64,000 bases of DNA from an uncultured delta proteobacterium (GCA_963771175.1 CAVYSY010000032.1:576001-640000); one strand, 5' to 3'; positions 1-64,000 are shown, numbered from the stretch's first letter. The notes: generated by a model not told the origin, from the letters alone. Numbers and translations are program-made.

Positions 1-356
1 CCTTCAGCGGCAGCGTGACCGTCACCCTGACCAAGGACGCGGCCGTCACCCTGCCCTCCATCAACGGCCAGGCCGTGACGCTGGCGGACTTCAAGGCCAC
101 GCTCAAGGGCACCGAGACCAGCCCCGACGGCGCCTCCGCTCCCGCCGCCGAGGAGATCGCCCTGACGGACGCCAACGGCGACGGTGTGTTCGAGGCCCAG
201 TTCAAGTTCCTCGTGCCCGGCAACTACGAGATCAACTTCGCCGGCCCCGCGGGCGTGAGCTTCACCACCAACCCGGCCGTGCCGGCCGCCGTCACCATCG
301 GCTCGGGCCAGGACCAGACGCAGGCCTTCACCCTCAAGTCGGCCTCCGCCCAGTAA
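1..356 (+). CDS. 3' end of a secreted/surface protein (beta-rich, DANGDG Ca-binding-like motif); truncated at window edge
   Basis: Strong GC3 codon bias, stop at 354-356, followed by a terminator. Confidence 0.7.
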   Translation, partial: FSGSVTVTLTKDAAVTLPSINGQAVTLADFKATLKGTETSPDGASAPAAEEIALTDANGDGVFEAQFKFLVPGNYEINFAGPAGVSFTTNPAVPAAVTIGSGQDQTQAFTLKSASAQ

Positions 357-403
357 CAGGTGGTAGGAGTCAGCGAATCCCCCAGGAGTACCCCCTGAAG
401 TAG

Positions 404-448
404 CGGCCGGGGATACGGGACGGCACCGTATCCCCGGTCGTTCTTTTT
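404..448 (+). terminator. Intrinsic terminator
   Basis: 15-bp stem CGGCCGGGGATACGG/CCGTATCCCCGGTCG with 7-nt loop, followed by TTCTTTTT, between convergent genes. Confidence 0.8.
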
Positions 449-453
449 GGGGC

Positions 454-1431
454 TCAGAGAAGTGCGAGCTGCTTGGGCTGTCCGAGGGCGCGCGCGTCCA
501 GTCCCTCGCCGCGCAGCACCTGGGCCAGCTCCTCGGCGAAACCGTGGAGGGTGATGACGTCCCGGGCGCCGGTGGCCTTCACGTAGCGCACCAGTGACGG
601 GCAGTCGGCATGGTCCGACAGCGGGAAGGCCACGTCCGCGCCGTAGCGGCGACAGGCGCCCGGCCCATCCAGCGCCCAGCCGGTGAGGACGGCGGTGGCG
701 CGCGGCCAGAAGGGCGCGAGTGCCCCACCCCGCGCCAGGTGCGGCGGGAAGAAGAGCACCTCGCCCGGCTCGACGCGGCCCTCGAAGCGCCGCAGCGGCT
801 CGATGGGGACGCCCAGCTCGCCGTACAGCTTCGTCACCTCGTAGATGGAGGAGTGCGCCACCAGCGGGAAGCCGCGGTCCGCCAGGTACTTCATCGCCTC
901 CTGGCTCTTGCCCAACGGGTAGGCCAGCAGCACCGGCACCGCGCCCCGCTCCTGGTGTCGGCGCACCCAGGACTCCACCTGCTCCAGCACCTCCTCGCGG
1001 GGCGGGAAGACGTAGCGCGGATGGCCGAAGGTGGACTCGATGACGAGCAGGTCGCACTCGGCCACCTGGAGGGGCTCGGCGGTGAGCGAGGGAGCGAGGT
1101 TGAGATCCCCCGTGTAGACGATGCGCTTGCCGTCCTCGCGGATGACGCGGAGCTGGGCGCTGCCGAGGATGTGGCCCGCGGGCAGCAACTCCAGCGTCAG
1201 CGAGCCCAACGCGAAGGGGCGGCCGAAGGGGGCGGGCAGCGGAGCCTGGAGCGGACCCAGCCGGTGCGACATGAAGCGCAGGGTGGCGGCGGTGGCGATG
1301 GTGCGCTCGTGCCGGGCGATGTGGTCCGAATGCGCGTGGCTGACGAAGGACAGCGGGGACTTGCGTTTGGCGTCCAGGGACAGGGGCGTCCCCGTCAGGT
1401 GCAGTCCGTTCCTTCGCAGCTCGACGCTCAT
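454..1431 (-). CDS. MBL-fold/beta-CASP-type nuclease (ligase-associated DNA-damage exonuclease-like)
   Basis: SHAHSDH, AGHILGSA, YTGD, ESTFG and LSDHAD motifs; ATG at 1431 chosen as start. Confidence 0.8.
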   Translation of the reverse strand: MSVELRRNGLHLTGTPLSLDAKRKSPLSFVSHAHSDHIARHERTIATAATLRFMSHRLGPLQAPLPAPFGRPFALGSLTLELLPAGHILGSAQLRVIREDGKRIVYTGDLNLAPSLTAEPLQVAECDLLVIESTFGHPRYVFPPREEVLEQVESWVRRHQERGAVPVLLAYPLGKSQEAMKYLADRGFPLVAHSSIYEVTKLYGELGVPIEPLRRFEGRVEPGEVLFFPPHLARGGALAPFWPRATAVLTGWALDGPGACRRYGADVAFPLSDHADCPSLVRYVKATGARDVITLHGFAEELAQVLRGEGLDARALGQPKQLALL

Positions 1432-1547
1432 GGGAAGCGCTGGGTATAGCGGTTCCCGCCGGGCATGCACGCCTTCTCGTCTGAGCCGTCAGCCCGAGCG
1501 CCGGGCAGGCAGGAGGACGGGCCAGCCGCGCTCCGGTAGCGGGAGGC

Positions 1548-2480
1548 TCAGGCGCTCGCCGGGCGCAGGCGCCCGAGGAAGTGGCCCCCCAGCTCGGCCA
1601 CCAGCACGCCGGCCACGATGAGGCCACCGCCCACCCACTCACGCACGCCGAGCACCTCGTAGCCGAGCGCCACCGAGTACACCCCCGCGAAGACGGGCTC
1701 CATGGAGCAGATGAGCGCCACTCGCACGGCGGTGGTGCGCGCCTGCGCCCACGTCTGCACGCAGATGGCCACCGCGCTGGCGAAGAGGCCGCAGAAGGCC
1801 GCGGCCCCGACGAAGGACGGCGTCCACTCCACTCGGGCCCCAGTGAAGGGCAGGCAGAGCGCGGACAGCCCGGCCACCACCCAGAGCTGCACGGCCACCA
1901 GTGCCACCACGCCCGACTTCGGCGCGTAGCGCTCGGTGAGGAGGATGTGGAAGGCGTAGGCTACCGCGCAGCCCAGCGTCAGCCAGTCCCCCGAGGACAG
2001 GCCCTGCTCCGCCCCCACCTGCGCATCGGTGAGGTAGCGCAGGCCCACCGCCGCCAGCACCACGCCCACCCACGAGGAGGCGCGCGGCCTGCGCCGGAAG
2101 AGGGCCAGCCCCAGCACCGGGACGAACACCACGTACAGCCCGGTGATGAAGGCCGAGCGCGAGGGCGTGGTGGACACCAGCCCCACCGTCTGCAGCACGA
2201 AGCCGAGAAAGAGGAAGACGCCCAGCAGCAGCCCCCGGCGCAGGGCGAGGGGGTCGAGCATCTCGCGCCGCGCAATCCCCGTGAGCGCCAGCGCGCCGAT
2301 GCTGAAGCGCAGCGCGAGGAAGGAGTACGGGTCTCCGTGGCTCAGCGCCCCCTTCACCACCACGAAGGTGATGCCCCAGAAGGCGGTCATGAGGGCCAGC
2401 GCCCCGTCCGCCTGGAGGCGCGCACTGCCCTCCGGGTGGCTCGGGACGTCGGTCGTCATGGAAGGAGAGGTGCTGCTCAC
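1548..2480 (-). CDS. DMT/EamA family transporter
   Basis: About 10 hydrophobic segments, FWGITF and EPVF motifs; start GTG 2480 or ATG 2459. Confidence 0.85.
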   Translation of the reverse strand: MSSTSPSMTTDVPSHPEGSARLQADGALALMTAFWGITFVVVKGALSHGDPYSFLALRFSIGALALTGIARREMLDPLALRRGLLLGVFLFLGFVLQTVGLVSTTPSRSAFITGLYVVFVPVLGLALFRRRPRASSWVGVVLAAVGLRYLTDAQVGAEQGLSSGDWLTLGCAVAYAFHILLTERYAPKSGVVALVAVQLWVVAGLSALCLPFTGARVEWTPSFVGAAAFCGLFASAVAICVQTWAQARTTAVRVALICSMEPVFAGVYSVALGYEVLGVREWVGGGLIVAGVLVAELGGHFLGRLRPASA

Positions 2481-2497
2481 GGGATGTCGCTTTTGGC

Positions 2498-3439
2498 CTA
2501 CCCGCCGGGCCAATGCAACGGGGAGGCCCCCCCACCCAGGGTGAGCACCATCACCCTCCGGGTGCCAGCGAGCTCCACCTCGCGAAAACCCCGGGAGCGG
2601 AAGAGTTGGAACAGACGCGTGTCCCGGGTGGGAAGCTCCACCCACAGCTCCGACAGTCCCCGGGAGCTCGCCTCTTCGGCCAGGGCGCGCAGGAGGGACG
2701 CGCCCACGCCCAACCGGCGCGCCACGGGGGCGACCACCACCCAGCGAACCCGGGCCCTGCCCCCACTCCGTCCCGCCTCGCGCTCGGGAGCCTCGGCGTA
2801 CCCGAATCCCCAGGAGCGGCCCCTCTCGTCGAATGCCCCCACCGCCAGCCCCGCCCTCTCAGCGAGCATCGAGCCCAGCTCCGCCGCGGCATGAGGCAGG
2901 TGATGCCCCATGAAGACGAGCAGGGCCTCCTCTTCCCCGGGCCGGAGCGGGCGCACCGTCAGCGCGCCGAGCCACCGGGCCCGCCCGGACCGCGACCACG
3001 AAGACGTGGCCCACTCGCGCACTTGCTGCCGGGCGCCACGAAGCGCGGGACTCTGGAAGGTGGCGCTCCCCAGGCGCTGGGCGGCATGGAGGAGCGGGCG
3101 CGCGAGCACGGGGACCGGAAGCACCAGTCCCCGGGTGCGGACGCGGACGACCCGACCCAGCAGCTCGGCGGATGGGTCCTCGCGCCCCAGAAACGAGGCG
3201 GTGCGCAGCGGGGACGTGCTCGTGACGAGGTGCGCGGTCAGCCCTCCCCCGGCGCGGGCCAGCATGGCGATGTCTCCGGGCGCCACGGCCTCCGCTCCAC
3301 ACCGGAGCACCTGGACGGCATCGCCACTGCGCAACAGGGGCCACATGCTCCGGCCCAGCCCGCGCACCCAGAGGCGCGTGCCCGGGGGGCTCGCCGCGAG
3401 AAAGGCCGCCAGCTCAGCCGTGGGAGGACGGGAGGCCAT
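2498..3439 (-). CDS. S24/S26-family peptidase fused to C-terminal GNAT acetyltransferase
   Basis: N-terminal RGLGRSMWPLLRSGD...AHLV (Ser/His); C-terminal VAPVARRLGVGASLL...FRSRGF acetyl-CoA motif. Confidence 0.7.
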   Translation of the reverse strand: MASRPPTAELAAFLAASPPGTRLWVRGLGRSMWPLLRSGDAVQVLRCGAEAVAPGDIAMLARAGGGLTAHLVTSTSPLRTASFLGREDPSAELLGRVVRVRTRGLVLPVPVLARPLLHAAQRLGSATFQSPALRGARQQVREWATSSWSRSGRARWLGALTVRPLRPGEEEALLVFMGHHLPHAAAELGSMLAERAGLAVGAFDERGRSWGFGYAEAPEREAGRSGGRARVRWVVVAPVARRLGVGASLLRALAEEASSRGLSELWVELPTRDTRLFQLFRSRGFREVELAGTRRVMVLTLGGGASPLHWPGG

Positions 3440-4187
3440 GCACCCACGCATCGAGGAAACCCGCCACGGCCGGGTCCTTGCGGAACGTCAGGCGAAAACC
3501 GGGAACGGGCGCCATCAGTGCACCCAGCCGCGACAGCGTGCCGGCCCCAAGGCTCAGCCCCTCGGCATCTCCTCCCTGGAACACCTGCCCGAGCAGCGGC
3601 GCCACCAGGGCGGACGGGCGCACCGGGGTCAGCGACTCGGCCTGTCCCTTCTCCAGGAGCAGGAAGGCCCGCGACCGTGCCTCGGCGCGCGTGGCGGACA
3701 GGTCCGGATCCGAGCGAAACGGACTGCCGCACACGAGGCCGCCCGGCAGCAGCGCCACCACCTCGTCCGAGAGCAGCGCGGCCCGTCCCGACTGGACGCA
3801 CAACCGCGAGAGGGTGGACTTGCCGGCGCCACTGGGGCCCAGGGCCACCACCGCCTCTTCGCCAAAAGCCACGCCCGCGGCATGCAGGCAGAGACCTCCC
3901 TGCCGGAGGATGGCGAGCTGGAAGAGCGCACGCAGCGCGAGCTCCGCCGGGAGGAGTGACAGGGGCGCATCCGTCACCAGCCCGTCCTCCTCCACCCGGA
4001 CGGAACCGAGCGCCGGCTGCTCCGGCTGGAAGGGCCGGGCCCCCGCGCCCAGGTCGGACAGCCGCCTCAGCCGCAGCCTCGGTGGCTCTTCCGTCAGGAA
4101 GGGCTCGTAGCCACACCGAGGGAGGGCCGCGTCGAGGAGGGCCTCCTCGACCTCACATGCCCAACGGCCGAAGCGCAGCCGAGCCAT
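3414..4187 (-). CDS. HPr-kinase-related P-loop protein
   Basis: LHAAGV, Walker A GPSGAGKST, LLSDE. Confidence 0.75.
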   Translation of the reverse strand: MARLRFGRWACEVEEALLDAALPRCGYEPFLTEEPPRLRLRRLSDLGAGARPFQPEQPALGSVRVEEDGLVTDAPLSLLPAELALRALFQLAILRQGGLCLHAAGVAFGEEAVVALGPSGAGKSTLSRLCVQSGRAALLSDEVVALLPGGLVCGSPFRSDPDLSATRAEARSRAFLLLEKGQAESLTPVRPSALVAPLLGQVFQGGDAEGLSLGAGTLSRLGALMAPVPGFRLTFRKDPAVAGFLDAWVHGLPSSHG

Positions 4188-4196
4188 CCCGCGGAC

Positions 4197-4337
4197 CTAC
4201 TGGCACTCGGGACGTGGATCGTAGAAGGGATCGCAGTTCGTCGGCGCGAACAGGTCCGGCACGAGGATGCGCTCGGACCGCACCCGCGGAGGACGGTAGG
4301 GCTTCTTGGGAGCTGGCTGCTGCGTTTCCGAGCGCAT
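4197..4337 (-). CDS. 46-aa putative RiPP-type precursor peptide MRSETQQPAPKKPYRPPRVRSERILVPDLFAPTNCDPFYDPRPECQ
   Basis: Hand-translated; fills the gap between flanking genes (11 and 9 nt spacing); AGGA upstream; KKPYxPPxV leader motif. Confidence 0.75.
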   Translation of the reverse strand: MRSETQQPAPKKPYRPPRVRSERILVPDLFAPTNCDPFYDPRPECQ

Positions 4338-4348
4338 GGCGAGGTTTC

Positions 4349-7300
4349 CTAATACCAGATGACGATCTTCCCAGGGGTATCGAACGGGTCACCCGCCGCC
4401 ACGTCCGGCGCACCATCCCCGTTGAAGTCTCCCGTCACGACACCCACGCCCAGCGTTTTGATTCCCTTGAATCGAGACTGGTTGAAACCCTCTCCGGCCA
4501 CGGAATCGAACGGAGCCCCGGAGCCCCCCCGGTTGTAGAGGACCCAGGCCGAGGAGCCCGTAGTCGCGTTCTCGCCAGCGATGAGGTCCGGCAACCCATC
4601 CTGGTTGATGTCCGCCGAGGCCAGCGAATAGCCGAAGAAGCGCTTGCCCGTGATGCTGCTATCGGAGGCTCCCACGGTGATGGACTTCTCCGACTGGACG
4701 AACCCCGTCGCCCCACCATCCGGGAAGACGCGCAGGATGCTCGTCTCCGGTTGACTGACGACCAGGTCCTTCGCGGGTCCACCGGTGAAGTCCACGCGGC
4801 CCACCACGTCCACCCCGAAGCCGTTCTGGCCTCCGGAGCTGCTCGGGCCACGAGTGAGGGTCTGGAGTGCGTCCGCGACCGTCAACGTCCGCTCCGCCGG
4901 AGTGGCACCGGTGCGAGCCTCCAGGACGCTCCCGGGATAGATGTAGACGCGGTTGATCGTGTCGAGGGGCGCGGAGAGCGAGAGCTCCGGCTTGCCATCG
5001 CCGTCGAGGTCTCCGACGTTGGCCTGACCTCGCCGCCGGCCGAAGAGGATGGTCCCGCTCGCCGAGAGGGTCGCGTCTCCTTCGAAGATGCGATCCGCGT
5101 TGTCCACGGGCACGAAGGACACGCCGCTCTCATTGCCAGTGGCGGCTGCCACCCAGTCCGCCCGGGTGCGCCCGAAGAAGAGATAGACCATGCCCCGCCC
5201 AGCAACCGAGTTCTCCCGGTCGGCACTGAAGAGCACCTCGGACAGCCCATCCCCGTTGAGGTCCGGGAGAATGCGGGCCGCGAAGCCGAAGTTCGTCACG
5301 CTCACGCCAGCCCGGCCCCGGAACTCGATGGGAGTCGGATCCACCGGCAGGCCCGTACGGCCGAAGTAGAGGAAGGCCCGGCCTCGCGAGCCGGACCAGA
5401 GGGGCGCGCCCACCAGCAGGTCCGGTCGCCCCTCTCCGGAGGTGTCGCCCACGTTGCCCACCGCCACCTCGGCGCCGAAGCCCTGGGTGGCCGGCACGGA
5501 CGTGGGAGGCCACAACGTCAGGGGCGTATCGCTCGCGGACAAGGGGTCGGAGTAGACGTGGACGGCCCCCACGTTCGTAGAGCCCGCGTAGCTGGCCTTC
5601 GAGTCCCCCGTCACCAGCTCGTCCTTGCCATCCCCGTTCAGGTCACCGCTGGCCAGGACGAGACCGAAGAAGCCGGACGCGTTCGTGGGGTTGGTGAGAA
5701 CCTTGCTCGAGAGGTTGTCGATCGTCGGGCTGGAGATGGCACGGAAGGCCGAGACGTTGCCCACCTCGTCGCGCGCGCGGACCTCGATGAAGTACTTCGC
5801 CAGCGGAGGCAGGGTGAGCCGGTAGGCCGTGGTGTCCGCGGGCAGCAACGTCCCGGTCTCCTGCCGCACCTTGGGCCCGGAGTACGTGGCCTCGTCCGGG
5901 ATGCCCGTCTGCAGCAGCGTGTCGGTGGTCCAGCGCAGGTCGTATCCCACGGGAGTGCCCGTGCTGCCGTCGTCGCCGCTCGGCGTCCACGTCACGTCCA
6001 CCCAGGCCTTGCGCGCCCCACCGTCGGGAATCTTCGCGATGAAGTCCACCTGGGCCGGAGCCTGCACATCCACGGTGACGTTGATGGTGTACACCGTCTC
6101 GTTGAGGGCCGCGTCGCGCACCTTCAGCTCCAGCGGCCCGGCGGTGCCCTGCGGCAGGGTGAGGGGAATGGTCAGCGACTCGGGACTCATGGAGACCGGC
6201 AGCGACGCGAGCTCCGTGCCCCGATAGAAGACGCGCAGCCGACCCCCAATGGCCCCCGCCACCGTCGCGCCGGAACTCCGCATCCGCATCCCCGCCCACC
6301 GTGAGATCCTCCACGTAACCAGCGCCCGGCAGGTTCACGTTGGACTTGGACACATAGGTCAACGTCGTCAGTGCGGGAGAGACGGTGTCGAAGTTCGGCG
6401 GAGTGATGTCCACCGTGTAGTCGACGAAGTCGCTCGTCCGGTTCCCCGCCGAGTCGACCATCTCCACCGTCAGCCGGGACTGCTCGCCATCCGGCAGCGA
6501 CACGTCGAAGGAGAACTCGCCCGAGAGCGGATCCGCCATCGTGGAGCCCTGCGCGGTGCTGCCCTTGGAGAGCGACACCGTCCGGCCCGCGCAGCGCGTG
6601 GTGCGCCCACGCACCGTGGTCTGCAGGCCCGCCGCGCTCGCGTTCCCGTCATCCGCTCGGTTGAAGGTGACCGGGGTGCCCGCGGGCGAGGTGAGCGAGA
6701 CGTCGCAACCCACGAGCGTCACCGTCACCGCCGTCGAGAGCGCCGAGCCGACGTTGCCCGCGGCGTCCACGGCCTGCACCGACACGTCCTGCGTGCCGTC
6801 GGGCAGGTTCACGGTGCCCTGCGCCACCCCGCTCAACACCGGGAAGGAGCCCACCTGCTGCGGCGCGTCCGTCCCAAGCTGGGTGAAGACACGCACGTCG
6901 AGTCCCTCGCCGCCCACGACCTCCACCCGTACCGTCACCAGCGAGGAACTCAGGGTGGCGCCAGAGGCGGGGCTGACCAGCGTGAGACGCGGAGCGTCCA
7001 GGTCCACCTTCACCGGCCTGCCCACCGATGTGCCCTTGTTGCCCGACAGGTCCTGGGCCGAGAAGACGAGCATGTAGTCCCGCGTACCCGTGGCCGCCAC
7101 CGTGAAGTCGTGGGTCACCGCACGCCCCACGGGCGTCTTCGTCACCACCGTGCCCACGGGCTCCAGGCTCAAGGAGACGCCACCGGGGCCCACGTCGGCG
7201 CTCGTCAGCGCGCTGGCCCTGAGCTGGTAGTCCGGCGCCCCCGGGTCCGCATCGTCCGCCGGTCCGACCGTGAGCTTGCCCGGCGAGGTGGGGGTGATCT

Positions 7301-10212
7301 CGGGCACCACCCGGTCCAACCGGAAGGAGGTGAGCGCCACGGCGTTGACCGGATCCAATGGATTGGGCGGCACGGCGGCCACGGTCCGGTTCACGTTGCC
7401 CGCATCGTCCGTGAGGAAGACCACCAGCGAGTAGTCCGCCTCCTCGCTGGGTGGGAGCGCGGAGAGCGTCACCTCGGTGAGGTCTCCCGTGGACGTCGCC
7501 TGGCCGTAGAGGGTGTTCTTCGCCGCGTCGCGGACGTGGACCGGCCGGCCCGGGACCAGCCCGGTGGTGGACACGCGCAAGGACCGGGGCACCCGAGGGC
7601 CACTCCGTGGCATTCACCCTACGGTCCCCGTTGACGTCGCCCTTGAACTCGAGCGCGGTGACCTCCGGACGCCTGCCGTCCACCAGCAGCGACACGGGCG
7701 CGGACTCGTCGAGGTGGCCGCCATCGTCGAGCACCACCTTCAGCGAGTACTTCCCGTCCGGGTAGGAGAACAGGGCGGTGGAGTCCGGTACGCCGGAGGC
7801 CAGGGTGAACCAGCCGCTCCCGTCACGGCACGGAGTCGCCGCCGGAGTGAGCGCGATGCTGGTGCACACGTCCACCGTAGCCGACGGGGAGGCACCGTTG
7901 AGGCTGTAGGCCAGGGGATGCTGAATGCCGGGCGTGGTCGGGTCGCGATCCGACCCCAGGTTGTAGGTGGTGGAGGCGCCCGGTGAGGTGAGGGTGATGG
8001 CACCCGGCGAGGTGTCCACGGTGTACAGCGCGCTCGCGCAGGCCCCGGCACCGGCCCCGTTCACCAGCACCGCGCGCAGCACGTTCACGCCATCGGCGAG
8101 CTGCACGCCCGAGAAGGTCTTCCCGGTGTCGGCGTCCGTCACGGCGGAACTCGCCACCTGGGCGGTGTCGCGGAAGAGCTTCAGCTCACCCACGGCACCG
8201 GCGGAGAAGGCCAGCGTCATCGGCACGAGGAGGTTGCCATCCAGCGCCGTACCGTCGGCCGGCCCCAGCGTCCGGGAGGCATCCGGCGAGGCGAACGTCA
8301 GGGAAGAGACCGCGAAGGCCGAGCTGACGGGCACCTCCACCGAGGCCTCGTTGCCCGCGAGGTCCACCGCCCTCGCGGAGAACGAGCAGGAGCCGCTGGC
8401 GGGAACGGTGACGTCTCGCAGCGTGGCCCGGCCCAGGGCCTCCGCGCTCGCCGTGAGGGTGGCGGGCAGCCCGCAGCCCTGGACGAGCACCTGCGCGAAG
8501 GGCTCCGTCACCGCCTCGAGCACCACCTGGGTGCCGGGCAGCGGGGAGGTGTCGACGAAGGAGGGCTCGATGCGACCCTCGGGCGCGTCGCGCACGGTGA
8601 CGGCGAGCGTGGGAGGCGAGGTGTCACGGGACACAGTGACGGCCTGGCTGACAGCGCCCCCGGCACACGAGGCCACCAGCTTCCAGGCGCCGTCCCCCGA
8701 CAGGTTGAGCGAGACAGAGGCCGCGCCGCCCGAGGCCGTCCCCGGCACGTTCTCCGTGGCGCCAGGCCCCTGCGCGGAGAGGAGCACGGGCCCGTTGTTG
8801 TTGAGCGCCTCCACCCTCACCACCACCGGATTGCCACCGGCAGGCAACACCGAGCCCGGAGCGGGCTCGACGATGCGGCAGTCCGGACGGCCCGTCTGCA
8901 CCTGCGTCGTGGCGAGCCTGCACACCTGGGAGCCGGCCACGTTGCGCACGCAGGCCTTCACCGAGTTGGACCCCTCGGCGAGCGACAGGGGGAAGCGCGC
9001 CACCCGACCCACCCCACTCTCCTCCACCGTGCGCGCGCGTTGGGGCTGGCCGAGCCGGCCCGTCACCGTCGTCCACAGCTCCACCTCCGTGCCCACCGGC
9101 TGGTCGTCCAGCTTCACCACCGCCTCGGCCACTGCGGGCTGGCCCGCGGTGGAGGTGGTGACCTTGTCCGGCACCACCAGGACGGGCGCGGGCAGGGCAC
9201 TCGCCACCACCACCGCGAGGGGCTTCTCGGTGACGTTGCCACCGGAGTCCGTGATGCTGAGCAGGAAATCGTGACTGCCGTCCCCGGGGACGGTGACCTC
9301 CGAGAAGGTGGCCAGCCCCGCGCGCACCGTGGTCGTCAGGGCCGTGGCCCCCGAGCGCGACAGCGTCGCCGTGGCCCCGTCCTCGGCCGAGCGCACCACC
9401 GCCTCCACTTTGAAGGTGGGCGTGGTCACCGCGGACACGGGCGAGGCGAGGGCCAACCGAGGCCCCTCGGTGTCGAACGTCAGGCCGCGCGCCGGAGAGG
9501 TCACATCCCCTCCGGACCGCTTCACCACCGCCACGCACTGGGAGAGCTGGGCCTCGCGCACCGGCTCGGAGAGCGTCACCCGGGCGCTGGCCTTGCCATC
9601 ATCTCCCACCGTGAAGGGCACCGGCGCGATGCCGCACACGCCCGCGCACGAAATGAGGCCACTGGCCCGGCGCAGCCCCGTGGCCCGCAGCTCGAAGGCC
9701 ACCTGGTAGCCTGGCTGCAGTGGCTCCGCGTCATCCGCCTCGCGCAGCACCTGGCCCTCGACGGGGCTGACGATCTCCAGGCCCGGGGGCTCCACGCCCA
9801 CCGTCACGCTCTGGTTGTTCGTGGCCGTGCGCTTCGAGCCCTGCTCCTCCACCGACACCCGCAGCACGTTGGTGCGTCCCGGCAGCGTCACCCCGGGGAA
9901 GCGCACCCGCTGGCCCTCGAGCACCGCGGCCGGTCCCGCGCGCCAGTCCGACTCGCCCGCGAGCTGCACCTCCAGCTTCGCCGTGGACAGCGTCACCGCG
10001 CGCCCAGCCGAGTCCGCCGCCACCGCCACTACGTCGTATTGGAAGCCCTCGGCCGCCGGGTCCGCGTCATCCCCCAGGGCCAGCCGCTGGCCGTCCACCG
10101 GCTGTTCGAACGCCACCGTCAGCGAGGACTCCACCGGCGGCGTGCCACACGTACACCCCGCCATCCACAGCGCACACACCGCCAGAAGCCACTGCCATCG
10201 TGCTCGATGCAT
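4349..10212 (-). CDS. Giant lipoprotein (~1950 aa) with multiple Ig-like repeats and C-terminal FG-GAP repeats; two frameshifts (~7580, ~6272)
   Basis: Lipobox WMAGC; repeated D..GN Ig-like motifs; GDLNGDG/FG motifs; three ORF-track pieces join with single-base corrections. Confidence 0.75.
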
Positions 10213-10280
10213 GACTGCCCCTCGTGCCTCTCGGGTCCCCCCAGGGGACCCCGCGTGCCGGCCTTCGACCATCCCGGACC

Positions 10281-10580
10281 TCACGACCCGAGCACCAGCA
10301 CCTTCTTGTCCACCAGGAGCCTCACGAAGGTGACCGTGTCCTCACGGCACACCGCGGGCTCCACCTCGAACTCCTCGCACAGCGCGGCCACGATGTCGCT
10401 CAAGGTGCGCCGCCCGTCGACCAACTCGAGGATGCGCTCGGCCACCTCGGACACCTCGCCGCCCTCGTCCTCGAACGTGTGCAGGGTGTCGTCGGGGCCC
10501 ACCGCCAGCATCCGGTCTCCCACTCGCTGCACGCCCACGTCCGGGTGGAAGCGCGGCACCGCATCCATCCCCTCACCCAT
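10281..10580 (-). CDS. PqqD-family protein (RiPP recognition element)
   Basis: ILELVDGRRTLSDIVAALCEEFEV...CREDTVTFVRLL signature; start uncertain (10568-10595). Confidence 0.85.
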   Translation of the reverse strand: MGEGMDAVPRFHPDVGVQRVGDRMLAVGPDDTLHTFEDEGGEVSEVAERILELVDGRRTLSDIVAALCEEFEVEPAVCREDTVTFVRLLVDKKVLVLGS

Positions 10581-10767
10581 GTGCGTCTGTCCCACAGGCC
10601 CTCCTGGCCCGCCAGTCCTGTGCGAAGTGGGTGCGATGCTACCCGGTCCCCATCCCCCAGGCCAGGAACGTGGCCTGCTCGCCAGCCCTGTTGTCGACTA
10701 GTCGAGACCCGCTATGACGGAGACACGTGCCACCCTTCGGGTGGCCGGAGGGAACCTGGAAGAATCC

Positions 10768-11301
10768 ATGAACACGGTGCCAGAAGGCGAGATGGCCCCC
10801 CAGCGGGGCTGGTGGAGTCGCAATTGGAAGTGGGTGGTGCCCACGGGCTGCCTGGGGCTGCTGCTGTCCTGCGGCTGCCTGGGTGCCGTCTTCATCGGCG
10901 CCATCACCCAGTCCCTCCGGGGCTCGGGCGCCGTCGTCGAAGCGGTGGCCCTGGCGAAGCAGTCCCCCGAGGTGCGGCAGGCGCTCGGCGAGCCCATCGA
11001 GGCGGGCCTGATGGTCCAGGGCAGCATCCAATCCAGCGGGGGCCAGGGCTCGGCCGACGTCACCATCCCGCTCGATGGACCCAAGGCGGATGGCACCCTG
11101 CGCGTGGAGGCCTACAAGGACGGGGAGACGTGGAAGTTCACCACCCTCCAGGTGGAGGTGCCCGGACAGCCCCCCATTGACCTGCTCGGAGCCAGGCCCG
11201 CGCCGCCCGCCAACACCGTCCCCTTCCCCGACACGAGCCCAGAGGAAGAGCCCCTGCCCGAGGAGCAGGAGCCCGACCACGAGGAGGACATCGAACTCTA
11301 G
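10768..11301 (+). CDS. Coa1-like (cytochrome c oxidase assembly factor 1 family) membrane protein
   Basis: WWSRNWKW, one TM helix, ALGEPI..G, IPLDGPKADG. Confidence 0.65.
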   Translation: MNTVPEGEMAPQRGWWSRNWKWVVPTGCLGLLLSCGCLGAVFIGAITQSLRGSGAVVEAVALAKQSPEVRQALGEPIEAGLMVQGSIQSSGGQGSADVTIPLDGPKADGTLRVEAYKDGETWKFTTLQVEVPGQPPIDLLGARPAPPANTVPFPDTSPEEEPLPEEQEPDHEEDIEL

Positions 11302-11371
11302 ACGCGGGAGACCCCGCAACGCCGAAGGGGCGGCGCGAGGAGAAGTCCCCGCCACCGCCCCTCCTGGAGTC

Positions 11372-11393
11372 AGGGCCCGGAAGACCGGGCCCC
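11372..11393. terminator. Hairpin between convergent genes
   Basis: GGGCCCGG-AAGA-CCGGGCCC. Confidence 0.5.
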
Positions 11394-11406
11394 TCTTCAC
11401 GAGCGA

Positions 11407-12375
11407 CTAGCCCTTGGCCTTGTGGATGGCCTCGCGCAGCGCGGGCAGCACCTTGAAGAGGTCCTCCACCAGCCCGTAGTCCGCCACCTGGAAGATGGGG
11501 GCCTCGGGGTCCTTGTTGATGGCGACGATCGTCTTCGAGCTCTTCATGCCCGCGAGGTGCTGGATGGCCCCGCTGATGCCCGCGGCGATGTAGAGCTGCG
11601 GCGCCACGACCTTGCCCGTCTGGCCCACCTGCAAGTCGTTGGGCACCCAGCCGGCGTCGCACACCGCGCGCGAGGCGCCCACCGCGGCGCCCAGCTCGTC
11701 GGCCAGCGCTTCAATCTCCTTGAAGTCGCCCTTGGTGCCACGACCGCCGGAGACCACCACGCGCGCCTCGGTCAGCTCGGGCCGCGCGCTCTTGACCTCC
11801 TTGAAGTCGACGAACTTCGTCTTGCCCGTCTCCACCTTGGGCGAGAAGGCCTTCACCTCGGCGGCGCCCTGACCGCCCTGGGCGGCGGGGAACTCGGTGG
11901 CGCGGATGCTGATGACCTTCACCGGCGTGGTGAGCTTCACCTCGGCGAAGACGTTGCCCGCCCACATGGGCCGGTGGAAGGTGATGTCCGCGCCGCTCCC
12001 GCCAAAGCCCATGATGTCCGTGGCCATGGCGGCCTGCAGGCGAGCGGCCACGCGGGGCATCAGATCCTTGCCCTGGGCGGTGGACGCCATGCCCACGTAG
12101 TCGGCACCGATGGACTTCGCCAGCTCGGCGATGGCCGGGGCGTACGTCTCGGCCAGGTAGTGCTCGAACTCGGGCGCCGTGGCGGTGTGGACCGCCTTGG
12201 CCCCCAGGCCCTTGAGCTCCTCGGTGACCTTGGAAGGATCCTTGGAGAGCAGCACCAGGTGCAGCTCCGCGCCCGCCTTCTCGGCGAGCTGCTTGCCCGC
12301 GCCAATGGCGTTGAGGGTGGCCTTGCGCAGGTTCCCGTCCGGCTGCTGCTCCGCAACGATGAGAACGATCGGCAT
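11407..12375 (-). CDS. etfA: Electron transfer flavoprotein alpha subunit
   Basis: [34 protein letters not shown]. Confidence 0.95.
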
Positions 12376-12410
12376 GTTCGGCTCCAATCTCGAAGTAGTA
12401 GGGGTCCCGG

Positions 12411-13209
12411 TCAGACGACCTTCGCCTCGTTGCGCAGCTTGTCCACCAGCGTCGCCACGTCCGGCACCTTGATGCCGGCCTTGCGCGGAGGCGGCGCCGC
12501 CATCTTCAGCACCTGCACCTTCGGGGTGACGTCCACGCCCAGCTTCTGCGGCGTCAGCTCCTCGATGGGCTTGCTCTTGGCCTTCATGATGCCGGGGAGG
12601 CTGGCGTAGCGCGGCAGGTTCAGGCGCAGGTCCGTGGTGACCACCGCCGGCAGCGCGCACTCGACCGTGGCCAGGCCGTTGTCCACCTCGCGCACCACGC
12701 GCACGCTCTTGCCGTCCGCGCCCACCTGCAGCGCCGGCACCTTGTTCTTCTCCTGCTCGCTCTCCAGCGACTCCACCTTGGAGGCGAAGGTGGCCTGACC
12801 CCAGCCCAGGTACTCGGCGAGGTACTGGCCCACCTGGTTCTGGTCATCGTCGATGGACTGCTTGCCCAGGACGACCAGGTCCGGCTTCTCCTTCTCCACC
12901 ACCTTCTGCAGCAGGCGCCGCCACGCCCATCTGATCCAGCGGGCCCGTGTGGTTCACCCACACCGCGCGCGCGGCGCCCATGGCCAGCGCGTGCCGCAGC
13001 TGCTCCTGCACTTCCTTGCCGCCGATGGAGACGACCACCACCTCGCCGCCATGCTTGGCAACGAGACGAAGTCCTTCCTCCACACCAATCTCATCGAAGG
13101 GGTTGATCTTGTACTTGAGCCCCTCCTGAACGATGCCCGAGCCGTCCGGCTTCACCTTGATTTTGGACTCGGGGTCTTCCACGCGCTTGGCGGTGACGAG
13201 GATCTTCAC
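12411..13209 (-). CDS. etfB: Electron transfer flavoprotein beta subunit (frameshift ~12917)
   Basis: INPFDEIGVEE, GKQSIDDD, PRYASLPGIMKAK. Confidence 0.9.
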
Positions 13210-13286
13210 GGTCGTCCTTCTCCTTCGAGCGGGTACTCCCAGAAATGGCGTGACGGGCGCGAACTCATGACGCAACGCGCCGCGTC

Positions 13287-13318
13287 GCGGGGCGTTGATT
13301 TACGCATCAACGCCCCGC
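13287..13318. promoter_or_regulatory. Intercistronic stem-loop
   Basis: GCGGGGCGTTGAT-ttacgc-ATCAACGCCCCGC, perfect 13-bp stem between the acyl-CoA dehydrogenase gene and etfB. Confidence 0.5.
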
Positions 13319-13360
13319 TCCGGCAACCGGGAAGAGCAAGGAGCGGACAGTTTTTCTTGG

Positions 13361-14499
13361 CTACTTGAACAGCTCGCGCGCGATCACGAGGCGCTGCACC
13401 TGGCTGGTGCCCTCGTAGATCTGGATGAGCTTGGCGTCGCGCATGAGCTTCTCCACCGGGTATTCCTTGATGTAGCCGTAGCCGCCGTAGATCTGCACGG
13501 CGTCGGTGGCGACCTTCATGGCCATGTCGGCGGAGAAGCACTTGGCGTAGGAGGACTGCAGGCGTGGCCCGCTGGCCCTCGTCCAGCAGCCAGGCGCTCT
13601 GGTGGCACAGCAGGCGCGCGGCCTGGATGTTCATGGCCATGTCGGCGAGCATGAACTGGATGGCCTGGTGCTCGCGGATGGGCTTGCCGAACGTCTTGCG
13701 CTGGGCGGAGTACTCCAGGGAATACTCGAGCGCGGCGCGGGCGATGCCCACCGAGAGGATGGCGGTGATGGGACGGCTGTTGTCCAGCGTCTCCATGGCG
13801 ATGCGCCAGCCCTCGCCCTCCTCGCCGATGCGGTTGGCCACCGGGACGCGCACGTCCTCGAAGGTGAGCGCCACGGTGTCGCTGGCCCGCTGGCCCATCT
13901 TGTTCTCGTGCTTGCCCACGGTGAGGCCCTTGGGACGGCCCTCGACCACGAAGCACGTAATCCCCTTGTGCTTCCTGGCCTTGGTCCACGGTGGCGAACA
14001 CCGTGTACTGGTCCGCGTGGCCACCGTTGGTGATGAAGCACTTGGAGCCGTTGAGGACGTAGTGGTCGCCGTCGCGCACCGCGGTGGTGCTCATGCCGGC
14101 CACGTCCGAGCCCGCCTCCGGCTCGGTGAGGCAGAAGGAGGCGAGCTTGAACTTCTCGGAGAAGGGCGTGAGCAGCCGCTTCTTCTGCTCCTCGGTGGCG
14201 CCCACGATGATGGGCAGGTTCGCGAGGTCATTGGCCGTGATGGAGGTGGCCATGCCCGCGCAGCCCCAGGCCAGCTCCTCGTAGGCCAGGAGCTGGTCCA
14301 GGTGCGACATGCCCAGGCCGCCACACGACTCCGGGAGGGCCATGTTCAACAGGCCGTTCTCCCAGGCCGAGGCGATGATCTCCCGGGGGAACTCGGCGGT
14401 CTCGTCATGATGGGCCGCCTTGGGACGAATGACCTCCCGGGCGAACTTGCGCGCCATGTCCTGCAGGGCACGCTGGGATTCGGAGAGCTGGAAATCCAT
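13361..14499 (-). CDS. Acyl-CoA dehydrogenase (frameshifts ~13985, ~13565)
   Basis: [29 protein letters not shown]-terminal QIYEGT in another frame. Confidence 0.9.
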
Positions 14500-14724
14500 G
14501 GAACCACCCTTTGAATCGAGGAAGACGGGCACAATGTCTCGATGACTGGGTGGGCGTTGTCAACTCCGGGACCTCCACCGGTTGCTCGGACGCCGGACTG
14601 TAAAGTTGAAGGTAATTTGAATGTAATGGATCTCACTGCCATGCCGTGCCATCTACCCACGGTTTGAGAACCATTGAGGCGCCGGAATACCGCCGGCCCT
14701 CAGTATTCGAGGGGGAGTTCCTAC

Positions 14725-16723
14725 ATGCAATCCTGGTTGAAGCTCGCCGGCACGTCCGTGCTGGTATTGGGTCTGTTCGGCTGTGGGGAATCCGAGGAGG
14801 GAGTGGCGGCGATGACGCTGACCCCCTCGCCTCGCTACATCGACGACACGGGCCAGAGCACCACCCTGCGCATCTCCGCCACGGACGCGGCGGGCAAGCC
14901 CGGAACGGGCGACGTGCTGCTGACGGCGGGCGCCGGTTTCCTTGGCGCTGAGAAGCAGAAGACCCTCACGGTGACGCTCGACGAGCAGGGCAAGGGCACC
15001 GCCACCTTCAACTGCCCGGTCGCCCAGGACACGGGGTGCAAGGGCTTCGTGCGCGTCGAGGGTGACTGGAACCAGACCAGCAACGGCACCAGCGTGCAGG
15101 TGGCCAGCACCACCGGCGGCACCGGCGGTGGCACCGATGCCGGCACCGGCGGCACTGGCGGGCACCGATGCTGGCACCGGCGGCACTGGCGGCGGCACCG
15201 ATGCCGGCACCGGCGGCGGCACCGTGACCGTGGGCCCGCCGGCCAACATCGTCTTCCTGCCCGCGAGCGCCAAGTCGCAGCTCGGCATCCACTCCTCCGG
15301 CCTGGAGACCGCCACCCCGCTGATGTTCGTCGTGCTGGACCTGGCGAACAACCGCGTGAAGGACGCGGAGGTCACCTTCTCGGTGACCGGCCCCGCTGGG
15401 GTGTCGCTGACGGCCCTCTTGTCCAAGACAGACGCCCAGGGTCAGGCCACCGTCCTGCTCCAGTCGGGTGACGAGGTGGGTGTGGCCACGGTGACTGCCC
15501 GGGTGACCGGCACCAATCTGTCGGTCAGCACGCCCGGCACGCCCATCATCGGTGCCCGCATCTCGGATGAGGGCCTCGTGGTGTCGTGCGACCAGATCAA
15601 CCTGGCGGCCAACGCGTCGGATACGCCGCCGCGCATCGACCTGACCACCGACTGCAATGCCAAGCTGGTGGACCGCTTCACGAACCCGGTCACGCTGCCC
15701 ACCAGCGTGACGTGGTACTCCGAGGCCGGCTCCATCCAGAGCCCGGTGACCACGGAAACCAGTGCCGCGAAAGCCGCCTTCAGCACCGCCGGCAAGTGGC
15801 CGCCCGTTCCGGTCAGCCCAATCACGTCGTTGGTGCCGGAGGAGACCGAGCCGTCCGTCGACAGCTACAACCCGCGCGACATGCTCGTCACCCTCATCGC
15901 CGTCACCTCGGGTGAGGAGGAGTTCTACGATGGCTCGGGCGTGTCCAACGGCGTGAAGAACGGCAAGTGGGATGTGGGCGAGTGGTTCGTGGACGTGCCC
16001 GAGCCCTTCGTGGACGCCAACGACAACCAGGTCTACGACCGGGGCGAGCAGTTCATCGACACCGAGCGCGTGGATTGCGCCACGGGCACGCGCCAGCCGA
16101 AGAACGGCACGTGGGACGGCCCCAACGGATGCTGGGACGGCAACGTCATGCTGTGGCGGCCGACCCACATCGTCTACAGCGGCTTCAACACCCTCGAGCC
16201 GGCCCCCCGCTGGACCCTCCTCATCGGCCCGGGCAGCACGCCGCTCCCGTCCTCATACACCGTGGCCAAGGGCAGCGCCTCGACCATCAACGTCACCGTC
16301 ACCGATGGCTACCTGAACCGCATGTCTCCGGACGTCTCGACCATCACGGCGGGCAAGGTCGGTGATCGCGGCGGGGTCGAGCTGGCCTGGGTGGATGGCC
16401 TCATCAACTCGCGGACCTACGGCTTCCAAATCATCCACGAGCGCGTCGAGGTCACGCCGGACGCCAGCCAGCCGCGCGGCTACAAGTACGTCGGCCAGTG
16501 CGATCCGAGCAAGGTGCCGCCGACGGGAGCGAGCAGCGATCCCAAGCTCGCCCGGTGCGTGCGGCAGTACAAGTTCGGCAAGTTCGGTCAGGGCAACGAG
16601 GCCACCGTCTTCCTGAAGGGCCTGCCGACGACCGATACCTCTCCCCCGCAGAGCGTTTCCGTCTTCCTGAACGCGGGCAACCCCTTCAGCACGGCGACGC
16701 ACTCCTTCACCGTCACCTTCTAG
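14725..16723 (+). CDS. Lipoprotein with Ig-like (invasin-type) domains and Ca-binding-like repeats; frameshift in Gly/Thr linker ~15160
   Basis: Lipobox LFGC; TDAQGQATV; GEWFVD/EPFVDANDN/GEQFIDT repeats. Confidence 0.7.
15118..15214 (+). repeat. 3 x 33-bp tandem repeat encoding GTGGGTDAGTG (copy 2 is 2 nt short)
   Basis: Direct alignment of the three copies. Confidence 0.8.
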
Positions 16724-16752
16724 CAGTCGGCGGACCCACCGCCTGAAACACG

Positions 16753-16795
16753 ACGGCCACCGCGCTCCACTCCGGAGCCGGTGGCCGTTGTCTTT
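16753..16795 (+). terminator. Intrinsic terminator
   Basis: ACGGCCACCG...CGGTGGCCGT stem followed by TGTCTTT. Confidence 0.6.
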
Positions 16796-16839
16796 GGCAC
16801 CCAGGCCCGGGAGCGCGAGGCCCCCGGGCCCGCCGCCAC

Positions 16840-17496
16840 TCAGGGCTTCACGGCCTTGGGCACCTTCTCCCAGTCGGCCAGGAACTTCTTGATGCCGGCG
16901 TCGGTGAGCGGGTGGTTGGCGAGCTGGGCGATGACGCTGTAGGGGATGGTGGCCACGTCCGCGCCCATGCGCGCCGCCTGCAGCACGTGCACCGGGTTGC
17001 GCACGCTCGCCACCAGCACCTGCGTGGCGAAGTCGTAGTTCTGGTAGATCTCGATGATGTGGGCGATGAGCTCCATCCCGTCCTGGGAGATGTCGTCCAG
17101 GCGGCCCACGAAGGGCGAGATGTAGGTGGCGCCCGCCTTGGCGGCCAGCAGCGCCTGGTTGGCGGAGAAGCACAGCGTCACGTTGGTGCGGATGCCCTCG
17201 GCGGTGAGCGCCTTGACGGCCTTCATGCCCTCCACGCCCATGGGAACCTTCACGACGACGTTGTCGTGAATCTTGGCGAGCTGGCGGCCCTCCTTGATGA
17301 GCTCGGGGGCCTCCAGGGAGACGCACTCGGCGCTCACGGGGCCATCCACGATGGAGCAGATCTCCCGGATGGTCTCCTCCAGCCCGCGGCCCACCTTGGC
17401 CAGCAGCGACGGGTTGGTGGTGACGCCGTCCAGCACGCCCATCGCATGGGCCTTGCGGATCTCCTCCACGTCGGCGGTATCGATGAAGAACTTCAT
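16840..17496 (-). CDS. fsa: Transaldolase / fructose-6-phosphate aldolase (TalC/Fsa type)
   Basis: [27 protein letters not shown]. Confidence 0.92.
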
Positions 17497-17665
17497 CTCG
17501 TCCCCTCTCCAGGTTCAGGTGAGGCTGTTAAGCCTGTAAGCGAAAACCGGTGGGTGCAGAGCTGGGCTCCAGTCCGCCCGCCGGGCGAGCAGGCGCGTAG
17601 CCGATGCCCCCCGGTGCGTCAAGCTGGCAGGCCCGGCCAGCCCGGGGGTACAAGGGCGCCTCACC

Positions 17666-18739
17666 ATGGCCCGAGCCCCCCGAAACGCCGCCCGGAAGCC
17701 CCGCCTCCGAGCCCTCCCCGGTCAAGCCACTCCCGCCCCGGAGCCCGCCCCCCGGGCCTCCCACGACGAGCGCGAGGCCACGCTCGCCTACGCCCGCGGC
17801 GTGCTCGAGGCCGAGGCCCACGCCATCCTCGGGCTGACCGAGCGGCTGGGCGACTCCTTCCTGCGCGCGCTCACCCTGGTGCGCGACTGCCCGGGCCAGA
17901 CGGTGGTCACGGGCATGGGCAAGGCGGGCCTCATCGGCCAGAAGCTGTCGGCCACCCTGGCCTCCACCGGCATCCGCTCCGTCTTCCTCCACCCCGCCGA
18001 GGCCGTGCACGGAGACCTGGGCCGCGTGGCTCGGGGCGACGTCATCCTCGCCCTGTCCAACAGCGGCTCCACCGAGGAGCTGGTGCGGCTGCTGCCCTCC
18101 TTCAAGCGGCTGGGCGCCCCCGTCGTCGCGATGACGGGAGACCCGGAGAGCCCCCTGGCCCGCGGCGCGGACGTGGTGCTGGACATCGGCCGGATTGAAG
18201 AGGCCTGCCCCATGGGCCTGGTGCCCACCGCCTCCACCGCGGCCCTGCACGCCATCGGCGACGCGCTCGCCATGGCCGTGCTGCGCGCCCGCCCCTTCGG
18301 CTCGGCCGAGTACGCCCTGCTGCACCCCGGCGGGAAGATTGGCCGCTCCGTCATGCGCGTCTTCGAGCTGATGCGCTCCGGCCCCGCCAACCCCGTCGTG
18401 CGCGACACCGCGAAGCTCTCCGAGGCCGTGGTGGTGATGACCAACACCCCGGGCCGTCCGGGCGCCACCAACGTCGTGGACCGCCAGGGGCGGCTCGTGG
18501 GCATCTTCACGGACGGAGACCTGCGCCGGCTCGTCGAGCAGGGGCGGACGGACTTCGACCAGCCCATCCGCGCGGTGATGGGCAAGCGGCCCCGCTGCGT
18601 GGGCCCCGAGGTGCTGGTGCTCCAGGCCACCAAGCTCATGCGCGAGTTCCGCGTGGACCAGCTCCCCGTCGTGGACGCGGAGGGCAAGGCCGTGGGCCTG
18701 CTCGACGTGCAGGACCTGCTGGCCGCGCGCTACTTCTAG
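17666..18739 (+). CDS. kdsD: KpsF/GutQ family arabinose-5-phosphate isomerase (SIS + CBS)
   Basis: TGMGKAG, HPAEAVHGDLG, HPGG, GIFTDGDLRR. Confidence 0.88.
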   Translation: MARAPRNAARKPRLRALPGQATPAPEPAPRASHDEREATLAYARGVLEAEAHAILGLTERLGDSFLRALTLVRDCPGQTVVTGMGKAGLIGQKLSATLASTGIRSVFLHPAEAVHGDLGRVARGDVILALSNSGSTEELVRLLPSFKRLGAPVVAMTGDPESPLARGADVVLDIGRIEEACPMGLVPTASTAALHAIGDALAMAVLRARPFGSAEYALLHPGGKIGRSVMRVFELMRSGPANPVVRDTAKLSEAVVVMTNTPGRPGATNVVDRQGRLVGIFTDGDLRRLVEQGRTDFDQPIRAVMGKRPRCVGPEVLVLQATKLMREFRVDQLPVVDAEGKAVGLLDVQDLLAARYF

Positions 18740-18824
18740 GACCCGACATGCCTCCGTGAGTCGTTTGGCTGGAGGTGACTCCCAACGTCAACTATCCTGA
18801 CGCGGGAGCACCATCGGAGGCGAC

Positions 18825-20516
18825 ATGCGCGAGAACGGAAGCACGGGAGGGGAACCCTGGGGGCCGCACTGGCTGTTGCCCCCCGGGACGCGGGTGGCGG
18901 GCTTCACCGTGGAAGGGCTGCTGGCGTCCGGGAGCTTCGGCACCGTCTACCGGGCGAGGCGGGACGGGCGAGCCTTCGCGATCAAGCTGGTGCCCTGGGA
19001 GCCACGAGGCGACCGAGAGGTGGACGCCCTGCGCCGGGTGCGGCACCCGAACGTGGTGGGCTTCCATGGCTACGGCCTCTGGCCGGACGACGCGCCCCGC
19101 TTCCTGGTGCTGGCGCTGGAGCTCGTCGAGGGACGCACGCTGGAGGTGTGGGTGCTGGAGGAGAACCCCTCCGCGCTCGAGCTGGTGAGCCAGGTACTGC
19201 GGCCGCTCGCGAGCACCCTGGTGGCAGTGCATGCCGAGGGCGTGGCACACCGGGACGTGAAGGAAACCAACGTCATCATGCGCGAGGCGGACGGGCAGCC
19301 GGTGCTGGTGGACTTCGGCGCGGCGGGGTACGAGGGCGCGCCGCGCCTGACGATGCGACTGCCACCGGGCACCCCGGAGTACCGCAGCCCCGAGGCGCTG
19401 CGCTTCGCTCGTGAATGGGAGGGCGAGCCCTACCCGTCCCGGCCCGGAGACGACCTGTGGGCACTGGGCGTCACCACCTACTGGCTGCTGACGCGCACAC
19501 TTCCCTTCGGTGACCGGAACGACCTGGGACTGGTGCAAGCCATCCTCCAGCGGACCCCCGAGGCTCCGCACGAGCGCAACCCGCGAGTGCCTCGGGCCCT
19601 GGGCGAGCTGTGCCTGCGCATGTTGGAGAAGGCCCCCGAGGCCCGGTACGCGGACGCCCAGGCGCTCGCGAAGGCCCTGGAGGAATTGGAGTCCCTGGCG
19701 GATGACTCCTGGCATGCGCCGCTCTTCCCGGGGGACAGGAAGAAGAAGAACCCTGTTCCCGCCCCTCACGCGGGAACGAAGTGGTGGCCCTGGGTTGCCA
19801 TCGCTGGAGTGGTGGTGGGACTGCTCCTCCTGCCCGCGGCTCCGCGGCACGCGCCGGTCGAGGACGCACCGGCCACCCCACGCGATGCGTCCCCCGCGCC
19901 GCCCCCGCCGCGACAGGCCAGCACTGGCCAGGAAATGGCGCCGGCCGGGCCAACGGCAGAAGTTGTGTCCGGCGCGGAACCCGAGAGGTCACCCACCCCC
20001 GCGCCCGTCGCCCGCGCGACGCACAGCGAGGAAGTCCCGATGCTCAAGTCCAAGAAGATCCGTTCCATGGCCGCCGCCGGTGCCGTCTGCGTGGGCGCCG
20101 CGTGCGCGAGTGGTCCGCAGCAGCGCCCGCCCCCGGTTCCGGAGAACTGCCCAACCGGTGCGTGGGAAGCGCAATGGGAGATAGGCATCCGCCCGTTCGA
20201 GGCGCGACTCGCCTACTTCTCGCCCACAGAGAAATCCGCGGTCGTCCAGGTGCAAGAGGGAGACGTCACCGTCTGGATCGCCGACTCCGGTGACTTCCCG
20301 GACGACATTCGCATGTCCGGGCGCATCTACTTCGACCAGGGCCGTATCCATGGCCGCTTCACCCAGGCTTTGTACCCGACCGGGGAGGTGATTCCCGTGT
20401 GCTTTCAGCTCATGGGCCTGGCCGGCACTGAGATGGAGCCTGGCAGCACGTCGGACAAGGTCCTCATGAGATCGCCCGTCGAACTCATCGCCGTGACTGG
20501 TTTCAGCACCAGATAG
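18825..20516 (+). CDS. Hanks-type Ser/Thr protein kinase with TM segment and C-terminal extracytoplasmic domain
   Basis: GSFGTVY, AIK, HRDVKETN, DFG, GTPEYRSPE, DLWALG. Confidence 0.9.
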   Translation: MRENGSTGGEPWGPHWLLPPGTRVAGFTVEGLLASGSFGTVYRARRDGRAFAIKLVPWEPRGDREVDALRRVRHPNVVGFHGYGLWPDDAPRFLVLALELVEGRTLEVWVLEENPSALELVSQVLRPLASTLVAVHAEGVAHRDVKETNVIMREADGQPVLVDFGAAGYEGAPRLTMRLPPGTPEYRSPEALRFAREWEGEPYPSRPGDDLWALGVTTYWLLTRTLPFGDRNDLGLVQAILQRTPEAPHERNPRVPRALGELCLRMLEKAPEARYADAQALAKALEELESLADDSWHAPLFPGDRKKKNPVPAPHAGTKWWPWVAIAGVVVGLLLLPAAPRHAPVEDAPATPRDASPAPPPPRQASTGQEMAPAGPTAEVVSGAEPERSPTPAPVARATHSEEVPMLKSKKIRSMAAAGAVCVGAACASGPQQRPPPVPENCPTGAWEAQWEIGIRPFEARLAYFSPTEKSAVVQVQEGDVTVWIADSGDFPDDIRMSGRIYFDQGRIHGRFTQALYPTGEVIPVCFQLMGLAGTEMEPGSTSDKVLMRSPVELIAVTGFSTR

Positions 20517-20539
20517 GCCCGTTCTGAAGGCTGCTCCCC

Positions 20540-21478
20540 ATGCTCCCAGCATCCCCGCAATCCGTGCTGATCTTCGTCCTTCTTCAAGGCGCCCCCGTCT
20601 CGCAGCCCCCCGTGGATGCGCCTTGCGAGGACATACGGCGTATCGAGTTGTCGTTACAACCCACGGCGGCAACCCGCGAGGTCTGCGTCAGCCCAGGGTT
20701 CGTGACGAGCTTTCTGTTCGATACACGCGCTGAAGTAGACATCCAAGAGGAGGTGCGCTTCGTGGAGGTGATGCGAGGGCGCGGCGGCATCGGTCTCGTT
20801 CCTCCACGGGACATGGCTCCTGGAGAGCGCCTCCGGGTCACGGTTCGCTTCGGAGACGACGCTCCCCAGGAGAGCGTCACCTTCGTCCTGGTGGCCTACT
20901 CGGAGCAGGCCACGCGCCAGGTGGAGGTGTATCGTGACCAGCGCCCACGAGAGACCTACCAGCACGAGATAGCCCAGGAGCGCACGAAGGTCCGGCAACT
21001 ACTCTCGGACCTCCATCAACTGCGGTCACAAGTCGAGCAGGCCAACGACTTCCGAGGTCTCGTCTTCGGTAGGATGCTGATGCTGCCGGGCATCCTCAAA
21101 CAGAATATTCCAGCGACGCTGGTGGACCACTCAGAAAGCGACCTCACCGTCAAGTCCGGCACCAGCTATCGGTCCGACAAGAGCGTGGCTGTGCAATTGA
21201 GGCTGGAGAACCTGAGCGAGGAGCCGTGGACGGTGGTGGAGGCGGCTCTCACGGTCAATGGCGAGCCGCAGAAGGGGCTCATTTGGGTGGCGGAGAACAT
21301 TCCTCACAACAAGACAGGCCAGGTCATGGTGGAGGTTGACGCCCAACGGGACAAACTCCAAGGCAGCGCCACGCTGACCCTGCGGGGGAAGGACTCTCGC
21401 GTCATCACCCTTTCAGGGATCACGTTCCCGGAGGACGTCGCTCCGACGACGAAGGCCCCACAGGACTTGCCCCGGTAA
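20540..21478 (+). CDS. DUF2381 family protein (myxobacterial)
   Basis: EVCVSPG, RQVEVYR, coiled coil, C-terminal ITFP; directly follows the kinase. Confidence 0.75.
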   Translation: MLPASPQSVLIFVLLQGAPVSQPPVDAPCEDIRRIELSLQPTAATREVCVSPGFVTSFLFDTRAEVDIQEEVRFVEVMRGRGGIGLVPPRDMAPGERLRVTVRFGDDAPQESVTFVLVAYSEQATRQVEVYRDQRPRETYQHEIAQERTKVRQLLSDLHQLRSQVEQANDFRGLVFGRMLMLPGILKQNIPATLVDHSESDLTVKSGTSYRSDKSVAVQLRLENLSEEPWTVVEAALTVNGEPQKGLIWVAENIPHNKTGQVMVEVDAQRDKLQGSATLTLRGKDSRVITLSGITFPEDVAPTTKAPQDLPR

Positions 21479-21487
21479 CGAGTCGCG

Positions 21488-22236
21488 TTACTCGCCGGCC
21501 GGCGCGGGTTCGGGAATCTCGATGAGGCCCGCCCGGTCCAGCAGCTCGCGCACGCGCGTGGTGAAAGCCACGTGCTCGGGGTTGCTGGCCGTCATGGGCT
21601 CGGGGGAGAGCACGAGGAGCCAGCCCAGCGTGCCCACCGGCTCGATGCGCACGGGCGCGGGCAGTGGCGGCAGCTTGCCCCGCCGGCGCGACAGGTACGT
21701 CAGCCAGCCCACCCGCACCTCGAACCTGCCCTTCTCCACGAGGTCCACCATCTCGGCGGAGGTGGCCATGGCGAAGTCGGGGTCCCACGCCGTGGCCATG
21801 CTGGTGAGCACTTCGGCTCATCAGGACGGCGTCGCGCACCAGCCGCTCCCATACCGCGCCTCTCCCCGGTAGGGTTGGAGCAGGCACGAATTGGGCCCCC
21901 CCAGGGGAGTATTTGCCACAGGAGAAGTGGATGATGGATGGCCTCCTTCTTCGCGTTCCACACCCTCTGGCGGAAGCCCATGTCTTCGATGACTTCCTTG
22001 TCGACATCCGTGCGGTGCCTGCCCTTCAGGAAGAACTCCTCCAGCTCCTTCACCTCCGGGCGGACAGGCTGGCCCGGCAGCTCGCGGGGGAAGCCACGGC
22101 CCGCCCGGTACCACTGGGCGAACGACGGGTCACACCGCGCCAGCATGTGGAAGAAGAGCTCCGCGCGCCGGGCACACTCCAGCGCCGTCTCCTTCCGCGG
22201 ACCCCAGTACGCCCCCACGTAGTACCTCTCCTGCAT
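21488..22236 (-). CDS. Imm52-like immunity protein (several frameshifts ~21815-21930)
   Basis: YYVGAYWGPRKE, AWDPD, VGWLTYL, LPPLPAPVRIEPVG. Confidence 0.75.
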
Positions 22237-22249
22237 GCGTGCTCCTCCC

Positions 22250-23813
22250 CTACCGCGCTGGTCGCGTATGGCGGACGGTGATGTTGGTCCATCCTTCTCT
22301 CTCGAAGATTTCGCGAAGGAACTCCGCGACCTTGGCATCGGCGACATGCCAGGTCAGCGGCAGTCCCAACCGCGCGAGCCAGCTTCGATTGCTTCTCGGC
22401 TTGCTTCATCATCTCGTCGAACTTGCCGGAATTCTCGTACCAGTACTTGGGCGTGCCATCCGCGTTGAAGAAGGAGCAGTAGCCGGGGCCCTTGGCCTCC
22501 AGCAGTTCCTTGCCCCTGATGCCGTCGAACTCCACCTTCCCAATCATGTACACCCACCACGCGGGCCGCCCCGTCACCTGCTCCTGGTAGTCCAGGGAGT
22601 CCTTTGAATCGGTGGTGGGCTTCTTGTACGTCCACCTGCCGGGCCCCTGCGTCGCAGCCGTCTGGGTGGACTTCCCCGCCTTGCCGCTCCCGCCGCCAGT
22701 GTTTCCCGGGCCGCTGCTGGCCATGTGGAGGATGGAGAGCGCTCCCAGGTCCATGCCCACGGTGGCTGTCGTCGTGCCCCCCGCCACCACGACTCCGCCC
22801 AGCACCATCTCGCCCTCGGCCGTGAGCGACAGCACCGGCAGCTCCGCCCCGAGCCCGCCCAGGCGACCCACCGTGGCCTCCGCCCCCCCGAGCATCATGA
22901 TGATGTGCGTGGACAGGCGCGCCGCCTCGCGTATCTGGTCCTCTCGGGACATGGCGCCGTAGCGCGCGAAGTATTCGGGCGAGGAAGCAATGAGGAGCGC
23001 CACCGTGGTGGGCAGTTGCGCAAGCTCCTCGACGGTGCGGATGGGGTGGAGGATGGACTGGGCCAGCGCCACCGCCATCTCCCCCATGGCCAGCTCGGCC
23101 CCGTCGAGCGCGGCGTTGAGCGGGTCCCTCCCCAGACCCAGCTCCGCCAGGGGCGGGCTGTCCGCGCGACGCAGGGCCTCGGTGACCGGGTAGAAGACGC
23201 CACCGCGCGAGAAGTAGAAGGCACCCACCCGAAGCCGGCCCACCTTCCACTCGCCCTCCACCAGCTCGAGCGGACCCATGCGCTGAATGGGGGTGCCGGT
23301 GAGCGCGGCCACCAGGTAGCCGTCCGGACGCACCAGCACCAGCAGCCAGAAGCGCTCGGCACGCCACTTCAAATCGGCGTACTCCACCCGCTCGCCGCCT
23401 TCGAGCACCTCGCGCAGCAGCCACGACAGCACCCGGTGCGGGGCGAAGCTCCTCTGCGTCACGGGCGTCTTCGCCAGCCGGCCCAGCAGTTGGCGCGCTT
23501 GTTCCACGTAGAGCGCCGCGCCCGCCGGGTGCCGCGCCTCTTCCTCCAGGCCGCTCGCCTCCTGCACCACCTGGAAGGCATCCGCCATCTGCTCGGGGAA
23601 ACCACCCCCGCCTCCCTCCGCCTCCACTGGCGCGGGAGTGACTGCCACTTGTCGAGGGCCGGAGCTGTCACGCGACGAAGCGGGCCGCGAGTGGAGGCCG
23701 AAGCCGCTCACCAGACTCCCGCGCGGATGGCCCGTGGCGCACCCTTCGAGGAGCACGAGCGCGACCAGGGCCAGGAGGACCAGGCCGCGCGAGCCAACAA
23801 GACGAGTGGACAT
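22250..23813 (-). CDS. Lipoprotein polymorphic toxin with C-terminal Tox-REase-5 nuclease (frameshift ~22375)
   Basis: Lipobox LEGC; YQEQVTG, EFDG...LLEAKGPGY, WHVA in alternate frame; upstream of the Imm52-like gene. Confidence 0.8.
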
Positions 23814-23952
23814 GCTGCATCTCCCCCCAGCCTCATGGGCTGAAAACCGACCCCCACGAGTCTCCGGGAAATGCAACCGGCCATGTCAATGAATGCGTGC
23901 GGCATTGGCTCCGCCGCCTGGAGCCTCACGACGGCGGAGCTCCCTCCGGCCT

Positions 23953-26900
23953 CTACCCGCCGAAGACGTCGGCGAGGTAGCGCTGCTGATGCTCCAGCTC
24001 GCGCAGCCAGGCGGCGGCCTCCTCCGCTGTGCAGCCGGTCCGCTCCTGGTGGATACGGGCCACGGTCTCGCGCACCGCGGGCGCCATGTAGCGGCCGTCT
24101 CCGCAGACGTAGAGGCGCGCCCCCGCGTCGAGCAGTGCCCCCACCCGCTCCCGCTCCGCCCACAACCGGTGCTGCACGAACGTCACGCCCTCGCGCTCCT
24201 GCCGGAAGAAGGCCGGGAACACCTCCACCACTCCCCGGGCTTGCCACGCCTCCAGCTCCTCGCGGTAGAGGAAGTCCACATCGGGGTGGTCGCACCCGAA
24301 GAACAACAGGGCCTTTCCGAGCGACGTGCCCCGCTCGGCCAGCCCGGCCCGCTCCTGGATGAACCCACGGAAGGGCGCGAGCCCCGTGCCCGCGCCAATC
24401 ATCACGACGGGGACGCTGGGGTCCTCGGGCGGCCGGAACGGGGAGTGCGGCTCCCGGATGACGGCCGGAATCCGCGTGCCCGGCTCGACGCGCGCGAGGT
24501 AGTTGGAGCACGTGCCCCGGTAGCGGCCCCGCCCCGACAACGCCGGCGCATCGAGGACCGCGACGGTGATGGAACAACGCTCCGGCGTCTCCAGCGGCGA
24601 GGAGGAGATGGAGTAGCGGCGCGGCTTCATCGGAGGCAGCAGCTCCAGGAACACCCCGAACGGGAGCTCGCAGGCGGGGAAGTCCTCCAGCAGGTCGAGC
24701 ACGCTCACCCGCTTGTCGAGCACCTGCTTCCGGTACTCCTCCGGGTCCGCACCGCCCTCGCCCGCCAGCGCGAGCAGCCGCTTCTTCTCGGGCGGGCACG
24801 CGGTGTACTTCGCCAGCAACTGGAGGTCTCTCCTCGTGGCGGGCGCCGACAGCTCCACGTAGAAGCCGAGAAGCGCGCGCACCATCACGGGACTGTCGAG
24901 CGGCAGCGTGCTCTGATCCTCCCGCGTGCGCCGGATGAGCACCGTCTCCGCCGGGTCCAGCTTGAAGCGCCGTGCCGCCCGCTCCACCTGCTCGGGCGCG
25001 TTCTCGGGGAGCACCGCGAGGTGGTCTCCCGTCCGGTACGACATCCCCTCGGGCAGCCGCACCTCGAGGTGACGCTTCGAGCGGCCGAAGGGGGACGTCA
25101 CGTCCACGAGCTCGCGGTTGGCCACCACCTCCACCGGCACCACGCCATGGGCGGTCTCCAGCGGATCCACCGTCTTGTCGAGCCGCTCCACCTCGTAGCG
25201 AGGCGCCTGGCTCGTCTCCGCCGTCTCCACCCCGAACGCCTCGCCCAGCGTGGGCCACACGCCCTGGTACCAGCCGTCGAAGTCACCGAAGAAGTCGGCG
25301 CGCGCGTCCGCCTCGCCCCGGGTGAGCATCCGCTGCGCACCCGCGGCGGCCAGACGCTCGTCCACGCGCTTCGGTACGGACTGCCACGTCGCGGCCCAGT
25401 CCCGGTTGCCGCAGCCGAACACCGCGTAGCTCACGCCCTCGAGCGCTCCGGGCTGGAGCTCCTCCAGCCACTGGCAGAACGCCTTCGCGTTGTCCGGCGG
25501 GTGGCCGTTGTAGGAGGCCGTCACGATGATGACGGCGCCCTCCCGAGGCAGGCGCCCGACGTAGGAGTCCATCGTCGCGACGGTGGGCGCGTAGCCCTGC
25601 ACCCCCGCGTCACTCGCGATGCGCTGGGCGAAGGCCTCCGACGAGCCCATGTTCGAGCCGTACAGCACGAGCAGGGGTGTGCCGTGCCGCGCCACGGGGC
25701 CGGAGGTCCAGGTCGGCTTCGCCGGGGCAGCCGGGGTGGCCGGCCGCAGGTCCACCACCGTCCGCTCGCCGTCGCCGCGCGGACGCACGCGCATCCGGAA
25801 GTCCTCCGGCTTGAGCGTCAGCGTCTCCTTGATGCGAAGCTGGTACCGGGTGTGGTCGATGAGTTGGAAGCGCTGCAGCAGCATGGCGAGCACCAGCGTC
25901 GCCTCCTGCATGGCGAACTGGCGGCCGATGCACGCGCGCTGCCCGTTACCGAAGGGCTTCCACGCGTTGGGCGGACGCGCCGCGACGGCCTCGGGGGTGA
26001 ACCGGTCCGGGTCGAAGCGCTCCGGCTCCGGCCAGACCTCCGGGTCCCGGTGCAGCATCGGCGTGAGGACCATGAGCGGCTCGCCCTTTCGCAGCGGCCA
26101 GGTGCCACCCAGAACCGTGTCCTCGCGCGGACGAAGGGTGAAGGCGGGCGCCGTGGGCCACAGGCGCAAGCTCTCCCGGAGCACCTGCTCCAGGTAGGGG
26201 AGCTGGTGCATCTGCTCGAAGGTGGGGCGCCGCGACGGGTCCCTCCCGAGCACCCGGTCCACCTCGGCGGTGGCGCGCGCGAGCACGTCGGGGTGCTTGA
26301 GGAGGTGGTAGAGCGTGAAGGACAGCAGCCCGCTCGTCGTCTCGTGGCCGGCGATGAGGAACGTCACCACCTGGTTGCGGATGTTGAGGTCGTCGAGCCC
26401 CTGGCCGCTCACCGGGTCCACCCCCTGGAGCATGAGGCTGAGCAGATCCTTGCGCGCGGTGGCATCCCCGGAGCGGCGGCGCTCGCGGATGACCTGATCC
26501 ACCACCTCGTGCATGTACACGATGTCGCGCTGGTACTGCTGCCGCGTCATCAGCATCAGCCGCGTCTGCAGGGGCAGCCGCCGGGTGCGATCTCCCGCCT
26601 CGGCGAGTCCACGCACCATGGCATCCACGAAGGGGTGCATCTCGCGCTGGTAGAAGCTGTTGAAGCGGTAGCCGAACCCGCAGAGCGCGATGGTGTCGAG
26701 CGTCAGCCGCGTCATGTTGTCGGGCACGTCGAGGTCCGCCTCGGGACCGAGCCGCTCCCACTTCTCCATGAGCTGCTCGGCGATATCGAGCATCAGGTCG
26801 AAGTAGCCGCGCATCGCCTGGGCTCCGAAGGCGGGCAGCAGGATGCGGTGCGCGCGCTCCCAGTTGGGTTCCTCGGTGTGCGCGGTGAAGAGCCCGTCCC

Positions 26901-27162
26901 CGGCGAAGTCGCGGATGTTGTTCAGCGCGACGCTGATGAGCTTGTCGAAGCGCTTCTCGTCGCACACCTCATCCACCAACTCATGGGAGCCGAGGACGAG
27001 GAGGGACCTGCCCGGAAAGGCCAGCCGGAAGAGCGGACCGTGCTCGCGGCTCAGCCGCATCATCGACTGGATGGGCGTCTCCGCCTCCAGGTCGGGGATG
27101 TTGCCCACCAGGGGGCGGGGGCGGGGCTGCGGGATGGACGCCTTGGCCGAGGCTGTGCGCAT
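23953..27162 (-). CDS. Bifunctional cytochrome P450/NADPH-P450 reductase (CYP102/BM3-like)
   Basis: AGHETT, ESLR, FGNGQRACIG heme motif, LYGSNMGS flavodoxin, RRYSISSSP, GTGLAPFRGF. Confidence 0.95.
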   Translation of the reverse strand: MRTASAKASIPQPRPRPLVGNIPDLEAETPIQSMMRLSREHGPLFRLAFPGRSLLVLGSHELVDEVCDEKRFDKLISVALNNIRDFAGDGLFTAHTEEPNWERAHRILLPAFGAQAMRGYFDLMLDIAEQLMEKWERLGPEADLDVPDNMTRLTLDTIALCGFGYRFNSFYQREMHPFVDAMVRGLAEAGDRTRRLPLQTRLMLMTRQQYQRDIVYMHEVVDQVIRERRRSGDATARKDLLSLMLQGVDPVSGQGLDDLNIRNQVVTFLIAGHETTSGLLSFTLYHLLKHPDVLARATAEVDRVLGRDPSRRPTFEQMHQLPYLEQVLRESLRLWPTAPAFTLRPREDTVLGGTWPLRKGEPLMVLTPMLHRDPEVWPEPERFDPDRFTPEAVAARPPNAWKPFGNGQRACIGRQFAMQEATLVLAMLLQRFQLIDHTRYQLRIKETLTLKPEDFRMRVRPRGDGERTVVDLRPATPAAPAKPTWTSGPVARHGTPLLVLYGSNMGSSEAFAQRIASDAGVQGYAPTVATMDSYVGRLPREGAVIIVTASYNGHPPDNAKAFCQWLEELQPGALEGVSYAVFGCGNRDWAATWQSVPKRVDERLAAAGAQRMLTRGEADARADFFGDFDGWYQGVWPTLGEAFGVETAETSQAPRYEVERLDKTVDPLETAHGVVPVEVVANRELVDVTSPFGRSKRHLEVRLPEGMSYRTGDHLAVLPENAPEQVERAARRFKLDPAETVLIRRTREDQSTLPLDSPVMVRALLGFYVELSAPATRRDLQLLAKYTACPPEKKRLLALAGEGGADPEEYRKQVLDKRVSVLDLLEDFPACELPFGVFLELLPPMKPRRYSISSSPLETPERCSITVAVLDAPALSGRGRYRGTCSNYLARVEPGTRIPAVIREPHSPFRPPEDPSVPVVMIGAGTGLAPFRGFIQERAGLAERGTSLGKALLFFGCDHPDVDFLYREELEAWQARGVVEVFPAFFRQEREGVTFVQHRLWAERERVGALLDAGARLYVCGDGRYMAPAVRETVARIHQERTGCTAEEAAAWLRELEHQQRYLADVFGG

Positions 27163-27186
27163 GCGGGGATCTCCTGTCCCAAGGGA

Positions 27187-27219
27187 CTTATATGTCAATA
27201 AGCCTTATCGAGCTATAAG
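27187..27219. promoter_or_regulatory. Tandem palindromic operator, 2 x CTTAT-N6-ATAAG
   Basis: CTTATatgtcaATAAG c CTTATcgagctATAAG, 25 nt upstream of the P450 start, next to a TetR gene. Confidence 0.65.
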
Positions 27220-27318
27220 CACCCGGACGCGGCGCGTCAACCGGGACAGCCTGAAGACAGGAGTGGAGTGCCTGGCGGGCAGGTGTGCTGCCGTCTTGCC
27301 TGCCGCTCGGGCCGAGGC

Positions 27319-27969
27319 TTACTCCTGCTTGCGACGGGACGAGCGAGGCTTCCGCTCGGTCGGCCGCTCGCCCGGGGCCGGGGGGGAGAGGAGGCCCTGC
27401 ATCACCAGCTCCACGACGAACTCGGCGTACTGACTGATGGTGCGCTCGTCCCTCACATCCATCCCGAAGGCACGCCGGGCCGTCTCGGGCTCGGCGAAGG
27501 CCTGGGTGCTCGCGCCGATGATGGCGAAGTAGGCGAAGCGCCAGTCGATGGGGCGGATCGTCCCGTCCTCCACCGCGGCGGAGAGCTCGCGCTGGAGGAA
27601 GGACCGCGGCTCCGAGAGCCACTCCTCGAAGAGGGCCTCGAAGGACGAGCCTCCCGCGCTGCTCTCGGTGCGGATGAGGCGGGCGAGCTCCGGGCGGCGG
27701 CCATTGAAGGACACATAGGCCCGCAGCAGGTGCGCCAGGCGGGTGGCCCGATCGGCCCCCTCCACCTCTCGCATGGCCTGTCCGAGCACCTCGTGGAACT
27801 CCTGGAAGAGCGCCTCGAGGACGGCGTTCCAGAGGCCCTGCTTCGAGCCGAAGTGGTGGTGCACCAGCGGCTGCGTGACTCCGGCCAGCCGGGCGATGCC
27901 CGCCGTTGTCGCCCCCGAGTAGCCGCGGTTCGCGAACTCCCGGGTCGCCGCGGACAGGATCTTCCGCAC
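27319..27969 (-). CDS. TetR/AcrR family transcriptional regulator (true start may be near 28000)
   Basis: HTH motif GYSGATTAGIARLAGVTQPLVHHHFGSKQGL. Confidence 0.9.
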   Translation of the reverse strand: MRKILSAATREFANRGYSGATTAGIARLAGVTQPLVHHHFGSKQGLWNAVLEALFQEFHEVLGQAMREVEGADRATRLAHLLRAYVSFNGRRPELARLIRTESSAGGSSFEALFEEWLSEPRSFLQRELSAAVEDGTIRPIDWRFAYFAIIGASTQAFAEPETARRAFGMDVRDERTISQYAEFVVELVMQGLLSPPAPGERPTERKPRSSRRKQE

Positions 27970-28061
27970 GACCGCTTCCTGCGAGGTGGTGCTTGCTCAC
28001 AACCCCATGGTGCGGGCTCGCGCGCCCGCTGGCCAGTCCCCCGCGACCGCCAGGGGCTTTC

Positions 28062-28745
28062 TCATGAGCCGAGGCGCCTGCGCAGGGTGCGGATGGCCCA
28101 TGCGCTGAAGAGGATTCCGAACGTGCCCAGGCCCAGGAGCAGGAAGGTGCGCTGCTCGAGGAGGCTCTGGCCGAGGTAGACCGTGCCCACCGCGTACGGA
28201 AGCTCCGCGAGCGCGAGGACGAGCAGATACCTGCGGAGCCCGTAGCGCGCCAGACCGAGCACGTAGCCAGGAATCTCGGAGGGGACCGCCAACTGGAAGA
28301 GGAGCACCAGGCCGAAGGAGGAGTGCCGGGAGATGCGCTCCTCGTAGTGGGCGAGCACACGGTCGGAGGCGAACCGGCGGACCACCGGCCGGCCCCAGAA
28401 CCGGGCGATGCCGTAGGCGCAGGCGCCGCCCAACATCCATCCGCCCCAGAGCAGGAGCACGCAGACGGCCTCCCCCCAGGTGTGGAGGGCCACGGGCAGC
28501 AGCACCGCGCTGGAGAAGAAGGCCAGCATGGCCGAGAGCGCGGACAGCAGGATGAAGAGCGACACGCCCCAGAAGGGGTGCTCGGCGATGACCGGCTCGG
28601 CCTTCACGAGGACCCGTTGCAGGGTGGACTGGAAGGCCTCGGACGACGCGAGGAGGGCCAGGCCGATGAGGAGCAGCCCGAGGAAGAGCGCTCGCGCCCA
28701 CCCGTTCGGCAGTCGGTGTGTCCGGCGCATGAAGGCCATGCGCAA
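28062..28745 (-). CDS. TVP38/TMEM64 (DedA/VTT) family membrane protein
   Basis: Hydrophobic profile, YGIARFWGR, PSEIPGYVLGL. Confidence 0.75.
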   Translation of the reverse strand: MRMAFMRRTHRLPNGWARALFLGLLLIGLALLASSEAFQSTLQRVLVKAEPVIAEHPFWGVSLFILLSALSAMLAFFSSAVLLPVALHTWGEAVCVLLLWGGWMLGGACAYGIARFWGRPVVRRFASDRVLAHYEERISRHSSFGLVLLFQLAVPSEIPGYVLGLARYGLRRYLLVLALAELPYAVGTVYLGQSLLEQRTFLLLGLGTFGILFSAWAIRTLRRRLGS

Positions 28746-28795
28746 GCACTACCCGGAAAGCCGCGTCAGCGCACGGCCCCCGGGACGGAACCGTC

Positions 28796-30202
28796 TTACT
28801 GCGACAGCTTGGCCTGCAGGGACGCGCGGGCGGCGTAGTCCGGCGCGGAGGCCGCCAGCTTCGACCAGAGCGCCTTCGCGCCCTTCAGGTCGCCCTTGGC
28901 CTTCAGCGCCTCGCCGAGCTGATCCACCGCCGCGGGGTCCGAGCCCACCGCCACGCCCCACACCCGGTCCGCCGTGGGCTTGCCCAGGCCGACGAGCGTC
29001 CATGCCAGGCCCGCCTTCACCCGCCCGTCCGGACGCAGCGGCATCACCTGCCGGTACGCCTGCAGCGCCTCGTCGAAGCGACCCTTCGCCAGCAGCTCCT
29101 CGCCCTGCTCCACCGTCTTCGTGAGCTGGGCCTCGAGCTCCGGCGTGTGCTCGACGTTCTGCATCGCCTGCATCGTCTCTTGCGAGATGGTGGGCGCCGC
29201 CGTGTCACCGCCACCGGCCATCGGGCCACCGGCCGCGCCGGCCATCGGGCCCTGCGCCATCATCGGCTGCGGCGAGAGGTCGAGCTTCGTGGCGCGGATG
29301 CGCCGGTCCTCGGCGCGCGAGGCCAGCAGCTTCTTCATGCCACCAGCCTTCACCGTATCCTCCGTCATGCGGCTCAGCTTGCGCGCCAGCGATGCCCGCG
29401 CCGAGTCCGGGTGCGCGGCGAGGAAGGCCTCGAAGCCCTCGTGGGCCGACTGCAGCGCCTTCAGGTCCTCGCCCTTCGTCTCGTACAGAAGCGCCGAGCG
29501 CCCGAAGAGCGCGTCCGCGGACGAGGGCGCCACCTCCAGCACCCGCTCGTACACCACCAGCGCGCCCGCCGCGTCACCGGAGAGGAACATCGCGTTGGCG
29601 CGCATCGACTCCAACTCCAGCACCGGATCCAGCGCCGCGCGCGAACAGGCCGCCGCTCCCGCGGTGTCGCCCTTCTTCGCGCGCTCCGCGGCCGTCGTCG
29701 ACATGGACTCCATGGGCGTCTCCGCCGAGAAGCCGCAGTTGGCCTCCGCCGCGCCCGGCACCGCACCCTTGCCCAGCTTCTTGCGCTGCGCCAGGAACAG
29801 CTCGCGCACGTCCTTCGCCTTCTGCTCCGCCTGGAGGAAGTAGGGGATGGCGTCCGTGGGTCGGCCGTTCGTGTAGTAGAGCTTGCCGAGCGAAGAGGCG
29901 ATCTCGAACGTCTTCTCCCGCTCGCGCAGGCCCTGCATCTGGTCGAGCTGCTTGAGCAGCTCCTCGGCGGAGGGCGGCGCCCGGCCATTCATCGGCGGGT
30001 GGCCCTCGGGCATCTGCCCCGAAGGCGGGGCGGCGGACTGCGCCGGGTCGAGGGACGGGTGTCCCGCGGGCATCGCCCCCATGCTCCCGGGAGCAGCGGC
30101 CGTCGGCTGGGTCCCCGAGCCGAGGGGGGGGTGCCCGGCGGGCAGGTTGGAGGGCTCGGCGGCGAGCAGGGCCGCGGTGGCCAGGGCGAGGGAGAGGGTC
30201 AT
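28796..30202 (-). CDS. Secreted TPR-repeat protein with N-terminal PxGHP repeats
   Basis: Signal peptide; TPR-like helices (LGKLYY, YERVLEVAP). Confidence 0.7.
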   Translation of the reverse strand: MTLSLALATAALLAAEPSNLPAGHPPLGSGTQPTAAAPGSMGAMPAGHPSLDPAQSAAPPSGQMPEGHPPMNGRAPPSAEELLKQLDQMQGLREREKTFEIASSLGKLYYTNGRPTDAIPYFLQAEQKAKDVRELFLAQRKKLGKGAVPGAAEANCGFSAETPMESMSTTAAERAKKGDTAGAAACSRAALDPVLELESMRANAMFLSGDAAGALVVYERVLEVAPSSADALFGRSALLYETKGEDLKALQSAHEGFEAFLAAHPDSARASLARKLSRMTEDTVKAGGMKKLLASRAEDRRIRATKLDLSPQPMMAQGPMAGAAGGPMAGGGDTAAPTISQETMQAMQNVEHTPELEAQLTKTVEQGEELLAKGRFDEALQAYRQVMPLRPDGRVKAGLAWTLVGLGKPTADRVWGVAVGSDPAAVDQLGEALKAKGDLKGAKALWSKLAASAPDYAARASLQAKLSQ

Positions 30203-30726
30203 TACTCGGTTACCGGGGAGAGGGTTTCAGGCCACTGGGTGGCAAGGCAGCGGCGCACATCCTGGGGGTCGAGCTGCGTGAGCAACTCCTGCACCGTCAT
30301 CCCCAGCACCGGGTGCTCGGCCTCGGGGGCGAGCTCGGCCAGGGGCTCCAGGGCGAAGCGACGCTTGTGCAGCTCCAGATGCGGCACCTGGAGGTTGGGG
30401 TCCGCGACGATCTCTCCGTCCCACAGGAGGATGTCGAGGTCAATGGGGCGCGGGCCCCAGCGCTGACCCCCCGGATGACGACCGAGGTCGCGCTCTATCT
30501 GCTTCAGGATGCAGAGCAGCCGCTGGGGAGGCAGCGAGCACTCCAACGCGACCACGGCGTTGAGGTAGTGCGGCTGGGGAGGGCCCACGGGGGCACTCTC
30601 GAACAGGGAGGAGCAGCGAAGGACCGCCACTGCATCGATGCGGGACATCGCATCCAGGGCGGAGACGAGTTGGGCTTCGCGGTCTCCCTGATTGGAGCCC
30701 AGCCCTACGTAGACGATGGCGCTCAA
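30202..30726 (-). CDS. folK: 2-amino-4-hydroxy-6-hydroxymethyldihydropteridine pyrophosphokinase
   Basis: [25 protein letters not shown]. Confidence 0.95.
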
Positions 30727-31490
30727 GGCTCCATCTCAACAGGATTGGTCAGGGTCCCGATTCCCTCGATTTCCACTTCCACCGTGTCGCCGACCTCCAG
30801 CCGGCCCACGCCCGAGGGCGTCCCCGTGCTGATGAGGTCGCCTGGCAGGAGGGTCATGATGTGGGAGATGAAGGACACCAGCCGGGCGGGGCTGAAAATC
30901 ATGTCCGAGGTGCGGCTGTCCTGTCGCACCTGACCATTCACCCGGCAGAGGATGCGCAGGTCCGCCGGGGACAGCCCGGTGACGACCCAGGGCCCGGTGC
31001 AGGCGAAGGTGTCGTAGCTCTTGGCGCGGGTGTGCTGCACCTCGCGGCGCTGGATGTCGCGCGCCGTCACGTCGTTGATGCAGGTGAGGCCCCAGATGGC
31101 GCGGGCGGCGGTGGCCTCGTCCACGTTCTTCAGGCGCTCGCCGATGAGCAGGCCCAGCTCCGCCTCGTAATGCACTTCCTGGCTCGCCTTGGGGATGCGG
31201 ATGGGCGAGCGGTGCGCGTTGAGCGCGGTGGAGGGCTTCATGAAGATGAGGGGCTCGGGCGGGACGGGCTTGCCCATCTCCTCGGCGTGCTTGCGGTAGT
31301 TCTGCCCGATGCACACCACCTTCGAGGCCTCGGAGGGCACCAGCAGCGTCACCGCGCGCAGCGCCACCCGCCGACCCGTGTCCTCTCCGCCGGCCCACGG
31401 CGCGCCGGAGAGCACCGCCACCTCTTCTCCCTCGATGCGGCCGAAGTGCGCCCGGCCCTCGAGCTGGAAACGGCAATAACGCGTCGTCAT
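30723..31490 (-). CDS. Fumarylacetoacetate hydrolase family protein
   Basis: [28 protein letters not shown]. Confidence 0.9.
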
Positions 31491-32307
31491 GCGCTCCTCT
31501 GGAAGCCGAGCACGTCGGCCATGTCGTAGAGCCCCGGAGCACGGCCCGTCACCCAGCGCGCGGCCCGCAGCGCCCCGAGGCCGAACTGGTCCCGGTTCGT
31601 GGCCCGGTGGGTCAGCTCGATGCGCTCGCCCTCTCCGAGGAAGTACACGGTGTGCTCGCCCACGACGTCCCCGCCGCGCAGCGTCTGCACGCCAATCTCC
31701 TTCTTCGGGCGCGCCCCAATCTGCCCGTGCCGCTCGAAGGTCAGATCCTCCGTGCCCGCGCCCCAGCGCCGAGGCGAGCACCTCGGCCAGCTTCAGCGCC
31801 GTGCCCGAGGGCGCGTCCTTCTTCATCCGGTGGTGCGCCTCGAGCACCTCCACGTCGTAGCCCTCGCCCAGCACCCGGGCCAGCTCGGCGGCCATGCGGA
31901 TGACCACGTTCACGCCCACGGAGGTGTTGGGGGCCAGCACCACGGGGATGGACTTCGCGCTGGCGGCCAGCTCGGCACGGGACTCGGGGGTGAAGCCGGT
32001 GGAGCCGATGACCATGGCCACGCCGCGCTCGGCGCACTGGCGCGCGTGGGCCACGCTGGCCTCCGCGCTGGTGAAGTCGATGACCACCTGCGCCCGTCCC
32101 ACGTCGAGCACCCGGCCGAGGTCATCGCCCACGGTGAGGCCAAGCGAGGTCGCCCAGGCGCGCGGCCTGCCCGGCGTCCTGGCCCACGGCGGTCGAGCCC
32201 GTGCGCGCGGTGGCTCCGGCCAGCTCCAGGTCCTGCGCGTCGCGGACGAGGCGCAGCAGGGTGCTGCCCATGCGACCGGTGACGCCGGTGATGACGGTGC
32301 GGATCAT
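31487..32307 (-). CDS. dapB: 4-hydroxy-tetrahydrodipicolinate reductase (frameshifts ~32135, ~31755)
   Basis: [35 protein letters not shown]. Confidence 0.92.
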
Positions 32308-32334
32308 GGTGTCCTCGGCCCCGTGACTCCGGGT

Positions 32335-33221
32335 TCAGCCCTGGAGGAGGCCCAGCTTGCGCAGCTCGGCCTCCAGCTTCTTCGCGTTGGGCTCGGTCAT
32401 CGGCACCAGCGGCAGACGCAGCTCCGGACCAAAGAGCCCCAGCTTGTGCAGCGCCCACTTCACGGGGATGGGGTTGGACTCGACGAAGAGCAGATGGTGC
32501 AGCTCGTTCATCCGCACCTGGAGCTCGCGAGCCTCCGCCATCCGCCCCGCGCGCGCGGCGGCCACCAGGTCCGCCATCATCCGCGGCGCCACGTTGGAGG
32601 ACACCGAGATGACACCCTTGCCGCCGCAGGCGATGAAGGGCAGCACGGTGAAGTCGTCACCGGACAGCAGCGTCAGCCGCTCGCCGCACTTCTCCACCAG
32701 GTCCACCGCGCGAGCCATGTTCCCCGTGGCCTCCTTGATGGCCACCACCTCGGGGATGTCGCACATCCGCAGCGCCGTCTCCGGCAGCAGGTCCACCCCC
32801 GTCCGGCCCGGCACGTTGTAGGCGATGATGGGGAAGCCCGGGTGCGCCTTGGCGATCGCCCGGTAGTGCTCCACCAGGCCCGCCTGCGTGGGCTTGTTGT
32901 AGTAGGGCGTGACGATGAGCGTGCCGTCCGCCCCGGCCTCGCGCGCGCGCTTCACGCCTTCAATCGTCTCCGCGGTGCTGTTGGAGCCCGCGCCGGCCAC
33001 CACCGACACCCGACCCGCCGCCTCCTCCACCACCACCCGGATGGCGCGGAAGCGCTCCTCGGGGGACATGGTGACCGCCTCGCCCGTCGTGCCCATGGGG
33101 ATGAGCACGCTCGTCCCCCGGCGATCTGCTGCCGGACGAGCGCACGGTAGGCGGCCTCGTCGAGCGCGCCATCCCGGAAGGGGGTGGCGAGCGCGGTCAT
33201 CGAGCCTTCGAAGGTCTTCAT
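32335..33221 (-). CDS. dapA: 4-hydroxy-tetrahydrodipicolinate synthase (frameshift ~33118)
   Basis: ALATPF, GTTGE, PYYNKP, YNVPGRT, IKEATG. Confidence 0.93.
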
Positions 33222-33237
33222 GAAGCGGCTTATATGT

Positions 33238-34480
33238 TCAGGGCCGCTCGCCGCGCCAGAGGTCCTCGACGCTCTCCCGCTCGCGCACCACCCGCCAGGC
33301 CTCCCCGTCCACCAGCACCTCGGCCGGCCGCGGGCGCGAGTTGTAGTTGGAGGCCATGCTCATGCCGTAGGCCCCGGCGCTCATCAGCGCGAACAGGTCG
33401 CCCTGCTTGGGGAGCACCAGGGGGCGCTGGCGGGCCAGCACGTCGGTGGACTCGCACACCGGCCCCACCACGTCCACCTCCACCGCCTGGCCGCGGCGCT
33501 GGACGAGCGGCTCGATGCCGTGGTGGGCGTCGTAGAGGGCGGGGCGCATCAGGTCGTTCATGCCCGCGTCCACCACCACGAAGTGGCGGGCCGGCGTCTT
33601 CTTGCGGAACAGCACGCGGGTGACGAGCAGCCCGGCGTTGCCCACCAGCAGCCGGCCCGGCTCGAAGACGAGGGTGGCGCCGGTGTCGCCCACCGCCGAC
33701 AACGCGGTGCGCGCGTACTCCTCGGGCGAGGGCGGCGTCTCCGACGTGTAGGTGATGCCCAGGCCACCGCCGATATCCAGGTAGCGCAGCGCGTGCCCCT
33801 TGGCCTTCAGCGCCGTGTAGAGCCCGCCCACCTTGGACAGCGCGGCCTTGAAGGGCGCGGTGCGCGTAATCTGGGAGCCGATGTGGCAGTCCACCCCCAC
33901 CGCCTCCAGGCCCTTCATCCGCTTCGCGCGGGTGTAGAGGGCCATGGCCTCCTCGAAGGGGACGCCGAACTTGGACGTCTTCAGGCCGGTGGAGATGTGG
34001 CGGTGCGTGCCCGCGTCCACGTTGGGATTGACGCGGATGGCGAAGGGGGCGCGCTTGCCCTTGGCGCGGCCCACCGCGTCGAGGAGCTCCAACTCCTCGG
34101 GGCTCTCCACGTTGAAGAAGAGGATGCCGGCGTCGAGGGCCTGGGCCATCTCGTCCACCGTCTTGCCCACCCCGGCGAACACCGATCTTCCCCGGCTGGC
34201 CGCCGGCCGCCTTCACGCGGGCCAACTCGCCGCCCGAGACGATGTCGAAGCCACTGCCCTGCTCGGCCAGCAGCTTCAGCACGGCCAGGTTGGAGTTGGC
34301 CTTCACCGCGTAGCACACCAGGTGCGGGTGCGACCCGAAGGCCTCCGTCACCACCCGGAAGTGCCGGCGCAGGGTGGCGGTGGAGTAGACGTAGACAGGG
34401 GTGCCCACCGCCTCGGCGATGGCGGGCAGGGGCACGTCCTCGGCGTGGAGGACGCGCTTGCGGTAGCTGAAGTGATTCAC
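33238..34480 (-). CDS. lysA: Diaminopimelate decarboxylase (frameshift ~34185)
   Basis: YAVKAN, HIGSQ, EPGR, GPVCES, GAYG..MASNYN. Confidence 0.93.
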
Positions 34481-34680
34481 GGAGTTCCGGCGTCCGGAGG
34501 GGGAAGCGACGAAGGCAGCGGACCGCTCGGCGGGTTGGCCGGCGGTTGCGCCTCCGCGGGAGGAGCCTGCGTCTCCGAGGTGGGAGGAGGCGGCTCCTCG
34601 GGAGGACGGGGCGGCGCCTTGATACCGCAGGCCGCCCCCCCCAGCGTGAGCAGCACGACGATGACGTGCAGTCGCCGCAT
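34477..34680 (-). CDS. Small Pro-rich lipoprotein (LptM/YifL/LppL-like)
   Basis: Lipobox AAC followed by GIKAPP; overlaps the lysA start. Confidence 0.6.
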   Translation of the reverse strand: MRRLHVIVVLLTLGGAACGIKAPPRPPEEPPPPTSETQAPPAEAQPPANPPSGPLPSSLPPPDAGTP

Positions 34681-34691
34681 GGTGTGCCCGC

Positions 34692-36482
34692 CTAGAAACG
34701 GATGCCCAACACGCCACGGACGGACTGGGCCGTCGCCAGCTCGGCGGGACGGAGGGCCTCCTCCACATCCTGCAGGCCGCTGAGCGGGAAGAGCACGGAC
34801 CACTCCACCTTCGCGATGAAGCCATCCTCCGTCTCGTAGCGGGCCCCCAGGTTCGTCTCGATGCCCAGGGCCCTGCTCTCGTTGGAGGGCGTGGACTCGG
34901 GGTAGAGGGCCTGCGAGTAGATGACGCTGCCGAAGACGTCGAAGCCCTGGGTCAGCGTGTAGCGCACCGTGGGCTTGAGGTAGAGGGCGTCGGTGACGGT
35001 ACCGACGAGCTCGCGCCAGAGGATGTTGTCCACGCGGTAGGCGCGGTTGAAGCGGAAGTTGCGGATCATGCTGTCGGAGCAGCCGCCTCTGCCGCAGGCG
35101 AACTGCGGGCCGTCCACGTCGCCCGGCTCGGTGTTGCCCGAGCCCTCCTGGCCCGGGTAGGCGCCGAAGCCCGGCGCCCGGTCACCCGAGGCGAAGCCCA
35201 CCTCGGCCTGGATGTTGAGCTGACCGTTGAGCAGCCGGTACTCGCCCTGCAGCACGCCGCCGAAGTTCAGCACGTCCAGTGCCTGGTTCTGGCGGGCGCC
35301 ATCAACGGAGACCACCGTCTCGACGTTGCCGAAGTAGGCAGCCGCCTCGAACTCCACGCGGAAGTTGCGCTCCTCGTAGCGCAGCCACACGTCGGGGATG
35401 TAGAGGGTGGCGTCGCGCCGGATGAGCCCCAGACTCGGGTCCACCGCCCCCTCATCGTTGCGCGCCTGGCTGTAGCGCTCGTTGCGCCAGGAGAAGTGCA
35501 CGCCGTAGTTGAGGACGCCCTGGTTGTTGTCCAGCTTGGCCTTCACCTGCTGCGGGGTGTCGCGGCGCGCCACGGCCAGCACCCAGCTATGGCTGTCGTC
35601 CGCGTTGGTCGCGTCGTACTGCGGGCCCTCGGAGCTCTTGTTGTAGAAGCCGGCGCCCTCGTCGTTGAACTCCAGCATGGGCGTCACGTAGAAGCCATCG
35701 AGGGGCTCCGTGACGAACATGACGCGGTCCACCCGGTCCCCGAAGTCGCAGTCCAGGCACGAGCCGTCGTTGCGCAGGATGCCCAGACCCCACTGCGCGT
35801 TCATCCGACCGAAGCGCAGCAGACCCACCGGCGTGGACACCTCGCCGTAGGCCTCGCGCACCATCACCGAGTCCTTGATGGAGTTGATGGCCGAGCGGGG
35901 CGGAGTCTGCCCGTCGTTGAAGATGTCGAAGAGGTAGAAGGCGTTGTCGGGGTAGCTGCTCAGCGGCGTGGAGCCCAGCAGCACGTTGTCCAGCGCGTCG
36001 AGCTGGACCTTCACCCGCACCTCCTCGGAGATGTTGAAGGTGGGCTCCAGGCGCAGGCGCATGTCGGCGCCGGACTGGGTCCGCTCGGTGGCGCGGGGCG
36101 AGTGCGGGAAGAGCTCGCGGCCGGGCGCCCGGCCCAGATCGAACTGATAGAGGAGGTTGGGGCGCAGGCGGTAGTAGCCGTCCATCGTGAAGATTTCCAG
36201 CTTGCGCTTCTCCTCCACCCACTCCTCCTGCCAGTCACTGGAGAGCGACTGGGTGGCGAGCTGGGCGCGGATCTCCTCGCGCATCTCCTGCTTGGCGGCC
36301 TCGAGGCGCTTGTCCACCTCCTGGCGGATGCGCTCCTCGGTGGAGTCGGCGCCCTCCTGGGCCGGAGTGGCGGGCGCGTTCTCCTGGGCGGGAGCCGGGG
36401 TACCGGTCTGCGACTCCGGCGTCTGGGCGGTGGCCGTAGCGGAGGCGACGAGCAGGGCCGCCAGCAGGGCGTTGGACGACAT
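34692..36482 (-). CDS. Outer-membrane beta-barrel protein (TIGR04551-like)
   Basis: Signal peptide, GRM..QWGLGI..NDG.C.DCD.GD motif, C-terminal Phe. Confidence 0.75.
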   Translation of the reverse strand: MSSNALLAALLVASATATAQTPESQTGTPAPAQENAPATPAQEGADSTEERIRQEVDKRLEAAKQEMREEIRAQLATQSLSSDWQEEWVEEKRKLEIFTMDGYYRLRPNLLYQFDLGRAPGRELFPHSPRATERTQSGADMRLRLEPTFNISEEVRVKVQLDALDNVLLGSTPLSSYPDNAFYLFDIFNDGQTPPRSAINSIKDSVMVREAYGEVSTPVGLLRFGRMNAQWGLGILRNDGSCLDCDFGDRVDRVMFVTEPLDGFYVTPMLEFNDEGAGFYNKSSEGPQYDATNADDSHSWVLAVARRDTPQQVKAKLDNNQGVLNYGVHFSWRNERYSQARNDEGAVDPSLGLIRRDATLYIPDVWLRYEERNFRVEFEAAAYFGNVETVVSVDGARQNQALDVLNFGGVLQGEYRLLNGQLNIQAEVGFASGDRAPGFGAYPGQEGSGNTEPGDVDGPQFACGRGGCSDSMIRNFRFNRAYRVDNILWRELVGTVTDALYLKPTVRYTLTQGFDVFGSVIYSQALYPESTPSNESRALGIETNLGARYETEDGFIAKVEWSVLFPLSGLQDVEEALRPAELATAQSVRGVLGIRF

Positions 36483-36559
36483 AGAGGGTTCTTCTCCGGT
36501 GCCGCGCGAGTGCGGCGGGTGCAAAGGGCCGGCGAGTCAAGCGGAGTGCGCCGGGGGTG

Positions 36560-37417
36560 TCAACGACGTCGAGAAACCGTCTTCCGCCGTGCGTCCGGGG
36601 GTTTACGGCCCGGGTGCAGTGGCTGGCAGCGCGGACAGCAATGGGTGGTGCGCCCTCCCTGGAGGAAGGACTCCACCGTCGCCCCACAGCGCGCGCAAGG
36701 CGTCCCGGCGCGACCGTAGACGAGGAAACGGTTCTCCGCGCCATCCTCCAGGTACGCGGGCTCCTCGCCCTGCTGCTCCTCGAGGCCGAAGGCGATGGAG
36801 GCGTGGATGGCATCCGCCAGCCGTTGCCACTCCTCGGGGGAGAGGGACGCGGGCTTGCGCGAGGGGTGAAGGCCGGCGCGGTAGAGCGCCTCGGCGGCAT
36901 GGATGTTGCCGAGTCCCGTGACGCGTCCCTGGTCCATCAGGGCCACCTTGAGGTCCTGCCGGGAGGTGCCCACGGCCTGCTGGAGTTGCTCGGCGGAGAG
37001 GCCATCGGCGAGCGGATCCCTCCCCAGCTCCTTCACGGCCTCCAGCGAGTGCAGGCGCGAGGCGGCGCAGGGCTCCATGCGGCCGAAGAGGCGCGAGTCG
37101 GCGAAGTGGATGACGTCGCCGGAGTCCAGGTGGAAGCGGGCGCGGCTGTAGGGGACGGGGACGCCCTCGGGGCGGCGGACGAACCGGCCCGTCATGCCCA
37201 GGTGGGCCAGCAGCCCCCGGCCCCCCTCGAAGGTGAAGAGGAGGTATTTGCCGCGCCGCTCCAGGGACTCCAGCCGGCCTCTAATGGAGGCGAAGTCCTC
37301 CCGGCGGGCCCCGCGGAAGACGCGGGAGGCGTCCGCCTCGGCCCTCACGACGCGGCGACCGTCCAGCCAATGGACGAGGTTGCGCCGGGCGATTTCGACT
37401 TCGGGAAGCTCGGGCAT
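36560..37417 (-). CDS. mutM: Formamidopyrimidine-DNA glycosylase (Fpg/Nei)
   Basis: MPELPEVE, RRGK, HLGMTG, GLGNI, C4 zinc finger. Confidence 0.92.
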   Translation of the reverse strand: MPELPEVEIARRNLVHWLDGRRVVRAEADASRVFRGARREDFASIRGRLESLERRGKYLLFTFEGGRGLLAHLGMTGRFVRRPEGVPVPYSRARFHLDSGDVIHFADSRLFGRMEPCAASRLHSLEAVKELGRDPLADGLSAEQLQQAVGTSRQDLKVALMDQGRVTGLGNIHAAEALYRAGLHPSRKPASLSPEEWQRLADAIHASIAFGLEEQQGEEPAYLEDGAENRFLVYGRAGTPCARCGATVESFLQGGRTTHCCPRCQPLHPGRKPPDARRKTVSRRR

Positions 37418-37440
37418 GGCGGGTGCGGCATACCACTTCA

Positions 37441-37458
37441 CTTCTGGACGTCCAGAAG
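37441..37458. repeat. Perfect palindrome CTTCTGGACGTCCAGAAG
   Basis: Seen directly; recurs at 41567. Confidence 0.9.
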
Positions 37459-37606
37459 CACACCACGCTACTCTCTGGGTGGAGGACTCCTATAGGCGGG
37501 AGTATACTTCACCTCAGCCGTAGGGCTGAGTGGGATGACCTCGCCCGTCGAACAATGTATTTCTGGATGGCGTTCCGACGCGACTCGAAGGCATCCTGCC
37601 TGGACG

Positions 37607-38053
37607 ATGAATGACAAGGAGTTGCTGGAGAAGGCGCTGCATGTGGCGAAAGAAGCGGGCCTTCTCCTGCTCCGCAAGTACGACTCCGTACCCCCGTTCG
37701 GGCTGACCCTCGACCCGGCAGGTGACAATCCAAGAACCTGTTTTCCCCGGGACCAACTGCCACGCGCCTCATGGGACGAGCTGCTCGACGCCACCATCGC
37801 GCATCTCGAGAGCAGCATCGGTTCGGCCGGTGTCGGGGCAATCGCACTCGTCACCACGCTCGAGTCAGGAAGCGAGTCCGGCATTGGCGTCCAGGTCGAG
37901 ACACACGCCTCCTCGCTGTTTCTGGTGTACCCCTACAGCGGAACCGGGCAGAGCCGGAGCCTCGGGCAACCCCTGACGGCGAAGGAGTTGCTCGTTGGCC
38001 CGCTCCTGGCAGGACGCCGAAGGCGCTGGTGGTCCTTTTTCAGCCGGAAATAG
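37607..38053 (+). CDS. Hypothetical protein, possibly an orphan immunity protein
   Basis: 148-aa ORF with atypical codon usage inside the toxin island; ends RRWWSFFSRK. Confidence 0.55.
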   Translation: MNDKELLEKALHVAKEAGLLLLRKYDSVPPFGLTLDPAGDNPRTCFPRDQLPRASWDELLDATIAHLESSIGSAGVGAIALVTTLESGSESGIGVQVETHASSLFLVYPYSGTGQSRSLGQPLTAKELLVGPLLAGRRRRWWSFFSRK

Positions 38054-38099
38054 TGTCCTGACGGGCTTGAGTGGTTGACGTCTACATCTCCCGGTTCTC

Positions 38100-38157
38100 A
38101 AGAACTCGCCCGCCATGCCGCGCCAGATTCGACGCTGTTCCGGAGGGAATCTCGTCC
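38100..38157 (-). repeat. Degenerate copy of the toxin 3'-end segment
   Basis: AGAACTCGCCCGCCATG...GTTCCGGAG.GAATCTCGT matches 39560-39625 with an internal deletion. Confidence 0.75.
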
Positions 38158-38160
38158 TCG

Positions 38161-38793
38161 TCAGTAGACGATGCAGTCGAACTTCTCGATGACGGCGCGG
38201 ATCTCTTCGAGCGGCGCCTCAAGCCTTTCAGCCAGGACGGGGGCGTAATAGGTCAGCGATTGGGTAGGGGCCGGTTGGGTGTGAAGCTCATCCACGATGA
38301 CACTTCCAAAGAGACCCGGCCACTTGACGCCGCGTAGCTCGGGGGCGCGGCGGATCGGGTCCAGGAAGGTGAAGCAGGGCCACTTGGGAAAGCGAATGGT
38401 GGCGGGGTCGCACCCCATGATGCGGCAGCCATCCAGGCGGGCCTCGGTGAAGTCGCAGTCCTCGATAGAGCCGTGCTGATACCACGGTTCACTCCCGTAC
38501 TCAGGCCAGTGCCCGAAGTCGCACCCAGAAAAACGCCCCTTGAAGCGACAGCCCTTCAGGGATGCGCCTACCCAGCTCTGATGGTTCTTCAACTCCTGCT
38601 TCACCTCGAAAGAGCAGTCGATGAACCTGGCCCCGAGGAGGTGCAGGCGTCTCGCGGATACCTTCAAGACGACAGTGCAGTTGCGCAGCGTCAGGTTGGG
38701 GCCGAGGAAATAGAGCGAATCCTTGTCCGTCACCTCGAACCGCTCGTTTGCAATCTCCCTGTCCGCGACGAGGACGTTCTCCAACCACCCCAT
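38161..38793 (-). CDS. Pentapeptide-repeat-like putative immunity protein, paralogue 2
   Basis: 210 aa; same length and highly similar to 38896-39528 (ASLKGCRFKG, HGSIEDCDFTEA, IEKFDCIVY). Confidence 0.8.
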   Translation of the reverse strand: MGWLENVLVADREIANERFEVTDKDSLYFLGPNLTLRNCTVVLKVSARRLHLLGARFIDCSFEVKQELKNHQSWVGASLKGCRFKGRFSGCDFGHWPEYGSEPWYQHGSIEDCDFTEARLDGCRIMGCDPATIRFPKWPCFTFLDPIRRAPELRGVKWPGLFGSVIVDELHTQPAPTQSLTYYAPVLAERLEAPLEEIRAVIEKFDCIVY

Positions 38794-38890
38794 GGCCGCC
38801 CCTTTCAGAAGGTGAGCATCCGGAAGAACTCGCCCGCCATGCGCCTGCCGTGACGCGCCAGATGCGACTCCGTTCCGGAGAGGCTCTCGT
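38791..38890 (-). repeat. Copy of the toxin 3' end plus RBS (LSGTESHLARHGRRMAGEFFRMLTF*)
   Basis: Near-identical to 39526-39626. Confidence 0.85.
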
Positions 38891-38895
38891 CCGCG

Positions 38896-39528
38896 TCAGT
38901 AGACGATGCAGTCGAACTTCTCGATGGCGGCCTTAAACGCTTCCGGGGTGGTCTCGTATCGCTTCGCGAGAGCCGAGGCCAGGAGGGTCACTGCCCTCGT
39001 GGACGAAGGGTCCCTGTAACGACCCTCGACGTGAATCGGGGTGAAGTTCCCCGGCCACTGGACGCTGTTGAGCTCACGGCTCCTGCTGATGGGCTCCAGG
39101 ATGGTGAAGCAGGGCCACCTGGGAAAACGCAGGGTCTGCGGGTCACATCCATGGAACCGGCAACCGTCCAGGATTGCCTCGGTGAAGTCGCAGTCCTCGA
39201 TGGAGCCGTGCTGATACCACGGCAGGCTCATGTATTCAGGCCAGTGGCCGAAGTCACACCCTGTCAACCGCCCCTTGAACCGGCAGCCCTTGAGGGACGC
39301 AGCCAGCCAGCCCTGGTGATTCTTCAACTCCTGCTTCACCTCGAAGGTGCAATCGATGAAGCGGGGCTGCTTGAAGCTCAGGCGCCGAGCGGACACCTTC
39401 AGCATGAGGGTACAGTTCCTCAGCGTCAGGTCGGGGCCGAGGATGTAGTTGGCCTTCGTGTCCGTCAGTTCCAGTCGCTCGTTTTCGATTTCCCGGTCCT
39501 TGAAGATGACATTGCCGAGCGAATCCAT
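38896..39528 (-). CDS. Pentapeptide-repeat-like putative immunity protein, paralogue 1 (likely cognate)
   Basis: Starts 11 nt after the toxin stop; CxF/CDF repeats. Confidence 0.8.
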   Translation of the reverse strand: MDSLGNVIFKDREIENERLELTDTKANYILGPDLTLRNCTLMLKVSARRLSFKQPRFIDCTFEVKQELKNHQGWLAASLKGCRFKGRLTGCDFGHWPEYMSLPWYQHGSIEDCDFTEAILDGCRFHGCDPQTLRFPRWPCFTILEPISRSRELNSVQWPGNFTPIHVEGRYRDPSSTRAVTLLASALAKRYETTPEAFKAAIEKFDCIVY

Positions 39529-39539
39529 CGCCGCCCCTT

Positions 39540-41232
39540 TCAGAAGGTGAGCATCCGGAAGAACTCGCCCGACATGCGCCTGCCATGCCGCGCCAGGTTC
39601 GACTCCGTTCCGGAGAGAATCTCGTACCGGGTGCCCGTTGCCGGGTCAACCACATCGACCCCCTTGCTCAGGCTGAAGTCGTAGAGGTGCTCGAACTGCT
39701 CCTTCACCTTGCGCTGTACGTAGCGTCCCCGGGCCTCGCGCTCCAGCAGCCGCGCCAGCCAGTATTCGCCCCGCTTCAGTGCCCGGTCGATGGCATCCAG
39801 TTCTTGCGGCGAGAGCTTGTCAGGCCCCCATTGCTTCGCGGCCCGGGTGATGGCCTCCTGGAACATGTCCCCCACCGTGTCCTTGGCGGGGATGTCCGCC
39901 ACCGACTTGCCGCGCGACAAGTGCCAGCGCTGGCCATCGCTGAGCGCCACCTGCTGGTTGCCGCCCCGGTGCCGCAGCACGGTGGTGGCGGAGCGGCCTC
40001 CCGGGGCCTGTCCCGCCCCATTGCCCTGCCCCTTCTTGAACATCACCACGGCCAGGGGGCCCTGGGGAGAGGTGGCCACCGTCTCCGCCGCCGCCACCGC
40101 CCGGGCCAGCGCCGTCTCCTGTACCAGCGCCGTCTCCGCCGCCACTTCGGGCGCCAGCAGTGCCGCCCCGCCCTGGGCCTCGAACTGCGCCCCCGCCAGG
40201 GAGTAGCCCGGAAGCGACTTCACCCGCGCGGCCACCTGCCCCAGCGTGTGTCCGGCTGAGGGTGGCCACCGCCAGAATCATCGCCCGGGCCGAGTCCTCG
40301 CCCAGCACCCTGCCGAATTCCTCGCCCGCCGCGCGCAGCTCCGCGAAGGTGGTGGCCTCGTGGGCCGCGTTGGCCATGCGGGCCCAGCCGTCCATCAGCC
40401 CGTACACCGTCTCGAGGCCCAGGTAGCCCATGAGGAGGAGGGTCAGGCTGGCGGCCACCGCCTTGGTCGTCGGCTCGGGCACCATCCACAACATGCAGTA
40501 GAGGGCCACCGTCCAGACGACCATGGAGACGAGCGCCCGCACGTCCAGCAGCTCGCGGGATAGGGCCGCCTTCGTCTCGTCGAGCACGTTGCCGAAGGCC
40601 AGGGCCAGGGCCAGTGTCCGCCGGTCGTCCGTGCGCAGGTAGGGCCCGTCGTCCAGCAGGCCCATGCAGTCGCCGCCGCCCTGCCCCTCACACCACCCGA
40701 GGTACTTCGCCCTCAGCGCCTCCTCCGCCTCGGGGGTGAGGGCCACCGGGCCCTGCTGCCTCTCCGGCACCAGCGTGTAGGCCCGGCCCCGGTACATCTC
40801 CAGCCGCCAGTCCCCCGCGCTCGCCACCGTCTCCTCTCCTCCTGGCGGCGGCGGCAGGAGGCGCAGCAGTTCGAGGGCGGCCTCCCGGGGCGTCTTCCCC
40901 CCGAGCCTCACCTCCCGGTAGAGCCGCTGCACGGCCCGCTGGAACTCGGCCGGAGGGATGGGCACCGGCCGGGTGGCCACCGCGCCCGCTTCCAGGAAGC
41001 CCAGCTCATACACGCTGGCCCCTTCCAGGCCGGGCTCCGCCGTGTCGGCCACATGCTCTCGGGGGGCCGGTGGGGGCACGAGCGCCCTGTAGCGGTAGCC
41101 CGCCAGCATATCGCCGCCAGGGCCGCCCGTGGCGCACGCGGAGAAGAGAAAGAGGACGAGGAGAAACCAGCCGCCCAACAGGGGGCGCAGCCGCGCGCCT
41201 AACGGACGCGGGCCATGAAGACGGGGAGACAC
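39540..41232 (-). CDS. SitA5-like lipoprotein polymorphic toxin (frameshift ~40250)
   Basis: Lipobox FSAC; YLGWC....GDC.GLL, VPEPTTK, ATTFAELRAAGEEFG, LPG...A motifs typical of SitA5; variable C-terminus. Confidence 0.75.
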
Positions 41233-41391
41233 GGCGCACCTCCAGGAGCGACGCGGCGTACACGCCGTCGCTCCGGGATTACACGGAAACGCGGGTGCGC
41301 CCGTCAAGCCGTTGGGTAAGCCAGTGTCTGAAGGACTCAATAGGTAGGCAGGTAGGCCGCGAACGGAACCGCGGCCCCTCGCGCGGCGGCG

Positions 41392-41470
41392 CTACGGGAA
41401 CGTCACTCTCTCCAGGATGACGGAGCGCCCGTCCGCGTCCCACAGCGTCAGGGTGTTCGCGCCTCCCGGG
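41392..41470 (-). pseudogene. 3' remnant of a DUF2381 gene
   Basis: TLTLWDADGRSVILERVTFP* aligns with TLTLRGKDSRVITLSGITFP near the end of 20540-21478. Confidence 0.6.
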
Positions 41471-41565
41471 CCTCCTCGTAGAAGGCCACCAGGCGCGTGT
41501 GTCAGGCGAAAACGCCAGGACACCGACGCGGCGACAACGGCTGAATCAGCGACCAGAGCCGCCTC

Positions 41566-41741
41566 ACTTCTGGACGTCCAGAAGTAATTATGCATTTTAA
41601 ATGCAACATAACTTCCAGACGTCCAGAAGTGAAGCCGCCAGAATGGGGGAAAACGGGGCCCGTCCAGGGGCGGAGACTGGCGCGGGAGCGCTCTGGATGG
41701 CGCCGTGGCACGCCGGCCGCCACTTCCACCGTCCAGAAGTG
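41566..41741. repeat. Cluster of three ACTTC(TG/CA)..CGTCCAGAAGT palindromes
   Basis: 41566-41585 perfect; 41611-41630 two mismatches; 41722-41740 degenerate. Confidence 0.85.
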
Positions 41742-41912
41742 AAACGCCCGGGGGCTGCCTTCGTTCTCGCACTCCGGAATGCGCGCATCAGAAGCATTTC
41801 TTACTTGTTGCCGCGCTCACACCTGCGCGAAGACACGTCCCGAAAGACGGCGTCCCCCCCAGTACAAGGGACGCCCTTCCACTCAACCGCTTCTCTTCAT
41901 CGGAGGCCCCAC

Positions 41913-42518
41913 ATGGCCGACATCCAGAAGAAGTACACGCCGATGCAGTTCACCCACCTCAAGGGTCTCAAGGGCATCAGCGACGCGGTGCTCGAGTCTC
42001 ACTTCAAGCTGTACGAGGGCTACGTCAACCGCACCAACAAGCTCACCGAGCTGCTCTCGGGCCTGCAGGCCAAGGGCGAGGCCCTCGGCGCCAACCCGGC
42101 CTACGCCGAGATGACCCGCCGTCTGGGCTTCGAGTACAACGGCATGGTCCTGCACGAGTACTACTTCGGCAACATGAAGCCGGGCGCCACCACCACGCCG
42201 GGCGGCAAGCTGAAGCAGGCCATGGAGCAGAGCTTCGGCTCCTACGAGAACTGGCTGACGGACTTCAAGGCCGTGGGCACCTCGCCGGGCATCGGCTGGG
42301 CCGTGACCTTCCAGGACCCGCGCACCGGCTGGCTCTCCAACCACTGGATCACCCTGCACGAGAACGGCAACATCGCCGGCTACACCCCCATCATCGTCAT
42401 GGACGCGTGGGAGCACGCCTTCGTCCCCGACTACAAGCCCTTCGAGCGCGCCAAGTACGTCGAGGCCTACTTCCAGAACCTCGACTTCGAGGCCTGCGAG
42501 GCCCGCCTGAAGAAGTAG
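41913..42518 (+). CDS. Fe/Mn superoxide dismutase family protein
   Basis: HFKLYEGYV, LHEYYF, GIGW, DAWEHAF. Confidence 0.88.
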   Translation: MADIQKKYTPMQFTHLKGLKGISDAVLESHFKLYEGYVNRTNKLTELLSGLQAKGEALGANPAYAEMTRRLGFEYNGMVLHEYYFGNMKPGATTTPGGKLKQAMEQSFGSYENWLTDFKAVGTSPGIGWAVTFQDPRTGWLSNHWITLHENGNIAGYTPIIVMDAWEHAFVPDYKPFERAKYVEAYFQNLDFEACEARLKK

Positions 42519-42540
42519 TCCTTCAGGTGCTTTGCTCTCG

Positions 42541-42583
42541 GCGGCGGATGGGCTCGACACAGGCCCGTCCGCCGTTGTCGTTT
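42541..42583 (+). terminator. Probable terminator
   Basis: GGCGGATGGGC...GCCCGTCCGCC stem followed by a T-rich tract. Confidence 0.55.
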
Positions 42584-42597
42584 CAGGGCTCCCCCCG

Positions 42598-43557
42598 CTA
42601 CTTCTTCCCGGTGCCGGAGCGCCCCTTCTTCCGCCGGGTCCGCGGCGTGGCCGTGCTCTCCACCCGCTTGCCTCGCGCCTCTCGCGCCTCTCGCGCCTCT
42701 CGCGCCTCGCGGGCCGCCTGCTGGCGCATCCGCAACGAGCCCCGGGTGAGCTCCCGCACCTCGCCACGCACCGGCTCGGGAGCCTTTTCGGCCGCCCTGC
42801 CCGCTCGGGCGGTCCGGGGCGCGGCCGCCTTCGTGGGTGCCGGAGCCTCCGCGGGCACCTCGCGCAGCCCCCGTGCCATGGCGCGCCGGTCGAGGAAGGC
42901 CAGCATCCGCTCGCGGTGCACGTCGTGGTAACGCTGCGGCTCGAAGCGGATGGTGCGCGCCTCGATGATGTCCAGGACGGACTCCACCTCGCTCTCGACG
43001 GGGCGGGGTCCAGGCACGGAGAACTCGGAGAAGCTCTCCTGCGAGACGACCTCGTCCGCGTAGTGCAGGGTGGACAGGACGAGCCCCCGCCCATGCGGCC
43101 ACACCGCGCACAGGTGTCCCTTCATGTGCATCACCAGCCGTCCGATGCCGACCCGGCCCGCGGCGCGCAGGGCCATCGCCATGGCCGCGTAGGGCTTCCA
43201 GGCGCCCTCGCCCGGCATGAGGTGGTAGGTGATGTCGAAGTAGATGGGATCGATCTCGGAGAGCTCGACGAAGTCCTCCAGGGCGATGGTGCGGCTGGAG
43301 CGGGGCTCGAAGGCCTCCAGCTCGCCCTGCGACACCTCCACGTAGCGGCCCCGGCCCAGGTCGTAGCCCTTCACCACGTGCTCGTAGGGCACCTCCTCGC
43401 CATCGGCCGAACACACCCGCTTCTGCTGGATGCGGGCTCCGTCCGCGTCGTGCAGGAGGTGGAACTGCACCTGTTTGGGAGAGACGGCACCGTAGAGCCG
43501 CACCGGAACGTTCATGGGCCCGAAACCGAGCGAGCCGGTCCAGACAGGACGAGACAT
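42598..43557 (-). CDS. ku: Ku protein (NHEJ)
   Basis: WTGSLGFG..NVPVRLY, VKGY, IDPIYFD, LHYADEV, basic tail with REA repeats. Confidence 0.9.
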   Translation of the reverse strand: MSRPVWTGSLGFGPMNVPVRLYGAVSPKQVQFHLLHDADGARIQQKRVCSADGEEVPYEHVVKGYDLGRGRYVEVSQGELEAFEPRSSRTIALEDFVELSEIDPIYFDITYHLMPGEGAWKPYAAMAMALRAAGRVGIGRLVMHMKGHLCAVWPHGRGLVLSTLHYADEVVSQESFSEFSVPGPRPVESEVESVLDIIEARTIRFEPQRYHDVHRERMLAFLDRRAMARGLREVPAEAPAPTKAAAPRTARAGRAAEKAPEPVRGEVRELTRGSLRMRQQAAREAREAREAREARGKRVESTATPRTRRKKGRSGTGKK

Positions 43558-43799
43558 GTGGGGCCTCCCTGGCACCCGGGTGGGCGCCGTCTCCTAAGGT
43601 CCGTACCGCTCGGGCGGACGGCAAGGCACTCCGCGCACCCGGACGGGGGCCCGCAGGGACGGTTGCTCCCGGCGACCTCGCATATCCGTCCACGGTGGAC
43701 GTCCCAGAAAAGACATCTTACGGAAGGCTTGCCGGGGCCACTCGCCGCTGAGTACGAGGCCGGGTCATCCGGCAGTCACACAACCAGGAAGGAAGCGGC

Positions 43800-44624
43800 A
43801 TGCAGCGGATTCTCTTGGCGGTTCTGGGCCTCACCCTGACCATGAACCTGACGACGGGGTGCGCGACGCTCAAACGCGCGAACGTGGGGCGCACGGCGGC
43901 GTCCATCTTCATCTCCGACGAGCAGGAGGAGCAGCTCGGCCGGCAGGTGAAGACGGAGCTCGAGACGAAGGAGAAGATCAAATACGTCGAGGACCCGGTG
44001 GTGGTGGAGTACGTGCGCACCGTGTCCACGCGCCTCCTCCAGCAGGCGAACAAGGACCGGCCGAACGTGAAGTGGAAGGTGAACGTCATCGACGATCCGA
44101 AGACGGTGAACGCCTTCGCCACGCCGGGCGGCTACCTGTACGTGTACACCGGCCTGCTGCTGGCGGCGGACAACGAGGCGGAGCTGGCCGGGGTGCTGGG
44201 GCACGAGGCCGGACACGTGGTGGGCCGGCACTCGGCGCAGGCGCTGATGCTCCAGTACGGCCAGCAGGCCCTCACCGAAGCGGCGCTCGGGAAGGACGCG
44301 AACACGGTGGCGCAGATCGCCGCGAACCTCGCGGGCACGGGCACGGGGCTGGCCTTCAGCCGCAGCAACGAGACGGAGGCCGATGAGCTCGGCGCGAAGT
44401 ACACGTCGGCGGTGGGCTACGACCCGCACGGGCTGGTGACCTTCTTCAACAAGCTGGCGGCGCAGGAGGGCAAGACGCCGGGCGTGCTGAAGTGGCTGAG
44501 CACGCACCCGCCGAGCGCCGACCGCGTGACCCATCTGAACGCCTACATCTCCCAGAAGGGGCTGTCGGGCAAGGACCTGGGGGCGGACCGTCTGACCCCC
44601 ATCAAGCAGCGCCTGAGCAAGTAG
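43800..44624 (+). CDS. M48 family metalloprotease lipoprotein
   Basis: VNAFATPGG, HEAGH, ETEAD, STHP. Confidence 0.9.
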   Translation: MQRILLAVLGLTLTMNLTTGCATLKRANVGRTAASIFISDEQEEQLGRQVKTELETKEKIKYVEDPVVVEYVRTVSTRLLQQANKDRPNVKWKVNVIDDPKTVNAFATPGGYLYVYTGLLLAADNEAELAGVLGHEAGHVVGRHSAQALMLQYGQQALTEAALGKDANTVAQIAANLAGTGTGLAFSRSNETEADELGAKYTSAVGYDPHGLVTFFNKLAAQEGKTPGVLKWLSTHPPSADRVTHLNAYISQKGLSGKDLGADRLTPIKQRLSK

Positions 44625-44633
44625 GCCCCTGCT

Positions 44634-45692
44634 TCAACGCACCGGGGGAGGCGGCCCCCGCACCTCCCCGTCGGGCTCATCGTGGAGCTCGGCGGGGGGC
44701 TCGACCTCGGACGAGGCGTGCTCCGCCATGCGTCGGCGCCAGCGCCAGAAGGCGAGCCGCTCCCGTCCCGAACGGCGCCCCTCGACGGGGCCGCCCTTGA
44801 GGTGGGGCAATTCGAGGGGTGGGGGCTTGCCGGCCGCCCGCGCCGCCTCGGCCTCGGCCTGCTCGAGGACGGCATTCACCTCGCCGCCGAGGATGAAGAT
44901 GAGACCGGTGAGGTAGAGCCACAGCAGCAGCACGACGGCGCCACCGAGGGAGCCATAGGTGACGTTGTAGCGGCCGAAGTGCTCGACGTACTGCGTGAAG
45001 CCCCAGGTGGTGAGCAGCCACAGGAGGCTGGCGAGCAGCGCGCCCGGGGAGAGGAACTGGTAGCGGTGCCGCACGGCGGGCAGGCGCCAGTAGCACAGGG
45101 CCAGCATCAGCATGACGAGGCCCGCGGTGAAGGGCCAGCGCAGCCACGTCCACACGGCCTGGTAGAAGGCGAGGACGTGGAGGTGATCGGCGATCCACTC
45201 GCCCAGCCGCCCGCCCAGGAGGAAGAGGGCGAAGGCCAGGGGGAGGACCAGCGAGCCCGCCACCGTCATGAGGATGGCGAGCCCCTGCGTCTTCCAGAAG
45301 GGCCGGTACTCGGGGACGTCGTAGGCGAGGTTGAGCGCCCGGCGGAACGCGTCCACGCCGCGCGAGGCCGACCAGAGCGCCACCAGCAGGCCAAGGGTGA
45401 TGAGGCGGGGCCGGCTCTGGGTGACGAGCGACTCGAGGTGCTCCCGCACCACCCGCAGGGCCTCGGCCGGCATGAGCGGGCCGAGCCGCTCCATCATGGC
45501 GTCCACGGCTCCCGGGGCGAACGGCAGGTACGCCGCGAACGTCACGAGGAAGAAGAGGAACGGGAACAGGGCGAAGAGGAAATAGAAGGCGAGCTGCGCC
45601 GCGCACTCGGTGACGGCGTCCTCCCGCAGCTCCACCCAGAGACGTCGGAAGAGCTCACGCCATGTCAGGTGCCTGGGCTTGCGGAACCCCAT
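44634..45692 (-). CDS. YihY/virulence factor BrkB family membrane protein
   Basis: AAQLAFYFLFALFP, YNVTYGSLG, GGEVNA. Confidence 0.9.
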   Translation of the reverse strand: MGFRKPRHLTWRELFRRLWVELREDAVTECAAQLAFYFLFALFPFLFFLVTFAAYLPFAPGAVDAMMERLGPLMPAEALRVVREHLESLVTQSRPRLITLGLLVALWSASRGVDAFRRALNLAYDVPEYRPFWKTQGLAILMTVAGSLVLPLAFALFLLGGRLGEWIADHLHVLAFYQAVWTWLRWPFTAGLVMLMLALCYWRLPAVRHRYQFLSPGALLASLLWLLTTWGFTQYVEHFGRYNVTYGSLGGAVVLLLWLYLTGLIFILGGEVNAVLEQAEAEAARAAGKPPPLELPHLKGGPVEGRRSGRERLAFWRWRRRMAEHASSEVEPPAELHDEPDGEVRGPPPPVR

Positions 45693-45802
45693 CCATCCTC
45701 CGTGTGGTCCCGGGGAGCGGCAAGGAAGGTGGGCACGAGTGGGCGCCCCCGCAGCCCCCCCGCGCCAGAAAGGGAGGATGCCTGCTAGCCTCCCCTTCCA
45801 CC

Positions 45803-46393
45803 ATGCATCCCCTACCGCTCGTCATCTTCCTGACGCTCGCCGCCGGTCCCAACCGTCCCATCCCCGCGGGATGCCGCGAGGACCATGGAACGTGCCGCGA
45901 GGACTGCACCATCGAATACGGTGGCGGCACGACGAAGTACCGCCAGCTCACCGAGTGCCTCGTCCGCTGTGAACAGGCGCAGAAGGAGTGCACCGACGAG
46001 CACTACTTGCGCCTGGACGCGCAGTTCGACCCGACGCCCCCGCCCCCAGAGGATCCGGCCATGAAGCCCGCTCAGGACTCGGTGCGCCGTGGCGTCTACC
46101 GGGCCTCTGAGGCGGAGCCCCCCACCCCCGTCGAGCCTCCCGAGCCCGCCGCGAATGAGGAACCCGTCGCCGCGCCCGAGCCGAAGTCGCAGCCCGCGGC
46201 CCCGGCGAAGCCCGTATCGGAGCCGGCGTCGAAGGACAGCGCGGACGACACCAGCTCCGACGAGCCCGAGCCCGAGCCCGAGCCGGCGCCCGCGCCGAAA
46301 CCGGCTCCGAAGCCCGTGGAGCCCACGAGGCCACAGCCTCCACCGGAGCCCAAGAAGAAGGACATCTCCGACTGGGACCCGAACGGGGACTGA
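45803..46393 (+). CDS. Secreted Cys-rich, Pro/Glu-rich hypothetical protein
   Basis: Signal-like N-terminus, six Cys, low-complexity tail. Confidence 0.65.
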   Translation: MHPLPLVIFLTLAAGPNRPIPAGCREDHGTCREDCTIEYGGGTTKYRQLTECLVRCEQAQKECTDEHYLRLDAQFDPTPPPPEDPAMKPAQDSVRRGVYRASEAEPPTPVEPPEPAANEEPVAAPEPKSQPAAPAKPVSEPASKDSADDTSSDEPEPEPEPAPAPKPAPKPVEPTRPQPPPEPKKKDISDWDPNGD

Positions 46394-46402
46394 CTCGCCC
46401 GA

Positions 46403-47389
46403 CTACACGGACCGAGCGCCAGAGGAGGCGGGAGAGTCCCTCTCGCCGCCCTCCACCGACACCGGAGCTGCCCGCTCGACGGGAGCTCCCTGCGTCAGCC
46501 GCACGCCGGCGATGACCAGCACGCCACCGACAGCCAGCTCCCAATGCAGCGGCTCACCGAGCACCAGCCACGCGGCGAGCGCGGTGGCGGCGGGCTGGAG
46601 GTTGGAGAAGATGGCCACGCGAGAGGCGGGCACCTTGGACAGGGCGTAGTACCAGATGAGGTAGGCCACCACGGACGTGAGGATGGCCAGGTAGGCGATG
46701 CTGCCCAGGGCGGGCGCGCTGACGGCGAAGGTGCGCGCCGGCTCCAGGGCGAAGGGCATCACGGGCACGAGCAGCAGGGCCGCGGCCACCATGCTCCACG
46801 AGGTGGAGCGCACCGGGCCGTAGGTGGCGGCGAAGGGCTTGCCCTCGGTGGTGTAGCCGACCCAGGCGATCACGGCCCCGAGAATGAGGAGATCGCCCAG
46901 GAGCGAGCCACCCGCCGACGCGAGCCCGCGCCCCAACAGCAGCACCACCACCCCCGCGAGCGCGGTGAAGATGCCGAGCGTGGCGAGAGAGGACGGCCGC
47001 TCGTGCCCACGCGCGAGGCTCAGCAGGTACACGCCGAGCGGAGTGAGCGCGTAGAGGAGCGCCGCGTGGGACGCGCTGGAGTGGGCCAGCCCGTAGAAGA
47101 ACAGCATCTGGTTGATGGGGCCAGCGAGCAGGCCGAGCAGCAGCACGCGGCGCCACTCGGAGCGGGGCGGCAGCTTGGGGCCGGGCGTGAAGGCGATGAG
47201 CAGGCAGAAGACGGTGGCGCTCAGCAGGAAGCGCCACAGCACCACGGTGATGGGTGGGAGCTCCGCCATGGCCCGCTTGCCCGCCAGATAGGTGCCCGCG
47301 CTGATGGTCACCTGCAACAACATCGCGGCGTACACCTTGCCGAGCGGCGCCTGGTGAGAAGAGAGAGTCCCGGTGGTGGATGCGCCCAT
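46403..47389 (-). CDS. DMT/EamA family transporter
   Basis: About 10 TM segments, NLQP and LGE motifs. Confidence 0.85.
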   Translation of the reverse strand: MGASTTGTLSSHQAPLGKVYAAMLLQVTISAGTYLAGKRAMAELPPITVVLWRFLLSATVFCLLIAFTPGPKLPPRSEWRRVLLLGLLAGPINQMLFFYGLAHSSASHAALLYALTPLGVYLLSLARGHERPSSLATLGIFTALAGVVVLLLGRGLASAGGSLLGDLLILGAVIAWVGYTTEGKPFAATYGPVRSTSWSMVAAALLLVPVMPFALEPARTFAVSAPALGSIAYLAILTSVVAYLIWYYALSKVPASRVAIFSNLQPAATALAAWLVLGEPLHWELAVGGVLVIAGVRLTQGAPVERAAPVSVEGGERDSPASSGARSV

Positions 47390-47411
47390 CTTGGAGCGCC
47401 CAGTATCAGAT

Positions 47412-48443
47412 TTACGCGTCCAGGTGCAGGAGCGCCCACCGAGCGGCGTGGCGCACCTGCTCGCTCGGGTCCTCGCGCAGCCTCTCCAGCAGGGCACGGG
47501 CGTCCTGCTGCTTCGCGGCGCCCAGGGCGTACACGGCATTGCGGCGCAGGCCGTCGTACTTGGCCCGTCCGAGCGCCGTGCCGGGGATGAGCTGCTCGTA
47601 CTGCTCGGGGGTGAGCGCGGCCAGCTCCCTCACCCCGAGCTCCGCCACCGCTCGCGGCGCGAAGCGCTCGTTCGGCGTCAGCACGGGGGAGCGGTTGAGG
47701 GGACACACGTCCTGGCAGATGTCGCAGCCGAAGATGATGTTGTCCATCTCCACCCGGAAGGACTCGGGCACCTCGGCGTGGCGGTTCTCGATGGTCTGGT
47801 AGGAGAGACAGGCCCGCGCATCCACCCGCCCCTGGCCCAGCAGCGCGCCGGTGGGGCAGGACATGATGCACTTGCGGCAGTGGCCGCAGCGGTCCTCGGC
47901 GGGGCCACCCGCGTACGCATCCACCTCGGCGTCCAGGATGAGCGCGGACAGCAGCACCCACGAGCCGAAGGGCTCGGTGATGAAGCACCCGTTCTTGCCC
48001 ACGTAGCCCAGCCCCGCGCGCGCGGCCCACACCTTCTCCATCAGCGGGCCCGAGTCCACGCTGCCGTAGTGGTGCACCTCGGGGTACGCCTCCGAGAGCC
48101 GCTTGCGGAACGCCTTCAGCTTGTCGCGCAGGGTGGAGTGGTAGTCCCGGCCCCGCGCGTAGCGGGCGATGGGCGAGCCCGCCGTCTTCGGCTCATCGCG
48201 GTAGTAGTTGGTGGCGAAAGCAATGACCGTCCGCGCCCCGGGGAGCAGCTGGGAGACATCGAGCCGCTCGGCCGCCCGGGTGCTCATCCAGTCCATGTCC
48301 GCGGCGCAGCCGGCCTCGAGCCATTCGAGGAGCGTCCCGGAGGGGATGGGCTCGGCGCGAGCGAAGCCCACGAGATCGAAGCCGACCTGCTGGGAGAGCT
48401 GGCGGAGATGGGCGGTGGGCAGCGGCGTCACGGTCCCATACAT
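47412..48443 (-). CDS. queG: tRNA epoxyqueuosine reductase
   Basis: YARGRDYH, GLGYVGKN, CGHCRKCIMSCPT, GCDICQDVCP. Confidence 0.92.
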   Translation of the reverse strand: MYGTVTPLPTAHLRQLSQQVGFDLVGFARAEPIPSGTLLEWLEAGCAADMDWMSTRAAERLDVSQLLPGARTVIAFATNYYRDEPKTAGSPIARYARGRDYHSTLRDKLKAFRKRLSEAYPEVHHYGSVDSGPLMEKVWAARAGLGYVGKNGCFITEPFGSWVLLSALILDAEVDAYAGGPAEDRCGHCRKCIMSCPTGALLGQGRVDARACLSYQTIENRHAEVPESFRVEMDNIIFGCDICQDVCPLNRSPVLTPNERFAPRAVAELGVRELAALTPEQYEQLIPGTALGRAKYDGLRRNAVYALGAAKQQDARALLERLREDPSEQVRHAARWALLHLDA

Positions 48444-48478
48444 AACCGCGTCGCCGCCTCAGGGGAGCCCCTACGGTG

Positions 48479-49040
48479 CTACTTGCCGGATTTCTCCGGT
48501 ATCCACTTCACATCCTCGACGCCCACCCGGTGGTTGGCGACCCGGGCCATGATGAAGAGCAGGTCCGAGAGACGGTTGAGGTAGACCACCGCCTCCTGGG
48601 CGGCCTCGCCCTCGCGCAGGGCGGCGACCACGCGGCGCTCGGCCCGGCGGCACACCGTGCCGGGAGAGGTGCAGCGCGGCGGCCGCCTGGCTGCCCCCCG
48701 GCAGGATGAAGTGCGTCATGGGAGAGAGCTCGGTCTCGAAGGTGTCGATGGCCCGCTCCATGTCCGTCACCCACTCGGGCTTGAGCTTGGGGATGTGCTC
48801 GGACGCCTTGGTGCCCACGGGCGTGGCCAGCACCGCGCCCACGGTGAAGAGCTGGTCCTGCAGCCGTTGGAGGAGCGCGTCCAGGTCCGTGGGCATGGAC
48901 AGCGAGCGCGCCAGCCCCAGCGAGGCGTTCAGCTCGTCCACCTCGCCGTAGGCATCCACGCGCGCGCTGTCCTTTCGCACCCGGCCCCCGCCGAACAGCC
49001 CCGTCTCCCCCGTGTCACCGGTCTTCGTGTAGATCTTCAT
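48479..49040 (-). CDS. PduO-type cob(I)alamin adenosyltransferase (frameshift ~48660)
   Basis: [35 protein letters not shown]. Confidence 0.9.
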
Positions 49041-49058
49041 GGCGCCTCGTCTAACCGC

Positions 49059-51710
49059 CTATTGGCAGTTCGTCACGGGAGTCGCGGGGTTGCCCGTGTT
49101 GCGCACGTCGTGCTGGAACTTCGGCCACGCAGCGGAGGCGTCCGGTCCCGGACTGTCCACCACGACGGCATACAGCCGCCCGTCCATGTTCGACGGGACG
49201 TAGAGCACCCCGGGGCGGTTCATGATCGGCGCGCCGGTGGTGGCATCCCGCGCGCAGTCGAGTGACAGCTCGCTACCTTCCACGCCCCTGCCCAGGTCCG
49301 CGCTCCAGCGTGGAGACAGCTCCGTCGTGGACCAGGCCATCAGCGCGCTCGGGCCGCTCGAAGTAGCGAGCGTGTACAGCGTCCCATCCCGTCCAAGCAC
49401 GGGAGTGATGCTCGAGGAGGGAAGCCCTTTACCGATGGTCGTCGTCCCACCGGCCAGCGGGAACTTGTGCAGCTCGTAGCCGGAGTAGTCGAAGACGGAG
49501 AAGAACGCCTCGTTCCCACTGCCCACCGAGATGCCGCTGATGCTGTTCGCATTGGGGAGCGCGTCTCTCAACGTCGACGTGCCTCCACTCGTTGGGAGGG
49601 AGAAGAGGCCGCGCGCGTCGACCTGGTTGCCCACCCCTGGCACGACGAGCTGGGAGCCCACCAGGACCGGGCTGCCCAGAGTGCCATCGAACTTCACCGG
49701 CCAGTCGCTCCGGGGCAGGCTGCCGCCGAACGTGTAGCTGACCACGTCGGTGAGCCCACAGCAGGTGGCGCTGTCGGCCACATAGAAGACGTTCGTCCCC
49801 TGAGACACGAAGCCAGGGGCCACCGGCACCTGGAGCTTGGTGGTGCTGGTGCCGAACTCGAGGCACCGCTCCGCGGCCAACGCCGCGTCCGGACGGATGG
49901 CCACGAAGCGGCTCGGGGCGCCACGGAGGAAGCCCACCACCGATTCCAGCTCCACACCGCTGGCGTTGGTGGTGAGCAGGGTGAGCGAGCCCATGAGCTC
50001 GCTCGCCCCGGACCATGAGGTACCCGTGGGCGGGCACCTCATGTGGGAAGTGCCCTTCTCTCCGTCATACGCATACAGCCCCAGGGAGGAGGAGGTCGAC
50101 CCCGCCGCGACGTAGACGAGCTCCGTGAGCTGTCCAAAATCACTGTCCCGGGTCTGCCCCACCACCGGCGTACTGATACGGTTGCTGGTGGTCGGCCTCA
50201 CCTCCCACTTCAGCTGTCCCTCGGAAGAGAGGGCCACGAGGGTGCTCCGGGTGGAGAGGTAGACATTGCCCCGGGCGCCGACGGCTGGCGTCGAATCGAT
50301 GTTGTCCGAGATGAAGTAGGCCCACTTCCAACGCGTCACCGGAATGGAACCGTTCTCCGTCTTCGTGTTGCCCACCAGGTCCCGGGCGCTGGCCACGAGC
50401 TTCATCTGCCCGCGGAACACATCGAACCGGGGCGTCCACAGCTGCACGTTGCCCTTGACGCAGAGGTTCGCGGCGCACGGCGCGGTGGACGTCACGGTCA
50501 CCGGCAGGCTCACGCCGTCGGTCCCCTGTACCGCGAGGGTGAGAGACGTCGGGTCGACGAAGGGGTCCCTCACCTGCACCTCGACCGGGACCTCCTGATC
50601 GCGCCGCCACGGATACGGCCCACCGAACCCCGTGTCCGGGTACGTCGTCCGGCCCGAGGGGTCATTCGGGAAGGACGGAGGAGGAATCACGAACGTGATG
50701 GCGGGGGGCGTGAGATCCACCTTCACGGTCACCGTGGCGCTCGGGCCACCCTCCGGCACGGCCGCGCTCAGCGTGTAGTCGCCATCCCCTCCCGGGGGCA
50801 CCCACTTCACCTCGTACACGTTGTCGACCACACTCAGGGAGGAGAAGGTGCCGCCCAGCCCACCCCCGACCCGCGTGTCGCTGAAGACGAGCTGGGACGG
50901 GAACCTCGGGTTGGAGGCGAACTCCGGCTTCACCTCGACCCGCACCCGCAGCGTCACCCCCTCGCTATTCGAGGGGCTGCCCTCCACCGGCGCCAGCACC
51001 GTCACCGAGGCGAAGCGGGACACACAGGACTCTCCGACGTACTCCTGCGTGGCCGCACAGGTGCATGCCGGGCCACCAAAGTCCTCGTCCTTCTGCCCGT
51101 CGCAGTCGTCATCCAGGGCATTGCACGTCTCGGGCGCACCGACATAGCGGGAGGCCCGGGTGTCATCGCAGTCGAGCGCATTGGGCGCATGGCCCGCCGG
51201 CTGCAGGCAGCTATCGATGCCCGCGGACCCCGGAGCACCCTGGCCATCGCGATCCTCGTCCGGGTGCCACTGGCCGGGCTTCACGACACAGGTGCGCCCC
51301 CCGCCCGACTCACAGGCCCACGTCCCCTTGCAGCCGGTGGTCATGTCGCAGAGGGCACCCAGGAAGAAGTCCTCGTCCGTCTGCCCATCGCAGTCATCGT
51401 CCCGGTCGTTGCACACCTCGGCCCTGGGGCCCACGTCCCCTTCGCAGGCACCCCAGTTGCCATCGTTCCCACAGCGACGCTGACCCTGCTCGCACTCGCC
51501 AGTGACCTTGCCACAGGCCTCCGTGGTGCCTGGCACGCACTCGTGGGGGACGCTCGTGGACAGGCATATTCCCCCGAGGCACTCATACCCCTGGGCGCAG
51601 GGGTGCGCCTCGTTGCAGGCGCGGATCTTCTCCTTCTCGAGGTCCCCCAGTTCCGGAACGGTGCACCCCACGAGCAGCATCAGGGCCGTGGCCCACGTGA
51701 AGCGTTTCAT
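49059..51710 (-). CDS. Lipoprotein with Cys-rich putative metal-binding (MopE-related) repeats and C-terminal beta-propeller
   Basis: Lipobox LVGC; CN..DDDCDG..DE repeats; WPKFQHD.RNTG terminus. Confidence 0.75.
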   Translation of the reverse strand: MKRFTWATALMLLVGCTVPELGDLEKEKIRACNEAHPCAQGYECLGGICLSTSVPHECVPGTTEACGKVTGECEQGQRRCGNDGNWGACEGDVGPRAEVCNDRDDDCDGQTDEDFFLGALCDMTTGCKGTWACESGGGRTCVVKPGQWHPDEDRDGQGAPGSAGIDSCLQPAGHAPNALDCDDTRASRYVGAPETCNALDDDCDGQKDEDFGGPACTCAATQEYVGESCVSRFASVTVLAPVEGSPSNSEGVTLRVRVEVKPEFASNPRFPSQLVFSDTRVGGGLGGTFSSLSVVDNVYEVKWVPPGGDGDYTLSAAVPEGGPSATVTVKVDLTPPAITFVIPPPSFPNDPSGRTTYPDTGFGGPYPWRRDQEVPVEVQVRDPFVDPTSLTLAVQGTDGVSLPVTVTSTAPCAANLCVKGNVQLWTPRFDVFRGQMKLVASARDLVGNTKTENGSIPVTRWKWAYFISDNIDSTPAVGARGNVYLSTRSTLVALSSEGQLKWEVRPTTSNRISTPVVGQTRDSDFGQLTELVYVAAGSTSSSLGLYAYDGEKGTSHMRCPPTGTSWSGASELMGSLTLLTTNASGVELESVVGFLRGAPSRFVAIRPDAALAAERCLEFGTSTTKLQVPVAPGFVSQGTNVFYVADSATCCGLTDVVSYTFGGSLPRSDWPVKFDGTLGSPVLVGSQLVVPGVGNQVDARGLFSLPTSGGTSTLRDALPNANSISGISVGSGNEAFFSVFDYSGYELHKFPLAGGTTTIGKGLPSSSITPVLGRDGTLYTLATSSGPSALMAWSTTELSPRWSADLGRGVEGSELSLDCARDATTGAPIMNRPGVLYVPSNMDGRLYAVVVDSPGPDASAAWPKFQHDVRNTGNPATPVTNCQ

Positions 51711-52606
51711 CGGGTCTCTCCAGAAGAAGGGGTGGCCGCGTCGGCGGGCATGAGGAACCAGGTCACCACGGCTCCGGCGACGGCGAGCCCGGCGGTGCCC
51801 AGGAGAACGTTGGCGGCGGTGGCGCTGCTCCGCGCCTGCTGATGATGGGAGAGGAAATCGTCCTGGAACTCCGCGGTACGCGCGGCTTCCACCTGGCCTT
51901 GGGACGACAGACCGAAATACGTCCCCAACCCTCCGGCCACCGCGCCCGCGCCCACCAACGCCAGCGGCACCACGGGCAGTCGGCGCGGCCGCGCCTCCAC
52001 CGTCGGCGTGAGCGCGGGAGAAGGCGGCGCGGAGGGCACGAGCGCGCCCACCGGCTCGGATTTCTGCTCGGGCCTGTCGGTGGAGGCCGTCGGTGCGGGG
52101 ACCTGGGGAGTCGGCTCGGGGCCCACCGAGGGAGCCACGACCGGGCCGCTCGTGGACGCGGGCTTCTTCTGCCCCGGCTTGCTGGTGGCGACCGCTCCCC
52201 CCTTGTCCGCATCCTGCATGCGGTCCAGTTCCTGCCGCGCGCGCTCCCGCTGCTTCTCGAACTCGACCTCCACCTTGGGGGAGACGCGCAGGGGCAGCTT
52301 CGCCTCGGGGCTCAACAGGAGCGCCGTCTTGAACGTGTCGCGCGCCTCCTGCCACCGTCCCATTTCCGCGAGGATGATGCCCTCGTGGATCGCGATGGAG
52401 ACGTCCTCCTCGACGCCTCGCGCCACGCGCTTGGCCCGCTCGAGCTGCTTGAGCGCACGCTCGTATTCGAGGCTCTCATAGAGCCGGACGGCGGCGGTCA
52501 GGTAGCGCTTGAAGTCATTGGCCGCATGGGCGGAGCGCAGGGGGCTCCCCACCCACAAGAGGGCCAGGACGAGCAGCGCGAATGCTCGACTATTAGACAG
52601 GCACAT
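51707..52606 (-). CDS. TPR-like protein with Pro-rich linker and C-terminal membrane segments
   Basis: [26 protein letters not shown]; overlaps the start of the next gene. Confidence 0.7.
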
Positions 52607-52766
52607 GGCGCGGCATCCTACCGCGCATCCACGAGCGAACAGAGGCCGTGGCGACTCGGAATCCATCGATGTTCATGCACCCATTCACACCCGGCCATGG
52701 GCAGAGTGGCGGATGCTGGGCGATTTCTTGCCCGAGCCTTTTCCCCACCTGAGACTACATCGCCCC

Positions 52767-53561
52767 ATGAAGCAATATCTGGCCCTGCTCGAGCACGTCC
52801 TGAACCACGGGACCCGGAAGAGCGATCGGACCGGCACCGGAACGCTGAGCATCTTCGGTCATCAGATGCGGTTCGACCTCACGCAGGGGTTCCCGCTGGT
52901 GACGACGAAGAAGCTGCACCTCAAGTCCATCATCCACGAGCTGCTGTGGATGCTCGCGGGCGGCACCAACGTGAAGGACCTGCAGAAGCACGGCGTCACC
53001 ATCTGGGACGAGTGGGCGGACGCGGAGGGCAACCTCGGCCCCATCTACGGACACCAGTGGCGCTCGTGGCCCAAACCCGGCGGCGGCTCCATCGACCAGA
53101 TGACCCAGCTCGTCGAGCAGCTCCGCGAGAATCCGGACTCGCGGCGGCACATCGTCAGCGCGTGGAACGTGGCGGACCTGGACGCGATGAAGCTGCCGCC
53201 CTGCCACATCCTCTTCCAGTTCTACGTGGCGGAGGGCCGGCTCTCCTGCCAGCTCTACCAGCGCAGCGCGGACATCTTCCTCGGCCTGCCCTTCAACATC
53301 GCCTCCTACGCGCTGCTGACGATGATGGTGGCGCAGGCGACGGGGCTCCAGGCGCACGAGTTCATCCACACCACGGGTGATGCGCACCTGTACCTCAACC
53401 ACCTGCAGCAGGCCCGCGAGCAGCTCCAGCGCGAGCCGCGGCCGCTGCCCAGGATGACGCTCAACCCCGAGGTCCGCTCGCTGTTCGACTTCAAGTACGA
53501 GGACTTCACGTTGAGCGGCTACGAGCCCCATCCCGCCATCAAGGCGCCGGTCGCCGTATGA
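52767..53561 (+). CDS. thyA: Thymidylate synthase
   Basis: [29 protein letters not shown]. Confidence 0.97.
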
Positions 53562-54034
53562 GGATCTCCGCCATCGTGGCGATGGCCGCCAACCGGTGCA
53601 TCGGCAAGGACAACGCCCTGCCCTGGCGGCTGCCGGCGGACCTCAAGCGCTTCAAGCAGCTCACGATGGGGCACACGCTCGTCATGGGTCGCAAGACGTA
53701 CGAGTCCATCGGCCGGCCGCTGCCAGGAAGGAGCACCATCGTGGTGACGCGCCAGCGGGACTACGCGCCCGAGGGCGTCCAGGTGGCGCACTCCCTGGAG
53801 CAGGCGCTGGAGCTGGCACGCGGCGACGAGGTCTTCATCGCGGGCGGCGCGGACCTCTACCGGCAAGCGATGGACCGGGTGCGGCGCCTGTACCTCACGC
53901 GGCTCGACCGCGAGTACGCGGGCGACGCCTTCTTCCCCGCGCTGGACCTGTCCGGCTGGAAGCTCGTCGAGGAGGCACACCACCCCGCCACCGCTACCGA
54001 GCCGTCCTTCTCCTTCCTCACCTACGAGCGGTAG
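53558..54034 (+). CDS. folA: Dihydrofolate reductase
   Basis: [29 protein letters not shown]. Confidence 0.96.
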
Positions 54035-54074
54035 ACGCGCGCACCGTCGGGCAGGACACACCCCCGTCCGGCTG

Positions 54075-54099
54075 AATTTTGATTTTGATTCTCAAAATT
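54075..54099. promoter_or_regulatory. Fur-box-like AT-rich inverted repeat
   Basis: AATTTTGATTTTGATTCTCAAAATT with 7-1-7 core TGATTTT-G-ATTCTCA, upstream of the iron permease. Confidence 0.65.
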
Positions 54100-54133
54100 G
54101 AAATATGGGGCTGGGACTGGTAGAGGGTGGACC

Positions 54134-55984
54134 GTGAAGCGCATCGGCCTCCTGCTCCTGTCCCTGCTGCTCGCGGTCCCCTGGCGCTCCGCCGAGGAGG
54201 GCGCGTCGAGGCGCGCACCTGGCACCGGCTGGTCGGCATCCTCCAGTACCTGGAGGCGGACTACCCGCTGGCGGTGCGAGCCGAAGTCGGCCTTCGAGCT
54301 GGCCGAGCAGCGGGCCTTCGCCGCGGAGGCGGTGGCCGCGGCGGCCCGAGCTGGGCCCGGAGGGCGAGCGCTTCGTCCCGCGGGTGCGCGCGCTGCAGGA
54401 GCAGGCGTGGCGGCGGCGGCCCCCGAGGGCGTGAGCCGCGACTGCGCGCGCTGGTGGAGGAGCTGGTGCAGGCGGGGGGCCTCGCGCGCGCGCCGCGCAC
54501 GGCGCCGGACCTCGCGCTGGGCCGCGAGCTCTACGCCGGCGCGTGCGCCGACGTGCCACGGCCCGGACGGGCGCGCGCAGGTGCCGCTCGCGAAGACGCA
54601 GGAGCCGCCGCCTTCCAACTTCCACGACGCGGACGTGATGGCGGGGCTCACCGCCTACCGGGCCTTCAACACCACCGCTTCGGCATCCCCGGCACCGCCA
54701 TGGCCGGCTTCCCCGCCCTGAGCGAGGAGCAGCGCTGGAGCCGTCGCCTTCTACCTCTTCACCCTGCGCCAGCCCCCCTGCGAGGGCACGCCGCCGCGCG
54801 CCCGCTGGAGCAGCTGGCCACCTCACGCGACCCGCAGCTCGCGCAGGCCTTCGGCGGCGAGGCGCAGCTGCCCTGCCTGCGCCGCAGCTGCCGCGAGGCG
54901 GACGAGGGCGCGCGCTGGCCAGCGCCCGCGCCGACGTGGAGCGCGCGCTGCGGCTGGGGCAGCAGGGAGACCTGGCGGGCGCGCGCTACGCGCTGCTGGA
55001 TGCCTACCTGAAGGGAGTGGAGCCCGCGGAGGCCACCCTGCGCCTGCGCAGCCCCGGGCTGGTGCAGGAGCTGGAGCGGGCTTCCTGGCGCGCGGCTACG
55101 CCGCCGAGCAGCGGCAGCCCGACACCTGCAGGCGAGGGCCGCGTGCCCTGTCGCCGCCTGGACAAGGCGCGCCGACGAGGGCGCGCCCACGCTTCCTCTC
55201 GGTGTTCTGGCTCACGCTGCTCATCCTGCTGCGCGAGGGCTTCGAGGCCACCCTCATCGTCGCGGCGCTGCTCGCGGTGCTGCAAGAAGCTGCAGGCCCC
55301 CGCGCAGGCGCGCCTGGTGCACGCGGGCTGGGTGTGCGCGCTGGTGGTGGGTGCGCTGGCCTTCCTCTTCGGGCGCCAGCTGCTGGCCGGCGCCAACCGG
55401 AGCTGATCGAGGGCCTCACCGCGCTCGTGGCGGTGGCGATGCTGCTGTACTCGGCGCTGTGGCTCAACGCGCGCGCCCACATCAGCCAGTTCATGGGCGA
55501 GCTGCGCCAGAAGATGCAGGGCGCGCTCGGCCGCGGCAGCCGCGTCGGCCTCTTCGTCATCTCCTTCAGCGCGGTGCTGCGCGAGAGCGTGGAGACGGCG
55601 GTGTTCCTCCAGGGACTGGCGCTCGACTCGGTCGAGCGGGGTGGCCGTGGGGCTGGCCGCGGGCGCTGGTGCTCACCGCGCTCGTGCTCTTCGTGCGCCG
55701 CGTGGGCTACAGGCTGCCCATGAAGACGCTCTTCAAGGGCGTCCACGGTGCTGATGGTGGTCACCGCCGTCATCCTGCTCGGCAAGGCGCTCCACGCGCT
55801 GCAGGAGGTGGCGGTGGTGCCGCCTCAGCCCATCCCCTTCGTCACGGTCGACCTGCTCGGCGTCTACCCGGATGCCATGTCGCTCATCCCGCAGGCGGTG
55901 CTGACGGCCATCCCGCTCATCTGGCTCGTCATCAAGCGGCGCGGCGGCACCACGCGGCTGGCGGACGCCTCGTCGCAGGGGTAG
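54134..55984 (+). CDS. Cytochrome c / FTR1 family iron permease (many frameshifts)
   Basis: LQYLEADY, LLREGFEA and LRESVET motifs spread across several frames. Confidence 0.75.
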
Positions 55985-55987
55985 GCG

Positions 55988-57938
55988 TCACGAGGCCAGC
56001 AGCGACTGCACCAGCCCGCGGAGCTCCTGGGAGGAGAAGGGCTTCTCCAGCCGGTGGTTGCTCACGCGGCCCAGGAACGCGCGGGCATTCGTCGTGAAGG
56101 CCCCTCCCGACAGGAACACGAACCGCTCGGCCAGCTCCGGCGAGTGGCTCGCGAGCTCCTGGTGCAGGTCCATCCCGCTCATCTCCGGCATCATCACGTC
56201 GCACAGGATGACGTCGAAGCGCTCACCGCCCGTGAGCCGCGCATGGGCCTCCCGCGCGCTCGTCAGCACCACGACCTCGTGCTCGCGCTGGAGCGTGCGG
56301 CGGATGGCCATGCCGATCAGCGGCTCGTCGTCCACGACCAGGATCCGCCCCCGCCGCGACACCGCGGGACGCCAGGGCGGGCGGCGGCGCCTCGGCGGCG
56401 AGTGAGGCCGGGAATGGCGGCGGGCAGGATGACCCGGAAGGTGGCTCCCCTTGCCCGACCTCGCTCTCCACCTCCATCCGTCCGCCGAAGCCGGTCACGA
56501 TGTCGTGGCAGATGGACAGGCCGAGCCCCGTCCCCACTCCGACGGGCTTCGTCGTGAAGAACGGCTCGAAGAGCTGCTCCAGGTGCTCCGGCGGACATGC
56601 CCGACGCCCGTGTCGCGCACCTCGATCAGCCACGCCCTCGGCATGGGGCCGCGTGACGATGCGGATCTCATTCCGCTCCACGTCCCCCTCGGGGATGGCC
56701 TGCGCCGCGTTGACGAGCAGGTTCAGGAACACCTGCCCGAGCCGGCCCTCGTTCGCCGCGACCACGAGCGGCTCGGTGTAGTCCGCACCAGCCGCGCGCG
56801 GTGACGGATCTCCGTTCGAGGCCATGCTGATGGCGGTCTCGAGCACCCGGTGGACGTCCACGGGCTCCGGCCGGGCGTCCTCTTCCGTGCGCGAGAACAT
56901 CTTGAGCTGCCGGACGATGTCCCGCACGCGGCCCGCCCCGAGCTGCGCATCGGAGAGCAGCTTGCGGACGTCCTCCCGGTGGCCGGCGGGCAACCCCAGC
57001 TCGGGGAGCACCTCCGACTCCAGGTGGGTGAGGTTGGCGATCGCATAGGCGAGCGGGTTGTTGATTTCGTGAGCGATGCCCGCCGCGAGCGTCCCGAGCG
57101 AGGCCATGCGATCCGCGCGCAGAAGCTGGACCTCCATCTGCTTGCGATCGGTCAGGTCGTGCACGATCCGGATCAGGCAGGGCCGGCCCTCGAACATGCC
57201 AGGAACCTGGGAGATCTCCGCGGGAACGACGCCTCCGGACTTGCGAAGGATACGGACCTCCCACGACGACACCGCCTTGCCCGCCCGCAATGCCTCGCGG
57301 ACCTCGCGAGGGACCGACGCGAAATCCTCCGGGTGGATGAAGGCGGTCGCCAGCTCCGCCGAGGACAGCCCCAGGAGTTCCTCCGGAGAACCGCACCCGA
57401 GCAGCGTGACGAGCGTGGGGTTGACGTAGACGAGCTGGTCGCCCTGCAGCACGGAGATGCCATCGGGCAGCCGCTCGATGAGCGTGTGGAAGCTCACCTG
57501 GGAGCGGCGCAGCGTCTCCCGCGTGCGCGAGTGCTGGAGCGCATAGCGGATCGCCCGCTCCAGGAGGGTCGGGAGTGAGCTGGGACTTCACGAGGAAGTC
57601 GTCGGCGCCGGCCTCCAGGGCCCGCTGGTCGATCTCATCATCCCCCAACCCGGTCAGCAGGATGACCGGGCCGCGCCAGCCCCGCTGCCGCACCTGCGCG
57701 AGCAGCTCGAGCCCCGTCATCGCACCGAGGTGATAGTCGAGCAGGCACACGTCGTGGCCCCCGGCCTCCACCGCGGCGAGCGCATCCTCTCCGGTCGACA
57801 CCCACTCGAGCACCATCCGCCCCGAGCCGATGGAACGCAGGGTGTCGCGCGTCACCACGAAGTCGTCCTCGTCGTCCTCGACGAGCAGGACCCGAATGGG
57901 TGGCTGGCCTCTCTCAGTCTTCATGGGGAGCCGTCGCG

Positions 57939-57942
<4 letters not shown>
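55988..57942 (-). CDS. Hybrid sensor kinase REC-PAS-HisKA-HATPase-REC (frameshifts ~57570, ~56810, ~56600, ~56440)
   Basis: LLVEDD, AHEINNPL, NAAQAI, FFTTK..G.GTGLGL, ILVVDDE. Confidence 0.8.
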
Positions 57943-59225
<1,283 letters not shown>

Positions 59226-59375
59226 GCAAATCCCTCGCGAGACGCCTTGTTGCGCACCGTCTCGAATACAGTAGCGCCAGAAAAAGGGAGCGAAAGCGTA
59301 GCATGGGCACCGTGAATGTAAAGGCGGGCCACGGCCAGAAGAGGGCCTCGAGGGAACAAAAGTCCCCTCCTCCGC

Positions 59376-60891
59376 TCAGGTTGGGAAGTAGCGGCCGGCG
59401 GCCTCTCGCACCCGGCCCTCGCCCTGCAGCTTCAGCAGCACCGCCAGTGCGCTCCGCTCAGCCACTGGGTACAGGAACGGAGGCGTCTCCGCGTAGGCCC
59501 GCGCCACCACCTCGGCCAGCGTCGCGCCCCCGGTTGGCACCGCCTCCACGATGCGAGCCTCGCGCGCGGCGCGGTGGTCCAGGTACTCCTGAAGCTTCCC
59601 GGGCCCGTCCGGAATCGCCGTGCCGTGCGACGGGTGCAGCGTCGTCACCGGCCAGTCCCGCAGCCGAGCGAGCTGCTTCAGGTACTCGCCCATGTCGCCC
59701 TCGGGAGGATCGATGACGATGGTGCCCACGCTCGCCACCATGTCGCCCACCACCGCCGCGTGCGTCCGCTCGTCCACGAGACACAGGTGGCCCCGCGCGT
59801 GACCCGGCGTGTGCAGCACCCGCCAGCGCTGCGGCGGAGTCCCCGCCAGTTCCAGCACCTCGCCGTCCTCCAGCAGCCGCTCCGCCGGCACGTCCAGCCG
59901 ATCCGCCGTCCGGGCGTGGCACCACAGCGGCACCTTCAGCCGCTCCATCACCCGACGCACCCCGCCCACGTGGTCCTCATGGTGGTGCGTCAGCATCACC
60001 GCTCGGACCCGGCACCCGTCCGCCACCAGCCCCTCCACCATCGCCAGGAGCCGTGCCACCTCGGCCTCGTCGTCCGTCCCCGGGTCCACGATGAGCAGCT
60101 CGCCGTTGCCCAGCACGTACGTGTTGGTGTGCGTGGCCGGCGGCAGCGTGGCGGTCCGCAGCGGGAACACCCGCACGCCCTGGTGGAACTCGATGCGCTG
60201 CGCGATGAAGTCCGGGCAGTGGGGCTGCTCGCACAGGCGCGCCCTCGCGCCCTCGGCCGTGTCGAAGCGAGCCATCACCCGCAGTACGTGCAGCGCGGGC
60301 GGGTGCAGCAGCGCCGTCCCCTGCTCCCAGCGGGCCAGCGCCTCGGCGGGCGTCACCCAGGCCGCCTCCGACAGCTCCCCGGGCCACCACTCCGCCAGGG
60401 CGTGCGCCGGCGCCTCCACCAGGTAGAAGAAGGTGTCGAAGCGGACGGGCGCGAACTCGGGCGTCACCCAGCGCCCCGCCTCGGGGAAGTCCTCCGCCCT
60501 CAGTGCCAGCTCGTGCCGCAGCAGCAGCTCCGCCCACGAGCTCCGCTTCTCCAGCAGCGCGCGGCGCGCTTCCCGGAGCTGCTCGGCACTCAGCCGCTCG
60601 GCGCCCTCGGCCACCAGCACCCCGGTCTCCTCGAAGAGCTCGCGCGCCGCCGCCACGCGCAGCGCCGCCTCCTCGCCCCGAGGCCCCGCGCACCGGCACC
60701 GCCGCGTCCGCCTTGTCCACCTTGCCGCCGGGGAAGGCGTAGAAGCCCCCCGCGAAGGCGAGCGCCTTCTCGCGCTTCACCCAGAAGACCTCCACGCCCT
60801 CGCGCGCCTCGCGGTACAGCACCACCACCGACGCGGGCCGCGTCGCCGCGACCGGAGGCGGCGGAGGCATCCCGGGAATCGCTTCGCTCAT
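59376..60891 (-). CDS. NUDIX + MBL-fold hydrolase fusion (frameshift ~60680)
   Basis: FPGG...AARELFEETG, RFDT.F, THHHEDH, HTPGH. Confidence 0.85.
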
Positions 60892-62177
60892 GATTGCACC
60901 GTCTGGCCCAGCAACCGGACCATCATGTTGCGCGCATCTTCAATCTGGTCCGGCCGCACGTACAGGCGCGACAGCCGGACCGAGCCGCTGTAGCGCTGGT
61001 AGAGCGGCGTGTAGCGCGCCACCTCCGTCAGCCGGCCGGTGGATGCGTCGATGATGTAGAGGCTCGGGCTCGTGCCCTCCGCGAAGTACTTGGAGAGCAC
61101 CCCCTTCGACTCCACCGTGAAGTGCTCGAAGCCGCCCGTCACCAGCGCGCTGCGCAGCACGTCCAGGTCGTAGCCCACGTCGCGCTCGGTGAACTGCGCC
61201 AGCAGCTTGAAGCCCTGGCGCGTGGCGATGCGCTGGGCCCACGGGTTCTTCGAGCGGCGCAGCGTGTACCAGAGCGCCACGTCGTCGCAGAAGAGGAAGG
61301 CCTCCGGGTCGGAGGGAATCTCGAACTCGCCGGGCGCCTCCTCGTAGTAGCGCCGCAGCATGTAGTCGAAGTTCACCGAGGTGTGGTGGTAGTACACCGA
61401 GACGAACATGTGGTAGCGGCTGAGGAGGAAGTCCTCGAAGGCGAACGCCGCCGCCCGGCTCAGCGCCAGGTACGCCCGGCCGCCCTTCTCCGCCGGGTTG
61501 AGGTTGGAGACGATCCAGTCCATGTCGTACCGGCCGTAGTTCACTCCCGTGTAGAAGGAGTCGCGCAGCAGGTAGTCCATGCGGTCCGCGTCCAGCTCGC
61601 CGGACACGATGGCGCGCAGCAGCGGCGTCCAGTCCACCCCGGCGTGGGAGAAGTTCGGCTCCTGCGGCGGCCGGGCCCCGGTGATGAGCGCCACCGCCGC
61701 CGAGGGGGTGATGCCCAGCGGCCCATAGCGCTGCTCGATGATGGGGGTGAGCGAGCTGTCCAGGAGGAGCTTGGCGGTGAAGTCTTCGTGCGTGGCCTGC
61801 TCGCCCTCCGCCACGGAGTCCAGCCAGGGGGGCAACCTCAGGGACGCGCGCGGCGGGGCGATGCGTTCCGAGGCGTGGGAGAGGGGCATGTGCCCCAGGT
61901 CGTGACACAGCACGGCCAGACGCACCGCGGCACTGAAGCGCGCGCGGACATCGGAGGGAAGCGAGGAACGGCCTGCTACAGCGTGGAACAGCCGGGAGGC
62001 GACGTGCATGGCCCCGAGCGAGTGGGCGTGCCGGGTGTGGGTGGCGCCTGGGAAGGCCAGGTCGCCGAACCCGAGCTGCCGCACATGGCGCAGCCGCTGG
62101 TAGTAGCGGCTGTCGATGACGGCCTTCTCCTCGTCACTCACGTCGATGGTGCCGTGGATGGGGTCGCGAATCCGCAT
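60888..62177 (-). CDS. HD-domain phosphohydrolase (SAMHD1/dNTPase-like)
   Basis: IRDPIHG, QRLR..RQLG, HSLG, HDLGH, DADRMDYL.RD. Confidence 0.9.
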   Translation of the reverse strand: MRIRDPIHGTIDVSDEEKAVIDSRYYQRLRHVRQLGFGDLAFPGATHTRHAHSLGAMHVASRLFHAVAGRSSLPSDVRARFSAAVRLAVLCHDLGHMPLSHASERIAPPRASLRLPPWLDSVAEGEQATHEDFTAKLLLDSSLTPIIEQRYGPLGITPSAAVALITGARPPQEPNFSHAGVDWTPLLRAIVSGELDADRMDYLLRDSFYTGVNYGRYDMDWIVSNLNPAEKGGRAYLALSRAAAFAFEDFLLSRYHMFVSVYYHHTSVNFDYMLRRYYEEAPGEFEIPSDPEAFLFCDDVALWYTLRRSKNPWAQRIATRQGFKLLAQFTERDVGYDLDVLRSALVTGGFEHFTVESKGVLSKYFAEGTSPSLYIIDASTGRLTEVARYTPLYQRYSGSVRLSRLYVRPDQIEDARNMMVRLLGQTVQS

Positions 62178-62286
62178 GGTTCTCCTCTCATACTTCCTGG
62201 GACTGCACGGCGGCCAGCCAATCAGCCACAGCAGACTGTCATCCCCCCAGGGGACGTGCTAACCCTGAATGCACTCAGCACCCCGC

Positions 62287-63412
62287 ATGCACATCGCCAT
62301 CCTGTACAACCGAGACCACGAGCTGTTGGAGGACGACCCGGGTCGGGAGGCGCGAGAAGACGTAACGCGCGTGGCCGCCGCGCTCTCCGAGGCCCTCTCC
62401 CGAGGCGACGTCCACGCCGAGCCGCTCGCCGTCGAGGGCTCCCGGCTGGAGTTCGTGGACCTGCTCGCTCGGATGCAGCCCGACCTGGTCATCAACCTCT
62501 GCGAGTCCATGGCCGCCGACAGCCGGGGGGAGATGATCGTTCCCTGCCTGCTGGACATGCTGGGCCTGCCCTTCACCGGCTCGCCCGCCCTGTCGCTGGG
62601 CCTGGCCCTGCACAAGGACAAGGCCAAGGAGCTGCTCCGGGCGCGCGGCGTCTCCACCCCGGGCTTCGCGCGGGTGGAGCGGCTCGAGGACGTGGGCACG
62701 GTGGACCTGCCCTTCCCCCTCATCGTCAAGCCCTCGCGCGAGGACGCCAGCGTGGGCATCAGCAACGACTCGGTGGTGCACGACCGGGCCGCCCTGGGCC
62801 GCGCGGTGGAGGCGGTGCTGCGCACCTTCCACCAGCCCGCCATCGTGGAGCAGTTCATCGCCGGGCGTGAAATCTACGTCCCGCTGCTGGGCAACCACCC
62901 GCGCCGGGCCCTGCCGCTCACGGAGATCCGCTTCGGGAAGATCTTCGAGGACCGGCCCAACATCGTCACCTACGCGGCGAAGTGGGAGACTGACCTCGGC
63001 CGACTACCAGCAGACCCCGTCGGGACTGTGCCAGCTCGAGGACCCCGCGCTGGAGGCCCGCATCGTCCAGACGGCGATGGCGGCCTTCGCCGCGCTGGAG
63101 TGCCGGGACTACGGGCGCGTGGACCTCCGGGTCTCGCCCCAGGGCGTGCCGTACGTCATCGACATCAACCCCAACTGCGACCTCCACCCCGAGGCGGGAT
63201 TCGCCAAGGCCGCGCGCGCGGCCGGCATCGACTACCCCGCCCTGGCCACACGACTGGTGGAGATCGCACTCGAGAGAACCCATGGACATCAGACCCCTCG
63301 AAGGAAAGGATCGGGAGCCACTCGCTTCGTTGATCCATCGAATCGAAACGTTCTCGCCGGAAGAAATGACGGTCGCCGTCGAGCTCGTCGATCTCGCGCT
63401 TCAGCCGAATAA
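62287..63412 (+). CDS. D-Ala-D-Ala ligase-like ATP-grasp protein (frameshift ~62990)
   Basis: NLCES, PFTGS, IVKP..EDASVGI, EQFIAGRE, YGRVDLR, DINPN. Confidence 0.8.
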
Positions 63413-63750
63413 CCCCGACTACAAGATTCTCGTCGCGGACCGGGACGGGAAGCTCGTGGGCTACGTGTGCTACGGCCCCACGCCGATGACCGAGGGGACG
63501 TACGACCTGTACTGGATCGCCTCGGACCCGACGGTGCGCGGCCAGGGCGTGGGCGCCTCGCTGATCGCCGGCATGGAGGGGGACCTGCGCCGTCTGAACG
63601 CCCGCCTCATCCGCGTGGAGACGAGCGCCACCGAGGCCTACGGCCCCACCCGCGGCTTCTACGCCTCCATGAAGTACACGGAGGAGGCGCGCTATCCGCG
63701 ACTTCTACAAGGTCGGCGACGACCTGATCATGCTGACCAAGCGAATCTGA
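63282..63750 (+). CDS. GNAT acetyltransferase (frameshift ~63693; absent from ORF track)
   Basis: Hand translation: MDIRPL...YDLYWIA...RGQGVGASL...VETS...FY...DFYKVGDD. Confidence 0.8.
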
Positions 63751-63786
63751 GCGGCTCCAGGTCCCCACACCGGAGCACGGTGAGTG

Positions 63787-64000
63787 ATGCGACTTCCCAG
63801 AAAAGCCCTCCTCCCGATGGGCGCCGCGCTCCTGAGCCTGGCGCTCGTGCAGTGCAAGCAGCAGGACAAGGCGCCCGAGGCCGCCCCCAGGGCCCAGACG
63901 CAACAGGTCCAGCCAGCCCCCCAGGCCCAGGCTCCGGCCGAGCGCTCCGACGTGCTCGCGGCGCGCCGGCCCCAGGGCGGCGAGTACATGGGGCTGTACC
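63787..64000 (+). CDS. Lipoprotein, 5' part (runs off window)
   Basis: MRLPRKALLPMGAALLSLALVQC signal peptide ending in a lipobox-like Cys. Confidence 0.6.
   Translation, partial: MRLPRKALLPMGAALLSLALVQCKQQDKAPEAAPRAQTQQVQPAPQAQAPAERSDVLAARRPQGGEYMGLY

Follow-up and report, generated by a model that had tools for sequence, protein, structure and literature searches.

A conserved cassette in presumed Myxococcota combines candidate LPP-like peptide-maturation genes with a giant, allelically divergent surface lipoprotein

Results

The window analysed here is a stretch of 64,000 nucleotides from an uncultured delta proteobacterium (GCA_963771175.1, CAVYSY010000032.1:576001-640000), and positions are counted from its first letter. 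As a preliminary description of this DNA had reported, six co-directional genes, all on the minus strand, follow one another with spacings of 68, 11, 9, −26 and 17 nt, which we reproduced with plausible start codons. Domains were called with Pfam and NCBIfam. The row begins with a discrete PqqD-fold RRE of ~99 residues (10284..10580; Pfam PqqD, 1.6e-13); counted with its stop codon and an upstream GTG, this ORF spans 10281-10595, the ATG at 10580 being the likelier start. After a 68-nt gap comes a giant lipoprotein gene (4349..10212, ATG at 10212; ~1950 aa if read through), then, after 11 nt, the gene of a 46-aa precursor peptide (4197..4337) and, after a further 9 nt, that of a 257-aa HPrK-like P-loop kinase (3414..4187). 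The next gene (2498-3439/3451) overlaps the kinase gene by 26 nt if it starts at the ATG at 3439, and encodes an S26-type peptidase domain of clan SF and archaeal/Sec11 type, with an N-terminal helix and the residues Ser35/His74/Asp92 (3047..3451), fused to a GNAT domain of approximate limits (2498..2900; Pfam Acetyltransf_1, 1.5e-6, residues 217-289). An EamA-family (DMT) transporter gene (1548..2480; Pfam EamA, 1.9e-33) completes the row, separated by 17 nt if it starts with the GTG at 2480. The RRE, kinase, S26-type peptidase and YxxP peptide of the preliminary description are all present, and the absence of a lasso cyclase, radical SAM enzyme, YcaO protein or nucleotidyltransferase holds for the cassette proteins as searched with Pfam and NCBIfam. 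A scan of 1300-11500 for promoter-like sites returned none; one terminator-like site in the same interval, fewer than in shuffled sequences, lies inside the kinase gene. Both scans are uninformative on operon structure.

The peptide has a basic N-terminus, a Y-R-P-P-R-V leader motif (YxxPxV) that runs on to D-L-F, and finally a variable tail; in this tail stand a Thr, a Cys-x-Pro that is invariant and another Cys. The peptide carries no signal peptide and has no family match in Pfam or NCBIfam. In 20/20 loci the giant gene and the kinase gene flank a small ORF with a [Y/W]xxP motif, each time with a conserved leader and a variable Cys-bearing tail. P17 and C35 are invariant in the alignment, and Y14, S21 and P37 nearly so; by eye, every one of the 20 rows has a Ser or Thr at +2 or +3 from the conserved hydrophobic or aromatic residue of its D/N-L-F-type motif. 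The invariant Cys prompted the idea of lanthionine-type chemistry (phosphorylation, elimination, Cys addition), which we keep as a mere thought because lyase and cyclase are absent.

A profile of 12 RRE orthologues matched the lasso RRE TbiB1 (4.3e-9), PqqD, PbaB1 (9x90; 8e-6) and LppB (9x8z; 5.4e-5), and the RRE scored far below the curated cut-offs of all NCBIfam models. The kinase matched NCBIfam HprK_rel_A (3.7e-6) and HprK_rel_B (1e-4), again far below both cut-offs. Its invariant residues are H102, the P-loop G-x-S-G-x-G-K-S/T and D141-E142, and its AF2 model (pLDDT 94) retrieved PEPCK (7e-7) and HprK/P (1.6e-4) in Foldseek. For the peptidase, an alignment of 12 sequences shows H74, D92, P38 and G59 to be invariant and S35 nearly so. 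The best PDB sequence matches of its profile were weak ones to SEC11C (E 0.036) and SEC11A (0.08), over G-S-M-x-P and x-H-R-V. Its AF2 model (pLDDT 86.5), with short helices at residues 11-20 and 115-132, matched in Foldseek the C-domains of LexA, UmuD and lambda cI first (1.7e-4), then SpsB, SipA and SEC11C. Pfam Peptidase_S24 matches 7/12 members of the family; the window's own S26 domain has no peptidase match in Pfam or NCBIfam at E <= 0.01 and, at E <= 1, only Peptidase_S24 (0.15). With the archaeal-type signal peptidases Sec11/SipW, which we take to be MEROPS S26B, the window's enzyme shares a G-x-S-M-x-P Ser motif, an x-H-R/L-V His motif and a downstream Asp; unlike them, it has no long hydrophobic helix in its AF2 model, is fused to a GNAT domain and would act together with an RRE.

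Two parts that the preliminary description had included do not belong to the core. One is the GNAT domain, whose nearest NCBIfam model is RimI (1.2e-5, under its cut-off): among relatives' loci, 6 encode it at full length, 5 have a truncated copy and 7 lack it. A 313-aa protein from another order (genome G162) combines an S26-like G-V-S-M-A-P motif with a C-terminal GNAT domain. The other, the EamA gene, keeps pace in its evolution with the housekeeping flanks and is part of an ancient synteny block, kept across families, that also holds etfA and an exonuclease gene; it is also adjacent in families f4 and f8 (loci L087 and L096), and not in L053, L093 or L099. We regard it as a neighbour whose part in the system is doubtful.

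The giant protein has a signal peptide ending in A-G-C (as have those of loci L051 and L052), a lipobox, Ig-like repeats and a C-terminal FG-GAP β-propeller (Pfam Big_13, Glucodextran_B and FG-GAP, 4e-31 with 5 repeats). Its gene, previously read as a single ORF, is broken in the window by two 1-nt insertions into three consecutive frames, which codon-position G+C and the ORF list place from 10212 to ~7580, from ~7579 to ~6270 and from ~6269 to 4349. Aligned by blastn with the two closest relatives, L035 and L036, which served as reference for placing the frameshifts, this minus-strand gene has one extra base (TT for T) at 7579..7580 and another at 6269..6270. The extra base at 6269/6270 is missing from contigs of 4/4 related public runs (X1-X4), and that at 7579 from X1, X2 and X4, all three runs that cover the site (X3 has no coverage). 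In relatives' loci the three pieces of the gene are consecutive, the three start coordinates in L035 falling arithmetically into one frame, and in L051 (2319 aa) and L052 (1792 aa) the gene is called as a single ORF. Because the public runs lack the extra bases, the window holds further abutting frame switches (one of which splits a neighbouring acyl-CoA dehydrogenase within its middle domain) and the genome has a completeness score of only 81.7%, errors of an error-rich assembly are the likeliest source of both insertions; a genuine strain-specific pseudogene is also conceivable. That the giant protein confers immunity or acts in export was set aside as unlikely for a lipoprotein of 1950 aa. 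A predicted complex of its FG-GAP propeller domain with the precursor scored 0.28 against a mark of 0.32, and favours neither binding nor its absence.

The cassette is real and conserved. Neighbourhood comparison, the check proposed in the preliminary description, found the RRE, kinase, peptidase and peptide co-conserved with the giant lipoprotein in 19/19 orthologous loci from 6 genera and 2 families, with the order RRE, giant, peptide, kinase kept throughout, and the enzymes and giant lipoprotein are co-conserved again in families beyond those two. Among 20 more distant loci of the phylum, presumably Myxococcota as the preliminary description supposed, all three enzymes occur together in 13 and as partial sets in 5. 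Scanning 14 large ORFs of these distant loci turned up 6 giants (1840-3068 aa) with Ig-like and/or FG-GAP domains, and 5 proteins of 1050-1490 aa with a PQQ/BamB-like propeller. The kinase profile matches 255/401 sampled genomes, a count that includes paralogues and radical-SAM variants. A search with the kinase alignment gave at least 38 loci, most of them from other phyla to judge by their titles, and none of those listed is evidently close to the window's cassette; among these matches listed, 3/38 have the three enzymes, 17/38 kinase and RRE, and 18/38 the kinase alone.

Within the genus, the kinase has a median identity of 45%, the peptide one of 57% and the three pieces of the giant gene 54, 43 and 45%, as against 95% for etfA, 90% for the exonuclease, 82% for EamA and 84% for the RRE. 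Giant gene, peptide and kinase form a block of deep allele classes, with ~45% identity versus ~90% in the flanks, and the tree of this module conflicts with that of the flanks. In AU tests, whose groups were chosen with the identity matrices already in view, the flanks rejected the module's class III clade (p = 2e-95) and class II (p = 0.005) and did not reject class I (p = 0.10), and the module data rejected both flank clades (p = 2e-5 and 2e-60). The window itself is mixed, with a class-III-like peptidase (75-84%) and a kinase and giant gene of class I (77-84%).

A paralogous cassette, type B, is present in the window's own genome and consists, in this order, of S24, PqqD, a lipoprotein, a 1020-aa secreted propeller protein, a peptide and a kinase. 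Its propeller protein is non-homologous to the giant of the window's cassette (type A), and both sit between the RRE and the peptide. In 11/11 copies from the genus, the type B peptide agrees in register with the leader motif of linear polyphosphorylated peptides (LPPs; see below) at Y, P, V, L and Q and at a Ser in position Y+18. Type B is not hypervariable: identity is 80% for the big protein and 85% for the kinase, versus 88% for hisS and 91% for miaA.

Discussion

A literature search found no paper on such a cassette in Myxococcota; only Popov et al. (Nat Commun, May 2026; PMC13381572) bears on it. There, the LPP family (LppA/B/K/S/D/N) is described as limited to Bacillota and of function not known, with a core of RRE, HprK-like kinase, archaeal-type signal-peptidase-like leader peptidase and YxxP precursor. 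LppK of Paenibacillus adds 1-4 phosphates to core Ser3, cleavage by LppS (S29/H68/D93) requires the RRE LppB, the leader motif is YxxPxVLxHQxIxFETxxS, and Bacilli LPP clusters are also found in polysaccharide loci. The supplementary table has 199 rows, 4 of which are Myxococcota peptidase homologues, unanalysed and none counted as LPP (PMC13381572). The cassette, which the preliminary description had called undescribed, is therefore so only in part: its core is the LPP core of Popov et al., and what is new is the propeller surface protein within it, the deep allele classes of the giant, peptide and kinase genes and the missing NTP-transferase and ABC exporter.

The window's enzymes were compared with LppS and LppK by published description and motifs, and with LppB (9x8z) alone by profile. 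Shared with LPP clusters are a discrete PqqD-type RRE, an HprK-like kinase and the lack of a macrolactam cyclase; an archaeal/SipW-type serine leader peptidase (here with weak Sec11 matches) with a Ser/His/Asp triad, an N-terminal helix and the same Ser-to-His spacing of 39 residues as in LppS; and a precursor in which a YxxPxV leader precedes a variable C-terminus, with a Ser/Thr near the junction. The window's host belongs to another phylum; its cores are short and Cys-bearing, compared with an LPP core of 45 residues; the type A leader fits the motif only in YxxPxV and a nearby Ser/Thr; by profile score the RRE shows no special likeness to LppB; some members of the family have GNAT fused to the peptidase; a gene for a giant β-propeller surface protein lies within the cassette; and the specificity block is hypervariable. 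Unlike LPP clusters, the cassette also has neither an NTP-transferase (LppN) nor an MsbA-like ABC exporter (LppD). No LppN-type enzyme was found among the cassette proteins, and PF14907 matches above cut-off occur only on contig C57, where two NTP_transf_5 genes lie in a polysaccharide locus; two sub-cut-off PF14907 matches are found elsewhere in the genome. No ABC domain was found among the cassette proteins either, the sole transporter being EamA.

SynChlorMet (TIGR04248) and HPr-rel-A (TIGR04352/TIGR04355) cassettes also place a PqqD-family protein and an HprK-related kinase beside a small peptide gene, and to our knowledge these pairings have no assigned function. The window's cassette resembles both in these three genes, and distant members of the family to which it belongs carry radical SAM/SPASM enzymes. 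It contains no radical SAM enzyme itself, and its scores of 26, 22 and 18 bits face cut-offs of 200, 200 and 100, the first being that of the kinase for TIGR04352 (26.3 bits) and the last the ScmD score for TIGR04248 (18.2 bits). Paeninodin-type lasso clusters, as described in PMC13381572, resemble the cassette in having a B1-type RRE, a YxxP/WxxP leader and phosphorylation of the precursor by an HprK-like kinase. They differ in their Asn-synthase-like macrolactam cyclase and B2 transglutaminase-like cysteine peptidase, neither of which Pfam or NCBIfam found among the cassette proteins, and in their ABC exporter; the leader peptidase of the window's cassette is a serine enzyme. A Paenibacillus terricola locus (L119) considered as an LPP cluster proved to be a lasso cluster and is an example of the paeninodin type.

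Taken together, the cassette is probably an operon for LPP-like peptide maturation to which a giant surface protein is coupled, a reading that we hold with moderate confidence. By analogy with LppB/LppK/LppS of Paenibacillus, the discrete RRE would bind the YxxPxV motif of the 46-aa precursor, the HPrK-like kinase would phosphorylate a hydroxyl residue near the leader/core junction, and the Ser35/His74/Asp92 peptidase would cut the leader off the RRE-bound precursor; the fused GNAT domain, where present, may acetylate the product. This product would be a linear phosphopeptide of ~12-25 residues with the invariant Cys-x-Pro and, as a rule, another Cys. The giant Ig-like/FG-GAP lipoprotein would be its functional partner, with the β-propeller most likely serving as surface receptor or carrier of the peptide. 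What we observe are gene content, catalytic motifs, folds, co-conservation and allele pattern; phosphorylation, cleavage site, acetylation, export and contact between peptide and giant protein are what we infer, the chemistry wholly by analogy, and the ancestral chemistry may have differed because L095, L096 and L099 carry a radical SAM/SPASM enzyme. Within the same explanation, and with the same moderate confidence, giant gene, peptide and kinase make up a specificity unit whose deep classes were swapped among species of the genus; shared allele classes of adjacent genes would be expected from linkage alone. Against the scheme stand the weak peptidase match to Sec11 (E 0.036), with LexA/UmuD placed first by Foldseek, and the combination of a signal-peptide-less peptide with no exporter in the cassette, which leaves its meeting with an exported lipoprotein unexplained. 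So do the missing LppN-type enzyme, the sub-cut-off NCBIfam scores of kinase and RRE, the fit of the type A leader to the LPP motif in YxxPxV only, the lack of hypervariability in type B and the broken giant gene of this assembly.

The same genes could be read as a plain LPP member, in which the giant gene, GNAT and EamA have no tie to the core and stay beside it through old synteny, the NTP-transferase and exporter acting from elsewhere in the genome. The core parts do match those of LPP clusters (PMC13381572), the locus lies in the very old etfA ... EamA-exonuclease block kept across families, and the two NTP_transf_5 genes on C57 sit in a polysaccharide locus, as Bacilli LPP clusters also do. 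Yet in every type A locus the giant gene lies inside the cassette, between RRE and precursor; type B has a non-homologous propeller protein in the same position; and the giant gene shares the allele classes of peptide and kinase, not the history of the flanks. The RRE profile, moreover, fits TbiB1 better than LppB, and the article's table counts 0/4 of its Myxococcota rows as LPP (PMC13381572). We consider this reading unlikely.

Quite unlikely, in our judgement, is a decayed SynChlorMet-like radical-SAM RiPP cassette, with Cys once cross-linked by a lost or distant radical SAM/SPASM enzyme and kinase and peptidase as accessories. It would account for the invariance of Cys35, for radical SAM/SPASM genes in the cassettes L096 (family f8), L099 (another order) and L095 (type B), for a radical SAM gene in L091 and L101 where the giant gene would be, and for a Nitrospiraceae MAG with PqqD, two rSAM genes, a YxxP peptide, an HprK-like kinase, a third rSAM gene, NTP_transf_5 and S24. 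It fits poorly with a whole family in which the three enzymes are kept without radical SAM, and with an ScmD score of 18 bits against a cut-off of 100; nor was a radical SAM gene found in the window's cassette or the 19 orthologous loci (genes called in L049 and L051-L053), and in the genome (82% complete) the L096 enzyme has nothing closer than a weak, generic match (E 9.5e-9, 29% identity over 156 residues). Alternatively, the small ORF might not be the (sole) substrate, the enzymes processing or regulating the giant lipoprotein, or the peptide acting as an intracellular regulator of its expression. The giant gene does lie between RRE and peptide, no exporter is present and the kinase co-varies with the giant protein, but the RRE-binding YxxP motif is found in the peptide at 20/20 loci, and a Sec/Lol-exported lipoprotein is an improbable target of cytoplasmic enzymes; we hold this very unlikely.

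Under the favoured reading, a peptide-maturation operon coupled to a surface protein, an LPP-like enzyme core is found across a whole second phylum, and two independent architectures link it to a large secreted β-propeller protein, one with exchangeable allele classes and the other conserved. We offer the idea that such peptides partner a surface protein. One could go further and propose, as a speculation that we think improbable as it stands, that giant lipoprotein and phosphorylated peptide form a polymorphic surface lock-and-key pair: the integrin-like propeller would recognise the matured peptide as its cognate ligand or carry it as a bound cofactor, the kinase would be tuned to each peptide allele, and the exchanged classes would serve self/non-self recognition or adhesion specificity. 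Genetically tractable relatives exist, and the lock-and-key reading, if true, would provide a first biological function for LPP-type peptides, in social bacteria.

Organization of the cassette

Codon-position G+C and the ORF list put every gene of the cassette on the minus strand, in a region of 70-74% G+C. The cassette begins at the RRE gene (10284-10580; PqqD fold, Pfam 1.6e-13), because the Coa1-like gene upstream of it (10714-11301, plus strand) is divergent. The giant lipoprotein gene, 68 nt past the RRE, encodes a signal peptide ending in A-G-C, Ig-like Big_13 repeats and five C-terminal FG-GAP repeats (Pfam; FG-GAP 4e-31). It is followed by the ORF of a 46-aa precursor peptide (4197-4337), a 257-aa P-loop protein, the kinase (3414-4187), a 317-aa peptidase with a C-terminal GNAT domain (2498-3451) and an EamA transporter; a ligase-associated exonuclease gene (Pfam/NCBIfam) lies beyond. 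EamA is the sole transporter near the cassette and evolves as a housekeeping neighbour. The gene spacings of the preliminary description were reproduced and its account of six co-directional genes was right overall, except that the giant ORF is broken in the assembly by two frame changes.

Relative to the two closest related loci, L035 and L036, these changes correspond to single extra bases at about 7579/7580 and 6269. The three resulting pieces are consecutive in the relatives, coordinates put them in one common frame in L035, and the giant is called as a single ORF of 2319 aa in locus L051 and 1792 aa in L052. In related sequence (90-99% alike) from public runs, the extra base at 6269/6270 is missing from the contigs of four of four runs and that at 7579 from all three that cover the site. 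The source genome, 81.7% complete, is in 58 contigs, and more abutting frame switches occur elsewhere in the window. The breaks may mark a true pseudogene in this strain; they are probably assembly errors. Next to etfAB, an acyl-CoA dehydrogenase gene (13563-14406, minus strand) is split in its middle domain by a frameshift at about 13990, so that Pfam profile positions 1-51 and 55-97 fall in successive frames. Codon-position G+C also jumps frame without a stop at about 57575, 40250, 22240-22400 and 19750, on both strands; at 57575 a response-regulator receiver domain passes straight into a PAS/HisKA region across the jump. These sites may be further assembly frameshifts. The Pfam match of a short ORF at 21937-22239 (minus strand) to Imm52 (immunity protein 52; 2.3e-17) is a hint of a polymorphic toxin/immunity locus close by.

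Conservation of gene order and of the precursor

The kinase is present in 28 of 41 related genomes, and in 17 of 17 congeneric genomes other than that of the window. Gene order (RRE, giant gene, peptide, kinase) is kept in all 19 orthologous loci, 14 of them from the same genus, four from other genera of the family and one from another family. By tblastn the peptidase comes next after the kinase in 16 of the 19, and an alignment adds L053. The two loci in which no peptidase was found are L042, where the contig stops 2 kb past the kinase, and L052, where the exonuclease gene sits between giant gene and kinase. The GNAT domain is full-length in six loci (the window, L035, L036, L044, L049 and L050), truncated in five (L043 and L045-L048) and absent from seven (L037-L041, L051 and L053). 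Because of this variability, and because a comparable peptidase-GNAT fusion occurs in another order, the fusion is old yet dispensable.

Between giant gene and kinase, a small ORF with [Y/W]xxP is found in 20 of 20 loci. Its N-terminal half is conserved, with a basic stretch, Y-x-x-P-x-V/I and R/K-S/T-E, up to D/N-L-F, and its C-terminal part is variable. No aligned row departs from P17 or Cys35, and Y14, S21 and P37 are nearly invariant; by eye, every row has a Ser/Thr two or three residues past the Phe-type position. A conserved leader with a variable tail fits the pattern of a RiPP precursor.

Farther afield, 255 of the 401 genomes sampled in the phylum have a match to the kinase profile. 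In this sample, kinase matches at the level of type A orthologues (type A being the window's form of the cassette) are spread over many of the family's genera, and the two largest genera have paralogue-level matches only. Among 20 more distant loci, the kinase is accompanied by both RRE and peptidase in 13, by one of them in five and by neither in two, with small [Y]xxP ORFs directly before the kinase in most.

A probable variant of the linear polyphosphorylated peptide systems

The kinase keeps an invariant His, a G-x-S-G-x-G-K-S/T loop and a D-E pair, and its AF2 model (pLDDT 94) matches PEPCK (7e-7) and HprK/P (1.6e-4); the top NCBIfam models, HprK_rel_A and HprK_rel_B, both score far under their cut-offs. 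The peptidase domain carries G-R-S-M-W-P, x-A-H-L-V 39 residues later and a conserved Asp after that; H74 and D92 do not vary across 12 sequences, and S35 is nearly invariant. The top PDB sequence matches of its profile, SEC11C (E 0.036) and SEC11A (0.08), are weak and span both motifs, and its model (pLDDT 86.5) has a LexA/UmuD/signal-peptidase fold. Because of these Ser/His/Asp motifs, the Sec11 matches and the modelled fold, it is predicted to be a His-using clan SF serine peptidase of the archaeal/eukaryotic signal-peptidase kind, in keeping with the S26-type peptidase guessed initially.

A full-text literature search for HprK-like terms led to Popov et al. (Nat Commun 2026; PMC13381572), where linear polyphosphorylated peptides (LPPs) are defined from Bacillota. 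Their core genes encode LppS, a discrete RRE (LppB), an HprK-like kinase (LppK), an NTP-transferase (LppN) and an MsbA-like exporter. LppS is archaeal-type signal-peptidase-like (S29/H68/D93), the precursor motif is YxxPxVLxHQxIxFETxxS, and core Ser3 receives as many as four phosphates from LppK. Cleavage by LppS after T-1 requires LppB, and unphosphorylated peptide is cleaved poorly. In that text the function of LPPs is unknown and the family is described as restricted to Bacillota; four Myxococcota peptidases among the 199 rows of a supplementary table fall in minor network clusters, none counted as LPP. In a Chondromyces row of that table the RRE seems to be fused behind a region resembling a P-loop kinase.

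The window's cassette shares with LPP systems three enzymes, the same kind of precursor and the same Ser-to-His spacing, and differs in having neither a nucleotidyltransferase nor an exporter. In the window's genome, PF14907 genes above the family cut-off occur only on contig C57, in a polysaccharide locus. There, two NTP_transf_5 (PF14907) genes have UDP-glucose dehydrogenase and glycosyltransferase genes as neighbours (L147:7562-11083), a setting that resembles the polysaccharide loci reported for Bacillota LPP clusters. Since the RRE profile matches TbiB1 at 4.3e-9 versus LppB (9x8z) at 5.4e-5, the RRE reads by profile score as generic lasso-type and not specifically LppB-like. The cassette most likely belongs to the LPP kind, as a variant. 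The preliminary interpretation, a RiPP-like system for leader binding, phosphorylation, cleavage and acetylation, was largely right; its word 'undescribed' no longer holds, the same core having been published as LPP (PMC13381572).

A paralogous cassette with a different propeller protein

Scanning 14 large ORFs between or beside the enzymes of more distant loci revealed six Ig-like and/or FG-GAP giants (type A), five 1050-1490-aa proteins with a PQQ/BamB-like propeller (type B), two radical SAM enzymes and one PqqD fusion. At L092:5374-8205 (genome G114), an RRE forms the C-terminus of a 944-aa ORF. A type B cassette also occurs in the window's own genome (contig C46, L054:4041-9255), between a HisRS-like gene and miaA, in the order S24 peptidase, PqqD, 152-aa lipoprotein, 1020-aa secreted PQQ/BamB-like propeller protein, YxxP peptide of about 60 aa, HprK-like kinase, miaA. 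Ten further genomes of the genus carry it too, at about 80-85% conservation. The sequence of its peptide, Y-E-P-P-A-V-L-W-E-Q ... Q-V-S, places Y, P, V, L, Q and a Ser at Y+18 at the corresponding positions of the LPP motif, a pattern shared by 11 of 11 copies in the genus. That two non-homologous propeller proteins hold the same slot is the main argument for regarding the big protein as part of the system.

Allele classes and recombination

Median pairwise identities within the genus are 95% for etfA, 90% for the exonuclease, 84% for the RRE and 82% for EamA; they are 54, 43 and 45% for the giant pieces, 45% for the kinase, 50% for the peptidase and 57% for the peptide. The variable genes fall into class I (window, L035, L036), class II (L037, L039, L041), class IIb (L038, L040) and class III (L043-L048, L050), each with a distinct peptide tail. 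The genomes group otherwise in a tree built from the concatenated flanks (13 rows). In AU tests, whose groups were chosen after the matrices had been seen so that p-values are generous (likelihood gaps are still large, 45 to 917 units), flank data rejected a class III clade (p = 2e-95) and a class II clade (p = 0.005) and did not reject a class I clade (p = 0.10), and module data (propeller part and kinase) rejected both flank clades (p = 2e-5 and 2e-60). Given the class structure and this conflict between flank and module trees, the block of giant, peptide and kinase appears to behave as an exchangeable specificity cassette. The window's kinase and giant gene belong to class I (77-84%) whereas its peptidase resembles class III (75-84%), which suggests a recombination break between kinase and peptidase. 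Type B lacks such hypervariability (big protein 80% and kinase 85%, versus hisS 88% and miaA 91%).

Proposed maturation and significance

By analogy with LPP, the RRE would present the YxxP leader, the kinase would phosphorylate a Ser/Thr close to the junction and the Ser/His/Asp peptidase would remove the leader. The GNAT, where present, may acetylate the product; its nearest NCBIfam model is RimI, an N-terminal alanine acetyltransferase. Some distant cassette members contain radical SAM/SPASM enzymes, to which the window's genome has a weak generic match alone. At L105:6089-12410 (a Nitrospiraceae MAG), PqqD, two radical SAM enzymes, a 61-aa YxxP peptide with Cys, an HprK-like kinase, a third radical SAM enzyme, NTP_transf_5 and an S24/S26 peptidase unite SynChlorMet-like and LPP-like part lists. 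At L099:4435-9444 (genome G162, another order), a type A cassette is followed by radical SAM, M1 peptidase, S26-like/GNAT fusion and a MoxR AAA ATPase matching the Pfam model for MoxR-vWA-beta-propeller ternary systems.

The interest of the cassette lies in its fixed link to giant propeller surface proteins, in the two paralogous systems that each genome carries and in the allele-class evolution of one of them.
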